Shown here: piece after piece, positions 1-64,000 of the stretch | Layout of the letters: each line of letters begins with the position of its first letter | Position numbering within the stretch: position 1 is the first letter of the stretch | Assembly (NCBI GenBank): GCA_965216565.1 | Contig: OZ244170.1 | Location: 3,008,001 to 3,072,000 of the forward strand | Direction of reading: 5' to 3' | DNA: 64,000 bases | Source: Bythopirellula sp. | GTDB taxonomy: Bacteria > Planctomycetota > Planctomycetia > Pirellulales > Lacipirellulaceae | Translations under genes and position numbers: made by a program | The notes under the pieces: generated by a model | Seen by the model: only the letters and a program-made list of their open reading frames with translations | What the model was told of the DNA's origin: nothing | Database searches by the model: none

Positions 1-886
1 CCAAGGTGCCATCCTTGCTGCTCAGCCCTTTCACCAACAGCGCCCCTTCGCCGAGCAGTTCGCTGAGGTTATCTACGCTCTCCTCAATGTTCTCGACAAT
101 CTCTGGTCCACGCTCGCCAAACGGCTCGGTGAACCCTTGCAGATTCACGAGGTTCTGATCCGCTGCTGCTAGGGCACCTTCCAAAGCCGCCAGTAGTTCT
201 TTGGCATCGGAAACTAAAGATGGCAACTCGGCCAGACCCTGTTTCAGATCGCGTTTGAATTTTTCGTCGCCTACGACTTCCTCGACGTCGATCATCACAC
301 GGCTAAACGAAGCCATCGCCACTTCGGTGTTATCGACCAGGCGAGATATCCGCTGCGTGTCCTGACCACCAGCAATCTCGTTCATCGTATGGGCCAGTTG
401 CGCCACTTCTTCGCCGGCGGCGCCGAGTGAGACGATTGTTTCCTTCAAATCACCTTGCAGGTTGGCAATGAGGTCCAGCGGCGTGGGATTGTATGTGCCG
501 GGAACCGTTGTGTTCGGAGCCACCGGTTGCGCGTTGACGGCGGGTGCCGCGGGAGAGAACTCGATCACCGCATCGCCGATGAGAGAAGTTTGAATGCGCG
601 CCCGCTCATTGGTTTTGATTGCCTTGCCTTCATCAATGTTGAGCGAAATTAAAGCGCCTTGGTCGGTATCCTGCACTTCTCCGACACGCCCAATTAGCAC
701 ACCGCGCCGGCGCACAGGCGTATTGGGCGCCACACCAGGCGCTTGATCGACCAACAATTGGAGCTGATATTGATCGCGGAACGGCGACCAAGAGAAGTCG
801 CTGCTCATCGCCAGCAAGATCACGACTATGATTGGCGTAGCCACAACGACGACTGCCACGCTGAATTGTTTTCTTCTATCTTCCAT
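1..886 (-). CDS. mlaD: MlaD/MCE family substrate-binding protein (3' end runs off the window)
   Basis: Not in the ORF track. Manual translation from ATG at 886: MEDRRKQFSVAVVVVATPIIVVILLAM...QAPGVAPNTPVRRRGVLIGRV...IQTSLIGDAVIEFSP, an N-terminal TM helix plus MCE motif. Lies downstream of mlaE and mlaF. Confidence 0.85.
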   Translation of the reverse strand, partial: MEDRRKQFSVAVVVVATPIIVVILLAMSSDFSWSPFRDQYQLQLLVDQAPGVAPNTPVRRRGVLIGRVGEVQDTDQGALISLNIDEGKAIKTNERARIQTSLIGDAVIEFSPAAPAVNAQPVAPNTTVPGTYNPTPLDLIANLQGDLKETIVSLGAAGEEVAQLAHTMNEIAGGQDTQRISRLVDNTEVAMASFSRVMIDVEEVVGDEKFKRDLKQGLAELPSLVSDAKELLAALEGALAAADQNLVNLQGFTEPFGERGPEIVENIEESVDNLSELLGEGALLVKGLSSKDGTL

Positions 887-946
887 GATTTTGTCAGTTG
901 TTGGTTGTCGATTGTAAGTCGTTAGTCATTAGTGGCAACTAGCTGA

Positions 947-1050
947 GGATCGGCTCAAAAACAACTTCATCTTCTAGTCCCTCTCCCCTGTGGGGAGAGG
1001 TTAGGTGAGGGGTTTTGAGTGATATCTCGAAGTTGTTTTTGAGCCGATCC
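947..1050. repeat. Composite REP/MITE-like element: perfect 22-bp inverted arms around a CCCTCTCCCCTGTGGGGAGAGG core
   Basis: GGATCGGCTCAAAAACAACTTC (947-968) and its exact reverse complement (1029-1050). Core 977-1012 matches 26007-26042 at 34/36. Confidence 0.8.
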
Positions 1051-1104
1051 GCAAGGCACAGCTCCATCCTGATCCCTCACACTTCAACATTCACACTTCA
1101 TACT

Positions 1105-1911
1105 TCAAACTTCCATCTTATCAGCCATTTCCATCAGCCGATCGCCTGCCTCTCCCTTCACAAACTGCGAGACTCTGCGATCGTCGGAGTGGTCTATATC
1201 CTCCGGCAAACCGTCAAACAGCATTTGTGATTCGTTGTCTTCCAAGCGTGTAAGCGGATAGAGCATGACCACGCGGTCCGCCACTTTGTGGGCGGTCTTC
1301 ATATCGTGTGTCACAATGATGCTTGTCACGGGATTGCTGCTCCGCGTATGCATCATTAGTTCGTTGATCACATCACTGACGATGGGATCGAGCCCAGTCG
1401 TCGGTTCGTCGTAGAGCAACACTTCCGGTTTCATCACCAAGGCCCGCGCCAAACCGACGCGTTTGCGCATTCCTCCAGAAAGCTCGGCTGGGTGTTTTTT
1501 TAAGACACTCTGCGGAAGACCTACCTCAGCCAGTATCTCCAGCATTTTCTGACGATGGGCGTTTCGGTCTTTGCCCCGATGTTGCACGAGTGGGAACATA
1601 ATATTGTCGGCCACCGTCATACTGTCGAACAGCGCCGCATTTTGAAACACGAAGCCAAATCGCGTCCGCTGCTGGGCGAGTTCATGCTCGGGAAGTTGGT
1701 CCATGCGTTGGTTATCGAACTCCACAAACCCTTTGGTCGGGGTAACCAGTCCGATCATCGTCTTCAGCAATACCGTCTTGCCACAGCCGCTCTCGCCGAT
1801 GATGGCCAGCGTCTCTCCGCGCGGAATCTCCAAGTCGATATCGCGCAGCACCTGCTGGCGTCCAAAGCGGATGTGCAAGTGGTTCACTTTGATAATCGGC
1901 TTGTCTGCCAT
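1105..1911 (-). CDS. mlaF: ABC transporter ATP-binding protein, MlaF/Mkl family
   Basis: Walker A GESGCGKT, LSGGMRKRVGLARAL signature, LLYDEPTTGLDP; located between mlaE and mlaD. Confidence 0.92.
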   Translation of the reverse strand: MADKPIIKVNHLHIRFGRQQVLRDIDLEIPRGETLAIIGESGCGKTVLLKTMIGLVTPTKGFVEFDNQRMDQLPEHELAQQRTRFGFVFQNAALFDSMTVADNIMFPLVQHRGKDRNAHRQKMLEILAEVGLPQSVLKKHPAELSGGMRKRVGLARALVMKPEVLLYDEPTTGLDPIVSDVINELMMHTRSSNPVTSIIVTHDMKTAHKVADRVVMLYPLTRLEDNESQMLFDGLPEDIDHSDDRRVSQFVKGEAGDRLMEMADKMEV

Positions 1912-1926
1912 GAAATTGCCGCCTTG

Positions 1927-2805
1927 CTAGCCCAACATCGTGGTCATACTGTACGGCCAGATCGCCGAGTAGATACGGTCCATGATTATGCTGAGGAACA
2001 GGTCCAAAATAATAATCAGCACAAACGATTGCACAAAAGCAGTCGTGGCGGCGCTCCCTACGCCCTCGGCACCCGGTTCACAGTGAAACCCTCGATAGCA
2101 ACTCACCAGTGCAATGGTCGCCCCAAAGAAGAAGCTCTTCATCACACCGTAAAACAGATCCCACTTCTCGACCAGCATGGCAGCATTGGAACTGTAATGC
2201 TGGGTATCGATATTAAGTACAAAGATGCAATAGACCGCCCCCCCCACCACACCCATGAACATGGCCATGATTGTCAGCGAGGGAATCAATAGCAGGCAAC
2301 TTAAGAATCGAGGAACCACAAGGTATTGGGTTGGGTTCGAGCCCATGCTCGCCAGCGCGTCGATTTGTTCGGTAACGCGCATCGTGCCAAGCTCCGCGGC
2401 AATGGCGCTCCCAACTCGGCCGGCTAGCATCGTCGCCGCCAATACCGGTCCCAGTTCGCGGAACATCGTTTTGTTGATGACGCCGCCTAATTGGGTTTCC
2501 ATTCCGAAGGCGCGAAACTGCGTATAAGATTGCACCGCCAGCACCATACCGATGAACGTCCCCGTGAGAGCCACCACCGGCAAACTCAGGACGCCAATCT
2601 GGTACATATTATCGAATAGCGTCTGGCGATTCGGCAGTCGTGTGACAAGCCACCGGAGCGTGTTCATCGTAAACAATGCCATGTCGCCAATGGTGTAAAA
2701 CCCATTGAGGATGTACTCGCCAAAGTTGGCCAGCGATTCGTACATACCGCGGAAGAGCCCCTGCCGAGGTCTTTGCTGGTACGGGGATTGCATAATTGAG
2801 GACAT
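1927..2805 (-). CDS. mlaE: MlaE family ABC permease
   Basis: RELGPVLAATMLAGRVGSAIAAELGTMRVTEQIDAL motif and GAEGVG..TT.AFV. Confidence 0.93.
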   Translation of the reverse strand: MSSIMQSPYQQRPRQGLFRGMYESLANFGEYILNGFYTIGDMALFTMNTLRWLVTRLPNRQTLFDNMYQIGVLSLPVVALTGTFIGMVLAVQSYTQFRAFGMETQLGGVINKTMFRELGPVLAATMLAGRVGSAIAAELGTMRVTEQIDALASMGSNPTQYLVVPRFLSCLLLIPSLTIMAMFMGVVGGAVYCIFVLNIDTQHYSSNAAMLVEKWDLFYGVMKSFFFGATIALVSCYRGFHCEPGAEGVGSAATTAFVQSFVLIIILDLFLSIIMDRIYSAIWPYSMTTMLG

Positions 2806-3019
2806 TGTTAATTTTCCGTTCGATGCTTGCTAAAGCGAGTAAACTCGGCATCGCGGCTAGCCGTTCATTTTGCGCGCAGAACTGCGCTGTTCTCTGTATT
2901 CGACCCAAGGAACCCTAACGCTTGAGCAAACTCGTCCGATCACGTTGAATTGTACGGTTGCGGAAAATGGGTAAGATGAGGCTCTGGTCGGTGAATTCCC
3001 TAGTTCTGCGAGATTTCCT

Positions 3020-3649
3020 TTGACCTTTCCCCGCGCGACTCGTCTTTCTCTTATGGGCCGGCTGGACTTCCAGCAAGCTGCCTCAGACGAAGTTCACCAC
3101 GATGCTATCCCCCGGGAAAGGGACTCCTCAGCAGTGGAAACGCTCCTCAAAGAGTCTCTGGGAGCTGTTTACCGCTACTGCTTGCGTTTGACGCAAGATC
3201 CCGAACAGGCGCTCGATTTAACCCAGGGGACGATGCTGCGGGCATGGCGAAGTCGGCAGATGCTGGCAAGTCCGAACTCGGCCCGACCCTGGCTACTAAA
3301 GATTGCCAGCAACTGTTGGAATGACCACCTACGTGGAAAACCTCGCCAACCCCAAACCCTAGTCGAGCCGCCCCACTGCCGACTCCTGGTCCCAGAAATA
3401 AAACTCGAACAACAAGAAGCAGTTCGCGAGGCTCTCGCAGCGCTCGACGAGTTGCCCGCACGTCAGAGACAAGTGATGTATCTCGTAACCATCGAACAGC
3501 TACCCCAGACGGAGGTCGCATACATCCTGCAGCTTTCGCCCTCGGCTGTGAAAGCCAACCTCTCGGCCGCTCGCAAACAACTGCGTGAGAAACTGAAACC
3601 AATTTACGAACAATTCTGTCAGCCTCGAACCTGTCCGACAAAAGAATGA
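3020..3649 (+). CDS. ECF-type RNA polymerase sigma factor (alternative start ATG 3053)
   Basis: Region 2 (VYRYCLRL..A.DL.Q...RAW...WL.KIA.N) and region 4 (LDELP.RQRQV....EVA..L.....VK..LS.AR). Confidence 0.88.
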   Translation: MTFPRATRLSLMGRLDFQQAASDEVHHDAIPRERDSSAVETLLKESLGAVYRYCLRLTQDPEQALDLTQGTMLRAWRSRQMLASPNSARPWLLKIASNCWNDHLRGKPRQPQTLVEPPHCRLLVPEIKLEQQEAVREALAALDELPARQRQVMYLVTIEQLPQTEVAYILQLSPSAVKANLSAARKQLREKLKPIYEQFCQPRTCPTKE

Positions 3650-4215
3650 TTCACTCCGACTGCCAACTCCTGGATGACTACCTCGATGATTATCTCGACG
3701 GTAAACTGTCGCCCATCGAGATGCGTCGCTTCACCCAGCATCTTGCCGACTGCGAGAACTGTCAGGAAGCGTTGGCCCAGCAACAATGGCTGGACCAGCT
3801 CTTGGTGCAGTCCAGTGATCTTGCCCCCTTGCCTGCCGAGTTGGCCACTATTTCGCTTAGCCCTCCACCGCGGCCTTTCCCATGGCCAGCGATTATGGCA
3901 ACGGCGCTTGCTGCGTCGTTGTTGCTCGCATTCTCCTTGTGGGACGGCCCAGCAAATGACGTACGCGATCCTCTTGCTCAAGAAACTGAGTCTACAGCAA
4001 CGGATGAGGCTCCGGACGAAGCCCTCGTGCAACTCGACGCACCGCAGGCACCGATCGCCACCTTTCTTGCCGAAGACGATGTGATTGTGGTGCCGGTGGA
4101 GAGCGATTCGCCGGAAGTCACGATCATTCAAGTCTACCCCACTGCCCAAGCCCGTAGCCGTTGGCGACGGGAGGCACTTTTGCACGCGAGTTTCGTATCT
4201 AATACCGGAGGTTAG
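3646..4215 (+). CDS. Anti-sigma factor with zf-HC2 (HxxxCxxC) and TM helix
   Basis: YLDGKLS.....F.QHLADCENC, then a hydrophobic helix; ATGA overlap with the sigma gene. Confidence 0.85.
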   Translation: MIHSDCQLLDDYLDDYLDGKLSPIEMRRFTQHLADCENCQEALAQQQWLDQLLVQSSDLAPLPAELATISLSPPPRPFPWPAIMATALAASLLLAFSLWDGPANDVRDPLAQETESTATDEAPDEALVQLDAPQAPIATFLAEDDVIVVPVESDSPEVTIIQVYPTAQARSRWRREALLHASFVSNTGG

Positions 4216-4217
4216 CC

Positions 4218-5795
4218 ATGACTCACTCTTATAGTCGTTTCATTTGCCTGAAGGCTCTTCCTACCATCTCGGCGATGCTGATCGTGGCAGCCATTGCCAG
4301 TCTCTGCCCTGCCCAAGGCTACACTGCTCCTGTCCAGCCAGTTGGACACACTCCTCCGGTACATCCAAGAATTGCGAAGGAACAACTCCAACTGCGGATC
4401 CTCGAAATAAAACTCGAAAGATTATTGGAAAAAGGCGTTACCGATGGCCAAGAATTTGAAAACATTGTGAACACAATTCAGACTCATCACGAGCGGCTAT
4501 ATAGCCTCTATGATGAGTTTCAAGCCAACCTGGACTTACAGGCAAAGCAGCCCAGAAGCCAGTCGTCGGAAAAGAAGTTGATCGAAGCAGAAGAAAAACA
4601 ACTCGAAGCTATTCTCAAAGACCATCAGCAGCACCGTGCCCAGTTGCAACAGCAGCTGCAGGCCATGCAGAAAGAACTCGAAGCGGCACACAAAGAATTG
4701 GAGCGATCTCGGAGGGACCTCACTGCTTCGAATCCTGAAAAGGAACTGAGAACCTCGATCTACAAAACAAAACATACAGATGCTTCGCGTGCAGCGGAAT
4801 TGCTCGATGAAGTTCTCGGGGACTCGGTACGAATCTCCGTCGACTCACGGACGAGCCACCTGCTGGTGAAGGCTGCCGATGAGGTGATGCAGTCAGTTTC
4901 GAGAATTCTGTCAGAGATCGATACCCCGGCGGAAGAACAACCTTCCAACCAGGCAGCCGAAAATGAGAGCCGTCTCCCGTCTAGCGCCATGCTGCGCGTC
5001 TTCTGGCTCAGCAGTGGTTCGCCAAACAAAGATGCTCCTTCGGCTGACAGGGTGCTACCGAAGTCAGTCTGCGATGGCTTGGTAAAAATCGGTATTTACA
5101 ACCCCCATCTCGTCTCGCAAGCCACCGTCTCCATGGCACTCATGAATGGGGAGAACAACTTCCGTTTGGGGGATATCCCTGTCAAGGTTTTTGGTCAGAA
5201 GCTTGATTTTCATGTTCACGGTGTGGCCGAGACAACTCGTTCTGGCAAGCTTGGGCTGCAACTCGAGAGTGTTGTGAGACGAACAGAAAACGTAGGTTTC
5301 GGTGGAGGTGGCGGCACGAAGTCGACGGTGGTCAATCAATTCTCCGGATCAATAGTCACGCCGCTCGATCACTATGTCATTCTTGGATCAACCAGTTACG
5401 CCACGGGTACCCGGCAAGACGACAGATTCGGTCGAGGCATGGGAGAATTGGGGGGTGGTATGGGGGGAGGATTTGGCGGAGAGTATGGTGGTGGTGAGTA
5501 TGGTAGGGGCGGAGGCTACGGAGGCGCGGGCGGCCGAGGCGGCGCAGGTGGACAAGGTGGCGCCGGTGGCCGAGGGGGCGCGGCGGGCGAAGCTGGTGAG
5601 TCCGGTCAAGACGGCGCGCCAGGCGCCGACGGGGCCCCTGGCGGTAGAGGTGGACGCGGCGGTGGAAGGTCTGCCAGAGATACCGCGAGACGAGCCGCCA
5701 ACGACGAACCTGAGGTCACACAATTCGCCTACGTCGTCCAGGTCGTAGCCGCGGAAACTTACGGGCCCGAAGAATCTAGTAGCGAATCTGAGTAA
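4218..5795 (+). CDS. Secreted protein with coiled coil, secretin-N (NolW-like) repeat and Gly-rich/collagen-like segment
   Basis: Signal peptide; IY.TKH.DA..A..LL....VRISVDSRTSHLLV.A......V..IL.EID.P resembles Secretin_N; Gly-rich tract near the C-terminus; third gene of the sigma operon. Confidence 0.65.
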   Translation: MTHSYSRFICLKALPTISAMLIVAAIASLCPAQGYTAPVQPVGHTPPVHPRIAKEQLQLRILEIKLERLLEKGVTDGQEFENIVNTIQTHHERLYSLYDEFQANLDLQAKQPRSQSSEKKLIEAEEKQLEAILKDHQQHRAQLQQQLQAMQKELEAAHKELERSRRDLTASNPEKELRTSIYKTKHTDASRAAELLDEVLGDSVRISVDSRTSHLLVKAADEVMQSVSRILSEIDTPAEEQPSNQAAENESRLPSSAMLRVFWLSSGSPNKDAPSADRVLPKSVCDGLVKIGIYNPHLVSQATVSMALMNGENNFRLGDIPVKVFGQKLDFHVHGVAETTRSGKLGLQLESVVRRTENVGFGGGGGTKSTVVNQFSGSIVTPLDHYVILGSTSYATGTRQDDRFGRGMGELGGGMGGGFGGEYGGGEYGRGGGYGGAGGRGGAGGQGGAGGRGGAAGEAGESGQDGAPGADGAPGGRGGRGGGRSARDTARRAANDEPEVTQFAYVVQVVAAETYGPEESSSESE

Positions 5796-5925
5796 CAGAG
5801 AAAGTTTTCAGTTCGTCTTTTAGCCGACGAGCTACGTTCGGCCAGCGATTCCTAGAATCGCGGCTATTGTTCGTTGCATAGAAGAGCGTACGGCGCATAG
5901 AAATAGAATAATATGCTGTGCATAT

Positions 5926-5955
5926 AAAAAGCCCTCGCCAATGGCGAGGGCTTTT
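5926..5955. terminator. Bidirectional intrinsic terminator between convergent genes
   Basis: AAAAAGCCCTCGCCA-A-TGGCGAGGGCTTTT hairpin with A and T tails. Confidence 0.85.
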
Positions 5956-5982
5956 ATGTTTCTCGTAATCAACTGTGGCCGA

Positions 5983-8556
<2,574 letters not shown>

Positions 8557-8608
8557 TCTCCCGTCGCGGTATCGGCATCGGACGAAAGCAGCGGCAGTTT
8601 CGGCACTG

Positions 8609-9286
8609 TCAGGCTGCCATTCGTCGGTTGGGTAATTCTGTTGTGGTGTCTGTTGTTTCTGTGTTCTCTGCTGTTACTGGCGGTGCGGCTTCGGAATCTG
8701 TTGTTTCCTCACGCTCCGCTGTCTCGCTTAATCCCTCTTTGAGCCGCAGTCGTTCGGCGGCAATCTCCTGCTGCCAATTCTCAGCAGCTTCCATTCGCTC
8801 TAACCGATCTAGCTGTCGCTCTGCTTCCTGCCAACGCTGCTGGTGCCGCCACAACGTGGCTAACATCAGACGTCCTTCAATGTCTCTAGCATTCTGCTTG
8901 AGTAGTTTGAGGAGCAATTGCTCCGCCGCCACCCAATCGCTTTCCAAGTATTTCTGCTGTGCTGTGCAGAACAATTGGTCCTGCTCTTGCCGACGTTTCG
9001 CCTTGGCAGGCGAGACGCTGACATCGTCTGTGTCTTCGGCAGCGGCTACTCGCTCCCAGCGGCTTTGCCACCAGGCAAGTAGCCACACGGTGACTAACGT
9101 TCCATAACCAATCGAGATCGCGTCGGTATCGATCCAATCGCGATAAACGAACGTGGCTAGCAACAACACGTTGGTCAATGTGGTAAATCCTACCGCCACT
9201 ACCAATCCTGCCCAAGACCCCCGCATCCACAGATGCGGCAACCCCGGCCAAAGATAGGCCGACCAATGCAATCTCCTCGTAGGCAC
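8609..9286 (-). CDS. Membrane protein with C-terminal TPR-like repeats
   Basis: Likely GTG start at 9286 with AAGGAAG upstream; LWPGLPHLW..G TM hairpin followed by TPR-like helices. Confidence 0.7.
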   Translation of the reverse strand: MPTRRLHWSAYLWPGLPHLWMRGSWAGLVVAVGFTTLTNVLLLATFVYRDWIDTDAISIGYGTLVTVWLLAWWQSRWERVAAAEDTDDVSVSPAKAKRRQEQDQLFCTAQQKYLESDWVAAEQLLLKLLKQNARDIEGRLMLATLWRHQQRWQEAERQLDRLERMEAAENWQQEIAAERLRLKEGLSETAEREETTDSEAAPPVTAENTETTDTTTELPNRRMAA

Positions 9287-9655
9287 GGTATCGCTTCCTT
9301 GCGGTGGTGCCAAGCTGCCTGGGAGGTAAAGCGTGTGCCTCCAAAGCGGCTTGAAAAGTCTAGCCCCTAGTAGTGTAGAATCAAGGCAACCGAAAGTGGG
9401 GCTTGGATTTACGGCTACCGAACTTGTTATCTGGTGCGCGGTTACCCCCGGTGGACGGCCCGCGTGATGCGACCTATCCATACGAGCGGACATTTCCCCA
9501 TACGGGACGATGAGAAGATAACGATAATAGGGGTTTCCGGCGAGGTCGATTTGGCTGCTTAATGTGCTGGGCACCCACAAAAAGTACGTCCTATCGCACC
9601 AAAAAATGCCGGCCTACGTCCATTTGCTAGCAAAATCCTGGTTCAGGCGATTGAA

Positions 9656-10726
9656 ATGCAGAAGGTAAATAGAATTCTCGATGCCGCAGCCAACCGGGCC
9701 AATGAAGGTCTGCGAGTGGTGGAAGACTACACGCGATTCGTGCTCGACGATGCCCACCTCACCAAGCTGCTCAAAGAACTACGGCACAACTTTGCTGAGG
9801 CACTCGCGGAGTTGCCCGCTGTGGAACGCCACGCCTCGCGCGACACTCAAGAAGACGTCGGCACCGCGATCAGCACTTCGGCAGAGAATTCTCGCCAGGA
9901 CACTTGGGCAGTTTGCCAGGCGAGCCTCGAACGAACCAAGCAATCGCTACGCAGCTTGGAAGAATTCAGCAAAGTCGATTCATCCAAACTTGCCGCCACT
10001 TTCGAACAACTCCGCTACCGACTCTACACCATCGAAAAAGCACTCAGCAAAACTACCAACAGCCGCTCGCGGCTGAGCGGAGCAAACCTCTGCGTACTGG
10101 TCGACGGCCGCGATTCTATCGAGAACTTCGGGCAACTGTGCGAATCGCTGATCGCGGCAGGCGTGGGCATGATCCAACTCCGCGACAAGGAGTTAGGAGA
10201 TCGGCAACTTGCAGAGCGCGGGCGGTTACTCGTCGAAACGACGAAGCATTTCGAAGCTTCAAATCCCTCCCTGCAAGCGAAGGGGACCACAGTAGTCATT
10301 ATCAACGACCGCCCCGACATCGCCGCGGCCATCGGTGCCGATGGTGTTCACCTGGGCCAGGATGATATGAGTGTGAAAGACGCTCGTGCTATCGTCGGAC
10401 CGCGCAAATTGATTGGCGTTTCCACACACAACATCGAGCAAGCCCGCGTTGCAGCGCTCGATGGTGCCGACTACCTGGGCGCAGGCCCTACGTTTCCCTC
10501 CACGACGAAACAGTTCGACGAATTCCCCGGCTTAGACTTTTTGTCGACGGTCGCCCAGGAGGTTCGTTTGCCCACTTTTGCCATTGGTGGCATCAGGCCC
10601 GACAATGTCGCCAAGGTGTTGGAAACCGGCATAAGATATATCGCCGTCAGCTCGGCGGTTTCGAGTGCGGCCAAACCGACAAGTGTAGTTGAGAACCTGT
10701 TGGCGGAAATCAACCGATATCTATGA
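9656..10726 (+). CDS. thiE: Thiamine-phosphate synthase, long (cyanobacterial-type) form
   Basis: N-terminal RILDA..NRA.EGLRVVED domain plus QLRDK, INDR.D.A, GVHLGQDD, GVSTH, AIGGI. Confidence 0.92.
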   Translation: MQKVNRILDAAANRANEGLRVVEDYTRFVLDDAHLTKLLKELRHNFAEALAELPAVERHASRDTQEDVGTAISTSAENSRQDTWAVCQASLERTKQSLRSLEEFSKVDSSKLAATFEQLRYRLYTIEKALSKTTNSRSRLSGANLCVLVDGRDSIENFGQLCESLIAAGVGMIQLRDKELGDRQLAERGRLLVETTKHFEASNPSLQAKGTTVVIINDRPDIAAAIGADGVHLGQDDMSVKDARAIVGPRKLIGVSTHNIEQARVAALDGADYLGAGPTFPSTTKQFDEFPGLDFLSTVAQEVRLPTFAIGGIRPDNVAKVLETGIRYIAVSSAVSSAAKPTSVVENLLAEINRYL

Positions 10727-10803
10727 CGGTGGGCGATCGGAGATCGGTCGGGTATGCTAAGGCGTTCCAAGTATTCCGAAATCAGTCCTCCGAAATCACA
10801 CTT

Positions 10804-11886
10804 ATGCTCCACGCAATTATCATGGCCGGCGGAACCGGCACCCGATTCTGGCCCGCCAGTCGCAATGCCACGCCTAAACAAATGTTGCCGCTAGTTGGAA
10901 AGTCATCCATGCTTCGGCAAACGGTTGGTCGCCTGGAGGGATTGGTGCCCCACGATCAAACTCTGATTGTCACCAACGAGCGCCTAGTCGACCCCATTCA
11001 AGAAGAGATTCCCTCGCTACCGGCCACCTGTCTGGTGGGCGAACCGTGTAAGCGCGACACCGCCCCGTGCATTGGCCTGGCGGCGCTACTCGTTAGCCGC
11101 AACGATCCCGACGCCACCATGGCCGTTATGCCGGCCGATCATGTCATTCGCTCAACTGATAGATTTCAAAAGGCCATCAAGCAAGCGGCCGAAATGGTCG
11201 ATCGCAAGCCACAGCAGATTGTTACCTTCGGCATCCGCCCCAACTACGCCGCCGAGATTTTTGGTTACATCCAACGCGGAGCCAAGATCGACTTCACCGG
11301 GGCGGTCGCCCCCACGTACACGGTGAAGAGTTTCGAAGAGAAGCCCGACGCGGCTACCGCCACCCAATATCTCGCCTCCGGCGATTACTATTGGAACTCG
11401 GGAATCTTCATTTGGAAGGCAAAGACCATTCTCGATGCACTGGCCGAGCGGCAACCGAAGATGCTCGATCATCTGCAGAAGATTAACGATGCCTGGGGCA
11501 CCGACGAACAAGCCGCCGTCCTCGAGCGCGAATTCACTGCCATCGAGGGCATCTCGATTGACTACGCCGTCATGGAAAATGCCCAGGACGTGGCCGTGAT
11601 CGAAGCTCCGTTTGATTGGGACGACCTGGGAAGTTGGCGATCGCTTTCTCGTTTGCTTGGCACTAACAAAGACGAGAACACCATCGTCGGCAAACACTTG
11701 GGCGTGGCCACCAGCAACTCCGTCATTCGCTCTGACGACGATCACCTAGTCGTCACCGTAGGCATGAAAGACTGCATTGTCGTTCACACGCCCGATGCAA
11801 CCTTAGTGGCAAACAAACATGACGAAGAATCCATTCGCGAGGTCGTCAAAGAGTTAGAAGCCCGCGGCTGGACTGAGCATTTATAG
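10804..11886 (+). CDS. manC: Mannose-1-phosphate guanylyltransferase
   Basis: IMAGGTGTRFWPASR...PKQ, EP..RDTAP, WNSG.F, SIDYAVME, WDDLGSW; ATG at 10804. Confidence 0.92.
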   Translation: MLHAIIMAGGTGTRFWPASRNATPKQMLPLVGKSSMLRQTVGRLEGLVPHDQTLIVTNERLVDPIQEEIPSLPATCLVGEPCKRDTAPCIGLAALLVSRNDPDATMAVMPADHVIRSTDRFQKAIKQAAEMVDRKPQQIVTFGIRPNYAAEIFGYIQRGAKIDFTGAVAPTYTVKSFEEKPDAATATQYLASGDYYWNSGIFIWKAKTILDALAERQPKMLDHLQKINDAWGTDEQAAVLEREFTAIEGISIDYAVMENAQDVAVIEAPFDWDDLGSWRSLSRLLGTNKDENTIVGKHLGVATSNSVIRSDDDHLVVTVGMKDCIVVHTPDATLVANKHDEESIREVVKELEARGWTEHL

Positions 11887-11930
11887 ACATTGGCGAGACG
11901 TGCTCCAGCACGTCGGGTTCGCTGTACACC

Positions 11931-12389
11931 ATGAGCACCAACAAGCCAGCACGTATCGCAGGAATCGATTACGGCACAGTCCGCATCGGCATTGCTCTTG
12001 CGGACTTGGAAGTCGGCATCGCGGGTCCCTACGAAACCTACACCCGCCGCAGCGAAGCAAAAGACGCCGAGTATTTTCGCCAATTGGCCCAACAAGAACG
12101 CCTCACGCGCCTAGTGGTCGGTCTACCGGTGCATTTGGATGGTCACGAGAGCCAAAAGTCTCGCGAAGCCAGAGCATTCGGCCAGTGGCTCACTGAGCTT
12201 ACCGGGCTACCCGTCGATTACTTCGACGAACGCTACTCCTCAGCTCAAGCGGAAGAAATTCTCCAAGGGGCGCAGCTCACGAAAAAACGCCGTCAGGAGC
12301 GGATCGATCAGCTTGCCGCGCAGATTATGCTTACTGCCTATTTAGAGTCGGGCGCCAAAGGGCAGAAGAACCCTGGCGGGATTGAATGA
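11931..12389 (+). CDS. ruvX: YqgF/RuvX pre-16S rRNA nuclease
   Basis: GIDYGTVRIGIA..D, VVGLP, FDERYSS, D..AA..ML..YL. Confidence 0.92.
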   Translation: MSTNKPARIAGIDYGTVRIGIALADLEVGIAGPYETYTRRSEAKDAEYFRQLAQQERLTRLVVGLPVHLDGHESQKSREARAFGQWLTELTGLPVDYFDERYSSAQAEEILQGAQLTKKRRQERIDQLAAQIMLTAYLESGAKGQKNPGGIE

Positions 12390-12407
12390 TCTCGATCTAG
12401 CGTGATG

Positions 12408-14120
12408 TTACTGTTGGGGCTCTTCATCTAGCAACATGTGCGTGGCACTGGTGGGCAGCGCCAATCGAATTTCAGCAGCCCCGAGCGCTTTGATGATCTG
12501 CATGTTTAGCTTCTCAGCAAAAGCGACATACTGCCAGTAGTCGGGAGGATGGTACCAGTAGAAGATTCTGATGCGAAGCGAATCGCGATTGAATTCGTCG
12601 AAGAATACGCGTGGTGGATAGTCATGATCCATACCCTCGTGATCCTGCAATAGACCCCGTATCACCTCTACTGCACGCTGCACCTTGTCAGCAGGGGTGT
12701 CAAGCTCCAGGGCGACACTCGTACAACGGCGAATGTGGGGGCGACGGCCCACATTTTCGATATGTGTTCGAGCCATGTCCTCGTTGGGTATCGTTACCTG
12801 ATGTCCGGTTAGCAACCGCAGCCGCGTTGACCGCAATCCAATCTCTTCCACGGTGCCATCGTATCCTTTGGTTACAATCCGTTCTCCCACGCGATAGGGT
12901 TTGTCTAAGAAGATCATCATGCTACCGAAGAGATTCTTCAACGCGTCCTGAGCGGCAAGCGCTAAAGCCAATCCACCTACCCCAGCTCCAGCAAGTAGGG
13001 TCGATAAGGGAATTCCAAGCTGTTTGCCGCCCTCGAGAAACACCACCACCGCTGCCACCAAACTTGCCAATCGGCAGCAAACTCGAATGAATTGGGCGTC
13101 CAAACCTTTCGGATGAATTCTTGGCTGGGCGATTATCGATTCCGCAACTCTGGTACCCAAGCCGAGCACCACCACAATTAGGGCCAGCAGACAAACCAAA
13201 TCCAGAAAAATTGTCACCGAATTGAGCACATCGCCACGCAGGGCAAGTTGGTCTAAGACAATCTTCTTAGCGGCAAGCGGAAGAGTGATAGCCGCAACGT
13301 GAAATAGTAGTGAGAAAAAGTATCCGACAACGCTAGTCCCGCGCTGCGACTTCGCCACTCGTCTGCCTATGCGATAGATCGCAAACATGGAACCGAACAA
13401 GACTAACAGAACCAGCAAGAGTCCAATCCACTTCCAGATCGGCGTGTTTAGCACTACCGAACGAGTCCATCCAGGAAAGGAGTGAATCCAGCTATCGGGG
13501 ATCATTGACCCCGCGTTCGACAGATACCAGTCGTAGAGTCCAGGAGTACTGCCAGGTTGGTAGGGAAGATGTCGGACCAACTCAAAATAGTTGCTGGCTT
13601 CCTCAACGGTTGCTGCATCGAATAAGTACTCTCCCTTGCGAGCTCCGTCCGTCACTCGAGAAATTGTGATCTCCGTGTCGGGGATCCTCCAATTTGAAAG
13701 AGGTTCAGTATCGCCATCCGTCGTCAACTGATCCACGCCTGGAATCTCATCCCAGGGCGGAAGTACGATTCGATCCAGGACCTCCTTCAGACAAACTGCC
13801 GATTCTGCTGAGACACCACGCCTCAAAGCCGGAGCAACTTCACTGAGATCCAAGCAACTAACAATCCGGCGTGCAGTCTGGTCCCCGAATTCTCCGTTGA
13901 CTTTCAACTGCTCATACAGCTCGCTCCAAGCCTCCAGATAACTCCGGAGTGTGTCTCGGGGACTAGACGTATTGGCAGGCTCCAGTGGGTTCGCCTGGTT
14001 TTGAGCCACGACTGGGGCTATCGTGATTAACAACATCGCCGCGATCAGATGGCATCGCAAGATAGGTATTCGTGATACGAAAAGCTGGCGATACAGTTGA
14101 CTCGGTATCAGAAGTGTCAT
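12408..14120 (-). CDS. MscS family mechanosensitive channel with large N-terminal periplasmic domain
   Basis: LAGAGVGGLALALAAQD.LKNLFG...DKPYRVGE..GTVEEIGLRSTR; signal peptide and TSSPRDTL motif. Confidence 0.9.
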   Translation of the reverse strand: MTLLIPSQLYRQLFVSRIPILRCHLIAAMLLITIAPVVAQNQANPLEPANTSSPRDTLRSYLEAWSELYEQLKVNGEFGDQTARRIVSCLDLSEVAPALRRGVSAESAVCLKEVLDRIVLPPWDEIPGVDQLTTDGDTEPLSNWRIPDTEITISRVTDGARKGEYLFDAATVEEASNYFELVRHLPYQPGSTPGLYDWYLSNAGSMIPDSWIHSFPGWTRSVVLNTPIWKWIGLLLVLLVLFGSMFAIYRIGRRVAKSQRGTSVVGYFFSLLFHVAAITLPLAAKKIVLDQLALRGDVLNSVTIFLDLVCLLALIVVVLGLGTRVAESIIAQPRIHPKGLDAQFIRVCCRLASLVAAVVVFLEGGKQLGIPLSTLLAGAGVGGLALALAAQDALKNLFGSMMIFLDKPYRVGERIVTKGYDGTVEEIGLRSTRLRLLTGHQVTIPNEDMARTHIENVGRRPHIRRCTSVALELDTPADKVQRAVEVIRGLLQDHEGMDHDYPPRVFFDEFNRDSLRIRIFYWYHPPDYWQYVAFAEKLNMQIIKALGAAEIRLALPTSATHMLLDEEPQQ

Positions 14121-14237
14121 TATTTTCGCGCTATAGAATTACCATGTCGACCGACGAGAACCTGTAGACTTAGTATAACTAGCCTGACAGATCGGTGAAA
14201 AAACGATCTTTCTCCCAAAGCTAACGCCATAACTACC

Positions 14238-15107
14238 ATGCAAAAACTGATCTTTGGCTGTGGATACCTGGGGTGCCGTGTGGCAGAACTTTGGAAACAG
14301 CAGGGCGCAGACGTGACGGTTGTCACCCGCAGCCAAGACCATGCCCAAGGATTTGAACACCGGGGCTATCAAGCAATTGTCGCGGACGTCACTAAGCCAG
14401 ACACGCTCTCCGATTTGCCCACTGCCGACACGGTACTGTTTGCCGTGGGATACGACCGTTCGTCCGACGATTCGATCTCAGATGTTTATGCGGAGGGGGT
14501 CAAGAATGTCTTGACCGCGTTGCCAACTGATACCGGCAGTTTCACGTACATCAGCACGACGGGAGTGTATGGCACGGCAGATGGCGGCTGGGTCGACGAA
14601 TCGACCTCGCCTGCCCCCAAACGTGACGGTGGCAAGGCCTCGCTGGCAGCAGAGCAAATTCTCGCAAACCACCCTCTCGGCAAAGCCGCCGTCATGTTAC
14701 GACTCGCGGGCATCTATGGTCCTGGGCGGATTCCTTATCTCGACAAACTCCGCGCCGGAGAACCGATAGCAGCCCCAAGTGCCGGGTGGCTCAATCTAGT
14801 GCATGTCGACGATGCGGCCAGCATCGTCCTCAACACCGAGGCGTGGCAATCAAAATCAGCAGAAGACGGCCCCCATCTGTTTTGCGTTAGCGATGGCCAC
14901 CCCGTCGTGAGGGCGAACTACTATCGCGAGGTTGCCCGGCTCATCGGTGCCGATCCGCCCAACTTCACCGAACCCGATCCGTTGTCGCCAGCAGCACTGC
15001 GGGCCGGTGTGAATCGTCGCGTGTCCAACGAAAAGCTATTGAAAACGGTCAACGTGAAATTCAAATACCCCACGTACCGCGAGGGGCTCAAGGTTATCCT
15101 GAGCTAG
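14238..15107 (+). CDS. NAD-dependent epimerase/atypical SDR (YeeZ-like)
   Basis: IFGCGYLG, YISTTGVYG, LRLAGIYGPGR, HVDDAA, YPTYREGL. Confidence 0.88.
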   Translation: MQKLIFGCGYLGCRVAELWKQQGADVTVVTRSQDHAQGFEHRGYQAIVADVTKPDTLSDLPTADTVLFAVGYDRSSDDSISDVYAEGVKNVLTALPTDTGSFTYISTTGVYGTADGGWVDESTSPAPKRDGGKASLAAEQILANHPLGKAAVMLRLAGIYGPGRIPYLDKLRAGEPIAAPSAGWLNLVHVDDAASIVLNTEAWQSKSAEDGPHLFCVSDGHPVVRANYYREVARLIGADPPNFTEPDPLSPAALRAGVNRRVSNEKLLKTVNVKFKYPTYREGLKVILS

Positions 15108-15150
15108 GTGAATTCGTTCACCACTTCTTTGCAGAATACGCGAAGCGATC

Positions 15151-15536
15151 TGTCATCTCGCCGTAGCGGGTCGCCTGCGGAGACCTGAGGTCTGCCGAAG
15201 GATCTAGCCAGCGCTAGCGGTGCCTAGCTCAATCATTACGCTAAACCGACAGTACACGAACACTACGGCGCTGGGTGAGCTTGAAATGGGGACTGGCTCG
15301 TGATTGCAGAGTTATGTTTTGGGAATTGATTAAACGTAGCTAAAATCACGTGCCTGTCCCCATTTCAAGCGGAAGTTACAGGTGGTCCGTCGAAAAAAGG
15401 GACAGGCACGACAACGTTGCGTGCGACGAGGGCTCAAACCGTGTTCGAGCGTCGAGCCAGTCCCTATTTTCGACTCTCAACTCGGCGCTATTGCACTAGG
15501 TCCAGCTAGAATTTCTCGGCAGACCTCGAAATGACA
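15151..15536. repeat. Nested palindromic repeat cluster: outer TGTCAT...ATGACA element enclosing two GGGAC(A/T)GGC elements
   Basis: Outer arms GAGGTCTGCCGA..ATCTAGC / GCTAGAATTTCTCGGCAGACCTC; inner inverted repeats at 15279-15370 and 15377-15476. Confidence 0.75.
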
Positions 15537-15750
15537 TAGTGTGTCTCTATTCCTGACACTCTCTTCATCCAACAGAAAAGTTATTCCGCCGCGCTGTTGA
15601 GAACCATTCTCGATTACGGTTTCATTCGCGAATTAGTCACGACAGCTTGCGGAGCCGGAGACTCGACCTTTAGAATCGCAAGAGATTCAGGTAACTCTCA
15701 CGGCGCGGTTTGTGCCTTCCCATCTTCAACCGACAGGCCCAAAGAAAAAG

Positions 15751-16533
15751 ATGCTCGAACGGACTCCCCTCTTCCCCAATGTGATCGAACTGAATCATCA
15801 GGCTCGGCGGCGGATCACCTGCAGTGCGTATCTGATCTACGACGACAACGAGTGGGCTCTGTTCGATATCGGTTACGAAGATGCCGTCGACGATTGCATC
15901 GAGCTAATTCGCGAACTCGATTTTCCATTCAGCAAATGCAAGACGCTGATCGCCTCGCATGCCGACGTCGACCATATTCAAGGATTGTCCAAGGCCAAGC
16001 AGATCCTAAAGACCACCGTCACCAGCCATCCCGAGGCCGCCACCTACCTGGAATCGGGCGACCGACTGGCCACCTTTGCAGAGATCTCCGCTCAAGACAT
16101 TCACCTGGAGATGCCACCCGTGGCTGTTGAGCACAAAGTGGTCGACGGCGACAAGATCCAAGTGGGCAATCTGGAATTAGAAGTCTGGCACACGCCTGGG
16201 CATACCGACGGCCAGCTCTCGCTCCGCATGGGCGATTTGCTCTTCTCCGGAGACAACATTTTCCGCGATGGCTGCGTTGGCGCCATCGATGCCCACCACG
16301 GCAGCAGCATTCCTGATTTCATCAGCTCGCTGAAACGCATCCAACAGAGCGATGCCAAGTGGCTTCTGCCCAGCCACGGCCCTGTCTTCCGCAAAGATAA
16401 CGACCTGATTGCCCGCACCATCGAGCGGCTCGAAGGCTATCTGCACATGGCCGATTTCGGCACGTGTGCGATCGATTGGCCGCTGATGGACGAGTGGGAG
16501 CGCGAGCTGGTCGAGGGCAAGATTCCGGAGTAA
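15751..16533 (+). CDS. Metallo-beta-lactamase fold hydrolase
   Basis: [23 protein letters not shown] motifs; ATG at 15751. Confidence 0.88.
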
Positions 16534-16791
16534 TTGCATCCGGAACCAGGGTCGGTGGGGGCTCACTACGTTCAATCCCAGCCACCCAGCCACTCACCCT
16601 GCTATCGTTGCTAGCCGATCGCGGCAAACTCTGCACAAAAATCTACTTCTGCCGATTGTGCCGGATATTCCCTCAACCTCAAGTTTGCCGCGGACCGATC
16701 TCTATCTTTGGAATCACTCGTCCAAAAGCTGTGCCACCCGCGCGCACCGCCTTTCTGGACAGACCCATAGAGAATCGAGGGGGGAACTTCG

Positions 16792-17121
16792 ATGGTCCGC
16801 AGGATCTTATTTGCCTCGTGCTTGTTGGCAGCTACCGCATGCTGCTGCTCCCAAGCCAACCAGGCAGCCGCGCAACAGGCTTATGGCCGAGCTTGGGGTC
16901 AAACCTATTCGACCCAAGACTGGAATCGCTTCTACCACTATCCCTACGTGTACTACCCCCAGAACTTCTGGGGCAACGAGTACTACCGCAGCGCAGATAG
17001 CCTGTACTACAGATATCCGCCTGAGATGCGGATTCCGGTCTACAATCGCCGCTGGCACAACTACTACCCGAACCGCCGCAAGTACCACTCCGGCCATCAC
17101 TTTGTGCTCGACGTATTTTGA
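16792..17121 (+). CDS. Small secreted Tyr/Arg-rich planctomycete protein of unknown function
   Basis: Signal peptide then RFYHYPYVYYPQNFWG...YHSGHHFVLDVF; SD-like GAGGGGG upstream. Confidence 0.7.
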   Translation: MVRRILFASCLLAATACCCSQANQAAAQQAYGRAWGQTYSTQDWNRFYHYPYVYYPQNFWGNEYYRSADSLYYRYPPEMRIPVYNRRWHNYYPNRRKYHSGHHFVLDVF

Positions 17122-17184
17122 GCAGCATGCAAATGAGATTTAAGGGTTAGCCGCGACGCTACGCGTCGCCGGTAGCCAAAGCTC

Positions 17185-18414
17185 TCAGCTTGTCACTAAC
17201 CGACAAAGAATCTCCACCGCCAGCGAAAGCTGCGCCTCGTCGATCCACTCATCCTCAGTGTGCGCCTGGGCGATTGATCCTGGACCGAACACGACCGTGG
17301 GGATTCCAAGCGCTGCGATCTCTGGCGCGTCCGTGCCATAAGGAGCACCCTGAATTTGCGAGGGTGCTCCGCAGTCGCGTGTCACTGCAGTAATACGTTC
17401 GCCCAGCTGGCGATTGTCATTGCCCTGGAGAGTACCGCTTTTCAGCCAGGGCAATTCGTGCTCTACGCGAGCTTTGCCCATCGTGGCATGCGTGGCGATC
17501 CAGTCGATCAATTCCTGGTAGGCGCTCTTGGCAAATTCACCAGGTGCCAGCCGACGGTCGATGTCGATCACTACCTCGTCGGGGACTGTGTTCACTCCCG
17601 TTCCACCTTGGATGGTGCTGACGGAAACGGACGGCTTGCCACACAGCGGGTGTGCTTCGCGGGTCGCCAGAATCTCTCGGTGATAACGCTCAACAGCCTG
17701 CACGACGTTCGACATCGCATAGATGGCGTTCACGCCCTCGTCCGGACGAGAAGTATGCGCCGCACGGCCCCGGGTGCGACACTTCCAGCGGACCACTCCT
17801 TGATGGGCAACTACAACATTCAGCGATGTCGGCTCGGCAACGATCGCTTCAGTCGGCCTGAGCGCTCGCAACTCTTCCAAGGGTAACGGACCACTGCAGG
17901 GGCTCAACTCCTCAGAACTAACCTCGGGATCCCAAAGTCGGCTTAGTGCTGTAGCCCCAGTGAACCCACATTCCTCATTGACCGTAAACGCCAGGAGCAG
18001 CGCCGCGTCCTGCCTGGTGGAGTTCTCCGAGACTCGCGCCGCCGCAGCCAGGATGGACGCCATGCCACCTTTGACATCGCACGCCCCCCTGCCCCAAATA
18101 CGCCCATCTCGGCTTACGCCTGCAAAGGGATCGATCGTCATCCCGCCCACTCCAACAGTATCCTGGTGGGCTTCCCAGAGCTGGACAGACAGTGGGTCGG
18201 CAGACGGTCCACGGGGCACTCTCACCAGCAGATTATCTCGGCCAGGATGAACCTGTTGCCGTAACCAGGGCCAATGTCGATCCTGACAGTATGAAACCAG
18301 GAATTCTGTAACGGCCGCTTCGCCAGAAAATTCTTCTGAGTCTTCACATAGCTTGGGGTTTACACTGGGAAGCTGGACCAGTTTTTGCAGTAAGTCCTTT
18401 TCAGTCGGCAACAT
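17185..18414 (-). CDS. M20 family peptidase/deacylase (ArgE/DapE-like)
   Basis: EAHQDTV, GRGACDVKGG, VNEECG, AEPT, GRAAH, GTDA, GPGSIAQAHT.DEW. Confidence 0.9.
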   Translation of the reverse strand: MLPTEKDLLQKLVQLPSVNPKLCEDSEEFSGEAAVTEFLVSYCQDRHWPWLRQQVHPGRDNLLVRVPRGPSADPLSVQLWEAHQDTVGVGGMTIDPFAGVSRDGRIWGRGACDVKGGMASILAAAARVSENSTRQDAALLLAFTVNEECGFTGATALSRLWDPEVSSEELSPCSGPLPLEELRALRPTEAIVAEPTSLNVVVAHQGVVRWKCRTRGRAAHTSRPDEGVNAIYAMSNVVQAVERYHREILATREAHPLCGKPSVSVSTIQGGTGVNTVPDEVVIDIDRRLAPGEFAKSAYQELIDWIATHATMGKARVEHELPWLKSGTLQGNDNRQLGERITAVTRDCGAPSQIQGAPYGTDAPEIAALGIPTVVFGPGSIAQAHTEDEWIDEAQLSLAVEILCRLVTS

Positions 18415-18524
18415 ACGTCGATTTCGTTGATTTTGGGGGACTCGAGGATCGTTAGATGTTAAGCCGAAAATACCGCTAGAAGGGCAAAGAAAGTACTTTT
18501 TTTCCGGTATTCCGGACTAAACGT

Positions 18525-18553
18525 TTGCGTTGAATGACCAGTCGCGTTAAACT
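18525..18553 (+). promoter_or_regulatory. Candidate sigma70 promoter (TTGCGT-17-TAAACT)
   Basis: -35 at 18525-18530 and -10 at 18548-18553 with 17-bp spacing. Confidence 0.5.
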
Positions 18554-18559
18554 CGTAGC

Positions 18560-18625
18560 TGCGTGGGGTTCCTGCGCACTATTACCCTCTGTGGGTCGCT
18601 GCCCCACCCACAGAGGGCTTTTTTA
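18560..18625 (+). ncRNA. Candidate ~65-nt small RNA or attenuator
   Basis: Follows the promoter; 5' hairpin TGCGTGGG-GTT-CCTGCGCA, then terminator CCCTCTGTGGGT-CGCTGCCCC-ACCCACAGAGGG-CTTTTTT; no ORF. Confidence 0.4.
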
Positions 18626-18974
18626 TGCGCAGACAGTCAGATCTAGCCAGCGTTCGTGCTAGCTTTTAAGGGTTTTCTTCCAATTCCAAGGTCGGCTGCA
18701 CGACCCGAAAATACCTCAGCGACTTCCGATTATTTGGCCCTCTTCTGGCCAACGACAGGCGGATCCCCTCCGGCCTCGTAATTTTTTCGATTCCTCAGCA
18801 ATCTTCCAGAGATTCGCTAAGCTCGGCTGTCAACTCCTTGGCAACGAAATGAAGGCAGATAAGGTAAGAGCATGGCTACAAAGTAGTCGCCACCCGCCTT
18901 CACGTTCTTGCCGCAGCTAAGGCCATTGCTCACACGGGGTACGAAGATCGCCCCAAATTCCAGGAGTTTTCAGA

Positions 18975-20054
18975 ATGTCTGACAGTACGGTCGATCCCGC
19001 CACAGTTCAACAAATCGTCGGCGACTATAGCGACCCAGAAACTGGTCGCCCGCTGAAAGCGATGGAGCAGGTTCAATCTTGCTCAGTCGACGGCAACAAG
19101 GTTGCGATCACAGTAGGGTTAACCACTTACTCTGCACCCTTGTGGGAAGAAACCCGTCAACAGATTCAAGATCAAGTGAAATCGAGAGTGCCCGGCGTCG
19201 CGGAGGTTTCTGTCGACATTGTGGAACACGATCGTCCGGCAGAGCCCATTGGTACGATCGGTTTGAAGGCTAAGAGCGTGATCGCGGTCGGCTCAGGCAA
19301 AGGGGGCGTGGGCAAGAGCACCATCGCCGCCTCGGTCGCATTAGGACTGAAAAAAGCGGGATGCAAGGTGGGGCTGATGGACGCTGACGTCTATGGACCA
19401 AGTATTCCCCACCTGTTGGGAGTCGACGAAAAACCAAGCGCCATTGAGAACCGTTTGCAGCCAGTACTCTCTAACGGTATGCCGGTTATGAGCATGGGCT
19501 TCCTCGTACCACCGGGCGAAGCGGTCGTGTGGCGGGGCCCAATGTTGCACGGCGCTATCACACAGTTCTTGCGAGATACCGACTGGGGAGACCTCGATTA
19601 CTTAATCATCGATATGCCCCCAGGCACGGGAGACATCGCTCTAACATTGTCGCAACTATTGCCGCTTACAGGAGCCGTTGTGGTTTGCACCCCTCAAGAA
19701 GTTGCACTATTGGACGCCGTGAAAGCTGCCGCCATGTTCCGCAAAGTGAATATCCCCATATTGGGAATGGTCGAAAACATGAGCTACTTTTTATGTCCCG
19801 ATAACGGCAAGCGCTACGACATCTTTGGTTCTGGTGGAGCACGCGAAAAAGCTTCCGAGCTGGATATACCTTTCTTAGGCGAAGTGCCGATTGAGATTGC
19901 CATTCGCGAGCGCGGCGATGCCGGGGATACCGAGGGCAACTTTACCGATGGCCAAAGCGCGCCACATTTCGAGAGAATTTGCTACAGCCTGGCCAAGCAG
20001 ATTTCTAGCAGCCGCGCAACGGAACCCCCCATGCCCTCGCTCTCGGTTTTGTAA
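18975..20054 (+). CDS. mrp: Mrp/ApbC (NBP35) iron-sulfur cluster carrier ATPase
   Basis: GSGKGGVGKST, DADVYGPS, WRGPM, DMPPGTGD, ENMSYF.CP; N-terminal DUF59-like domain. Confidence 0.93.
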   Translation: MSDSTVDPATVQQIVGDYSDPETGRPLKAMEQVQSCSVDGNKVAITVGLTTYSAPLWEETRQQIQDQVKSRVPGVAEVSVDIVEHDRPAEPIGTIGLKAKSVIAVGSGKGGVGKSTIAASVALGLKKAGCKVGLMDADVYGPSIPHLLGVDEKPSAIENRLQPVLSNGMPVMSMGFLVPPGEAVVWRGPMLHGAITQFLRDTDWGDLDYLIIDMPPGTGDIALTLSQLLPLTGAVVVCTPQEVALLDAVKAAAMFRKVNIPILGMVENMSYFLCPDNGKRYDIFGSGGAREKASELDIPFLGEVPIEIAIRERGDAGDTEGNFTDGQSAPHFERICYSLAKQISSSRATEPPMPSLSVL

Positions 20055-20247
20055 CCTGAGACGGATTGGCGAGCGGTGGGAAACTTGTCGATAGCCCTTT
20101 CACCGCACGCTCGAAGAGAGGGCTTTTTTCGAGAAGCTCGGCAGCTAGCATTGTCCAACAAAAAAAACGGCCAGCCGCGCAAGGCGACTGACCGTGTTTT
20201 CTGCTTGGGTCACCCAAAAGGACGACCTACAAGAAGAATCGAAGGAT

Positions 20248-20535
20248 CTACTTCTTCTTCTTACGACGAGTAGCCTTCTTCTTCTTCTTTTTCTTAGTGG
20301 TCTTCTTCTTGGCTGCCTTACGCTTCTTCTTTTTCTTAGCGGTCTTTTTCTTGGCTGCCTTCTTCTTTTTCTTCTTCTTAGTAGCCTTCTTCTTCTTGGC
20401 TGCTTTCTTCTTCTTACGCTTAGTTGTCTTCTTCTTGGCTGCCTTCTTCTTCTTCTTTTTCTTTACGGCTTTTCTTTTAGCCGACTTTTTCTTGGCTGTC
20501 TTTTTCTTGGCAGCCTTTCGTTTCTTTTTAGCCAC
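20248..20535 (-). CDS. Lys-rich histone H1-like (putative nucleoid-condensing) protein
   Basis: GTG start with GGAGG SD; 67 of 95 residues are K/R and none is acidic; repeating K-runs separated by AA/TA/TT. Confidence 0.8.
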   Translation of the reverse strand: MAKKKRKAAKKKTAKKKSAKRKAVKKKKKKKAAKKKTTKRKKKKAAKKKKATKKKKKKKAAKKKTAKKKKKRKAAKKKTTKKKKKKKATRRKKKK

Positions 20536-20928
20536 TTAAACATCCTCCATAGAGAGTTAGCAGTGATCCGCTACACCTGGGAAGAGAATCACTTCTGAGA
20601 AAACATGCCGCTCTTCCAAAAACAGCACGACATTTCATTGCATAAAGAAATCAAAATCCATCTCGTGTTTTTTTCTCCTATCAAGTCTCTCGAAAGAGAA
20701 TCACAAGCAAGACTTGATCGTCACGTTAAGAAGTTCGTGTCGGAATTAGTATCGGAACACTTCTTCCTATATCGTGAACCTCTGGCCGTATTTGTACGAA
20801 TTCACAACGATAGTGCAACACATTTTGGCGATTTTTTTTCGCGCCAGATGAATTTTTTCTTCAATCGAGACACGCAAAGTCAATCCAAACAATACGCGCG
20901 ACCCATTTCTTTGATGCAAAGCAAGAAA

Positions 20929-21699
20929 TTAATACAAAAAAATCTTCGTGCGATCATTCAACCAACCAACCGGCTGCTTCGAGCGCCGTTGCACCCCAAA
21001 GAACGTCGAACTTGCCGGTTCGAGGAGTCGTAAATACGTACTCTGCAGCCAAGAAAATCTTTCCCTCTGTTCAAGCACATTGAAATCGCGGAGTTCGTTG
21101 AGCAAGCCGACCCAGTAATGATCTAAACACTGTCGTCGAGGGTGAATGGGATCGAGCCCATACCATTGGGAAGAGACTGAAAAAATAGGGGTGTGGCGCG
21201 CATCAGCGAGTTGTTTCAAACTTCGGCTAACCTGCTCGGCGCGCGTCACAAGTTCGGCCTTTTCAAGACGACAATAAGGGAACAGCACCCGTCGAAACAT
21301 TCGGAATCGGCGCTCATCGAGTGCTCGAAGTGGTTCGAGTGGCAAGTCGGAAATCACGATGTCGGCATTGATCTCAAGCAGAGCATCAACACACCGCGTT
21401 ACCCACTCCAAAACTTGATCAACGGGCACTTCATAACCCAAATCGTTGCCAATATCGGTTATCAAAGCGGAAGTTGGCGCAGGTTTTGCTTCTCGAAGCG
21501 CGTCCCATAATCCACAGGAAAAAATTCCTGGAAATTTTTTTCCAAAACTTCCCGAATTGAGTCCGAACGAACGTCCGGCGCCTTTTGCAGCGTAGATCGT
21601 GAGTTCTTCATCAAAAGAACTCTTCGCCAAGGAAACGAGACGCGGAAAACCTCGCGACAAGTTACTCGCACCAAGAAAAACCAAGTTTCGATGCATCAC
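20929..21699 (-). CDS. SGNH/GDSL-like hypothetical protein
   Basis: VFLGASN, ITDIGNDL and DPIHP blocks resemble SGNH motifs. Confidence 0.6.
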   Translation of the reverse strand: MMHRNLVFLGASNLSRGFPRLVSLAKSSFDEELTIYAAKGAGRSFGLNSGSFGKKFPGIFSCGLWDALREAKPAPTSALITDIGNDLGYEVPVDQVLEWVTRCVDALLEINADIVISDLPLEPLRALDERRFRMFRRVLFPYCRLEKAELVTRAEQVSRSLKQLADARHTPIFSVSSQWYGLDPIHPRRQCLDHYWVGLLNELRDFNVLEQRERFSWLQSTYLRLLEPASSTFFGVQRRSKQPVGWLNDRTKIFLY

Positions 21700-21847
21700 T
21701 CGCGCTACTTATTGCAGACCATATATGTTGTGAAGAAGTCCGTAATAACGCAATCTTTACCTAGATATTGTGCCACGAGTTTAAACTAGGTAAGCCACGC
21801 ATATTTTTCGGCGCACTCAACAAGTGTTATCCGTTGTTGCGATTGTT

Positions 21848-22624
21848 CTACCAAATCGACGCTTGGTAGGCCTGCAGCGTGCGATAACTCGAGTACGAAA
21901 GGTAGCCGAAGAACACAGCAACAAAAATCGAACCCCACGACAGGCCTACTAGAACCATTGCCGCGGCACAAATCATGGAGATTTTCAGCGAAAGCAGGAT
22001 GCCCCGCTGCGGATGGGACAGTTGGCAAACTTCGCGCGAGATTCGTCCCCCATCCAGTGGATAGATGGGCAGCAAATTCACGAGCCCCCACAGGATGTTG
22101 ATCTGGATCAGGCCTCCCAGTAAGAAGTTGACGATATCCGCCGCAAATGGCTCCCAATAGAATGTCAGCCCTAACATTCGCAGAGGGATTACGCTTTCGA
22201 CCCCAAGCGACGCAAAGTCGATCTTCTCGGACGTCTGAACGCCAATCTGATGACCCACGGTTCTGACACACGCAATCACCAACACAGCCAACAAAAATCC
22301 AGCAACAGGGCCTGCCAGCGATATCTCAATTTGCGCCCGCGGCGAACGATCGCAATCGTCGCACGCGGCCATGCCTCCCATACCGTACAGTGTGATCCGC
22401 GGATGCCCGCCGTAGCGACGTTGCCAAACTGCGTGGCCGAACTCGTGAACTAAGATCGAAACCACAACCGCCACAACCCAAGCCAACAAGGCCGCGGGCG
22501 GAGTTTTTCCGTTCAGGCCAAGCAGAACCGTCATGATCCAAAAGTAAGGGTGAATCCTGACCGGCGTATCGCCTAGCCGAAAGTGGATGTCTCCCTGCGT
22601 GGGAGGCGGTTCATTGAGGAACAC
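21848..22624 (-). CDS. Site-2 protease (M50 family)
   Basis: HEFGH, ISLAGP, NLLPIYPLDGG. Confidence 0.92.
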   Translation of the reverse strand: MFLNEPPPTQGDIHFRLGDTPVRIHPYFWIMTVLLGLNGKTPPAALLAWVVAVVVSILVHEFGHAVWQRRYGGHPRITLYGMGGMAACDDCDRSPRAQIEISLAGPVAGFLLAVLVIACVRTVGHQIGVQTSEKIDFASLGVESVIPLRMLGLTFYWEPFAADIVNFLLGGLIQINILWGLVNLLPIYPLDGGRISREVCQLSHPQRGILLSLKISMICAAAMVLVGLSWGSIFVAVFFGYLSYSSYRTLQAYQASIW

Positions 22625-22785
22625 AGATGTCCTTTCCAGAACGTGTTTGAAATGCGTGTGCCACGGTCGAGGGTGTACCCTATTTGATGTAGCTGGATTC
22701 GCAAGAATTCAGAATGCCAACTGGCTGAATTCTTGCGAATCCAGCTACGGACAATCACGAAAAAAAAGTTGACCTGTCTTGAACC

Positions 22786-24003
22786 TCACGCCGACTGTCG
22801 TAGTGTAGCAGTGCCTGGTCCGTTGGCCAGATTGGAGATGTACTCAGCGGCCCGCTGAGAGGCGCCTCCATGGGCGATCTTGGATTTTAGCTGCGTAAGT
22901 TGATCTACATTCCTCTGGTAGGCAGCGGAATCTGTGAGCCAGTCAATCACGTGATCGGCCACGTCAGCGGATCGATCTTTGCAAGTAAGATACTCCGGCA
23001 TCAAGACATGTTCGTCGCGGGGGTCGCTGGGCGAGTAAATACCTGCCTCGCTCTCCGCAAACGGGTCGGGGGCCGTCAGCAAATTCACCAAGGTGATGTA
23101 ACGAACCTTGCGAAAAATACTCTGTACAAAATAGCCTAGCCGCGTGATTTGGTACTGAATGACCGACGGTTTGCAGTGGTAGAGGAGCTCTAACGAAACC
23201 GAGCCAGAGCAAGCCATCGTGCAGCGCGCGGCATGAATAAGTTCCGCCGTCCGCCCGACGTGGATCTCCGCCGGCAAATTATTCTCGGCAACGAGTTGGG
23301 CAACCATCTCGCGTTGCGACTGCTTATAGACGGCGACAGCAAAGCGGACGCTGGGCACCTGCTGGCGAACCATCTTTGCTGCCTTTAAGAACGCGGGCAG
23401 ATTGCCTTTGATCTCCTGCGTGCGAGAGCCGGGCAAGATCGCCACTAATGGGTCGGACTCCGACTTCTGATCTTCGACAAAATTATTGTCTAGCACCCGA
23501 GATTCGAGTTCATCGAAATACGGATGCCCCACGAAAGTGGCATGGCAGCCACGCTCACGAAACCAGGTTTCTTCAAATGGCAATTTGCACAGTACGTGGT
23601 CGACGTCACGCCGCATCTTCTTCACACGCCAACTGGCCCAAGCCCACAGTTGAGGAGTACCGTAATACACAACCGGAATGCCATGAGCCTTCGCTTTGCG
23701 GGCGATATGCCAATTGAAACCTGGGTAGTCGATCAGCACTACCAGGTCGGGCCGTTCGTTCTCGAAGTACGCATCTGCCTCACGTAGCAAACGACGGAAC
23801 TTGTGATAGTTGGTCACCACCTGAGCCACCCACATCACCGCCAATTGCGTAAGGTCGGCATTCAACGAACAGCCAGCCGCGGCCATCCGTGGTCCGCCAT
23901 ACCCGACGAAATCCCAGTGGTCGTGCCGCTGGCGCAGCGCACGAATTAGATTCGCCCCGTGCAAATCGCCGCTTGGTTCACCAACTGAGAAAAAGACCTT
24001 CAT
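22786..24003 (-). CDS. lpxB: Lipid-A-disaccharide synthase
   Basis: GEPSGDLHGA, IDYPGFN, PQLWAW..WR, LPFE, VGHP, LPGSR.QE. Confidence 0.93.
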   Translation of the reverse strand: MKVFFSVGEPSGDLHGANLIRALRQRHDHWDFVGYGGPRMAAAGCSLNADLTQLAVMWVAQVVTNYHKFRRLLREADAYFENERPDLVVLIDYPGFNWHIARKAKAHGIPVVYYGTPQLWAWASWRVKKMRRDVDHVLCKLPFEETWFRERGCHATFVGHPYFDELESRVLDNNFVEDQKSESDPLVAILPGSRTQEIKGNLPAFLKAAKMVRQQVPSVRFAVAVYKQSQREMVAQLVAENNLPAEIHVGRTAELIHAARCTMACSGSVSLELLYHCKPSVIQYQITRLGYFVQSIFRKVRYITLVNLLTAPDPFAESEAGIYSPSDPRDEHVLMPEYLTCKDRSADVADHVIDWLTDSAAYQRNVDQLTQLKSKIAHGGASQRAAEYISNLANGPGTATLRQSA

Positions 24004-24479
24004 TCGTTCGCCTCGGACTGGAAGACTCGATTCGCGCGAAGTATGGCAAATTGGTGGAAACAGCGAAAGTTCAGTTGGACTGACCTTAATTGCAGACCAC
24101 GAATTGTGCGAATTAGACGATGAGTTTCCGCGTGGAGATCGTTATAGCTGCTAGATCGCTCCTCTTTGTAGCTGCTAGATCACTCCCTAGCCGGAGGCAC
24201 ACTTGCCTCCGGACTACGGCGGGTCGTCCACCACGGCGGACCGCGTGGCGGTCCGGCTAGCAGCGATTCTTATGCTTCGCTGTCAAACGTGGTAGCGAGC
24301 CGTGGTGTCGTCGCTTCTAACAAAATGGCATGATTTCAATGCAATTTCCGGAAAAGTTCCGCCCGAATTCCCAAGATCACTCCCGCGACTGCGAAGCACT
24401 ACAATGAGAGAACAAAAATAAGCAGACGGCGTCGCACGGCAACCCTTTCACGAGGCACCCCAACTGAGGGTGAATTCCC

Positions 24480-25202
24480 ATGAACAACGAAAACTTGGCG
24501 GAAACGCAATATTTCGAGCCGGGCAAAGATCATCCCGCTGCCGTCGAAGGAAACGGTCCATTGGCTGAGTTCAAACCGTGGGTCTCCATTTGGACCAGCC
24601 CCAGACTAACCATCCGCCAGATTCTCAACACTGATCCGACCCTCTACATACTTCCCCTCATCTGCCTGATTGGCATTGCTGATTTCCTGGAAAATGCTGC
24701 GAACGAAAATGCCGGGGACAGCGTGCCTGTTAGCGTCATTCTGCTTCTTGCCGTTGTCGTCGGCCCGATTGCCGGCTTCGTCTACGTGTGGCTGTTCAGC
24801 CACTTGATCCGTATCGTCGGCAATTGGCTCGGAGGAGTCGCAGGTTATGCGCAGATAAAACCAGCTCTCGTTTGGGGCTCGATCCCCAACGCAGCGTCCC
24901 TATTGCTATGGATCCCTATCATTGCAATCTTAGGGAGAGACGCCTTCACCAGCTCAGCCGAATTCCTCGAAGGCGATACTTTTCGAGCAGCCATTGTGAT
25001 CTGCTTGGGTTTGCAACAAATCATTCTGGGCATCTGGTCGGTTGTGCTGACCAGCAATACGGTGGCCGAAGTCCAGGGATTTCAATCCGCTTGGAAAGGC
25101 CTGGGAAACATTCTACTGGCGGGCCTGGTGGTTGTCTTACCGATCTTATTGATGATCGCCGTCGGCCTCGGAATAGCAGTCGCCTTGGGTGGGATGAACT
25201 AA
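24480..25202 (+). CDS. Yip1 family membrane protein
   Basis: PWVSIWTSPRLTIR motif plus five TM helices ending in AEVQGF.SAWK. Confidence 0.78.
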   Translation: MNNENLAETQYFEPGKDHPAAVEGNGPLAEFKPWVSIWTSPRLTIRQILNTDPTLYILPLICLIGIADFLENAANENAGDSVPVSVILLLAVVVGPIAGFVYVWLFSHLIRIVGNWLGGVAGYAQIKPALVWGSIPNAASLLLWIPIIAILGRDAFTSSAEFLEGDTFRAAIVICLGLQQIILGIWSVVLTSNTVAEVQGFQSAWKGLGNILLAGLVVVLPILLMIAVGLGIAVALGGMN

Positions 25203-25314
25203 CGAGCCGCGGCGTGCGCGTCCCCAAGCTTCTCCGATCTAGGAATAAATCCGCACACCAAAAGAAGATTCGTCTTATGAGTTAGCTCAGTGGTCACCTA
25301 CGAACTCGTGGTGA

Positions 25315-25884
25315 CTAGCGAATTTCGAGCAACAACTCGAGATAGCTGCGCCGTTCGATCTCCGCCAATGCCAATTGATCTGCCAGGGCCGAAAGTGTGG
25401 AGCGTGCCTTCTGCAGCAGCGGATCGTTTGGCCCCGAGGCTTCCACACCGATCTCGATTTCAACAAACTCGCCCAATCCCTCGATCTGGTCCAGCGCAAA
25501 CTCAATCTCCAGCTCGTCCCGCGACAATCGGGCGGTGCGGCGCTGCTTCGTAACGGTCGAGACGGGCGTGAACCCTAAGTGCTGGAAGATCGCGTGGCAC
25601 GATTGCCGAGCCTGTTCCCCGGGGGCCAAAGCAACTTCTTCCTCGCAGCGGGTCTTCGTCTCCGCGTCGATTTTGGGCCCCTTATAGGTGATGCAATTCC
25701 ACGTCCCCACGGAACGGAGACGAAACGCCTCATCGGTTTCAGAAAAATCGCGCGTCGGATGACGATAATAACAATCGACCTGCTCAACCGCGTCGCTGAT
25801 CTGCAGATCCATCTTGGTCAGAGCATCGATGGTTCGCTGTAGATTGTCGACCCGATACTTTTGTTCGACTTCGAAATGGCTCAT
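25315..25884 (-). CDS. cyaB: CYTH-family protein (class IV adenylate cyclase-like)
   Basis: EVEQKY, Q.D.YY..P.RDF..TDEA.RLR, TYKGPK, LD.IEGLG.FVEIE, SYLELL. Confidence 0.88.
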   Translation of the reverse strand: MSHFEVEQKYRVDNLQRTIDALTKMDLQISDAVEQVDCYYRHPTRDFSETDEAFRLRSVGTWNCITYKGPKIDAETKTRCEEEVALAPGEQARQSCHAIFQHLGFTPVSTVTKQRRTARLSRDELEIEFALDQIEGLGEFVEIEIGVEASGPNDPLLQKARSTLSALADQLALAEIERRSYLELLLEIR

Positions 25885-25978
25885 GATCAGACGCTTCCTT
25901 GTTTGGCGGTCAGCGGTCAGCTTTCAGCGGTCAGCCTTTGAATGCAAAGCGTGTAGGCACCTCTTAGGCACCTCTCAG

Positions 25979-26076
25979 GCATCGAGGAAAAATAACTTCT
26001 CCTTGGGTCCCTCGCCCCTGTGGGGAGAGGCTAGGTGAGGGGAAGAATAAATACGGAAGTTATTTTTCCTCGATGC
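25979..26076. repeat. Composite REP/MITE-like element with perfect 21-bp inverted arms (second copy of the 947-1050 architecture)
   Basis: GCATCGAGGAAAAATAACTTC (25979-25999) and its reverse complement (26056-26076) around the same core. Confidence 0.8.
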
Positions 26077-26113
26077 TTTCGCTGACCGCTGACTGCTGAA
26101 AGCTACTACCCGC

Positions 26114-27541
26114 CTAATCGCTGAGATACTGCGAAGCATCAAACGACTGTCCTGCCTCGACCCGCTCGGCGACCCCCGCCGCATCGAGTGCGTAAAGTGG
26201 ACTGATTTCGACCTCGGCTCCATCAGCCACGCTGGCACCGGCAGCCTCAAGCCAGCGGCGATGCTGGGCACACATCATCTGTTGCACATACTCCTCGGTA
26301 TCCTTCGGCGCCCCTGGCGCATTCTTTAGCGGGGCAAAACACTCCTCCTCGGCAAACTCGACGACAATCGGGTTCTTAGCCTCGGGCAGCAGATCAAAGA
26401 TGAATCGCTCGAACTTCAGGGCATTGGGCGCGGAAGGCTCGACTCGGTCGCCACCGGGCGGAAGATGCGCGACCTTTTTCTTAGCGATGTGATACGGGAG
26501 CGTACTGGAGATCGATTGGGCCCGTTCAAACAAGTTGCGATCGAAGACATGGATGGCAATGCTGCCGGCCCAGAATTGCAATTCCCCCTGGTCATCTCTC
26601 TTCTCGGCGACGTCATCGGGCAAATCGCTGTATTCGATCACATGCAGCCGGCCATCGATCATGGCAAAGTTGCCCACTTTTTCACCCGGCGTTTCTTTGG
26701 CAATCGCAAGCGACGTTAGCTCCGACTCGGCTAGCAAGTGGTAGCCGAGGAATTGGGCATCACAGACGGGGGCCAGCGGGTTATCGACTTGAAAGTAGAA
26801 CAACGTGTTCACGCCGCGCGACTTCATGTCGTCGAGTGCCCCGGTGTCATGAAGCGCTGTGACGGTTCCACCGTGGCCGTTGGGGCTGAGAAATAAACTG
26901 TCCTTCTCCGCCAATAATAGCTTGCCCGAGTCGATGTCCACCGCCGGCATGGTTCCCTGGCAGAAAACTGTGAGTTCGTCCGCGGCGAGGCCGAAGCGGT
27001 CGTTTTCTAGCACAAACTTGACAGTATCTTCGTGCGTGGCGGGGCTCGTCATCAGGTACAGCGGAATAGAAACTTTGTGCCGACGCGCTAACGCGCGAAC
27101 TTTCTCGACATGTATTTGCAAGAGACTCGCCTCAGAGACCGGCCCAATGGGGTAGAGACTCTTCGGCAGATCAAATCCGAGCCGACTCCCCTGCCCTCCA
27201 GCCGTGAGGATAACGCCAACTTCTCCCGCCTCCAGCGCCTCGATGCCACGGCGTTGGGCTTCGGCAGAAGAAATTCCCAAACTACCGGCTTGGCCCGATT
27301 CTCTTTCGGCTAGTCGCACGGCAGGCGGTGGCTCGGCACGCCGCGAGAGTTCGTGCCAATCGGGCTGATCCACTTCACCATGGAATAGAGACTGAATGAG
27401 CTGAAAATCTACGCCTTGAATTTGCCCCCCTAGCGTTGCTCGTTGGAGGTCGCTCAATTCGTCCCAATAGTGCAGCAGATGTTGCTGCCCGGTGGGCTCT
27501 AGGGTGGCCAGCAGTTCAGACTTAGTGGGGAAATCTGTCAT
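26114..27541 (-). CDS. UDP-N-acetylglucosamine pyrophosphorylase, UDPGP type 1 (eukaryote-like UAP) family
   Basis: AGGQGSRLG...PK, FCQG.MP, PNGHGG, QVDNPL, IEYSD, KFERFIFD, FAPLKN; ATG at 27541. Confidence 0.88.
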   Translation of the reverse strand: MTDFPTKSELLATLEPTGQQHLLHYWDELSDLQRATLGGQIQGVDFQLIQSLFHGEVDQPDWHELSRRAEPPPAVRLAERESGQAGSLGISSAEAQRRGIEALEAGEVGVILTAGGQGSRLGFDLPKSLYPIGPVSEASLLQIHVEKVRALARRHKVSIPLYLMTSPATHEDTVKFVLENDRFGLAADELTVFCQGTMPAVDIDSGKLLLAEKDSLFLSPNGHGGTVTALHDTGALDDMKSRGVNTLFYFQVDNPLAPVCDAQFLGYHLLAESELTSLAIAKETPGEKVGNFAMIDGRLHVIEYSDLPDDVAEKRDDQGELQFWAGSIAIHVFDRNLFERAQSISSTLPYHIAKKKVAHLPPGGDRVEPSAPNALKFERFIFDLLPEAKNPIVVEFAEEECFAPLKNAPGAPKDTEEYVQQMMCAQHRRWLEAAGASVADGAEVEISPLYALDAAGVAERVEAGQSFDASQYLSD

Positions 27542-27747
27542 CGTCAAAAAATCCAGTTTCGCACCCAGGCGTACGCCAAGAGGCAAAGGAGCGGAAAGGC
27601 TACGAAGACAACTCCGTAGGTAAACAACGAAGTCCACACATGTCGGGGCCAGCGTGCCATGTCGATATCACTCAGAACTGAAGTCCAAGGAGCCATTCGA
27701 TTCGTAAGGGACTATTATCGCTTGTTGAAGGTAATTTCCTAGGGGCC

Positions 27748-27783
27748 AGCCGACGACGCTAGCCGCGGCTAGCGCCGTCGGCT
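27748..27783. repeat. Palindromic REP-like element (CCGCGGCTAGCGCCGTCGGCTCA family)
   Basis: Near-perfect palindrome; second copy at 29259-29336. Confidence 0.7.
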
Positions 27784-27822
27784 CACATCGGACTCGGCAG
27801 GAAATCTGCCGTTCCCAAGTAG

Positions 27823-27852
27823 TTGAACCCAGCGGCTGTCGTCGACTATACT
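27823..27852 (+). promoter_or_regulatory. Candidate sigma70 promoter of metK (TTGAAC-18-TATACT)
   Basis: Near-consensus -35/-10 about 150 nt upstream of the metK start. Confidence 0.5.
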
Positions 27853-27999
27853 GCTAAGTTCGTGTGGCGTGATTTGCCGTCCACAGAACTCGCACAGATT
27901 TAGTTTCCAACGATCGCAGACCATTTATATGGGTCAGGCAATGGCTTGAGGGCCGCGATAACGCCCTCAAGGACTGACACCCGCAAGGAGAAATCAGAC

Positions 28000-29184
28000 G
28001 TGGCATCCGGAAAATATCTTTTTACTAGCGAAGCCGTAAGTATGGGCCATCCCGACAAGCTGGCCGACCAAATCTCCGACGGCGTGCTCGACGCACTTTT
28101 TGCCCAAGACCCCCATAGCCGCGTGGCCTGCGAAACAATGGTCACCACCGGTGTCGTGGTCATTGCCGGTGAGATCACCACCGAAGCCACCGTCGACATG
28201 CAGAAGATTGTCCGCGAAGTAATTCACGATGTCGGTTACACCGAGGCTTCGATGGGCATTAGTGCCGATCACTGTGCCGTGATGGTCGCCATCGACGAAC
28301 AGAGTGCCGACATCGCCATGGGTGTCGACGACGACGAGAGCAAAGGCAAAGACATCGGTGCCGGCGACCAAGGCCTGATGTTTGGCTACGCCTGCAACGA
28401 TACCGAGGAGTTGATGCCACTACCCATTGCTCTGTCGCATCGAATTCTTAATCGGCTGACCGACGCTCGCAGGAATGGCGATGTCGATTGGCTGCGTCCC
28501 GATAGCAAAAGTCAGGTCACGGTCGAATACGATGGCAACACGGCTTTGCGTATCGACACGGTAGTCGTGTCCACGCAGCATGCCCCCGATGTCACCAATG
28601 AAGAAATTCAAAAGTACATTATCGAAGAAATTATCAAACCGGAGCTTCCTGCCGACTTGGTCAGCGACGACATCACCTACCACATCAATCCCACCGGAAG
28701 GTTTGTGGTGGGTGGTCCTCACGGCGACTGTGGCCTGACCGGGCGAAAGATTATCGTTGACACCTACGGAGGTTGGGGTCGTCACGGGGGCGGAGCCTTC
28801 AGTGGCAAGGATCCCACCAAGGTCGACCGCAGTGCCGCCTACATGGCCCGCTACGTGGCCAAGAACATTGTCGCCGCCGGCTTGGCTGAGCGGTGCGAAG
28901 TGCAGTTGGCCTACGCCATCGGTGTTTCCGAGCCTGTGAGTATCCGCATCGATACCGAGGGCACTGGCAAAGTGGACGACGCAGTGCTTTGCGACGTCGT
29001 CCGCGAGGTATTCCCGCTGTCGCCCGCAGGAATTATCGATCACCTGGATCTCCGCCGACCGATTTTCCGCAAGACAGCCTCCGGGGGGCATTTCGGTCGC
29101 AGCGAGCCGGAATTCACCTGGGAAAAGACCGACCAGGTCGAAAAGCTCACAGCCGCAGCCGAGCAATCGGCAGCCGCCACTTGA
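28000..29184 (+). CDS. metK: S-adenosylmethionine synthetase
   Basis: [34 protein letters not shown] start at 28000 with AAGGAG SD. Confidence 0.97.
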
Positions 29185-29258
29185 GAATCGAATTGCTAGC
29201 GGCCAACTAGACTGCGCTAGGCTGAACTCCAGCCCGTACGGTATCCTGAGGCTGTAGA

Positions 29259-29336
29259 AGCCGGCGGTGCTAGCCGCGGGTCTACCCGGATTGAACGTCG
29301 ATACTGATATAACCCGCGGCTAGCGCCGTCGGCTCA
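29259..29336. repeat. Inverted REP pair downstream of metK
   Basis: AGCCGGCGGTGCTAGCCGCGGGT ... ACCCGCGGCTAGCGCCGTCGGCT. Confidence 0.7.
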
Positions 29337-29400
29337 GGACTATTATTGTTAGATCGATTTCAACGTAACAAGCGGACACTCTAACGGATTAAGTGTTGCT

Positions 29401-30264
29401 ATGTCGGCAAGCTCGCAGCTTTCCTCTCCACAAATCAGCCAATTCGACTCCGTCGAGCAAGATCCGTGGCCGCAGCGATCGCGAAGTGCCACGCAGATTG
29501 TCGTGCTTGCTCTGACGGGATTGTTGATTGCTATCGGCGTGCTCTTCGCGGTGCGCCGGATGTGGGGTTCGTTCGTAAATGAGTTGCCGCCTCAGACGAT
29601 GCTGCTCACCGCGGTTGTCGCGACTGCGATTGCTACCTTCTCGAGAATCGCCTGGCGAAGGGTCCGACCGCTCCGACTTACCATGGAATGTGGAAACAAT
29701 TGGACCGATTACTTCGTCGGTTGGGGCACGTCGGTTGGCTTGTTGCTATTGGCGGTAGGTTGTTGCTTTCCCGCCTATCACAACAGCGACTGGCTAATTT
29801 GGCTGCCAATGCTCGTTGCGGATCAATTCTGGCGTCAATCCTATTTCGATGCCGGCAAACCGGGTAGCGACATGGAAATTGATTCTGCCGAGGAAATGAT
29901 CGACGCACCCACGACGTTGCCACTGGAAGCAAGAAGCGGCGTCGAGGAGCTGGAAGACAATCAAGAAATAGTCCAGCAGCTCTATCGTGTGCGTGGCGAT
30001 GATGGTGAAGAACTGATTTATGGGACGCTCCGTGCCGATTTTCATCCCGGCCAACGGACCGCAGTCTTGCACGTGGGCTTTTGCCCTCCCCTCCCCTACC
30101 TGCCCGAGATCGAAGCCGATCCGCTGCCGAGCAGTTCCGCGCGGCTGAAAGTCGTGCAATCTTTGGCCCACGGCACCCGTCTCGATGTTCGCCTCAGCGA
30201 AATCCCAAAGACCGACTGCCACCTGTGGATCGACATGTCCGCCACACCAGTCCAATCGGCGTAG
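29401..30264 (+). CDS. Hypothetical membrane protein
   Basis: Four TM segments plus a C-terminal domain containing HVGFCPP; no family recognised. Confidence 0.7.
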   Translation: MSASSQLSSPQISQFDSVEQDPWPQRSRSATQIVVLALTGLLIAIGVLFAVRRMWGSFVNELPPQTMLLTAVVATAIATFSRIAWRRVRPLRLTMECGNNWTDYFVGWGTSVGLLLLAVGCCFPAYHNSDWLIWLPMLVADQFWRQSYFDAGKPGSDMEIDSAEEMIDAPTTLPLEARSGVEELEDNQEIVQQLYRVRGDDGEELIYGTLRADFHPGQRTAVLHVGFCPPLPYLPEIEADPLPSSSARLKVVQSLAHGTRLDVRLSEIPKTDCHLWIDMSATPVQSA

Positions 30265-30407
30265 GATTGCCCTACCCCATACCTCAGACTCGCGTTGTGA
30301 GGGTTCTCGAGCCGCAGTATAATTCGCGCAAGCTAGGAAGCATGCAAAGACCGCGTCGGGCTTGGCGTAATCGCTCGGCGGTTCAGCACCAGAACCAGTA
30401 AACCAAC

Positions 30408-30899
30408 TTGAGTAGCAATCCCCACAGAATCGGACTGGGCGAAGATACGCATCGGCTAGCCGAGGGAGGACCCTTGCGAATCGGCGGAGTCGACATTCCT
30501 CACGATCAACATGCCGTAGGCCACAGCGATGCCGACGTGTTGCTTCATGCCATCACCGATGCCCTCTTGGGCGCGGCCGGCTTGGGGGACATCGGCGAGT
30601 TGTTCCCAGACAACGATCCAGCGAATAAGGACCGCGATTCAGCCGAGATGCTCCAGCAGGCACAAAGTTCGGTCATGAAGGCAGGCTACGAAATCGTGAA
30701 CCTCGATTGCGTTTTGTCTGCCCAGCGACCGAAGATTGCTCCGCACAAGCAAACAATTCGTAAACAACTGGCTGAAATCATGAATCTCGACACCGACCAG
30801 GTAAATCTAAAAGCTAAGACGGGCGAAGGCGTCGGGCCCGTGGGACGATGTGAAAGTATCCAGGCAAGGTGTGTTGCCTTACTGAGCCGTAGGCGCTAG
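30408..30899 (+). CDS. ispF: 2-C-methyl-D-erythritol 2,4-cyclodiphosphate synthase
   Basis: RIGLGEDTH, GHSDADVLLHA..DALLGA..LGDIG..FPD, KAKT.E. Confidence 0.95.
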   Translation: MSSNPHRIGLGEDTHRLAEGGPLRIGGVDIPHDQHAVGHSDADVLLHAITDALLGAAGLGDIGELFPDNDPANKDRDSAEMLQQAQSSVMKAGYEIVNLDCVLSAQRPKIAPHKQTIRKQLAEIMNLDTDQVNLKAKTGEGVGPVGRCESIQARCVALLSRRR

Positions 30900-30944
30900 C
30901 CTCGGGTGACTCACCCTTTTATCCCCAAGCAATACAATACCGCG

Positions 30945-32696
30945 ATGACTACTACCCAAACGAAGCAAGAACCGATGACCCTCTCCGATCCTCATCCGAG
31001 TTTGCAGATCTACAACTCCTTGACGAAGAACAAAGAGCCGTTCCGCACCGTCGAAGCGGACAAAGTCGGGATCTATCTCTGCGGACCCACCGTCTACGAC
31101 AAGGCGCACATCGGCCACATGGTGGGCCCCGTGATCTTCGACTGCATCAAACGCTATCTTACGTACTGCGGCTATGACGTGTCCTGGGTTGTGAACATCA
31201 CCGATGTCGATGACAAGCTCATCAAGAAAGCCAACGAACGCGGCATATCGATGATGGACGTCGCGGAGGAGAATATCGCCGACTACAACGAGAATCTCGC
31301 AGCCTTAGGCGTGGATCAAATCGATCACTTTCCACGAGCTACCGACTGCATGGATGAAATCATCGGCCTGATTGAATCTCTAGTCGACAAAGGTTTTGCC
31401 TACGCGTCGGAGGGCGACGTCTACTTTGAAGTGTCGAAAGACAACAGTTACGGCAAGCTTAGCAATCGTAGTGTCGATGCGATGCAAGGCGAGGGCGGCG
31501 GCACTGCGTCGCGCAAGCGAGGATTGGCGGACTTTGCTCTTTGGAAAACCGCCAAAGAAGGCGAGCCCGCCTGGGATAGTCCTTGGGGCAGTGGTCGACC
31601 CGGCTGGCATATCGAATGCTCGGCTATGAGCCGTAAGCTATTGGGCGAAACGTTCGACATTCACGGCGGCGGGCTCGACCTGGTTTTTCCTCATCACGAA
31701 AACGAAATTGCCCAAAGCGAATGCTGCCACGATCGCCCGATGGTTACCTACTGGGCCCACAATGGCTTGCTGCGTAGCGACCCCTCGGCCGGAAAGATTG
31801 GCGGCAAAGCGGAACGCGCCGGCTCCGACGAGGAGGCCGGCGGAAAAATGAGCCGCTCCAAAGGGGCGGGAGGTCTCGCCGAACTGATTGCCAGGCAAGG
31901 TGGCGAGCGAATTCGATTTTTCCTTTTGCGCACCCATTATCGCAGTACCGTACTATTCAGCGAACCCGCAATTGAAGAAGCCGGTGTTGGACTCGAAAGT
32001 TTCTACCGGCTCTTCAAACGCTTCGAACGCATTACCAAGACCAACTTCTACGCGCTCACCGCGGCTACGTCTCGCGGTTCATCGTTACTCAAGGTCGGCA
32101 AAGACCCAGCGCTCGACAAGGCAAGCGAATGTCGCAAGCGATTTCTGGCGGCAATGGACGACGATTTCAACACCGGCGGGGCCATCGGAGAATTGTTCGA
32201 ACTCACGAAAATCATCAACCGCTATTGCGACGATGCGAAACTAGAAGAAGAAGGTGCCGGGGACGTTGCTGCTGAGGCGACACTAGAACTGATGATGACC
32301 ACACTCAAAGAGCTTTCGGCGACGCTGGGGCTTTTCCTGAGCGAACCGGCTTCCGCAGGCGGCGGTGCCGGCGACGAGCTATTGGGGCAAATCATGCAGC
32401 TCCTGATCGATCTGAGGGCCACCGCCAGAGAGAATAAAGATTTCGACACTGCCGATGCTATCCGCGATGGGATCGATCCATTAGGGATTGTCCTTGAGGA
32501 TCGTGCCGGGGGTACTGAGTGGACCGGTGGCGGTGCAGACTCCGTTGAGGGCTTGATGCAGTTGTTGATCGAACTTCGACAGTCGGCACGCGGCAAGAAA
32601 GATTTCGCCACTTCCGATACCATTCGCGATCGGCTCGGCGAGATCGGCGTCACGTTAGAAGACCGTCCCGGTGGTACCGAGTGGAGCAAGGCTTAG
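30945..32696 (+). CDS. cysS: Cysteine--tRNA ligase with tandemly duplicated C-terminal module
   Basis: YLCGPTVY..AHIGH, GRPGWHIECSAM, DIHGGG.DL.FPHHENE, KMSRS, MDDDFNT. Confidence 0.96.
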   Translation: MTTTQTKQEPMTLSDPHPSLQIYNSLTKNKEPFRTVEADKVGIYLCGPTVYDKAHIGHMVGPVIFDCIKRYLTYCGYDVSWVVNITDVDDKLIKKANERGISMMDVAEENIADYNENLAALGVDQIDHFPRATDCMDEIIGLIESLVDKGFAYASEGDVYFEVSKDNSYGKLSNRSVDAMQGEGGGTASRKRGLADFALWKTAKEGEPAWDSPWGSGRPGWHIECSAMSRKLLGETFDIHGGGLDLVFPHHENEIAQSECCHDRPMVTYWAHNGLLRSDPSAGKIGGKAERAGSDEEAGGKMSRSKGAGGLAELIARQGGERIRFFLLRTHYRSTVLFSEPAIEEAGVGLESFYRLFKRFERITKTNFYALTAATSRGSSLLKVGKDPALDKASECRKRFLAAMDDDFNTGGAIGELFELTKIINRYCDDAKLEEEGAGDVAAEATLELMMTTLKELSATLGLFLSEPASAGGGAGDELLGQIMQLLIDLRATARENKDFDTADAIRDGIDPLGIVLEDRAGGTEWTGGGADSVEGLMQLLIELRQSARGKKDFATSDTIRDRLGEIGVTLEDRPGGTEWSKA

Positions 32697-32760
32697 TCGC
32701 TCAAAAAGACTTAGCATCCTCGCTTCGACACGATTGGAAATATCCCTTAGTTGCAATCGC

Positions 32761-33252
32761 ATGAGAATTCTTGGCATCGATCCTGGGCTGAACACCACTG
32801 GCTATGGTGTGCTGGAGATTACTCAGCGCGAGCCGCAGTTAATCGAGGCGGGAGTGGTCCGCAGCAAATCGAAAGGCTCGCTCGCTGAACGCGTGCAGGA
32901 AATTCATGACGGGGTCACCGATGTCATCGCCGCGCTACATCCCGATGTGATGGCCCTCGAGAAATTGTATTCGCACTACGATCGACCCACGACCGCCATC
33001 CTCATGGGACACGCGCGGGGAGTGATTTGCCTGGCCGCGGCCAGCGCGGGCATCAAGGTTAACGACTACGCCGCCACCCAGGTGAAAAAAACACTGACCG
33101 GCAACGGGCGTGCTCCAAAAACCCAAATGCAGCAGGCCATCGCCCGCGAGCTCGGGTTGTCAAACATTCCGGAACCTGCGGACGTTGCCGACGCCCTGGC
33201 TATCGCGTTCTGCCATCATTGTGTTAGCTTAACGGCCGCCCTGCAGAGGTAG
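32761..33252 (+). CDS. ruvC: Crossover junction endodeoxyribonuclease RuvC
   Basis: MRILGIDPG...TGYG, GHARGV, VKK...G.G.A.K.Q, D.ADALAIA.CH. Confidence 0.95.
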   Translation: MRILGIDPGLNTTGYGVLEITQREPQLIEAGVVRSKSKGSLAERVQEIHDGVTDVIAALHPDVMALEKLYSHYDRPTTAILMGHARGVICLAAASAGIKVNDYAATQVKKTLTGNGRAPKTQMQQAIARELGLSNIPEPADVADALAIAFCHHCVSLTAALQR

Positions 33253-33330
33253 CCGCCTTGCGTTGCGTGGCAACGCGGCTAACTCTAGCTCCTGACCTTC
33301 AGCCTACAGACTCTAACCTCCAACCTCACC

Positions 33331-33954
33331 ATGATCACGAAGATCACCGGCACTCCGCTTTCGCTTTCTGGCGATACATTGACCTTGGCGGTGGGTGCCT
33401 TCGAATACGAAGTCTTTATCCCGGAATTCACACGGCGCCATTTGCAGGAAAAAATCGGCTCCGAAATCAGCCTCCATACGATCGAGTATCTGGAAGGCAA
33501 CCCCATGCAGGGCCGACTCACGCCCCGACTGATCGGGTTCTTAAGCTCTATAGAACGCGAATTCTTCGAGCTGTTCTGCCAAGTCGATGGCGTGGGAGTT
33601 CGCAAAGCACTTCGGGCCATGATTCGCCCTGTGCAAGAGGTGGCCCAAGCCATTGAGGATCAGGATGCCAAAGCCCTCAGCGGTTTACCCGGCATCGGCC
33701 CGGCAACGTCCGAGCGAATAATCGCCAAGCTGCGTCGCAAGGTGCCCAAGTTTGCGCTTCTGGTTGCCCGCGATGCTCCCCAGCATGCAAGTGTAGAACG
33801 CGATGTCATCAGCGAAGCCTACGAAGTGCTTCGCGCGTTGGGCCATAGCGAGGGCGATGCACATCGTCTTGTGGAAGACGCGCTAGCGCAGAAAAAGAAG
33901 TACAAAGACGTCGAGGCGCTATTGCAAGCCGTGTACCAACAGCGACAGTCCTAG
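33331..33954 (+). CDS. ruvA: Holliday junction branch migration protein RuvA
   Basis: MITKITG, L.GF....E.EFF....V.GVG...AL, LPGIG...SERII..LR; follows ruvC. Confidence 0.92.
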
Positions 33955-33984
33955 GCGACCGATCGTGACGGCAACTGGCTAACG

Positions 33985-34704
33985 CTAGCTTTGCTCGGTG
34001 CTCTCTGGCTCGGAACCTGCCGACTGATCTCCCGCTACCTGGGCCGGTTGGCCGCTGCCACCTTTACCTAAGACGTAAGCGAGCAATGCCGATCCGCACA
34101 GCCACAGCATATCCCATTCGGACATGCTATTTTCGATCGAAGGCTTCTCGATCTTTATCACATCGGCTTGATCATCCAGATCGGAAGGTCCGCGATCGCT
34201 CACCGAAGCCTTGACGGACTCTGGCGATTCAGCAGGCTCAGTTGCTGTGTCAGCATCGTCTGCGTCAGCATCTGCGTCAGCGTCGGCTGCATCGGCATCC
34301 GAGTCGTCGGTATCAGCATCTGCTTCCTCGGAACTCGCGTCGTCAGCATCGGCATCGGCATCGTCTGTGTCAGCGTCAGCTTCAGCTTCGTCAGCATCAG
34401 AATCGGCATCATTCGCAGCTGCAACCCGCTGGGGTTGCTCTGCGCCTTCGTTGACACTCTTCATGTATTCGACGTAGCCGAACTGGGCACCCACGCAAGC
34501 GCCCAAAGCCAAAATCGCTGCCAACGCACCTCGGCCAAGGCTTTCGCCCGAGCCAGCACTAGCGCCAGAGCGAACAGCAATTCCTGTAACCAGCCCGACC
34601 AATAAGGCCATGTAGGGCCAACTTACTTGCATCTGGTGCTCAAGAGCCATCCACGCAACTGCCGCCGCTGCGGCTCCAATGATTCCAGAGATAAGCGACT
34701 TCAT
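33985..34704 (-). CDS. Membrane protein with long Asp/Ala-rich low-complexity linker
   Basis: Three N-terminal TM helices, a (DA)n acidic tract, and a C-terminal TM (DMLWLCGSALLAY). Confidence 0.72.
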   Translation of the reverse strand: MKSLISGIIGAAAAAVAWMALEHQMQVSWPYMALLVGLVTGIAVRSGASAGSGESLGRGALAAILALGACVGAQFGYVEYMKSVNEGAEQPQRVAAANDADSDADEAEADADTDDADADADDASSEEADADTDDSDADAADADADADADDADTATEPAESPESVKASVSDRGPSDLDDQADVIKIEKPSIENSMSEWDMLWLCGSALLAYVLGKGGSGQPAQVAGDQSAGSEPESTEQS

Positions 34705-35021
34705 AGAATTGCCTTAGGATTAGAGTCTTTTGAATAGCATGTTTGTCTTGGGAATGCTGCGATCGATTTCGTAGAACGACTCGCACGACTTGCATAGTAT
34801 TGAGCTTAGTTTGCTGAGGTATGTGGGGTCAAGACAAAGCCAGCCGAGAAGTCGGGAATACCCTGAAAAACTAAGTCAGCCCGGTATCGGTAAAGCTTGA
34901 CCAAACGTCTCAAAGTAACTCGACGGAATTCCCCGTAGCCCAACTTCGACTAGGATGTAACAAGTTTCAGACACGCGCTCCATCAACCTGTCGTCACTGG
35001 TCCCCTAGGAGTAAGGTCAAA

Positions 35022-35879
35022 ATGTACGACGACGAGCCAGCGGAAAACATCAGCCGCACTCGAAACAAATCAGGGGCATTGCGGCTGCTGAAGGCACTGG
35101 CGGTTACCTATCTACTAATCTGTTTGCTCATGATGTTTCTGGAAAGATTCCTGGTCTACCATCCTCCACCGGCGCGCAACGAATCTGCGGAGATTGAGGC
35201 CCTGGGTGGCGAGGAAGCTTGGTTTACTGCCAAAGATGGTACAAACCTCCACGGCTGGTACTTCGCTCACCCTAGTCCGCAGCGCGCCATCCTCTATGCC
35301 ACGGGCAACGGCGAAGATGCCGGCCGCAACGCTGAGTACATGGCGTTCTTACGCGACCATCTGCAAGCGTCGATGTTTGTGTTCGATTACCGGGGCTACG
35401 GATTAAGCAAAGGCCAACCTCACGAGTCGGGGCTGATTCTCGATGGCATAGCCGCGCAGGACTGGCTCGCCGAAGAAGAAGGAATCGGCACTGAAGAAAT
35501 TGTGCTCTTCGGGCGCTCCCTGGGCGGCGGCGTGATGGTGGCTGTGGCCGAGAAGCAAGGTGCGCAAGGGCTCATCATCCACAGTTCATTTGCCAACATG
35601 GTCGACGTCGGAGCTTCCCACTATCCCTGGTTGCCGGTGCGATGGCTGATGAAGAACAGATTCGAGTCTGAAGATCGCATCAAAAAATACACGGGGCCTT
35701 TGCTGCAAATCCACGGCACGGCCGATGGGATCGTGCCGCTGCATATGGCCAAACCTCTTTTCGATGCCGCACCGACGGATGAGAAACAGTTTATCGAAGT
35801 TCTCGATGGCACTCACAACGAAGCCCTCACCGAAGAGGCGCTCAACCAAATCGCAGACTTCTTGAAGCGAGTGTCTTAG
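35022..35879 (+). CDS. Alpha/beta hydrolase (ABHD13/Bem46-like)
   Basis: DG..LHGW, FDYRGYG.S.G, GRSLGG, IHG.AD, H catalytic triad. Confidence 0.9.
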   Translation: MYDDEPAENISRTRNKSGALRLLKALAVTYLLICLLMMFLERFLVYHPPPARNESAEIEALGGEEAWFTAKDGTNLHGWYFAHPSPQRAILYATGNGEDAGRNAEYMAFLRDHLQASMFVFDYRGYGLSKGQPHESGLILDGIAAQDWLAEEEGIGTEEIVLFGRSLGGGVMVAVAEKQGAQGLIIHSSFANMVDVGASHYPWLPVRWLMKNRFESEDRIKKYTGPLLQIHGTADGIVPLHMAKPLFDAAPTDEKQFIEVLDGTHNEALTEEALNQIADFLKRVS

Positions 35880-35903
35880 CGGCTCTGTGTCATCCGGAAT
35901 GCA

Positions 35904-37019
35904 TTAAACCGTTACCATCGTCTCGGGCATCTCGCGCAAGAACAGATAAACCATGACCACCAAGCCGATTGCTTCGGGAACTAGCTTATCCAGTGCAGGG
36001 CTCCAGCCTAGTTGGCTACTGAGATAAACGAACGTAGCCGCGGTGAGCACCGAGACGCCAAACAGGAATGTCGCAGAAAGGCTCACGACATCCTTGCCGG
36101 TCCCGCGCAGGTCGCGTAGTTCACGAAAAAACTGATACACGACCAAGGCAAAGATGATCGTGGTACAGATGGAATATTCTGCCAGCGCCGGCACTGCGAT
36201 AAAGGCGTCGTACAGCCCGTGGGCGATTACCGCCAGTCCGAACGTGGCCAGTGCATGGGGCCCCCAACCACTGGGGTTACGCAGGCCCCGATAACAGGCC
36301 AACCCGACTAGCCCTGTCAATGACATATGCATGGGGTTAGCCGTCAAGAAGCGACCCAGCGCATCGGAACCGGCTGATCTCGAAAAGTTGATGCTGTTTT
36401 CCTCCAGTGCAAAACCCAAGCCAACGCACGCTGAGACAATTAACGCAACAATCTCGCAACGCATTCGCACAAGAAGAGGCATGAGAGGAAGCAAACAGAG
36501 GAGCTTCGCTAACTCTTCGCGCAAGCCAACTCCAGCGATGTAGTGCCGCAGCCCACCGACCAACGACGAGCTGTCTTTCAAACCCCATCGAAACTCTTGC
36601 CAGTAAATAAAAAAGAACGTGGGCCAGACACTCAATACGCCTAGCGCTACGCCGGCCAGTGCAAGCCATGTCCGAGAGCCGAGCCAACTCTGCGGTCGCA
36701 TCACTTGCCAAAGAAACGCCAACCAGCAACAGCCGGTGATCGCCGCAAGTGCCAGGGGGCCTGTCTTGCCGACTGTTTCCCACAATCTGGACGGAATCTT
36801 CCACCACAGCTCCTGCCATTGCCCGGCTGATGCCATTTCATCGAGTGCGTCCCAGGGGTTGGCTGTGTCCTCAACTTTCGCCATCTCCGACCCTCGCTCC
36901 ACCGGCGAACCCTGGACGACATAGCCGATCACAACCCCGAGGCCGATAATGATCAACACCATCCGCCAGAGGAATGCCGGTTGGCGGGATTTTGTCTCGA
37001 GCTTTCGTTTCCAATTCAT
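35904..37019 (-). CDS. PrsW family intramembrane glutamic protease
   Basis: REELAK, GLGFALEEN, R.LTA...H, HGLYD motifs; ATG at 37019. Confidence 0.85.
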   Translation of the reverse strand: MNWKRKLETKSRQPAFLWRMVLIIIGLGVVIGYVVQGSPVERGSEMAKVEDTANPWDALDEMASAGQWQELWWKIPSRLWETVGKTGPLALAAITGCCWLAFLWQVMRPQSWLGSRTWLALAGVALGVLSVWPTFFFIYWQEFRWGLKDSSSLVGGLRHYIAGVGLREELAKLLCLLPLMPLLVRMRCEIVALIVSACVGLGFALEENSINFSRSAGSDALGRFLTANPMHMSLTGLVGLACYRGLRNPSGWGPHALATFGLAVIAHGLYDAFIAVPALAEYSICTTIIFALVVYQFFRELRDLRGTGKDVVSLSATFLFGVSVLTAATFVYLSSQLGWSPALDKLVPEAIGLVVMVYLFLREMPETMVTV

Positions 37020-37286
37020 AGCAGCAACTGCCTGAGATCGTTTTGCTTTGCGGAATAGCAGTAGTGTAGCAAGGCCCGGCCAACAGATTGAGGCTTCGTG
37101 CCTAGAGACATCCGCCGGGGGATATTTCTCGGTTTCCGCCCTCCAGCAGAATCTGATATAGTGTGCGGCATTGGAGTACATCCGTTCAGATTCAGGCTGG
37201 AGACTTCGAGGCGGGGAGGCCTTGAGGAGAGTCAGCCCCCCCGAACCCCACAAAGCCTACAGCCTCAAAGCCTCCAGCCTAAAAAA

Positions 37287-38384
37287 ATGTCCCGCGAACC
37301 CATACTCTCCACCGACGACGTGCAGGCGAAGGCAGCTACCGAGCAAGCCGCGTCGCTGAGCTTGGAAGAGGATCAAGCGCTGCGTCCGCAACGCATGGAG
37401 GAGATGGTTGGCCAACGGGAAGTTTACGAACGGTTGAAGATCGCTGTCGACGCCGCCCAAATTCGCGAAGAACCTCTGGGACATGTTCTGCTCGATGGGC
37501 CACCGGGTCTTGGCAAAACAACATTCGCCACTTGCATTCCACGAGCCCTCAACGTGCCGTTGCAGATTGCCAGCGGGGCTGCGTTGGCCGCTCCCAAAGA
37601 CTTGCTGCCCTACCTCAGCAATGCCGAGGGCGGTTCGGTTCTATTTATCGACGAGATTCATCGTCTGCCCAAGGCCGTCGAAGAATTTATGTACCCGGCA
37701 ATGGAAGATTTTCGCATCGACATTACGCTTGGCGAAGGAGTCAGCGCGCGAACGATCAATATGAAGCTGCAGCCGTTCACCATGATCGGCGCCACCACCC
37801 GCAGCGGTTTACTCTCCGCCCCTTTACGCGATCGCTTTCAAGTCCGGGAGCATTTGGAATTCTATTCGCACGACGAACTTACTGAGATCGTCCGCCGCAA
37901 TGCCAAGAAACTACGGATAGCCATCGACGACGATGCAGCGCTCAAGATTGCTCATTGCAGTCGCGGCACGCCCCGGGTGGCGAACAATCGGTTGCGGTGG
38001 GTCCGCGACTATGCCACCAGTCGAGCCGATGGCGAGATCACCTTGGCCGTTGCCAACGAAGCACTCGGCATGCTGGGCGTCGACCAACTCGGCCTCGACG
38101 GCCAGGACCGTAAGTACCTGGAGACCATCCTCCGCGTATTCCACGGCGGACCCGTGGGCGTGGAAGCGGTTGCCCATACACTTAATACGGCGACCGACAC
38201 GCTGACCGACGAAGTGGAGCCTTTCCTCTTGCGAGCAGAACTTGTGATCCGCACGCCGCGTGGTCGCAAACTCACGACTGCCGGCTATCACCACCTGGGA
38301 GCCGAACCTCCGGAACGTCCCGGTGGCCCTCATTTCAATGCGGACTCTCAGCCAGAGTCTTCGGACCAGCCGCTGTTTGAGTAG
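37287..38384 (+). CDS. ruvB: Holliday junction branch migration helicase RuvB
   Basis: LRPQ....VGQ, GPPGLGKTT, FIDEIHRL, GATTRSG, SRGTPR.ANN, RTPRGR; ATG at 37287. Confidence 0.96.
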   Translation: MSREPILSTDDVQAKAATEQAASLSLEEDQALRPQRMEEMVGQREVYERLKIAVDAAQIREEPLGHVLLDGPPGLGKTTFATCIPRALNVPLQIASGAALAAPKDLLPYLSNAEGGSVLFIDEIHRLPKAVEEFMYPAMEDFRIDITLGEGVSARTINMKLQPFTMIGATTRSGLLSAPLRDRFQVREHLEFYSHDELTEIVRRNAKKLRIAIDDDAALKIAHCSRGTPRVANNRLRWVRDYATSRADGEITLAVANEALGMLGVDQLGLDGQDRKYLETILRVFHGGPVGVEAVAHTLNTATDTLTDEVEPFLLRAELVIRTPRGRKLTTAGYHHLGAEPPERPGGPHFNADSQPESSDQPLFE

Positions 38385-39063
38385 GCGAGTCCCTCTGCCA
38401 AAGCCACACAAACACCGGCGCTAGGGCTAAGGCCGCCCATTGGTAGCCGGTGAGCCCGAACCAGAGCTCTACCTCGGGGCGAATGAATTCCGTCAGAAAT
38501 CGGTAGCACAGATAGGCCAAGATGTAGAGCTTAATTAGCTGGCCGCGAAACTGACCGCGCGAACGCAGCCAGGCAAGCACCAGCGCGGCAGTCAAATGAA
38601 ACGCTGTTTCGTAGAGCTGCGTTGGATGCCGGGGCTGCGAGTCGATTGCCGGAAAAACGATACCCCAGGGCAATTGGGTCGGCGTGCCATAGCAGCAACC
38701 ACCGACGAAGCAGGCCAGTCGGCCGATGCCTACTGCGACCGCTACCGGCACGGCGAACGAGTCGCCCGTCTTCACATGAATCCCCAGCGACCACTTGGCC
38801 ACTTCTACGCCAAAGTATCCGCCCACCAAACCACACAGAATCGTTTTGCCGTCGGAAAACCAAGCCATGCCGCTGAGCATGCCTTCCCAGTCGGCCAGCA
38901 CAAAAGGCAACTTAGCTCCCAGCATCGCTCCACAAAAGGCACCGAGCCCCACGCCCAGTTTCTCGCTCTTAGAGAGTGGCAGCGTCTGCTGCGAGCCACG
39001 GCTCAAATACACCCCCGCCCCAACGGCCAGCATCATGATCAATGTGTAGTAAGGAGTAAGCAT
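38335..39063 (-). CDS. Lgt-family (prolipoprotein diacylglyceryl transferase-like) protein, variant type
   Basis: IGRLACFVGGCCYG.PT.LPWG, RHPTQLYE, RF..EFIR; short, and lacks the canonical HGG/GNF..GE blocks. Confidence 0.85.
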   Translation of the reverse strand: MLTPYYTLIMMLAVGAGVYLSRGSQQTLPLSKSEKLGVGLGAFCGAMLGAKLPFVLADWEGMLSGMAWFSDGKTILCGLVGGYFGVEVAKWSLGIHVKTGDSFAVPVAVAVGIGRLACFVGGCCYGTPTQLPWGIVFPAIDSQPRHPTQLYETAFHLTAALVLAWLRSRGQFRGQLIKLYILAYLCYRFLTEFIRPEVELWFGLTGYQWAALALAPVFVWLWQRDSPTQTAAGPKTLAESPH

Positions 39064-39068
39064 GGCAA

Positions 39069-40610
39069 TTAACTCATCGAAATCGCGGCCTGCTGCTTAG
39101 CCCCATCCACCAACGGAGGCAAAGGCACGTGCCCCTCGCGGTACAACACGTTGTAGGCAGAAAACGGAATCACATGCCCGCTCGGCAACACGTGATGGAC
39201 GCACGACTTCATCAACTGACGAACATCGAAGTTGTAGGCATCCATGAATGAGGTGGTGGTCACCCGGAACACATCCTCGGGGTCCAAGTCTTCGGCCATG
39301 GCCCGACGGAAGAAGTCTTCGCCAATGGCCAGCGACCGCTCGTCCGGAGGGGCGGAAGGCGAGCTTGCTCCAAGTCCCCCTCCCCGGGATGCGCCAGAGG
39401 CGGCTTCTTGGTCATTCGGATTATCCTTAACACCATCGATCTGCACCAGTTGCCCGTCACCACCACAACTGCCATCCGCACAGCAGGAGATCCGCGAAAG
39501 ATACTTGCTTACCAACACACTCGCCCGCTGCCGGTTAAAAGTAATCCGCCCCGCAAGCAGATCGAGATGGTTGGCCAAATCGACAAACCGGGCCAGCGGC
39601 AGAAAATCCTCGCCGCTGCGATACGCGTACGCCAGCGAATGACCATTGGGATGCGCACAAGGCAGCGGTGAGAAATCTGATTCCTGCCAGTAGCTAGGAG
39701 ATTGCTCGACTAGGTGGTGGAACACATCGGGAAACGTCACCCTTCGTTCCAATTCTGCGGGCAACACATATCGGCCCACATAAGTAGCCGGCTGGAAACT
39801 AACGCCCGTCACCCAAGGCCGACGCACGCCGAAATCGACGATCGGCCCAATCTGACCTTCATTCACCCCAGCCTGCAGTGTGCAAACCAGCGTCGTCCGC
39901 AGCCCCGCTTCGCCCAGCTTTTCGATCGCCTTCAGTTTGATCTCCAGCAACGACTCGCCGCGGAGTGCGAGCGAGCTATCTTCGTTCAGCCCATCGAACT
40001 GCAAATAGATTTCCGCGCGGTGCTTGAGCGCCGCCACTCGTTCCAGGAATTCTTGGTCGTGCGCTAGCCGGATCCCATTGGTATTGATCATCACAATGTC
40101 GATGGGCTGCGCGCAAGCGTACTCGAAGATTTCGAAAAAATTGGGATGGATCGTCGGTTCACCGCCGGAGAGTTGCAAAATCTCTGGCTGTCCCTCGACC
40201 TCCACCAGCCGATCGATCGCCCGCCGACATTCGTCCACAGTCAAATGATTCCCGCCCGGGCCGCTGGCCGCAAAGCACATGGGGCAATCGAGATTGCAGG
40301 CCGAGGTGATCTCCAACAACCCCAGACACGTGTGCTGCTCGTGTTCCGTGCAAAGCCCACAATCGAACGGGCAGCCCTGCGTTGGTTCTACACCAAACTT
40401 CTCCGGCACCTTACCTGGCAAACTATAATCGTGCCGATCGAACCACCGCGCATCGCTACAAACAAAATCCTCCCGTGGCCCATGCTCGCGGCAATGTTTA
40501 CGGAAATACACGCGCCCCTCACGCTCCACAATCTTCGCCGGCAACAACTCCAAGCACTCCGGACAGAGACTTTGTGTGGAGCCGAGGTACGTATAGTCGC
40601 GGTATTTCAT
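39069..40610 (-). CDS. Radical SAM enzyme, Tes/GDGT-MAS (MJ0619)-like
   Basis: N-terminal SLCPEC...K.C.EHG, then GCPFDCGLC.EH.QHTC, CNLDCPMC, QLSGGEPT.HP, INTNG, YLQFDG, FQP; C-terminal FMDAYNFD...KSCVH.....G.VIPF.AYN. Confidence 0.85.
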   Translation of the reverse strand: MKYRDYTYLGSTQSLCPECLELLPAKIVEREGRVYFRKHCREHGPREDFVCSDARWFDRHDYSLPGKVPEKFGVEPTQGCPFDCGLCTEHEQHTCLGLLEITSACNLDCPMCFAASGPGGNHLTVDECRRAIDRLVEVEGQPEILQLSGGEPTIHPNFFEIFEYACAQPIDIVMINTNGIRLAHDQEFLERVAALKHRAEIYLQFDGLNEDSSLALRGESLLEIKLKAIEKLGEAGLRTTLVCTLQAGVNEGQIGPIVDFGVRRPWVTGVSFQPATYVGRYVLPAELERRVTFPDVFHHLVEQSPSYWQESDFSPLPCAHPNGHSLAYAYRSGEDFLPLARFVDLANHLDLLAGRITFNRQRASVLVSKYLSRISCCADGSCGGDGQLVQIDGVKDNPNDQEAASGASRGGGLGASSPSAPPDERSLAIGEDFFRRAMAEDLDPEDVFRVTTTSFMDAYNFDVRQLMKSCVHHVLPSGHVIPFSAYNVLYREGHVPLPPLVDGAKQQAAISMS

Positions 40611-40858
40611 TCTTCGTCCTTGGGCTTTCTAAAGAATTTTTGGACTTTATTGGCTACGAACAACGCAACGACTGCACCAAGAGGAAACCCAAGAAACAAG
40701 CCGTATCCGATTGTGATTCCGGCATGATCCGCAGGGCCAGGTTTGGCAACTTCGACCGCAATTCTTGTGACCGAGTGACAGGTCGCTAAAAAAGTAATAT
40801 AAGCAGAGAATCCAGCCAGCAACCAAACTCCGATCGATTTCAGTACTTCACGATTCAT
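40607..40858 (-). CDS. Small two-TM membrane protein with AYITFLATC motif
   Basis: 83 aa; stop overlaps the rSAM ATG (ATGA coupling). Confidence 0.7.
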   Translation of the reverse strand: MNREVLKSIGVWLLAGFSAYITFLATCHSVTRIAVEVAKPGPADHAGITIGYGLFLGFPLGAVVALFVANKVQKFFRKPKDEE

Positions 40859-40892
40859 ACGGAATTCTTTCTCTGCGCTCTACGGTTATATC

Positions 40893-41459
40893 CTAACCCT
40901 TCTCCGCCCGTTTCTTCCTAAAGTGACGAATCAGAGCAAAGATAGAGAGCCCTCCAAAGGCACACATGCCGAGGCCCCAGATTAAATATTCCGTACCGCC
41001 ATGCCTGCTGTCTGTGGAAACCAGCAAAAGACATACACCGCAGAAAGTGGCAAACGCCGCCGCGCAAACCAGGACCGCAATCACCATGGCAGCCGCGAAG
41101 GAACTCGCGAACAGCCCCACCTTTTGCGCTGGCGATACCTTTTGCCCCCGCGCCTCGCTCTCGCGCACATTGCGAATCGTACGCACCAGCACCGGCACTG
41201 CCAGTATGCAGACCCAAAAGCCTAAACCAGGGCTAATCGCCACAATGCCGAATATCACCGACGCCAGGGTTAGCAGCAGCATCGTCGTTCCCAGCGAGAA
41301 TGAAAACTTATCTGGTGCTGACGCCGCCGACTCCGTGGTGACCACCGGCGCACCCAACTCCGTGGTCAAGTCTTGACCGCACAGCCAACACTTAATTTGG
41401 CCCTCTGTTAACTCACCCCAACATTGCGGGCAGACGAGCTTGGTGGATTCCGTAGCCAC
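40893..41459 (-). CDS. Zinc-ribbon (CPQC...CWLC) membrane protein with AFATFCGVC motif
   Basis: Likely GTG start at 41459 (ORF track extends to 41519); four hydrophobic helices. Confidence 0.72.
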   Translation of the reverse strand: MATESTKLVCPQCWGELTEGQIKCWLCGQDLTTELGAPVVTTESAASAPDKFSFSLGTTMLLLTLASVIFGIVAISPGLGFWVCILAVPVLVRTIRNVRESEARGQKVSPAQKVGLFASSFAAAMVIAVLVCAAAFATFCGVCLLLVSTDSRHGGTEYLIWGLGMCAFGGLSIFALIRHFRKKRAEKG

Positions 41460-41524
41460 TTGTGAATTCCTGTGAATAGTGTTTTTTTCGTACCAAGCTG
41501 CATCGATTCGATTAACCAAAACCC

Positions 41525-42004
41525 TCAGTGCACACCCTTAAGTATTTGAGCACAAACCACCAAGAAAGCGATAAACGCGCAAGCAACAACTAGGCCCAAG
41601 ACGCCAATCGTGATAACGACAGCTTTCAAGCCACCAGAAAAATCCTTGAGTAGCGTTTGACGCGAAACCGGCTTGCCTTGCAAAAAGCCAACAACGGTTC
41701 TTATCACAAGAGGTAAGAAAGCGGCTGTCCCAATCACTCCCAGTAGCGGAGTGATTCGGTAAAGCCCCCCCATGACAAGAACGGATACCAATAGTACGAC
41801 GATGTGTGTTCTGGAAACTTCCTTCTCGGTGTGCTCCAGCCTGGAAGCTGAAGATTCGATAACACGTACCGGGATCTCCGCTGAGGTTTGTTCCCTCGCT
41901 CCCTGCCCCGCTCCGCAAAGCCAGCAGTTCGCTTGGCCAGCGAGAAGCTTCGCCCCGCATTGGGGGCAGAGGGGATGGTTGGACACCACTGTGTTCTCAT
42001 TCAT
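41525..42004 (-). CDS. Zinc-ribbon (CPQC...CWLC) membrane protein with AFIAFLVVC motif, paralogue of the neighbouring gene
   Basis: 159 aa; ATG overlaps the upstream stop (ATGA). Confidence 0.72.
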   Translation of the reverse strand: MNENTVVSNHPLCPQCGAKLLAGQANCWLCGAGQGAREQTSAEIPVRVIESSASRLEHTEKEVSRTHIVVLLVSVLVMGGLYRITPLLGVIGTAAFLPLVIRTVVGFLQGKPVSRQTLLKDFSGGLKAVVITIGVLGLVVACAFIAFLVVCAQILKGVH

Positions 42005-42708
42005 GACCGAAGCTTCTCATGAAAGTCCGATCGCTGAGCAAACTCTTCCGCCATGAAACGCACGCGGCGGACCGCTTGGCCAATGATGATCCCCGTGAGA
42101 GCCAACGCCGCAAGTGTCATCAGTTGATGGTACCGCGGCACGCTGATATCAAGCGTCGCCTCGCGGCCAAACGTTGCCGGCCATTTGGCAACGCCTAACA
42201 CGCAGAGGTAGCCAACCATGCCACCAATTGTTGCCAGTCGAACTAGCTTCAGATCGAATCGCAACGCCGTCATAGCAACGATCAGAAAATACCCCGCCAC
42301 CAATGCACTACGTGGCCCCGAGGCAATCGAGAGCATCCCGGTAAGAAAAACCAAATCACCTGCCGTCGACGCGTAAGGAAGCCACGCGGGGAAATGCCGC
42401 ATTTGCAAACAGATATGCACCGCCGCGGCCAGCATCACCCACGCCAGCGCCAATAAGGTAACTAGGGTATGAAATCGCTCGTCGACTACTGCTTCTTTGG
42501 AAAGCTGCAACACCCCCCAATTCGGCAACTTCCCCGCGGTGCCAAAATAGTGCCACAGATGGATTAAGTAGAAGATGCCAACCGAGGCGATCCGCAGCAG
42601 GTTCACCCGGGCTTCGCCAGCGTATTGCTGCCAGCGTTGCGTGATGTACCAGGACCGATCGGCCGCGGGGCTGGGGCGAGAAGGATTGGAAGAGATATCG
42701 GTGGCCAT
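42001..42708 (-). CDS. Polytopic membrane protein of unknown function, first gene of the rSAM/Lgt operon
   Basis: About six TM helices; AGAGGAG SD before the ATG. Confidence 0.75.
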   Translation of the reverse strand: MATDISSNPSRPSPAADRSWYITQRWQQYAGEARVNLLRIASVGIFYLIHLWHYFGTAGKLPNWGVLQLSKEAVVDERFHTLVTLLALAWVMLAAAVHICLQMRHFPAWLPYASTAGDLVFLTGMLSIASGPRSALVAGYFLIVAMTALRFDLKLVRLATIGGMVGYLCVLGVAKWPATFGREATLDISVPRYHQLMTLAALALTGIIIGQAVRRVRFMAEEFAQRSDFHEKLRS

Positions 42709-42799
42709 CGTAGCTCCTCTAAGATTGCAGACCTAGATTTGCGGGACAGTATACCGCAATACGGGCTATTTCCAGCCCCGCAGTAGGCCCCTGGGGCCA

Positions 42800-42829
42800 T
42801 TGACACTTCCGCCGTCTAAGCGATATCTT
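42800..42829 (+). promoter_or_regulatory. Candidate sigma70 promoter of the rpmF-fab operon (TTGACA-18-TATCTT)
   Basis: Consensus -35 TTGACA at 42800-42805. Confidence 0.5.
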
Positions 42830-42866
42830 GATGGATTGTCCATAAGCTTTATTCACGAGTAGTGCG

Positions 42867-43046
42867 ATGGCCGTCCCTAAAAGAAAACATTCGAACTCCC
42901 GCAGCGGCAAGCGCCGCAGTCACGATCGGATTTCAGCAAGACAACTGCAAAATTGCACGAAGTGCGGTCAACCTACCCCCACGCACGTAGCTTGCCCCAA
43001 CTGTGGCAACTACATGGGCCGCACCGTCGTCGAAGCGGAAGAGTAA
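42867..43046 (+). CDS. rpmF: 50S ribosomal protein L32 (zinc-binding type)
   Basis: Below the ORF-track cutoff; manual translation MAVPKRKHSNSRSGKRRSHD...CTKCG....HVACPNCGNYMGR. Confidence 0.95.
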   Translation: MAVPKRKHSNSRSGKRRSHDRISARQLQNCTKCGQPTPTHVACPNCGNYMGRTVVEAEE

Positions 43047-43168
43047 ACCTCCAGCCCGGTGGTACGCCACGGCTGTCCTACTTCCCAGACATAGGGTCCA
43101 CAGGCGCGGTCTGCAGTCGAATCAATCCAAGCGACTGGCCAACCGGGCGCTTCCCTCCTGGTATCACC

Positions 43169-44080
43169 ATGCCTAAAACTGCTTTCTTATTTCCTGGCCA
43201 AGGCGCTCAAACCGTCGGCATGGGTGCCGAACTGGCTAGCTCCAACTCTGCTGCCAAAGAGCTGTTCGATCGCGCGGAGAAAATCCTCGGCTACGATCTG
43301 CTCGATGTCTGCACCAATGGCCCCGCCGAAAAACTGAACTCTACCGTCTACAGCCAACCGGCACTGTTCGTCTGCAGCTTGGCGGCATTGGAACAACTTC
43401 GACAAGAGTCGCCCGAGCTTGTGCAAAGCTGCCACGCCACCGCGGGGCTCAGCCTGGGCGAGTACACGTCGCTGGTGTTTGCCGAAGCTATCGATTTCGA
43501 ATCGGGGCTCAAGCTCGTGCAAACACGGGGTCGCGCCATGCAAGACGCGGCGGATGCCACGCCTAGTTCTATGGTCAGCATCCTCGGCATGGAACGCGAG
43601 CAAGTTGAAAAACTCTGCGACGATGCCCGCGAGGAAGAAATCCTCCAACTGGCCAACATGCTTTGCCCGGGCAACATTGTTGTCTCTGGCAATACGTCGG
43701 CCTGCGAGCGTGTGACCAAACTAGCCGAGGACGCCAGAGCGATGAAGGTGATTCCGCTGGCCGTCGCCGGTGCGTTCCACACCCCACTCATGCAGTCGGC
43801 CGTCGAACGACTTTCCGCTGCATTAACCGAGGTTTCCTTGCAGGAACCTCGTGTGCCGGTGATCTCCAACGTCGACGCCCAACCGCACACCGACCCCACA
43901 GAAATTCGCGACCTATTAGTTCGTCAGGTAGTTAGCCCCGTGCTGTGGGAAGATTCCATGCGGTGGCTGATCGACCAATACAGTGTAGAAGAATGTTACG
44001 AAATCGGCCCGGGACGTGTGCTTCGCGGCCTGCTCAAACGAATCAACCGCAAGCTACCCTGTCAAAGCGTAGCGGCATAA
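43169..44080 (+). CDS. fabD: Malonyl-CoA:ACP transacylase
   Basis: FLFPGQGAQ..GM, GLSLGEY, R, AGAFHT..M, EIGPG.VL.GL; ATG at 43169. Confidence 0.95.
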   Translation: MPKTAFLFPGQGAQTVGMGAELASSNSAAKELFDRAEKILGYDLLDVCTNGPAEKLNSTVYSQPALFVCSLAALEQLRQESPELVQSCHATAGLSLGEYTSLVFAEAIDFESGLKLVQTRGRAMQDAADATPSSMVSILGMEREQVEKLCDDAREEEILQLANMLCPGNIVVSGNTSACERVTKLAEDARAMKVIPLAVAGAFHTPLMQSAVERLSAALTEVSLQEPRVPVISNVDAQPHTDPTEIRDLLVRQVVSPVLWEDSMRWLIDQYSVEECYEIGPGRVLRGLLKRINRKLPCQSVAA

Positions 44081-44113
44081 TTACCACGGTTAAGGACGAC
44101 GTTATACAAGAGT

Positions 44114-44201
44114 TCCTCTCGCCTTTGGGGAGAGATTAAGTGAAGGGTTGGACCACGATAGAATCAACCCTCCCCTAACCCCTCCCTTTCAAGGGAGGGG
44201 G
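44114..44201. repeat. Inverted pair of CCCTC..GGGAG(A)GG REP-like palindromes
   Basis: CCTCTCGCCTTTGGGGAGAGATTAAGTGAAGGG ... CCCTCCCCTAACCCCTCCCTTTCAAGGGAGGGG; related to the cores at 977 and 26007. Confidence 0.65.
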
Positions 44202-44309
44202 ACTCGACTTGGCCTACCGGACAGAGTTGCCTTACCATACTGAACCAGTAAGGCACCGGTGACAAACCAGAACGAATCTCAAGAAAAAAACCAAACTTGG
44301 AAAACAATC

Positions 44310-45080
44310 ATGGCCGACAAAACTCCCCGCAGAATTAAAGTTGATCTCAGTGGCCAAACGGCACTGGTAACGGGTGCTTCACGAGGTATCGGCAAAGCGA
44401 TTGCCCTGGCACTTGGTGAGGCTGGTGCTAAGGTCGCCTGCGTCGCGCGAAACGAAGAGAAACTGCGCGAGACGGCAGACGCCATCACTTCCGCCGGAGG
44501 AACCGCTGTTATCTACGCGTGCGACGTCACCGACTCGGCCGCCGTCCAAAAAGTTGCCGACGCGGTGATGGAAGATTGGGGCCAACTCGATATTGTTGTG
44601 AACAATGCTGGGATCACTCGCGATACATTGATTCCTCGCATGAGTGACGAAGAGTGGGACGACGTCATAGCCACTAACCTGCGTTCGGTGTTCCTCTTCA
44701 CACGTGCCGCGACCCAAGTGATGATGCGACAGCGGAGCGGTCGGATCATCAATATTTCCAGCGTCTCGGGAATCATGGGTAACCCAGGCCAGTCGAACTA
44801 CTCGGCCTCGAAGGCGGGAATCATTGGCTTTACCCAAACTGTGGCCCGCGAGATGGCCGGTCGCAAAGTGACGGTCAATGCCATCTGCCCCGGCTTCATC
44901 GCAACAGAAATGACCGATGCCCTGGGCCCCGCTGTGCAAGACGAAGTCAAGAAAAGGGTCCCTGCGAAGCGTCTGGGAGAGTCTAACGAGATCGCCGATG
45001 CGGTGCTGTATTTGGCCAGCGACTCTGCGGCTTATATGACAGGCCAGATCGTCACGATCGACGGCGGCCTAACCGCTTAG
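44310..45080 (+). CDS. fabG: 3-oxoacyl-ACP reductase
   Basis: TGASRGIG, NNAGITRD, GQSNYSASK, PGFI.T.MT. Confidence 0.95.
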   Translation: MADKTPRRIKVDLSGQTALVTGASRGIGKAIALALGEAGAKVACVARNEEKLRETADAITSAGGTAVIYACDVTDSAAVQKVADAVMEDWGQLDIVVNNAGITRDTLIPRMSDEEWDDVIATNLRSVFLFTRAATQVMMRQRSGRIINISSVSGIMGNPGQSNYSASKAGIIGFTQTVAREMAGRKVTVNAICPGFIATEMTDALGPAVQDEVKKRVPAKRLGESNEIADAVLYLASDSAAYMTGQIVTIDGGLTA

Positions 45081-45304
45081 CCAATAGGAATTTGCAGCAA
45101 CAGGGCCCGCGAGAGTCCGTCTAGACAATATCTCGCAAAAGCTATATCTTAACCACCTTCGCGAAACGGCTCTATTGTGAAGAGCATGCATACAGTGAAC
45201 TGGTTGGCGGGACTGGCGATAAGATTGAATGCCAGCTTTGTCCAACCCAACCAGATTTTACAACGTCATAACTAAATTTGTGCACTAGAAGGAGGACCCT
45301 CCCT

Positions 45305-45538
45305 GTGGCCTCAGTAATGGAAAGAGTAACGGACATCGTGTCCGAACAATTGGGCGTCGACAAAGACAAGATCAGCGCAGACACATCCTTTGTGAACGAT
45401 CTGGGTGCCGACTCGCTCGACACCGTCGAATTGGTCATGGAACTTGAAGAAGAATTCGACGTGAACATCCCGGACGAAGAGGCCGAAAAAATTCAGACCG
45501 TAGGCCAAGCCGTGTCGTTTATCGAAGGCCAGTCCTAA
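45305..45538 (+). CDS. acpP: Acyl carrier protein
   Basis: [23 protein letters not shown] start with AGGAGG SD. Confidence 0.96.
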
Positions 45539-45702
45539 GCTGTCCTTTGCAAACTTCGTCGTCAACGAATGTCCCCGTTCTGGTGCCCTCGCGGCACAAG
45601 CAACTGGGCTTTCGATATCTCGTGGCACAGTCCAGTGCGCAGTTGCTCACCGGTGCCGTGCTGTCGGACCATCCAATTCGAAAGCGTCTCACCGAATAGC
45701 CG

Positions 45703-46938
45703 ATGAACCGCAGGATCGCTGTAACAGGTATTGGTGCAGTCACCTCACTCAGTTGCCAGGTCGACTCACTTTGGAAGAAACTTTTGGCCGGCGAGAGTGG
45801 TGTGCATGAGCTGCGCGCTTTCGACACGACCGATCATAAAGTTAACTTTGGTGGCGATATCCACGACTGGTCTACCGGCGAATACGTTTCAGCCAAAGAC
45901 GCGAAACGCATCGATCGCTTCACCCAGTTCGCCATGGTCGCTGGTATCGACGCGGTCACCGACTCGGGAATTGACTTCAGTACGCTCGATCCCTTCCGCT
46001 GCGGTGCAATTGTCGGCTCGGGCATTGGCGGCCTCAACGAAATAGAAACTCAAGAGCAACGACTCTTCAAGAAGGGCCCCGACAAGGTTTCGCCTTTCAC
46101 CATACCCAAGCTGATGCTCAACGCCGCGAGCGGCCACATTTCCATTCGCTATGGACTACGGGGCGTCAACTACGCCGTCGCTACTGCGTGTGCCAGTGCC
46201 ACGAACGCCATGGGCGAAGCGTTTCGAGCTATTCAGCGGGGCGATGCCGACGTGCTGGTCACCGGTGGTTCCGAAGCTGCCATCACTCCCATGGGCATGG
46301 CCGGCTTTGCCAATATGAAGGCCCTGTCGATGCGAAACGACAACCCCGCTGCCGCCAGCCGACCATTCGACGTCGATCGCGATGGCTTCGTGCTTTCCGA
46401 AGGTGCCGGGATCTTGGTCTTTGAAGAAATGGAATTGGCCCAGTCCCGCGGCGCAACCATCTATGGCGAAATCCTCGGCTATGGGGCTAGTGCCGACGCG
46501 GGACACATCACGCAACCCGACCCCGAAGGCAGCGGGGCCGCCCGTGCGATGAGCAATGCCCTTAGCGATGCCAAGCTGGAACCCTCGTCCGTCAATTACA
46601 TCAACGCCCATGGCACTAGCACCCCGTTGGGCGACAAAGCAGAAACCATCGCCATCAAACGCGTGTTTGAAGACCATGCTCACCAAATGAACATCTCCAG
46701 CACGAAGAGCCAGCTGGGACATTTGCTAGGAGCCAGCGGTGGTGTGGAACTGATCATTTCTCTCTTAGCGCTCAAACATCAAACAGCACCGCCCACAATC
46801 AATCTGGACAATCCAGACCCGGCGTGCGATCTGAACTACACTCCCAATACGCCACAAGAAATTGGCATCCAACGTGTGATGAGCAACAGCTTCGGCTTCG
46901 GCGGGCACAACGCCTCGATCGTGGCGGGCAGCGTTTAA
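45703..46938 (+). CDS. fabF: Beta-ketoacyl-ACP synthase II
   Basis: TACAS, NAHGTST, KSQLGHLLGA, SNSFGFGGHN: intact Cys-His-His triad. Confidence 0.96.
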   Translation: MNRRIAVTGIGAVTSLSCQVDSLWKKLLAGESGVHELRAFDTTDHKVNFGGDIHDWSTGEYVSAKDAKRIDRFTQFAMVAGIDAVTDSGIDFSTLDPFRCGAIVGSGIGGLNEIETQEQRLFKKGPDKVSPFTIPKLMLNAASGHISIRYGLRGVNYAVATACASATNAMGEAFRAIQRGDADVLVTGGSEAAITPMGMAGFANMKALSMRNDNPAAASRPFDVDRDGFVLSEGAGILVFEEMELAQSRGATIYGEILGYGASADAGHITQPDPEGSGAARAMSNALSDAKLEPSSVNYINAHGTSTPLGDKAETIAIKRVFEDHAHQMNISSTKSQLGHLLGASGGVELIISLLALKHQTAPPTINLDNPDPACDLNYTPNTPQEIGIQRVMSNSFGFGGHNASIVAGSV

Positions 46939-47078
46939 GCGAATTGTGAATTTCGGGTTTTTGAAATAGCCACGAAACTAAGTGTCGCCGGCCAACCGTA
47001 AGCCAGCGGCTAATATTCCATCTCAGCCTCAAAGCCTAGAGCCTCGAAGCCTCCAGCCTCAAAGCCTCCAGCCAAACT

Positions 47079-47621
47079 ATGTCCGATTCTCGCTGGAACC
47101 AGTCGCTTCGCGATCGACTCAAACGCTTAGTCAGCCGTTACGCGCGGGTCGGCTCGGTGATCGATCACTCCGACATCGTCAACAGCGCCATCGTCACCGC
47201 GTATCGGAAACGCGATCAATTCCGCGGCGAAACCGACGCCGAGTTCCAGGCCTGGCTGAGAAAGATTGTCGAGAACAAGTACTACACGCGCAGCCGCTCG
47301 GAGCTAGCCCAGCGCCGTGGTAGCGGCAAGAACATCCACCTCGGTCCGCACACCCGACTCGACGCCCCCAGCCCCGAAAAGTCTCCCGAAGACAAAGCCA
47401 GCGATCACGAGGTGGAGCAACTCCTGGGCAAGCTGCTCAATCACATCGGCGAAGAACACGCCGAGCTACTTTACCTGTTGAACTACTGCGAAATGTCGCA
47501 TGCCGAGATTGCAGAGAAATTCGATCTCACCAAAAACCAAGTCACCGGCCGCATCCGCACCGCCAACAAACGACTCGCCGAGGCGGTGCAGGAATTGGGG
47601 CTGGAGGGGTTGGAGTTGTAG
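47079..47621 (+). CDS. ECF-type sigma factor (planctomycete type)
   Basis: SDIV...A......FRGET.AEF.AWLR.I..N (region 2); region-4 HTH MSHAEIAEKF. Confidence 0.75.
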   Translation: MSDSRWNQSLRDRLKRLVSRYARVGSVIDHSDIVNSAIVTAYRKRDQFRGETDAEFQAWLRKIVENKYYTRSRSELAQRRGSGKNIHLGPHTRLDAPSPEKSPEDKASDHEVEQLLGKLLNHIGEEHAELLYLLNYCEMSHAEIAEKFDLTKNQVTGRIRTANKRLAEAVQELGLEGLEL

Positions 47622-47762
47622 GAAAGGGACACGGAAACTCTCCAGCTCATAATTCCTTGAGACTTTGCTGTGCTTGCTTATAATGGGATTTTGCTTTCAA
47701 TACACTCAGCCTCCGCATCTTCTAACTCTTCTAGTTATACTCTTTTCTGGAGTAAGGCACCT

Positions 47763-48350
47763 ATGCAGAAGATTCTGATCACCGTTTGCAGTTTTCTATT
47801 GATTGTTTTGCAGTCAGTTGTCCAAGCCGGGGTTACTGTTCAGGTTTCAGAGACGGGTGGCGATGTACTGTTCCAAGGCAACGGCACTATCGATCTCACA
47901 GACTTGACTTTTGATCAGACTATTGGCATTGGTAATCTGTTGTCGCCCGGAAGCGCCACCATGACATTCGGAAATAGTGGCGTGGGGGGAGATGTTGATC
48001 TATACGGTGGCTTGGTCGGACCATCGTCGTTCGGCTCCAACATCAATACCTTAGGCCCAGACCCCAACGGCGATGCATTTGCCTTGACTTTTTTAACGTC
48101 GACCCCGGCAAATAAGCTCATCGGTGTTCCGCAAGGTTACACAACCGGCCAGCCACTTTCTTTTTCGCAGAATCATGACGGCGAGACTTTCGACTCACTC
48201 GGCCTGGTGAAGGGCTCTTATCTTTGGCGATGGGGTTCTGGTCCCACCTTAGATTTCCTCGAGCTGAATATCGGCGTTGTCCCCGAGCCGTCTACGTTTG
48301 CCTCACTGGCGATGCTGGGGCTTTGCCTAGCTACGCGATTCCGCGTTTAA
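47763..48350 (+). CDS. PEP-CTERM sorting domain protein
   Basis: Signal peptide; C-terminal VPEPSTFASLAMLGLCLATRFRV; composition looks more AT-rich than its neighbours. Confidence 0.85.
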   Translation: MQKILITVCSFLLIVLQSVVQAGVTVQVSETGGDVLFQGNGTIDLTDLTFDQTIGIGNLLSPGSATMTFGNSGVGGDVDLYGGLVGPSSFGSNINTLGPDPNGDAFALTFLTSTPANKLIGVPQGYTTGQPLSFSQNHDGETFDSLGLVKGSYLWRWGSGPTLDFLELNIGVVPEPSTFASLAMLGLCLATRFRV

Positions 48351-48467
48351 TAAAGTCCGCTCACAGAAAACTTCGGTGCAAGCCGCATTCCTGACGGAGT
48401 GAAATCTGGCCTGCCAGACTGGCGCTGACTCTCCCGGCTAGCAATTTCCTTTCCCCACACAGCCGCT

Positions 48468-48528
48468 GCCAATGAACGGCTAGCCGAAGCGGTGCAGAAT
48501 TTGGGGCTGGAGGGGTTGGAGTTGTAGG
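48468..48528 (+). repeat. Displaced duplicate of the last 61 bp of the ECF sigma gene (47562-47622)
   Basis: 54/61 identical, last 28 bp identical; translates ANERLAEAVQNLGLEGLEL* versus ANKRLAEAVQELGLEGLEL*. Confidence 0.85.
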
Positions 48529-48815
48529 GTAACTCGATCCCGTCGCTGACGCTCCGGGCTAACGGACTTTTCTCTATTTCAGCCGCGACACCACGTGTCG
48601 CACGGCCCCTCCGGCAATTCGAAGAATCGCGGCTATTCTCTCCGTGACCCTCTTTTCTCGGTAACACTCCCTCGTAGATGACGCTTAATACAGCGTGGAA
48701 AAGGAATTTTGGCCTTTTTCCAAGAAAACCGCGCAGCGATCGCTCGCTTTACCCATCTATAAGAGTGAACAGAACGCACACGCATCAAACAGTGCTTTAA
48801 AACAGGAGACAGAAG

Positions 48816-49583
48816 ATGAAATACCACCTCGCCACACTCGCCGTTATCGTCACCGCCCTTTTTGTCCCATTCAACGCTTCGACTGCCGCCGGAGAGCAAA
48901 CTTCCCCGGTTGCTACCACTTCCCCCCTACCCGCCCCTAGTTTTCCGTTCTCCCCTCCAGAGGCCTGGCACGATCATTCGTCCACCGCCCTGGAGGGGGC
49001 CCTTCGTGGCACCGCTGTGCTGACCCGCGCACAGGGCGAGAAAAATCTGCTCGACTCCCAGGCCCGCATCTTCAATGAGCAGGCCCGCAGCATGCACTAC
49101 GACAACAATGTGAAATTCACCGAAACGCAATTCAAAATCAAAGAGATGAAGACGGCCTATCGCGAACTAGAGCGTCGCCGCACCATCGCCAAACGTTTGC
49201 AGGGCAAGCAGATGAAGCCGGCCGTGGAAGAAGATCTGGCCCAGACGTATCGGCTCACTCAATTCGAGTTCAATCCATCTACCGGCGCCATTTTCTGGCC
49301 CAGTGCATTGGCCGGTCCCCGCTATGCGGCTTATCGCCATCGCATCGCCATGCTGCTAGACCAAATGATTCAATACAACGTCGCCCGCGACCCCTTCTAT
49401 CGCGCAGAACTTGCCCGAGCTACGACAAGCTTCCGCGATGTGCTTCGCACCGACGCTGCCGCTGCTGGCACGTTGAAGCGACAATCCTACCAAGATGCTC
49501 AGCGATTTATCGTCGGGCTTAAGTACACACCCCATGTTCTGTCTCCTGCTCTGGGCGATATGGTAGCGATGACCTCGCGGTAA
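48816..49583 (+). CDS. Secreted hypothetical protein (planctomycete-type)
   Basis: Signal peptide; HSSTALEG...G and TGAIFWP.AL motifs; GGAG SD. Confidence 0.7.
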   Translation: MKYHLATLAVIVTALFVPFNASTAAGEQTSPVATTSPLPAPSFPFSPPEAWHDHSSTALEGALRGTAVLTRAQGEKNLLDSQARIFNEQARSMHYDNNVKFTETQFKIKEMKTAYRELERRRTIAKRLQGKQMKPAVEEDLAQTYRLTQFEFNPSTGAIFWPSALAGPRYAAYRHRIAMLLDQMIQYNVARDPFYRAELARATTSFRDVLRTDAAAAGTLKRQSYQDAQRFIVGLKYTPHVLSPALGDMVAMTSR

Positions 49584-49789
49584 GCCTCTGCCGCTATCGC
49601 CACCCCATTTCCTAGGGCCTTTCCTGCTAGCACCCGCCGGTCTTGCCGACCGGTGGGTGCGTTTCTATACTCCTCGCCCTTTCGAGCAGGTTTCGAGGGT
49701 CTTGAGGCTTTGAGAATTCGAGGATTAAGAAATCAGATCCTCAAAGCCTCGAAGCCTGCCAATTACTATTCCGACTGAGGAGAGCACCG

Positions 49790-51040
49790 ATGCACAATCG
49801 CATCGCAGTCACGTTTATTCTTCTGTTGAGCATTGCGACCGTCGCCGACGCGCAGTCCTTCGACACCTCGCGTCCTGGCGCCAGCGGTTGGCGGGCCCCT
49901 AAGGGCAACTCGCAAGTGGTTCAGGCTGCGGCGCGCTACGAGCAAGCCGCAGGATCTCCGGTGACATCCAGTCCCGTGACCCCGGGCAATGTGCGACGCA
50001 CCTCCGGCCAAGTCGGACGAGCGCAGGTCTCCAAAGGCGCCGGCAGTTTACCGAATACCGACGGCCAGGTCTGGCGCGAGTACGACATTACCCCCTACAC
50101 ACTGCGCGATCCCGACAGCAGCCACCCGGAACAGGCTATCGTCGATTGGATCTTGCGCGAAACGGGTTACGAGGCCTGGCACTCGACGCCGGTTGCATTG
50201 TTAAGTGCCAATCGACGCACGCTGCGTGTGTACCATACGCCTCAAATGCAGTCGGTCGTTTCCGACATTGTCGATCGCTTCGTCAACGGGCATGCCGAGA
50301 ATCACGGCTTTGGCTTGCGGATTATCACTGTCGACAATCCCAACTGGCGAACACGTGCATTGCCGTTGATGAAACCCATCCCTGTGCAGTCGCCGGGCGT
50401 CCAGGGTTGGATTCTCGCCAAGGAAGATGCCGCCCTCTTGATGGACGAGCTGCGCCGTCGCACCGATTATCGCGAGCACAACCCACCACATCAGAAGGTC
50501 CAGAATGGACAGTCGCTTGTCGTCTCGTCGATGCGCCCTGTGAGTTACACCAAGGGGATCATTCTCACCGACCAAACGTGGCCCGGCTATCAACCAGAAT
50601 TGGGGCAGCTCGATTCCGGATTTACGCTGGAGTTTAGCCCCCTACTGGCACTCGATACTCACACCACCGACGCCGTGGTGAAAGTGCGACTCGCACAAAT
50701 CGAAAAGATGCTCCCGGTCAAACTCGAAGTCCCCTCGGTAATCGCCCAAAACCAACGTGCTGAAGTTCAGGTGCCGCAGGTAACCATGGTGCAGATTCAC
50801 GAACGGTTCCGTTGGCCCACCGATCAGGTCCTCCTGCTGAGCATGGGCGTCGTGGCCACCCCCGGCCCGACCAAACCGAATATGCTGAAAGACGCCATTC
50901 CGATGCTAAAATCGGCCCCCCGCGCCGATGCCCTGTTGTTTGTCGAAAGCAAGGGCCCCGTGGCACCGTCACTCCCCGGCGGAATCACCCCCACCGCTTC
51001 AGCCAGCCGACCAAGCCAAACTTTCCACGGAAGATATTAG
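49790..51040 (+). CDS. Secreted hypothetical protein, distantly secretin-like
   Basis: Signal peptide; GQVWREYDI.PY...PEQAIVDWILRETG...L.VYH; GAGGAG SD. Confidence 0.7.
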   Translation: MHNRIAVTFILLLSIATVADAQSFDTSRPGASGWRAPKGNSQVVQAAARYEQAAGSPVTSSPVTPGNVRRTSGQVGRAQVSKGAGSLPNTDGQVWREYDITPYTLRDPDSSHPEQAIVDWILRETGYEAWHSTPVALLSANRRTLRVYHTPQMQSVVSDIVDRFVNGHAENHGFGLRIITVDNPNWRTRALPLMKPIPVQSPGVQGWILAKEDAALLMDELRRRTDYREHNPPHQKVQNGQSLVVSSMRPVSYTKGIILTDQTWPGYQPELGQLDSGFTLEFSPLLALDTHTTDAVVKVRLAQIEKMLPVKLEVPSVIAQNQRAEVQVPQVTMVQIHERFRWPTDQVLLLSMGVVATPGPTKPNMLKDAIPMLKSAPRADALLFVESKGPVAPSLPGGITPTASASRPSQTFHGRY

Positions 51041-51248
51041 GGGAGACTTCGAGGCTGTAGGCTGGAGACATTGAGGCTGTAGGAATCAAGTTTCTCGAAG
51101 CCTCGAGGCTTCAAGTCCCTCAAAGCCTTCTCCCCGCCTAGCCCTTGCAATCGATGACGGTTATCTTGGGGATTCTGCAGCCTACTGCTCGCGACCGCGG
51201 GCCTGTGGTCCATCGCTGCCCTAAATTGCCGCTCTGCCGCTTTGCCCT

Positions 51249-52574
51249 ATGAATGCTCGCCCCAACTCAGCTCGACGTGTTGTCATCACCGGCCTCGGTG
51301 CCATTTCGCCGCTGGGCAATAACGTCGCCGAACTTTGGAGTGGACTCTCCTCTGGCCGCAGTGGCGTGGCTCCGCTGGAGATCATGCCCACGCTCGAGGG
51401 CAAGGTTCACTATGGCGGCGAAGCCGAGACATTCTCTGGCAAGATCGATGACTTTGGTACTCTCAACAAGACCGCCAAAAAGACGATCCGCAAAGCACTG
51501 AAGGTGATGTGCCGCGAAACGATGATGGCAATCGCCTGTGCCCAGCAAGCCGCCGCCGATGGCGGTTTTGCCGAGGAGCCTATGGATCCGGAACGTTCCG
51601 GCGTCGTGTTTGGCAGTGATTATATGCTCAGTCCTCCCGACGATTTCGAGGCGGGCATGATCAAGTGCGGGGCGGCCGATTCGGATTTCGACTATCCGCG
51701 CTGGGGCAACGATGGCCTTGGGGAAATGAATCCCCTGTGGATGCTCAAATTCCTACCCAACATGCCCGCCAGTCACATTGCGATTATCAACGACCTTCGT
51801 GGCCCTAATAATTCGCTAACTCTGCGAGAAGTTTCGGGGCTGGCCGCAGTGCGCGAAGCAGCCCAAACCATCGAACGTGGCCATGCGGACCGCATGATCG
51901 CTGGGGCAACGGGCACGCGGCTGCACACATTCAAGACAGTTCATGCAGCCCAAACCGAGCAACTCGCCGACCCTGAATTGGATCCTGCCGAGGCATCTCG
52001 CCCTTTCGACGCCAACCGCACTGGCATGGTGGTCGGCGAAGGTGCCGGAGCCATCTTGTTGGAAGAACTGGAATCAGCAACCGCCCGAGGAGCGACTATT
52101 TACGGCGAAATTGTTGGAACCGGACTCAGCACCGTGACCGACGCGAATCTCTCGGGATCGCCGATTAAAGCCTTCTCCAATGCTGCCCATGTGGCACTCC
52201 AACAGTCGGCCCTACAACCTGGAGACTTGGGCCACGTGAATGCTCATGGCCTGGGCACTCAGGCCAGCGATCAGGCCGAGTCGGAGGCAATCCGCGGGGT
52301 ACTCGGCGGGTCGGCAGAAAAGCTACCTGTGTTTGCCGCCAAGAGTTACTTTGGAAATCTGGGCTCTGGCAGTGGCATGGTGGAATTAATCGCCAGCACG
52401 CTCGCACTCAAGGAAGGTCAACTGCCCCGGACTCTCAATTACGAAACGCCCGATCCCCAAGCCCCGCTCAACGTCACGAAGAACGGCGACGTGCCCGCTG
52501 GCTCCAGTTTTCTCAAGCTCAGCATCACTCCCCAGGCACAGGCTGCGGCGATCGTTGTCAGCCAGGCAACCTAG
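51249..52574 (+). CDS. FabF-like ketosynthase homologue with substituted active site
   Basis: RRVVITGLG, SRPFD..R.G.V.GEGA, NAHG retained; catalytic Cys position reads E (NNSLTLREVS) and the second His reads N (KSYFGN). Confidence 0.85.
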   Translation: MNARPNSARRVVITGLGAISPLGNNVAELWSGLSSGRSGVAPLEIMPTLEGKVHYGGEAETFSGKIDDFGTLNKTAKKTIRKALKVMCRETMMAIACAQQAAADGGFAEEPMDPERSGVVFGSDYMLSPPDDFEAGMIKCGAADSDFDYPRWGNDGLGEMNPLWMLKFLPNMPASHIAIINDLRGPNNSLTLREVSGLAAVREAAQTIERGHADRMIAGATGTRLHTFKTVHAAQTEQLADPELDPAEASRPFDANRTGMVVGEGAGAILLEELESATARGATIYGEIVGTGLSTVTDANLSGSPIKAFSNAAHVALQQSALQPGDLGHVNAHGLGTQASDQAESEAIRGVLGGSAEKLPVFAAKSYFGNLGSGSGMVELIASTLALKEGQLPRTLNYETPDPQAPLNVTKNGDVPAGSSFLKLSITPQAQAAAIVVSQAT

Positions 52575-52999
52575 CGGCAGGGTAGTAGCCTCCAAGAGCC
52601 AAAAGGAGCTCCTTCGACTGGGTGCTAAACCCTTGCCCACAGGCACTTGCCAATCCCTGGGCCCCTTGACGCTCGGCATTGCCGAGGCTACCTTTACGAG
52701 ATTGCGAACCACTATAAGTCTGCTTCGTAAAAGGAGTTTCGGCGGGCCGCCCATGCCCGGCAACCGGCGGCAATGGTTAGTTGTGTGCTCATTTAGCGCG
52801 CGGATGTTAGGCCAAACTCCACACGGCGAGTCGGGCTTGTGCAGAAGCGCGTTTTTTATATTTAGGCTTCGTGGCTGGAGACTTCGAGACTGGAGGAATC
52901 AAGTGTCCTCAAGCCCCTCGAAGCCTCCAACCTCAAAGCCTCCCCTAACAATTCGGTTTGCCGCGCAGCGGGCGAAATACGCTGCGGAAAGATTTCAAC

Positions 53000-54427
53000 A
53001 TGAACGCGAGTGAAGTACTGCGAATCGTCGATGCGATTCACCGCGACAAAAACATCGATAAGGAAATTGTGTTCGAAGGTATCGAAGCCGCACTGGTTTC
53101 TGCTGCCAAGAAGCACTATGGCGAAGAAGCCGACATCGAAGTCCATATCGATCGTGATAGTGGAGAAATCCAGGCAACACACGACGGCAACGAATTAGAT
53201 TCTGAAGAAACCGTGGGCCGCATCGGAGCCCAAACGGCCAAGCAGGTGATGATTCAGAAAATCCGCGAAGCCGAACGCGATGCCCTCTTCGACGAATACA
53301 CCGAACTAGTCGGCGAAATGGTCAGCGGAGTCGTCCAACGCTACGACGGCGGAGCGGCAACCGTCACGCTCACCAACGTCGAAGCCATTCTTCCTCGCAG
53401 CGAGCAAATCCCTGGCGAGTCGCATCACGTGAACGAACGTGTGCGAGCCACCGTCTTTGAAGTCCGCAAGAGCGGAAGCCGCGTGAAGGTCATCCTTAGT
53501 CGCGCCCGCCCTCAGCTGGTGCAGCGACTCTTCGAACAAGAGATCCCCGAGATCATCGACGGCGTGATCGAAGTGCGGGCCATGAGCCGCGAGCCGGGCT
53601 ATCGTTCCAAAGTGGCGGTCAGCAGCAGCGACCAGCGCGTCGATTGCGTCGGCGCATGTGTCGGCGTTCGCGGTAATCGGATCAAAAATATCGTCGACGA
53701 ACTCAGTGGCGAACGGATCGACATCGTCCGCTGGGACGACAACCTGGAAGTACTGATTCCCAATGCCTTGCAGCCCGCGGAAGTGGAGCAGGTGATTCTC
53801 TGCAAGATGCTAGGGCGTGCGATCGTTCTTGTCCGCGAAGACCAACTGTCGCTGGCGATTGGCAGGCGGGGGCAAAATGTTCGCCTCGCCAGCAAGCTTT
53901 CCGGTTGGGACATTGAGATCATGACCCAGGAAGAACTTGCCGAATCGATTGATCGCGCGGTGCAGGGCTTTAGCTCCATCGCAGGCGTCGAAGTCGAACT
54001 CGCCGAACGACTGGTGGAAGAAGGTTTCCTCAGCTACGACGACCTCTCGATCATCGAGCCCGATGCTTTGATGGCCATGGGCAGTTTGTCGGCCGAGCAA
54101 GTCGATACAATTGTCGAACAAGCCGAAGCTCGCGCCGAGGAGGCAGAGGCAGCCGCCGATGCAGCCCGCAAGCTAAAGCGCGAGCAAGAGCGTATCGCCC
54201 GCGCTGAAGCCGAAGAGGCCGAAGCCCTTGCCAAGCTCGAAGCAGAGAAGGCAGAAGCCGAGGGCACAGCCCCCACCGAAGGAGAAGCACCCGCTGAAGG
54301 TGAAGCTGCCGCAGAGCCGGCAGCCGAGGGTGAAGACTCTGCTCCGGAGGCAGCTACCGATAATTCAGTTGAAACGAATGAAGTAGAAGAAGAGCCAACC
54401 CGCGTAGGCGATGGCGAAACAGGATAA
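53000..54427 (+). CDS. nusA: Transcription termination/antitermination protein NusA
   Basis: [20 protein letters not shown]1 and KH domains ([24 protein letters not shown]). Confidence 0.97.
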
Positions 54428-54614
54428 CTAAGCCCGGCAAACGAATCCTCGTTTGCCAATATTTCAGGAGGACGTTGGTTATGGTTTCCTAGTACACTAT
54501 TAATTTGCGCGACGGCCTTGATGACAGGCGTTTGTGTTTCTGGCAGAGAAACCTGGTTTCTCGCAGAAGTTTTAATTTTCGCAGGAAATCTGGCGCGTCG
54601 CAGGAGAACTTGAT

Positions 54615-57386
54615 TTGGCGGTCCGAATTTACGCATTAGCGAAGGAACTGAAAGTTGACAGCAAGGAGCTGGTTGATATCTGCAACAAAGTGGGTATCCG
54701 AGGCAAGGGGTCTGCGCTAGCCAGTCTGTCTGACGAGGAAGTCGCCAAACTTCGCGACCACTTCAGCGGTGGTGGTGGCGCCGCCGAAGCCCCTGCTGCT
54801 CCGTCGAAGGCTGCTCCCGCACCCGAACGTCCCCGCGACGCCGCTCGCACCACTGGCAAAATGCCAGTTATCAGCACACCACGGCCCGCTTCGCCTCTCT
54901 CGGATTTTCGCAAACCGAAAGAAGAACAGCCCGCTCCCGAAGCCGAGGCTCCCGCCGAACCGCCCTCCCCCGTGCAAACCGAAGCCGCCTCAGCCCCGCC
55001 CAGCGCAGCATCTACGCCCGATGCGAAAGGTTCCGGTCCGTTGGCTGGCGTCATGCGTCGCGACGACTACGTGGGCCCCGGCGGAGTAACAGGCAAGCCG
55101 CCCACGCTCGACGAACAAAAGCCCGCCGCCCGCGAGCAGAAGCCTGGCCCCGGCAACGGCAATACCGGCCCACGATCCCGCCCAGCGGTAAAGTTGGCGC
55201 CGATGCCCGAAGTGGGCCCAGCGGCTCCCACCACCGGCAAGAAGGCCGAAGCAGAGCCCACCCAAAAACCAGATCTCAAACTACCAGCCGATGCGCTGCG
55301 TGCCGGCAAGACTGGCAGCAAGCCGCTATCTGCCCACCTGAGGCGTCACGAAGAATCGCTGGAAACTAGCAAACGTCGCGGCGGAAAACCCCTCACCCCC
55401 GTTGAAGAACTTCCCGCGGAGGGCAAGGGCGGCGACAAAAAGCGCGGCAAACGCGGCAAAGGCAAAGACTCCGAAACACCCATGCTCGGCGGCCGCGAGC
55501 ATCGGCAACTCAATCGGAGTCGATCCGCACCGCGTGGCAATCGCCCCATGCGTCGTTCGTTCCGTCGCTCCAGAAAGAGCGGCGTTAGCACGGCAGCCCC
55601 ACGTAAAGAAAAAGTCTCGCTACAACTTCCTTGCACCGTTCGCGAATTCTCCGAAGCCGCAGGGGTTCCAGCCAGCCAGATCCTTCGCATCCTGATGGAA
55701 GAGGGAGTGATGACCACCATCACTGCCGCAATGGACCCCGATCTCACAGAGTTGGTCGCTGCCGAGTTGGACGTCGACATCGTTTTGAAGGAAGCCGTCA
55801 GCTTCGAAGATCAAATGCTCTCCGATATTCGGGATCAAGAAGACGACGATGCATCGCTCGTGCCGCGACCTCCAGTGATCACCTTTCTGGGGCACGTCGA
55901 CCACGGCAAGACCTCGTTGCTTGACAAGATTATCAATATCGATGTCGTTAGCGGCGAAAGTGGCGGCATTACCCAGCACATTCGCGCATACACCATCGAC
56001 AAAGACGGACGACAGCTATCCTTTGTCGATACGCCTGGCCACGAAGCATTCACAGAGATGCGTGCCCGGGGTGCCAACGTCACCGACATTGCCGTGCTGG
56101 TAGTTGCCGCTGACGATGGCGTGATGCCTCAAACCGAAGAAGCCATTAGCCATGCCCGGGCCGCCGAGGTGCCCATCGTGGTGGCTTTAAATAAGTCCGA
56201 TCTCCCGGGCGTCGATATTAATCGCGTGATGCAAGGACTTTCGACCAACGACCTGCTGCCCAGTGAATGGGGTGGCGAAGTGGAAGTGATCCAAACCAGT
56301 GCCATCACGGGCGACGGGGTCGATGACTTACTCGAAACGCTGCTCACGGTCGCCGAACTGCACGAGTACAAAGCCAATCCCGATCGCGCCGCTCTTGGCA
56401 CGTGTCTGGAAGCTCAGCAAGAAGCGGGCCGCGGCGTCGTGGCCAAAATGATTGTGCAAAACGGCACGTTGCGGGTGGGCGATGTTGTTGTCTGCGGCGA
56501 ATCTTTTGGCCGTGTCAAAGCAATGTACGACACACTCAATCCTACCAAGCGCGTGGAAGAGGCCGGGCCCAGCACCCCAGTCAATCTCACCGGCTTCGAC
56601 ACAGCTCCGGGTGCCGGCGAGCATTTTTATGTGCTCGACGACATCGCCGATGCACGAACTATTGCCGAAACGCGATCTCACGTCGAGCGCACCGCTTCGT
56701 TGGGTGGCGGCGTGGAGCACGTGACTCTGGAAAATCTGTTCGATCGACTCGATGGTGCGGAAGAGGTTCAAACCCTGAATCTTATCTTGCGGGCCGACGT
56801 ACGCGGATCCATCGAAGCCATTCAGAAAGAACTGGAAAAGCTCGAGCATCCCGAGGTGCGGGTCAAACTGCTGCAAGCCTCGGTCGGCGGTATTTCCGAA
56901 GCCGACGTGACACTGGCCGATGCCTCCGACGCAATTATCATGGGCTTCAACGTGGTGCCCGACGAGCAAGCTCGTCAATTGGCCGATAAGCGCGGCGTGC
57001 AGATTCGCCGGTACGAAGTGATTTACAAAATCACCGAGGAACTGAAGGCCGCACTCGAAGGATTGCTCAAACCAGAAGAACGCGAAATCGATTTGGGTCG
57101 TGCTCTGGTGCAACAGACCTTCAAAATCAGCCGAGTCGGCACTGCCGCCGGTTGCCGGGTACTGGCGGGCACTGTGGCTCGCGATGGTCGGGCTCGCGTG
57201 ATTCGCGATAACACCATCATCGGCGACTACGCCATCGGAACTCTACGCCGCGAAAAGGACGACACCAAGGAAGTCCGTGAAGGCATGGAATGCGGTATCC
57301 GTTTGGCGGGATTCAACGATGTCAAGGAAGGCGACATGTTCGAAGTTTACAAAATTGAAGAAGTTGGCCGCAGCTTCGATGACTAG
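54615..57386 (+). CDS. infB: Translation initiation factor IF-2 (TTG start)
   Basis: [10 protein letters not shown]-domain, [29 protein letters not shown]. Confidence 0.97.
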
Positions 57387-57475
57387 ATTGCCAGTGGTTC
57401 GTGGTTCTTGGTTCCTAGCGTTCAAGACTCACCCAAATCTAACTACGATCTCCAGCCTACTCCCACCGACTAAAC

Positions 57476-57874
57476 ATGACTTCTCGCCGAACACAAAAAG
57501 CAGCCGAAGCAATTCGCGAGGTGGTAAGCATGGCGATTCTTACCGACCTCAAGGATCCGCGCGTCGAGGGAGTGACCGTCACGTATGTTGAGGTGACGCC
57601 CGATATGCGTACGGCCAAAGTACATGTATCGATCATGGGAGACGAGGCGGCTCAGAAACTCTGCCTGCATGGCCTGAAAAGCTCCGCCGGTTTTCTGCAG
57701 CAGAAAGTCTCCAAGCGGATCGATACCCGCTACACCCCGCGTATTCAATTCGAGCTCGATATGGGCGTCAAAAACTCAATCGCCATCGCCAAGATGCTCA
57801 GCGACGTGCTCCCCACAGAACCACCCCCGCAAGACGAAGAGTCCGACACGGAGCCAGCGCCCGAACAGCCTTGA
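57476..57874 (+). CDS. rbfA: Ribosome-binding factor A
   Basis: LKDPR...VTVT.VEV..D...AKV.VS, RYTP.I.F..D. Confidence 0.95.
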
Positions 57875-57955
57875 CTTCGACGTCGCGAGAACCCGACCAT
57901 TCTTTCGTACTTATTTTCTATTCCTTCCTCTCCAAGTGTCTGAGAATCTTTCCCG

Positions 57956-58948
57956 ATGGCTAGCAATAATCGCGCCACACAAATTAACAAAGTCCTCAAG
58001 GTCGTCAAAAAGCACTATAAGCCGGTTGAACCTGTGAACGACCGTTCGGTTCTGGAGCATTTGCTCTATGCGTGTTTGCTGGAGAACTCGCTGCACGAGC
58101 CCGCCACGCAAGTGCTTAATGAGCTGAAGAGCGACTATTTCGATTGGAACGAAGTCCGCGTGAGCTCGGTTCGCGAACTTAGCGAGGCAATGAAGCCGCT
58201 CAACGACCCCGAGGATTCGGCCACGCGGCTCAAGCGTGTTCTGCAGAGCGTATTCGAAACGCAGTACTCCTTCGACATGGAGCCGCTGAAAAAGCAGAAC
58301 ATCGGCCAAACGGTCAAGCAGATCCAAAAATACAATGGCTCCTCGCCATTCACCGTAGCCTATATCACCCAAAACGCACTCGGCGGGCATGCGGTCCCCG
58401 TCAATAGTGGACTCTTAGAGGCAATGCGAGTGGTGGGAGTGATTTCCGATTCGGAAGCCGCTAAGCACTCAGTGCCCGGCCTCGAACGGGCAGTGCCCAA
58501 AACCAAAGGTTACGAAGTTGGAACCATGCTCCACCAACTGGGCGTCGAACTGAGCCGCAGTCCCTACGGACCAACGATCCGCAAACTGTTGTTGGAAATC
58601 GAACCTTCCTGCAAAGACGACTTACCTAAGCGACCCAGCAAAAAGGCCGCTGAGAAGAAACCTGATCAGAAAAAGGCTGATGAGAAAAAAGCTGCCGAGA
58701 AGAAGTCGGCTGAGAAAAAATCCGACGCGAAAGCCACAAAGAAGAAAGCAGCCGAAAAACCAGCGGCCAAGAAGAGCGGCAAGCCGGTAAAGAAGAAAAA
58801 GGTTGTCAAGAAAAAGAAAGCTGCCACCAAACCTACCAAGAAGAAAAAGGTAGTTAAGAAAAAGAAAAAAGTGGCGAAAAAGAAGAAAGTTGCCAAAGGC
58901 AAAAAGAAAACCACATCGCGTAAACTGTCTCGCAAGAAACCGAAATAG
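57956..58948 (+). CDS. HhH-GPD/endonuclease III-like fold protein with histone H1-like Lys-rich tail
   Basis: FDWNEVRVS...EL motif; last ~100 aa are K/A/V-rich. Confidence 0.65.
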   Translation: MASNNRATQINKVLKVVKKHYKPVEPVNDRSVLEHLLYACLLENSLHEPATQVLNELKSDYFDWNEVRVSSVRELSEAMKPLNDPEDSATRLKRVLQSVFETQYSFDMEPLKKQNIGQTVKQIQKYNGSSPFTVAYITQNALGGHAVPVNSGLLEAMRVVGVISDSEAAKHSVPGLERAVPKTKGYEVGTMLHQLGVELSRSPYGPTIRKLLLEIEPSCKDDLPKRPSKKAAEKKPDQKKADEKKAAEKKSAEKKSDAKATKKKAAEKPAAKKSGKPVKKKKVVKKKKAATKPTKKKKVVKKKKKVAKKKKVAKGKKKTTSRKLSRKKPK

Positions 58949-58982
58949 GTAGAAAAGCGAGTTGGTCTCAAAGCCAAGTCCG

Positions 58983-59054
58983 TACTCACTTACTCACTTA
59001 CTCACTTACTCACTTACTCACTTACTCACTTACTCACTTACTCACTTACTCACT
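58983..59054 (+). repeat. Perfect tandem repeat (TACTCACT)x9
   Basis: Nine exact 8-bp units ending 22 bp before the yebC ATG. Confidence 0.95.
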
Positions 59055-59076
59055 CTAGCACCCCTAACCCCTGACA

Positions 59077-59829
59077 ATGGCTGGACATTCACACTGGGCG
59101 GGCATTAAGCACAAGAAAGCCCTGATCGATAACAAACGCGGCAAGCTTTGGAGCAAACTCTCCAAGGCCATCATCGTGGCGGCGTCCAGTGGCGGCGGCG
59201 ATCCCGATACCAATCTGCGCCTGCGTTACGCGATCAACGACGCCAAAGCCGTCAGCATGCCCAAGGACAACATCGAACGGGCTATCAAAAAAGGCTCTGG
59301 CGAGCTCGAGGGGGGCCATTACGACGAAGTCCTCTACGAAGGTTACGGACCTGGTGGCGTAGCTGTGCTTTGCGAAATTCTCACCGACAACCGCAATCGC
59401 ACCGCCCCTGAAGTCAGGAAGATTTTTGAGGTTGCCGGCGGAAAACTTGGCGCCACCGGCTGCGTGGCCTGGATGTTTCAGCGCAAAGGGGTCGTGCTAA
59501 TCGACGCGGCAAAAACCAACGAAGAAGCGCTCATGGATCTGGCTATCGAAGCGGGTGCTGAGGACGTGAAAGCGAATGGCGACCAATTCGAAGTCGTCGC
59601 CAGCCCCGACAACTTCTCCGATGTGCAGCAAGCCATCGAACAGGCCGAAATCACCTCTGAGTCTTCCAACATCGCCTGGCTCCCCGACGATACGGTCGAC
59701 CTCGACGCCGACACCGCCCGCAAAGTGCTGAAAATGATGGACCAGCTCGACGACCACGACGACGTGCAAAGCGTCGCCGCGAATTTCAACATCCCCGAAG
59801 ATGCCCTGGCGGAAATCGAAGCGGAATAG
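59077..59829 (+). CDS. yebC: YebC/PmpR family protein
   Basis: MAGHSHWAGIKHKK, YEGYGPGG, TDNRNRT, DDVQ.V..N. Confidence 0.96.
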   Translation: MAGHSHWAGIKHKKALIDNKRGKLWSKLSKAIIVAASSGGGDPDTNLRLRYAINDAKAVSMPKDNIERAIKKGSGELEGGHYDEVLYEGYGPGGVAVLCEILTDNRNRTAPEVRKIFEVAGGKLGATGCVAWMFQRKGVVLIDAAKTNEEALMDLAIEAGAEDVKANGDQFEVVASPDNFSDVQQAIEQAEITSESSNIAWLPDDTVDLDADTARKVLKMMDQLDDHDDVQSVAANFNIPEDALAEIEAE

Positions 59830-59890
59830 TGCGGAGAGCAAAGATCCGCAACGACACAACGACGCAACGGCATTACGATTAGATAACAAA

Positions 59891-59985
59891 GTAGGGTGGG
59901 CTAGAGCGCAGCGGCAGCCCACCGACTTCTCTTACTTGGCGCTTTCCGAGACGGTGGGCCGTCGCTGCGCTTTGGCCCACCCTAC
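59891..59985. repeat. GTAG-family REP doublet (REPIN-like)
   Basis: GTAGGGTGGGCTAGAGCGCAGCGGCAGCCCACC ... GGTGGGCCGTCGCTGCGCTTTGGCCCACCCTAC. Confidence 0.8.
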
Positions 59986-60015
59986 ACATTGGTGCGAATT
60001 GCAGGACCAAATCAG

Positions 60016-60115
60016 GAGTCGAAAAACAGGGATTGGCTCGACGCGATAACAGATCGAACCCACGACGCACGCAGCGGCGTCGTGCCTGTCCCTATTTTTC
60101 GACGGACCATCTGTA
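60016..60115 (-). repeat. ~100-bp GGGACAGGCAC...GAGCCA(G/A)TCCC element, inverted homologue of 15377-15476
   Basis: Its reverse complement aligns end to end with 15377-15476, including the flank TACAG(G/A)TGGTCCGTCGAAAAA. Confidence 0.8.
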
Positions 60116-60143
60116 GCCCCGCTGGAATCGATCGGACGCCCTC

Positions 60144-60794
60144 ATGCCAACTCAGAAATCACCCCCAGGCATTTGGGTCGGTCAGCCGCTTCATTATGTT
60201 TGCCTGATGATTCTCTCGTTCTTGGTATGGATTGCTTGGGCAAAGTTGGGCAAACCCTTTCCGATTGCGTTTTGGATCGCGATCGTCATCCCCATCGTGC
60301 ACCAGGTGTTTGTTCTCTTGGCGTGGCGGTTGGAATTGCGATCCAGGGCGATTAGCAATTCGATTGGCTTCGGCGGCTATCTCGCCATCTTCTTTGTGCT
60401 GTTCTTTGGCCGGTTTGTGGCGATAACCGTTCTCGCTTGGCTCGACCGCGGGAGTTTCGCGCTTGCCCGTCCGCTGCAGATCATTCTCACTACGCTTGCC
60501 GCCCTGCCCGGCATCTACGCTGGCTACAGCGTGGTGCGGTTCTTCGGCATGAAACGGGCCGCTGGGGCCGACCACTTTGATCCCCAATACCGCGACATGC
60601 CATTGGTCAACAAAGGGATCTTTCGGTTCACAAACAATGGCATGTACCGCTACGCGTTCCTCATCTTCTGGGCCATCGCGCTGGGTTTCAATTCCTCAGC
60701 AGCACTTACCGTGGCAGCGTTTAGCCACGCCTACATCTGGGTGCATTTCTACACCACGGAAAAACCCGACATGGATTACCTTTACGGCAAGTAG
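60144..60794 (+). CDS. Phospholipid methyltransferase (PEMT/ICMT-like) membrane protein
   Basis: FG..RA.G.DHF......PLV..GIF.FT.N.MY motif and YTTEKPDM..LYG end. Confidence 0.7.
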   Translation: MPTQKSPPGIWVGQPLHYVCLMILSFLVWIAWAKLGKPFPIAFWIAIVIPIVHQVFVLLAWRLELRSRAISNSIGFGGYLAIFFVLFFGRFVAITVLAWLDRGSFALARPLQIILTTLAALPGIYAGYSVVRFFGMKRAAGADHFDPQYRDMPLVNKGIFRFTNNGMYRYAFLIFWAIALGFNSSAALTVAAFSHAYIWVHFYTTEKPDMDYLYGK

Positions 60795-60920
60795 GATCGC
60801 CGGCTGGGAAAGGCCAGCCCATAACTCTAACGACATGGGTTACCGCCCAAATCCGTTGGAGCTTTCACTCCAAGTGCCAACTAAGCTCAGCGTTTCGCAC
60901 CGACGCGCCGTAACTTCTTA

Positions 60921-61859
60921 CTAATTCGGCTGGTGCTGAAATGCACCACGACAAATCAGGTACTGTACGATGACGGTCATGATCAACACCTGATTGCTAG
61001 GTTCGGGAATACTTGTACCGTATGCTCGCACACCAGAACCAAACGCAGTCGTAAAGTCGCCTTGATTGCTAGTTCCATTTCCTTCTTTGAGGATTTGAAT
61101 ATCTACAAACGCTTGATTGCCCTCAGCAATGGATGCGAATTCCAGGTGACTACCAAATTCTGCATTATTGCTTGCCACCACACCTGTCAGATGTGAAACG
61201 AGATTAATCCCATCAATTAATTGAGCAAGACTTGTGCCCGCTCCAAAAAAGAATTGCTCGGCGCCAGCCGTACTACCGAGTTGGAACAGCACATCTTCCG
61301 AAATGCCAAAAATCGGCGATTTGCCTCCGCTAAGATTAGTGATAGATGGGTCGGTGTCTTCCGGAGCATTGAATTGACCATCACCTAAGATACTTGTAAA
61401 GACGGCTTGGAATTCAGGTAAAGCATCAATTTTAGCTGCAAGGTCTGAAAGTTCTATTGATGTATCGTCATCTACGCTAATTCCAACAAAATCGTCCCCT
61501 AAGCTATTGGAGTAAGAATGTACTGCGAAGATACCAGAACCCAAATCCGTAGAATCAGTAAAGTAGATCGCCGTGTCATTCCAATGCTCGCCTGCTGTGA
61601 CAGCTGTGATAGTAATCTCTGAAAAGACTCTAAAAGGAAGCGTCGTATCGAAGGTTATTGTTGCTTCAGCAAACATTCCTGGAACTAATTCAGTTAGGTT
61701 TTGGATCTCAATGACTGCTGGAGTAGCTGAAAAGGCAGATTCTTCTACCGAATAGAGGGTGGCAAATGTTGCATTGGCTAATGCACTTCCTCCAGGAGTT
61801 AGAAGGCCAAGAGAGAGTATGACCAACAGATACTGGTAGATCTTTATAATTATAGACAC
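60921..61859 (-). CDS. Secreted protein with degenerate PEP-CTERM tail; body resembles the planctomycete flagellin variable domain
   Basis: Signal peptide; IPEPSN followed by a hydrophobic stretch; AT-rich DNA. Confidence 0.65.
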   Translation of the reverse strand: MSIIIKIYQYLLVILSLGLLTPGGSALANATFATLYSVEESAFSATPAVIEIQNLTELVPGMFAEATITFDTTLPFRVFSEITITAVTAGEHWNDTAIYFTDSTDLGSGIFAVHSYSNSLGDDFVGISVDDDTSIELSDLAAKIDALPEFQAVFTSILGDGQFNAPEDTDPSITNLSGGKSPIFGISEDVLFQLGSTAGAEQFFFGAGTSLAQLIDGINLVSHLTGVVASNNAEFGSHLEFASIAEGNQAFVDIQILKEGNGTSNQGDFTTAFGSGVRAYGTSIPEPSNQVLIMTVIVQYLICRGAFQHQPN

Positions 61860-62145
61860 GGCTTGCTAGTGGATCTGGAATAGTAGGGCGTAGTTGATTG
61901 AGGCGGTAGTATATGAGACTCACATTCGACGTAACATATCAGAATCCTCGTGAGAAAAAGCACTAGATAGCATCTCCATAATGCTATCCCCTAACGGATT
62001 CGTCAGACGCCGAGGCTAATCTGCACAGGGTTCATCGGCCGAGGTACCTAAACGAGTCCCACAATCAAAGTACCCATGCCATCGGAGCAATTAGTGTCTG
62101 AGACTATCTAAGCTGGTGAAAGCTCCAACAATCTGAACCGAACAA

Positions 62146-63498
62146 TCACATCACCAGCTTCGATAGCAGCGCGGTCGCAATACTCAGCACCAAGAAGAAG
62201 CCGAGCATGTCGGTGAGCGTGGTAAGAATTGGCCCGGAGGCCAAGGCTGGATCGATGCCTCGCTTTTTTAGCAACAACGGCAATGTTCCGCCAATCATCA
62301 CGGCCACCAGCGTGTTGAGCGCGAGCGCACCGCCCACCACGACGCCCAACCAAACATTCTCGGTGAAAAACCACGCGACGCCGCCCAAGAGTCCGCCGAG
62401 CGCCACGCCGTTCAATAGTCCCACCATTGCCTCTTTAAACCAGACGCGTAACAGTTCATGCGGTCGAATCAGTCCCAGCGAAAGCTCGCGCATACTCACC
62501 GCTACCGATTGACTGCCGCTGCAACCGCTCATGTCGGAAATGATCGGCAAGAATACTGCCAAGGCGATCACCTGCGACAGCGTCTCTTGATAGCCGGCGA
62601 TTACGCTCGCGGCAATCATGTTGAGTACGATATTGATCGAAAGCCAAGACAATCGCAGACGCGATCTTCGCAGGGTGGGCATCGATCGGAATTCTTCTTC
62701 CACCACACCCATCGAACGCCGAAAATCTCTCTCGGCATGGGTCTGCCAAGCGATGTCGACCGCCTCGCGACTCACGACGCCCACCAACCGACCCTCTTCG
62801 TCGGTGACCGGCACACCCAAGAAAGCGTTCCCACGAAATATCTGATCGACCTCCATCAGTGTAGCATCCGCACTAATGGAGAGTGGCTCCGGGATCATGA
62901 TGTCTGAGACCAACGTGGAGGACTCGGCAAGCAATAGGTCGCGCAGCCGTAAAACGCCCACCAACTTTTTCTGACGATCCGTGACATAGGCATATTGAAC
63001 GTCGAGTGATCGCAGTCGGTCTGCGTCGGCTCGCAGCAATTCAATGACCCGGCCAACTTGAGCTTGGCTACGAACCGCGAACAGTTCCAGGGCCATCAGG
63101 CCCCCGGCGGAATCCTCGGGATACGCAGAAAGCTGACGGAGCAACGTTGCTTCGGAGGGTTTCATCGCCCCCAGCACCGCCTCGGCTTCGTCCTCGTCCA
63201 GCGAACCGACCACATCGGCCTGATCGTCGCTGGGCATCTCTTGCAGAATGGCTGCCGCAATGGCGGGGTCCAAATGCCCGACCGCCTCCACCGCCTCGAC
63301 GTCCGGCATGTCATCTAGCACATCGGCGGCCAGGGCCGGGTCGAGTGTCGAGAGCATCGCCGACTGGTTTTGGTCGGACAGATCGCAAAACTCGCGTGCC
63401 GTCTCGTGGGCATCAAGTTGTTCCAGATACTTCTCAATGCGCTCGGCATCGCCCTCTTGGATCACATCGCGGAGGGTTTCGTTGGCTTGCGGTTCCAT
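62146..63498 (-). CDS. mgtE: Magnesium transporter MgtE
   Basis: MgtE-N, YPEDSAGGLM plus CBS pair, RLSWL, LP.I..M.G..GSQ, IDPALASGP..TT..D; ATG at 63498. Confidence 0.93.
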   Translation of the reverse strand: MEPQANETLRDVIQEGDAERIEKYLEQLDAHETAREFCDLSDQNQSAMLSTLDPALAADVLDDMPDVEAVEAVGHLDPAIAAAILQEMPSDDQADVVGSLDEDEAEAVLGAMKPSEATLLRQLSAYPEDSAGGLMALELFAVRSQAQVGRVIELLRADADRLRSLDVQYAYVTDRQKKLVGVLRLRDLLLAESSTLVSDIMIPEPLSISADATLMEVDQIFRGNAFLGVPVTDEEGRLVGVVSREAVDIAWQTHAERDFRRSMGVVEEEFRSMPTLRRSRLRLSWLSINIVLNMIAASVIAGYQETLSQVIALAVFLPIISDMSGCSGSQSVAVSMRELSLGLIRPHELLRVWFKEAMVGLLNGVALGGLLGGVAWFFTENVWLGVVVGGALALNTLVAVMIGGTLPLLLKKRGIDPALASGPILTTLTDMLGFFLVLSIATALLSKLVM

Positions 63499-63606
63499 GA
63501 TCGTGGAAATCAGGCGTTGGGAGCGAGGCGTCAAACGCGAAAAGCGAAACGCTCAGCTCTAGTCTCTAAACTCTTAGCTCTCAGCTCTTGACTCTAAGCT
63601 CTTGGC

Positions 63607-64000
63607 TCAGTCTTTGCCCACGTGCTCTACCAGCGGCCAGTACTCTTGGAAGTCGAAATCGGGGCTGTTGTCGGTATCGTGGCATTCGACACATCTCTGT
63701 ACAACCTTGGCATTCTTAAAGACCTGGCCGTCTTTGTTGCCTTCGTTCTCGACAATCTTCAGCCGCATCGCCGCGCGGAGTTGCTCTTGCTCGGCTTCGG
63801 TGACGTCCGTTTCGCCGAGTTCCGCATCGACGTGAGCCTTGCCTGGGCCGTGGCAGTTTTCGCAGCCGTTGGCCGTCAGATGTGGTGTCGACTCCAGACC
63901 GAGGAAGCCGGACGCATAGGGAAAGTACTTCTGCGGATTCCAGCCCGTGGCGTGACAGCTCAAACATTCCGGATCGAAATGGCGCTGTGGATCGAGCTTC
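63607..64000 (-). CDS. C-terminal part of a multiheme cytochrome c (c554-like); 5' end outside the window
   Basis: Three CxxCH motifs visible: CLSCH, CENCHGPG, CVECH, then NSPDFDF..YW..V.H. Confidence 0.85.
   Translation of the reverse strand, partial: KLDPQRHFDPECLSCHATGWNPQKYFPYASGFLGLESTPHLTANGCENCHGPGKAHVDAELGETDVTEAEQEQLRAAMRLKIVENEGNKDGQVFKNAKVVQRCVECHDTDNSPDFDFQEYWPLVEHVGKD

Follow-up and report, generated by a model that had tools for sequence, protein, structure and literature searches.

The window, a stretch of 64,000 nucleotides from a Bythopirellula genome, contains six minus-strand genes between rpmF-fabD and ruvB which form an operon in the order P0003, P0006, P0002, P0001, P0004 and P0005. 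Start and stop codons overlap at 42001-42004 and again at 40607-40610, where the stop of P0001 overlaps the start of P0004. The first gene, P0003 (42001..42708), encodes a stand-alone six-helix membrane domain and is an accessory gene of the cassette. It is followed by three genes for what are here called Cys proteins: P0006 (41525..42004), 159 aa long with a zinc ribbon and three membrane helices; its paralogue P0002 (40893..41519), 208 aa when read from a TTG, with a zinc ribbon and four membrane helices; and P0001 (40607..40858), an 83-aa helical hairpin without a Pfam family. A GTG at 41459 with AGGA upstream is an alternative start for P0002 and may be the true one, and the GC content of P0001 (46% against 55% for the window) hints at recent arrival or fast change. 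The operon closes with P0004 (39069..40610), a radical SAM enzyme of the Tes/GDGT-MAS kind (PF23545 and PF04055), and P0005 (38335..39063), which is the second Lgt of this genome (PF01790) and has an aliphatic residue at the position of His103. Nothing above cut-off was found in Pfam or NCBIfam for P0001, P0002, P0006 or P0003, and the Atlas matches of P0002 were unnamed planctomycete clusters only, all under 0.9. Past ruvB there is a gene for a PrsW-family intramembrane protease (35904-37253, minus strand), which is probably unrelated to the cassette since it is also present in a genome that lacks the cassette (G004).

Each of the Cys proteins carries a short motif, read from the minus strand, that terminates in a Cys at or close to the end of a hydrophobic helix. 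In P0001 this is AYITFLATC at the end of helix 1 (aa 19-27, 40778..40804, with the Cys27 codon at 40778-40780), in P0002 it is AFATFCGVC at the end of the third hydrophobic helix (aa 155-163, 41031..41057, Cys163 codon 41031-41033) and in P0006 it is AFIAFLVVC, with its Cys 8 residues before the C-terminus (aa 143-151, 41552..41578, Cys151 codon 41552-41554). The initial annotation had united the three strings as a motif A-[FY]-x-[TA]-F-x-x-x-C, and the strings and their Cys codons lie exactly where it had put them, in helix 1 of the 83-aa protein and in an internal or C-terminal helix of the other two. Its description of the proteins as otherwise divergent does not hold for two of the three, as P0002 and P0006 are paralogous and share the zinc ribbon, a helix pair, a conserved P/RT and the Cys helix. 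In a set of 4,711 ORFs without mutual overlap, used as a proxy for the proteome of the same genome, A[FY].[TA]F...C occurs 4 times with 0.65 occurrences expected by composition; three of the four are P0001, P0002 and P0006 and the fourth falls in a hydrophilic stretch. In a post-hoc null, 200,000 triplets were drawn at random from small membrane ORFs, and 54 of them showed a comparable Cys-anchored pattern with a minimum of 2 identical and 4 identical-or-two-letter positions (the observed values being 2 and 5), although this null overstates the case because P0002 and P0006 are paralogues.

As a family signature the exact motif turned out to be over-fitted, since only 4/68 unique relatives match it in full. 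Counts over the 68 unique windows, made after the chosen Cys had been corrected by hand in four proteins, place F at -4 in 49 and at -3 in 34, T, V or A at -1 in 52, and L, F, I, V, A or M at +1 in 57, while A at -8 and F or Y at -7 are found in 31 and 17. The signal is carried by the F at -4 together with the Cys, and a better form of the motif is F-x-x-[TVA]-C, standing where a long helix reaches its outer end. A Cys-helix HMM recovered P0002 (E 2e-6) and P0001 (E 0.056) from their own genome, where it missed P0006 and gave no convincing further target (one 70-aa ORF, E 0.03); the helix alone is therefore too simple for genome-wide scanning.

The conservation of the Cys was followed in 95 loci gathered around close relatives of P0004, of which 7 were duplicates, many were on short contigs and 78 held a relative of P0005. 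Membrane ORFs of <330 aa upstream of the radical SAM gene were taken without using the Cys for selection, yielding 74 ORFs in 50 of the 88 non-duplicate loci. A Cys that ends an apolar run of 18 residues is present in 69 of the 74; in the Bythopirellula genome itself, 107 of 410 such small ORFs have one. Conservation in orthologues had been set beforehand as a test on which the proposal could fall, and the Cys was invariant in 33/33 rows of alignment A1, a full-length alignment of 33 zinc-ribbon members from 66 P0002 and 47 P0006 matches from which duplicates and rows with doubtful long starts were omitted. The only invariant residues across these 33 rows are two zinc ligands and Cys163. The short hairpin type, which includes P0001, aligns on Cys27 in 29/29 rows, these having been selected by their Cys. 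Mean column identity in alignment A2 is 23%, with sequence outside the helix poorly conserved, and the Cys helices contain several further Cys residues. Minimal members have little beyond the helix and its Cys, with 3-12 residues following the Cys, and the Bacteroidota forms are only 59-64 aa long. The zinc ribbons, the N-termini of NPY type and the tails appear to be interchangeable parts set around one putative acceptor helix.

The helix also has a consistent orientation. In 56 of 69 ORFs more Lys and Arg residues precede the helix than follow the Cys, and the opposite is seen in one. The positive-inside rule is the basis for reading such a charge bias as topology, and the Cys is therefore predicted to lie outside in every architecture, oriented as it would be in a type II signal peptide. 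The uncharged run before the Cys is ~26 residues long (median), compared with 14 in 79 candidates with a lipobox of the canonical type.

The distribution of the family was related to that of the two enzymes in 61 related genomes. A close radical SAM enzyme (E <1e-160) was found in 15 and a close Lgt paralogue (E <1e-80) in exactly the same 15. The A1 profile (E <1e-12) has matches in 14 of these 15 genomes and in 4 of the other 46, the A2 profile in 9/15 and 1/46, the last a marginal match (E 9.5e-4) with two stops. Taken together the two profiles place the Cys family in 15/15 genomes with the enzyme pair compared with 4/46 without it, in agreement with the expectation that its phyletic profile should follow the pair. 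A caveat that must be applied to these figures is that some of the positive genomes were used in building A1 and A2 and that kin genomes are not independent, so that the negatives carry the weight. Of the four genomes with matches but no enzyme pair, two retain a Cys copy and two do not. G004 (93% complete) has the order ruvB-relic-rpmF-fabD at the same site, both enzymes are gone and Phe replaces the Cys. In G023 (83% complete) a relic without the Cys is found 3 kb from ruvB. The enzyme-less G041 retains a copy with the Cys, and the gene that follows has 30 residues of the Lgt paralogue joined to it, which indicates either a deletion or a misassembly; G038, also enzyme-less, has three distant homologues, one of them with the Cys. 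A wider survey of 251 genomes across the phylum gave A1 matches reaching the Cys helix in 5, all of them among the 8 with a close enzyme. Parts of the cassette on separate contigs are nonetheless retained together in G029, G047, G063 and G024. Up to seven diverged copies of the Cys protein were found per genome, and in G047 seven zinc-ribbon A1 matches lie in a row behind P0003 (L270, G047:C11:10000-20671) on a contig apart from the enzyme pair.

The association extends to distant loci, in which the enzymes are ~40% identical and which include two Bacteroidota and one actinomycete record. A small membrane Cys protein with an outward helix was found in 18 of the 22 distant loci with an Lgt paralogue, no Cys protein being nearby in the other 4, and in 0/3 of the Lgt-free loci, one of which ends at a contig edge. 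A subclade comprising L163, L173 and L176, with the order radical SAM gene then Lgt paralogue, has Arg in place of Lys73, an altered HPTQLYE segment and no Cys protein nearby. Among the longer relatives of P0005, 71/72 are an Lgt fused in front of a radical SAM domain, and in both of the fusion loci that were retrieved (2/2) the genes directly upstream encode zinc-ribbon hairpins bearing F-F-x-T-C, three proteins in all and none of them used in the profiles. A metagenome scan with the fusion protein returned one uninformative fragment. The cassette is also present in the cultured strains Lacipirellula limnantheis I41, Botrimarina colliarenosi Pla108, Chondrinema litorale and Persicobacter psychrovividus. 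The neighbourhood varies in detail: in two Rubripirellula bins a PF01553 acyltransferase gene is directly upstream of the Cys protein (L087 4243-5112 and L088 4271-5074), and in L093 and L081 the radical SAM gene and the Lgt paralogue stand ~4 kb apart, with other sequence in between. No dedicated Lsp or Lnt and no recurring protease or signal peptidase paralogue was seen in the 22 commonest neighbour clusters, as far as sequence starts show.

P0005 matches PF01790 with E 3.8e-33 and scores 57.8 bits against TIGR00544, below the cut-off of 118.9. Elsewhere in the genome there is a stronger Lgt (196 bits against 114 for P0005), a separate housekeeping enzyme that makes P0005 a spare copy. Paralogues of the P0005 type keep the equivalents of E. 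coli D129, G142, R143, G154, H196, Y235 and R239 in 46-50 of 50 rows, with D129 and G142 kept in 48-50 and R143, G154, Y235 and R239 in 49, 48, 50 and 50. The position of His103, mapped from a weak 10-bit alignment segment, is occupied in the 50 rows by L (31), V (13), T (2), M (2) and I (1), and 49/50 rows have Lys or Arg three positions ahead of it. The available part of one study (PMC13251419) reports that Y26, H103, R143, N146, G154 and R239 are required in E. coli Lgt, and that some species have Y, W or F in place of H103, and distant species C in place of N146. The housekeeping Lgt of the present genome has Tyr at position 103 and also N146C. N146C/E151C was considered as a mark of the paralogue and was rejected, as it is also found in this housekeeping Lgt. 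With Leu or Val at the position of a His that is essential in the E. coli enzyme, normal Lgt chemistry is not assured for the paralogue, and P0005 looks, from its sequence, like a transferase with an altered catalytic segment.

P0004 is related to Tes but at some distance. It scores 281 bits against the Tes model NF045702 (cut-off 450), with E 2e-70 by sequence to Tes/GDGT-MAS, and its best NCBIfam score is 325 bits against the TrsS model NF045646, which is below the cut-off of 490. The predicted structure (pLDDT 84.8) matches the GDGT-MAS fold with a TM of 0.75 and E 1.7e-38, far above the next family, and the protein is without a signal peptide. Over 40 rows the rubredoxin site, the N-terminal cluster and the ligands of the radical SAM cluster, as assigned in the accessible text of PMC9433317, are invariant or nearly so. 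The C-terminal region differs. The labile Met439 at the C-terminal cluster of GDGT-MAS and the neighbouring Cys align to Thr-Thr in P0004 (Met439 to Thr453), and for this reason tail coupling by P0004 is not assured. The P0004 family has invariant C318 and C470 and a further 2-3 Cys within 365-445 in 40/40 rows, the accessible text of PMC9433317 giving no numbers for the ligand Cys. The fused Lgt-radical SAM forms have a fuller C-terminal set of Cys and a reduced N-terminal one. A quick tree of the radical SAM enzymes, where L055 and L035 are labelled solely for the absence of an Lgt from the stretch analysed, placed the Lgt-linked enzymes in at least two groups with weak deep branches, and no single origin is therefore claimed for them.

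What Tes homologues do in bacteria has been discussed in terms of membrane lipids. One study, as far as its text was available (PMC8941075), described 456 bacterial Tes homologues, which were only hypothesised to make membrane-spanning lipids, and the available part of another (PMC13159169) states that such homologues are absent from most known producers of membrane-spanning lipids. There is also a 2026 review (PMC13459092), in the available portion of which the words 'Lgt' and 'lipoprotein' do not occur. Tes-like genes were also met in other settings during the present survey. One locus (L164, G103:C15:8000-25000) has three Tes-like radical SAM genes and a ketoacyl synthase with no Lgt paralogue, possibly a lipid-building cluster; tandem pairs of Tes-like radical SAM genes are found in G071, G151 and G270; and a Tes-like gene on a Mycolicibacterium vanbaalenii plasmid (L130 4977-7345) is accompanied by a methyltransferase, again with no Lgt paralogue.

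P0003 gave no significant match in Foldseek. Its fold resembles the membrane module of ImcA (VIA Z 14.5, rmsd 3.2, 192 aligned) and those of adenylyl cyclases (Z 13.9), the VIA score being near the level that helical bundles can reach by chance, and there are weak 6TM_PilS matches and no catalytic part. It is present in 13/15 genomes with the cassette and 0/46 others, and is missing from most of the distant loci that keep Cys proteins and both enzymes. Weaker relatives of P0003 are parts of proteins of 530-1010 aa, one of which is a Ser/Thr kinase (L047 272-1843).

The Cys motif is a real signal, and a conserved one, within a module of three parts (Cys protein, radical SAM enzyme and Lgt) of which no account was found in the literature searched, a body that included a minority of the subscription journals. 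The conserved Cys at the end of the long helix is probably a dedicated lipid acceptor of the neighbouring Lgt paralogue, a reading that draws on gene context, which also suggests that the paralogue recognises the motif. The attached glyceryl lipid is predicted to have been modified beforehand by the Tes-like radical SAM enzyme. On this scheme the cytoplasmic radical SAM enzyme would modify a phospholipid, and the Lgt paralogue, sometimes fused to it, would then move the modified glyceryl lipid to the outer-face Cys, the order of the two steps being suggested by the predicted topology of a cytoplasmic enzyme and an outer-face Cys. A modified lipid donor would explain the need for a second Lgt, and the changed His103 segment of the paralogue would fit a different donor or acceptor. 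Because the helix runs from inside to outside, the Cys would reach the outer-leaflet site of Lgt wherever it stands in the chain, and because the equivalents of Arg143, Arg239, Asp129 and Tyr235 are kept, the paralogue would be expected still to use a phosphatidylglycerol-like donor. The Cys proteins are probably not cut by signal peptidase II, since Thr or Val predominates at -1 and in many members a further helix follows. The simplest guess at the radical SAM modification, and a tentative one, is that it joins two acyl tails as Tes does. The scheme in its most complete form, in which the Tes-like enzyme would weld acyl tails together to give a phospholipid that is macrocyclic or spans the membrane, and the paralogue would transfer this lipid to an internal, uncleaved F-x-x-T-C, is possible but doubtful.

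Other explanations of the module differ in what the Cys is for. The minimal members, of 59-64 aa in the Bacteroidota, barely exceed the helix and its Cys, and conservation outside the helix is weak, both of which would suit lipid carriers: a lipid loaded onto the Cys by the paralogue would be worked on there, and a short lipopeptide or altered lipid would then be released. Such a role is improbable, however, as no protease or signal peptidase paralogue recurs among the neighbours, the Cys is predicted to be outside with a radical SAM enzyme that is without a signal peptide, and the diverged copies, as many as seven in one genome, are more in keeping with a set of targets than with a single carrier. 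A Cys that is never lipidated, and that has a structural or sensing role (in a disulfide, at a metal or as a dimer contact) within a membrane complex that includes P0003 while the enzymes act on lipids alone, is quite unlikely. The sensor-type fold of the P0003 membrane module, the way in which P0003 tracks the cassette and the several other Cys in the helices speak for it, but P0003 is missing from most distant loci with Cys proteins and both enzymes, and a single outer-face Cys after a helix running from inside to outside is the geometry used by Lgt. It is very unlikely that the radical SAM enzyme bonds the Cys sulfur to a lipid-tail radical to give a thioether, the paralogue only binding or presenting the lipid. 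GDGT-MAS does pass through a carbon-sulfur intermediate according to the accessible text of PMC9433317, the C-terminal cluster region of P0004 is unlike that of GDGT-MAS and the paralogue lacks His103; against this, the Cys is predicted at the outer face, away from the cytoplasmic enzyme, and the donor-binding arginines are retained in the paralogue. That the motif is a chance pattern of hydrophobic helices is scarcely credible: it was written after the sequences had been seen, full matches are rare among the relatives and there is paralogy between two of the three proteins, but such an origin is contradicted by a Cys that is invariant and linked to the enzyme pair.

If the Cys is an internal acceptor for the Lgt paralogue that functions independently of position, proteins of this kind would escape lipoprotein predictors. 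An anchor with joined tails, if true, would be a new protein modification and would provide a function for a large share of the bacterial Tes homologues, which have no demonstrated function and yet serve as markers for producers of branched tetraethers; should many of them work in protein lipidation instead, their use as markers would need to be revised. The system is small, with three to six genes, and is present in cultured strains.

Each component can be set beside a known system. P0004 shares with the archaeal tetraether synthase Tes/GDGT-MAS (MJ0619; PDB 7TOL and 7TOM), which couples two lipid tails through a C-C bond, the fold and the rubredoxin, N-terminal and radical SAM ligands, but it is without Met439 and its neighbouring Cys, is bacterial and is partnered by an Lgt paralogue. 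Its likeness to the TrsS radical SAM (seleno)protein consists in its top NCBIfam score, which is below the cut-off. P0005 resembles Lgt (E. coli, PDB 5AZB/5AZC; PF01790; TIGR00544) in its retained Asp, Gly, Arg, His and Tyr equivalents, but unlike the housekeeping Lgt it scores under the cut-off, is aliphatic at His103, is a second copy and in some lineages forms a fusion with the radical SAM enzyme.

The Cys helix itself invites comparison with the type II signal peptide and its lipobox, which is acted on by Lgt and then LspA, in that it has positive residues, an apolar helix, a Cys predicted at the outer face and an adjacent gene of the Lgt family. The lipobox consensus is [LVI][ASTVI][GAS]C in the available text of PMC12462473, and it was found in 1/68 unique relatives and in none of the three window proteins, where -1 is T, V and V; only P0001, with Cys27, fits by position, so that the initial view of the motif as something other than a normal N-terminal lipobox is upheld. 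The Cys helix differs further in being often internal or near the C-terminus, in its longer uncharged run (~26 against 14), in the F at -4 and in the Thr or Val at -1. The Cys proteins have no soluble exported domain after the Cys and are tied to the paralogue and not to the housekeeping Lgt. The nearest precedent for lipidation of a Cys that is not N-terminal is the MYXO-CTERM/myxosortase system, for which the available part of PMC11980579 describes an invariant Cys beside a C-terminal membrane helix and proposes Lgt-like lipidation. In that system, as far as the same text goes, the Cys is before the helix, giving an inverted topology, an Arg-rich tail follows, a protease cuts the protein and no cognate transferase is known, whereas in the present module the Cys comes after the helix, no protease recurs and the cognate Lgt paralogue is encoded next to the Cys proteins.
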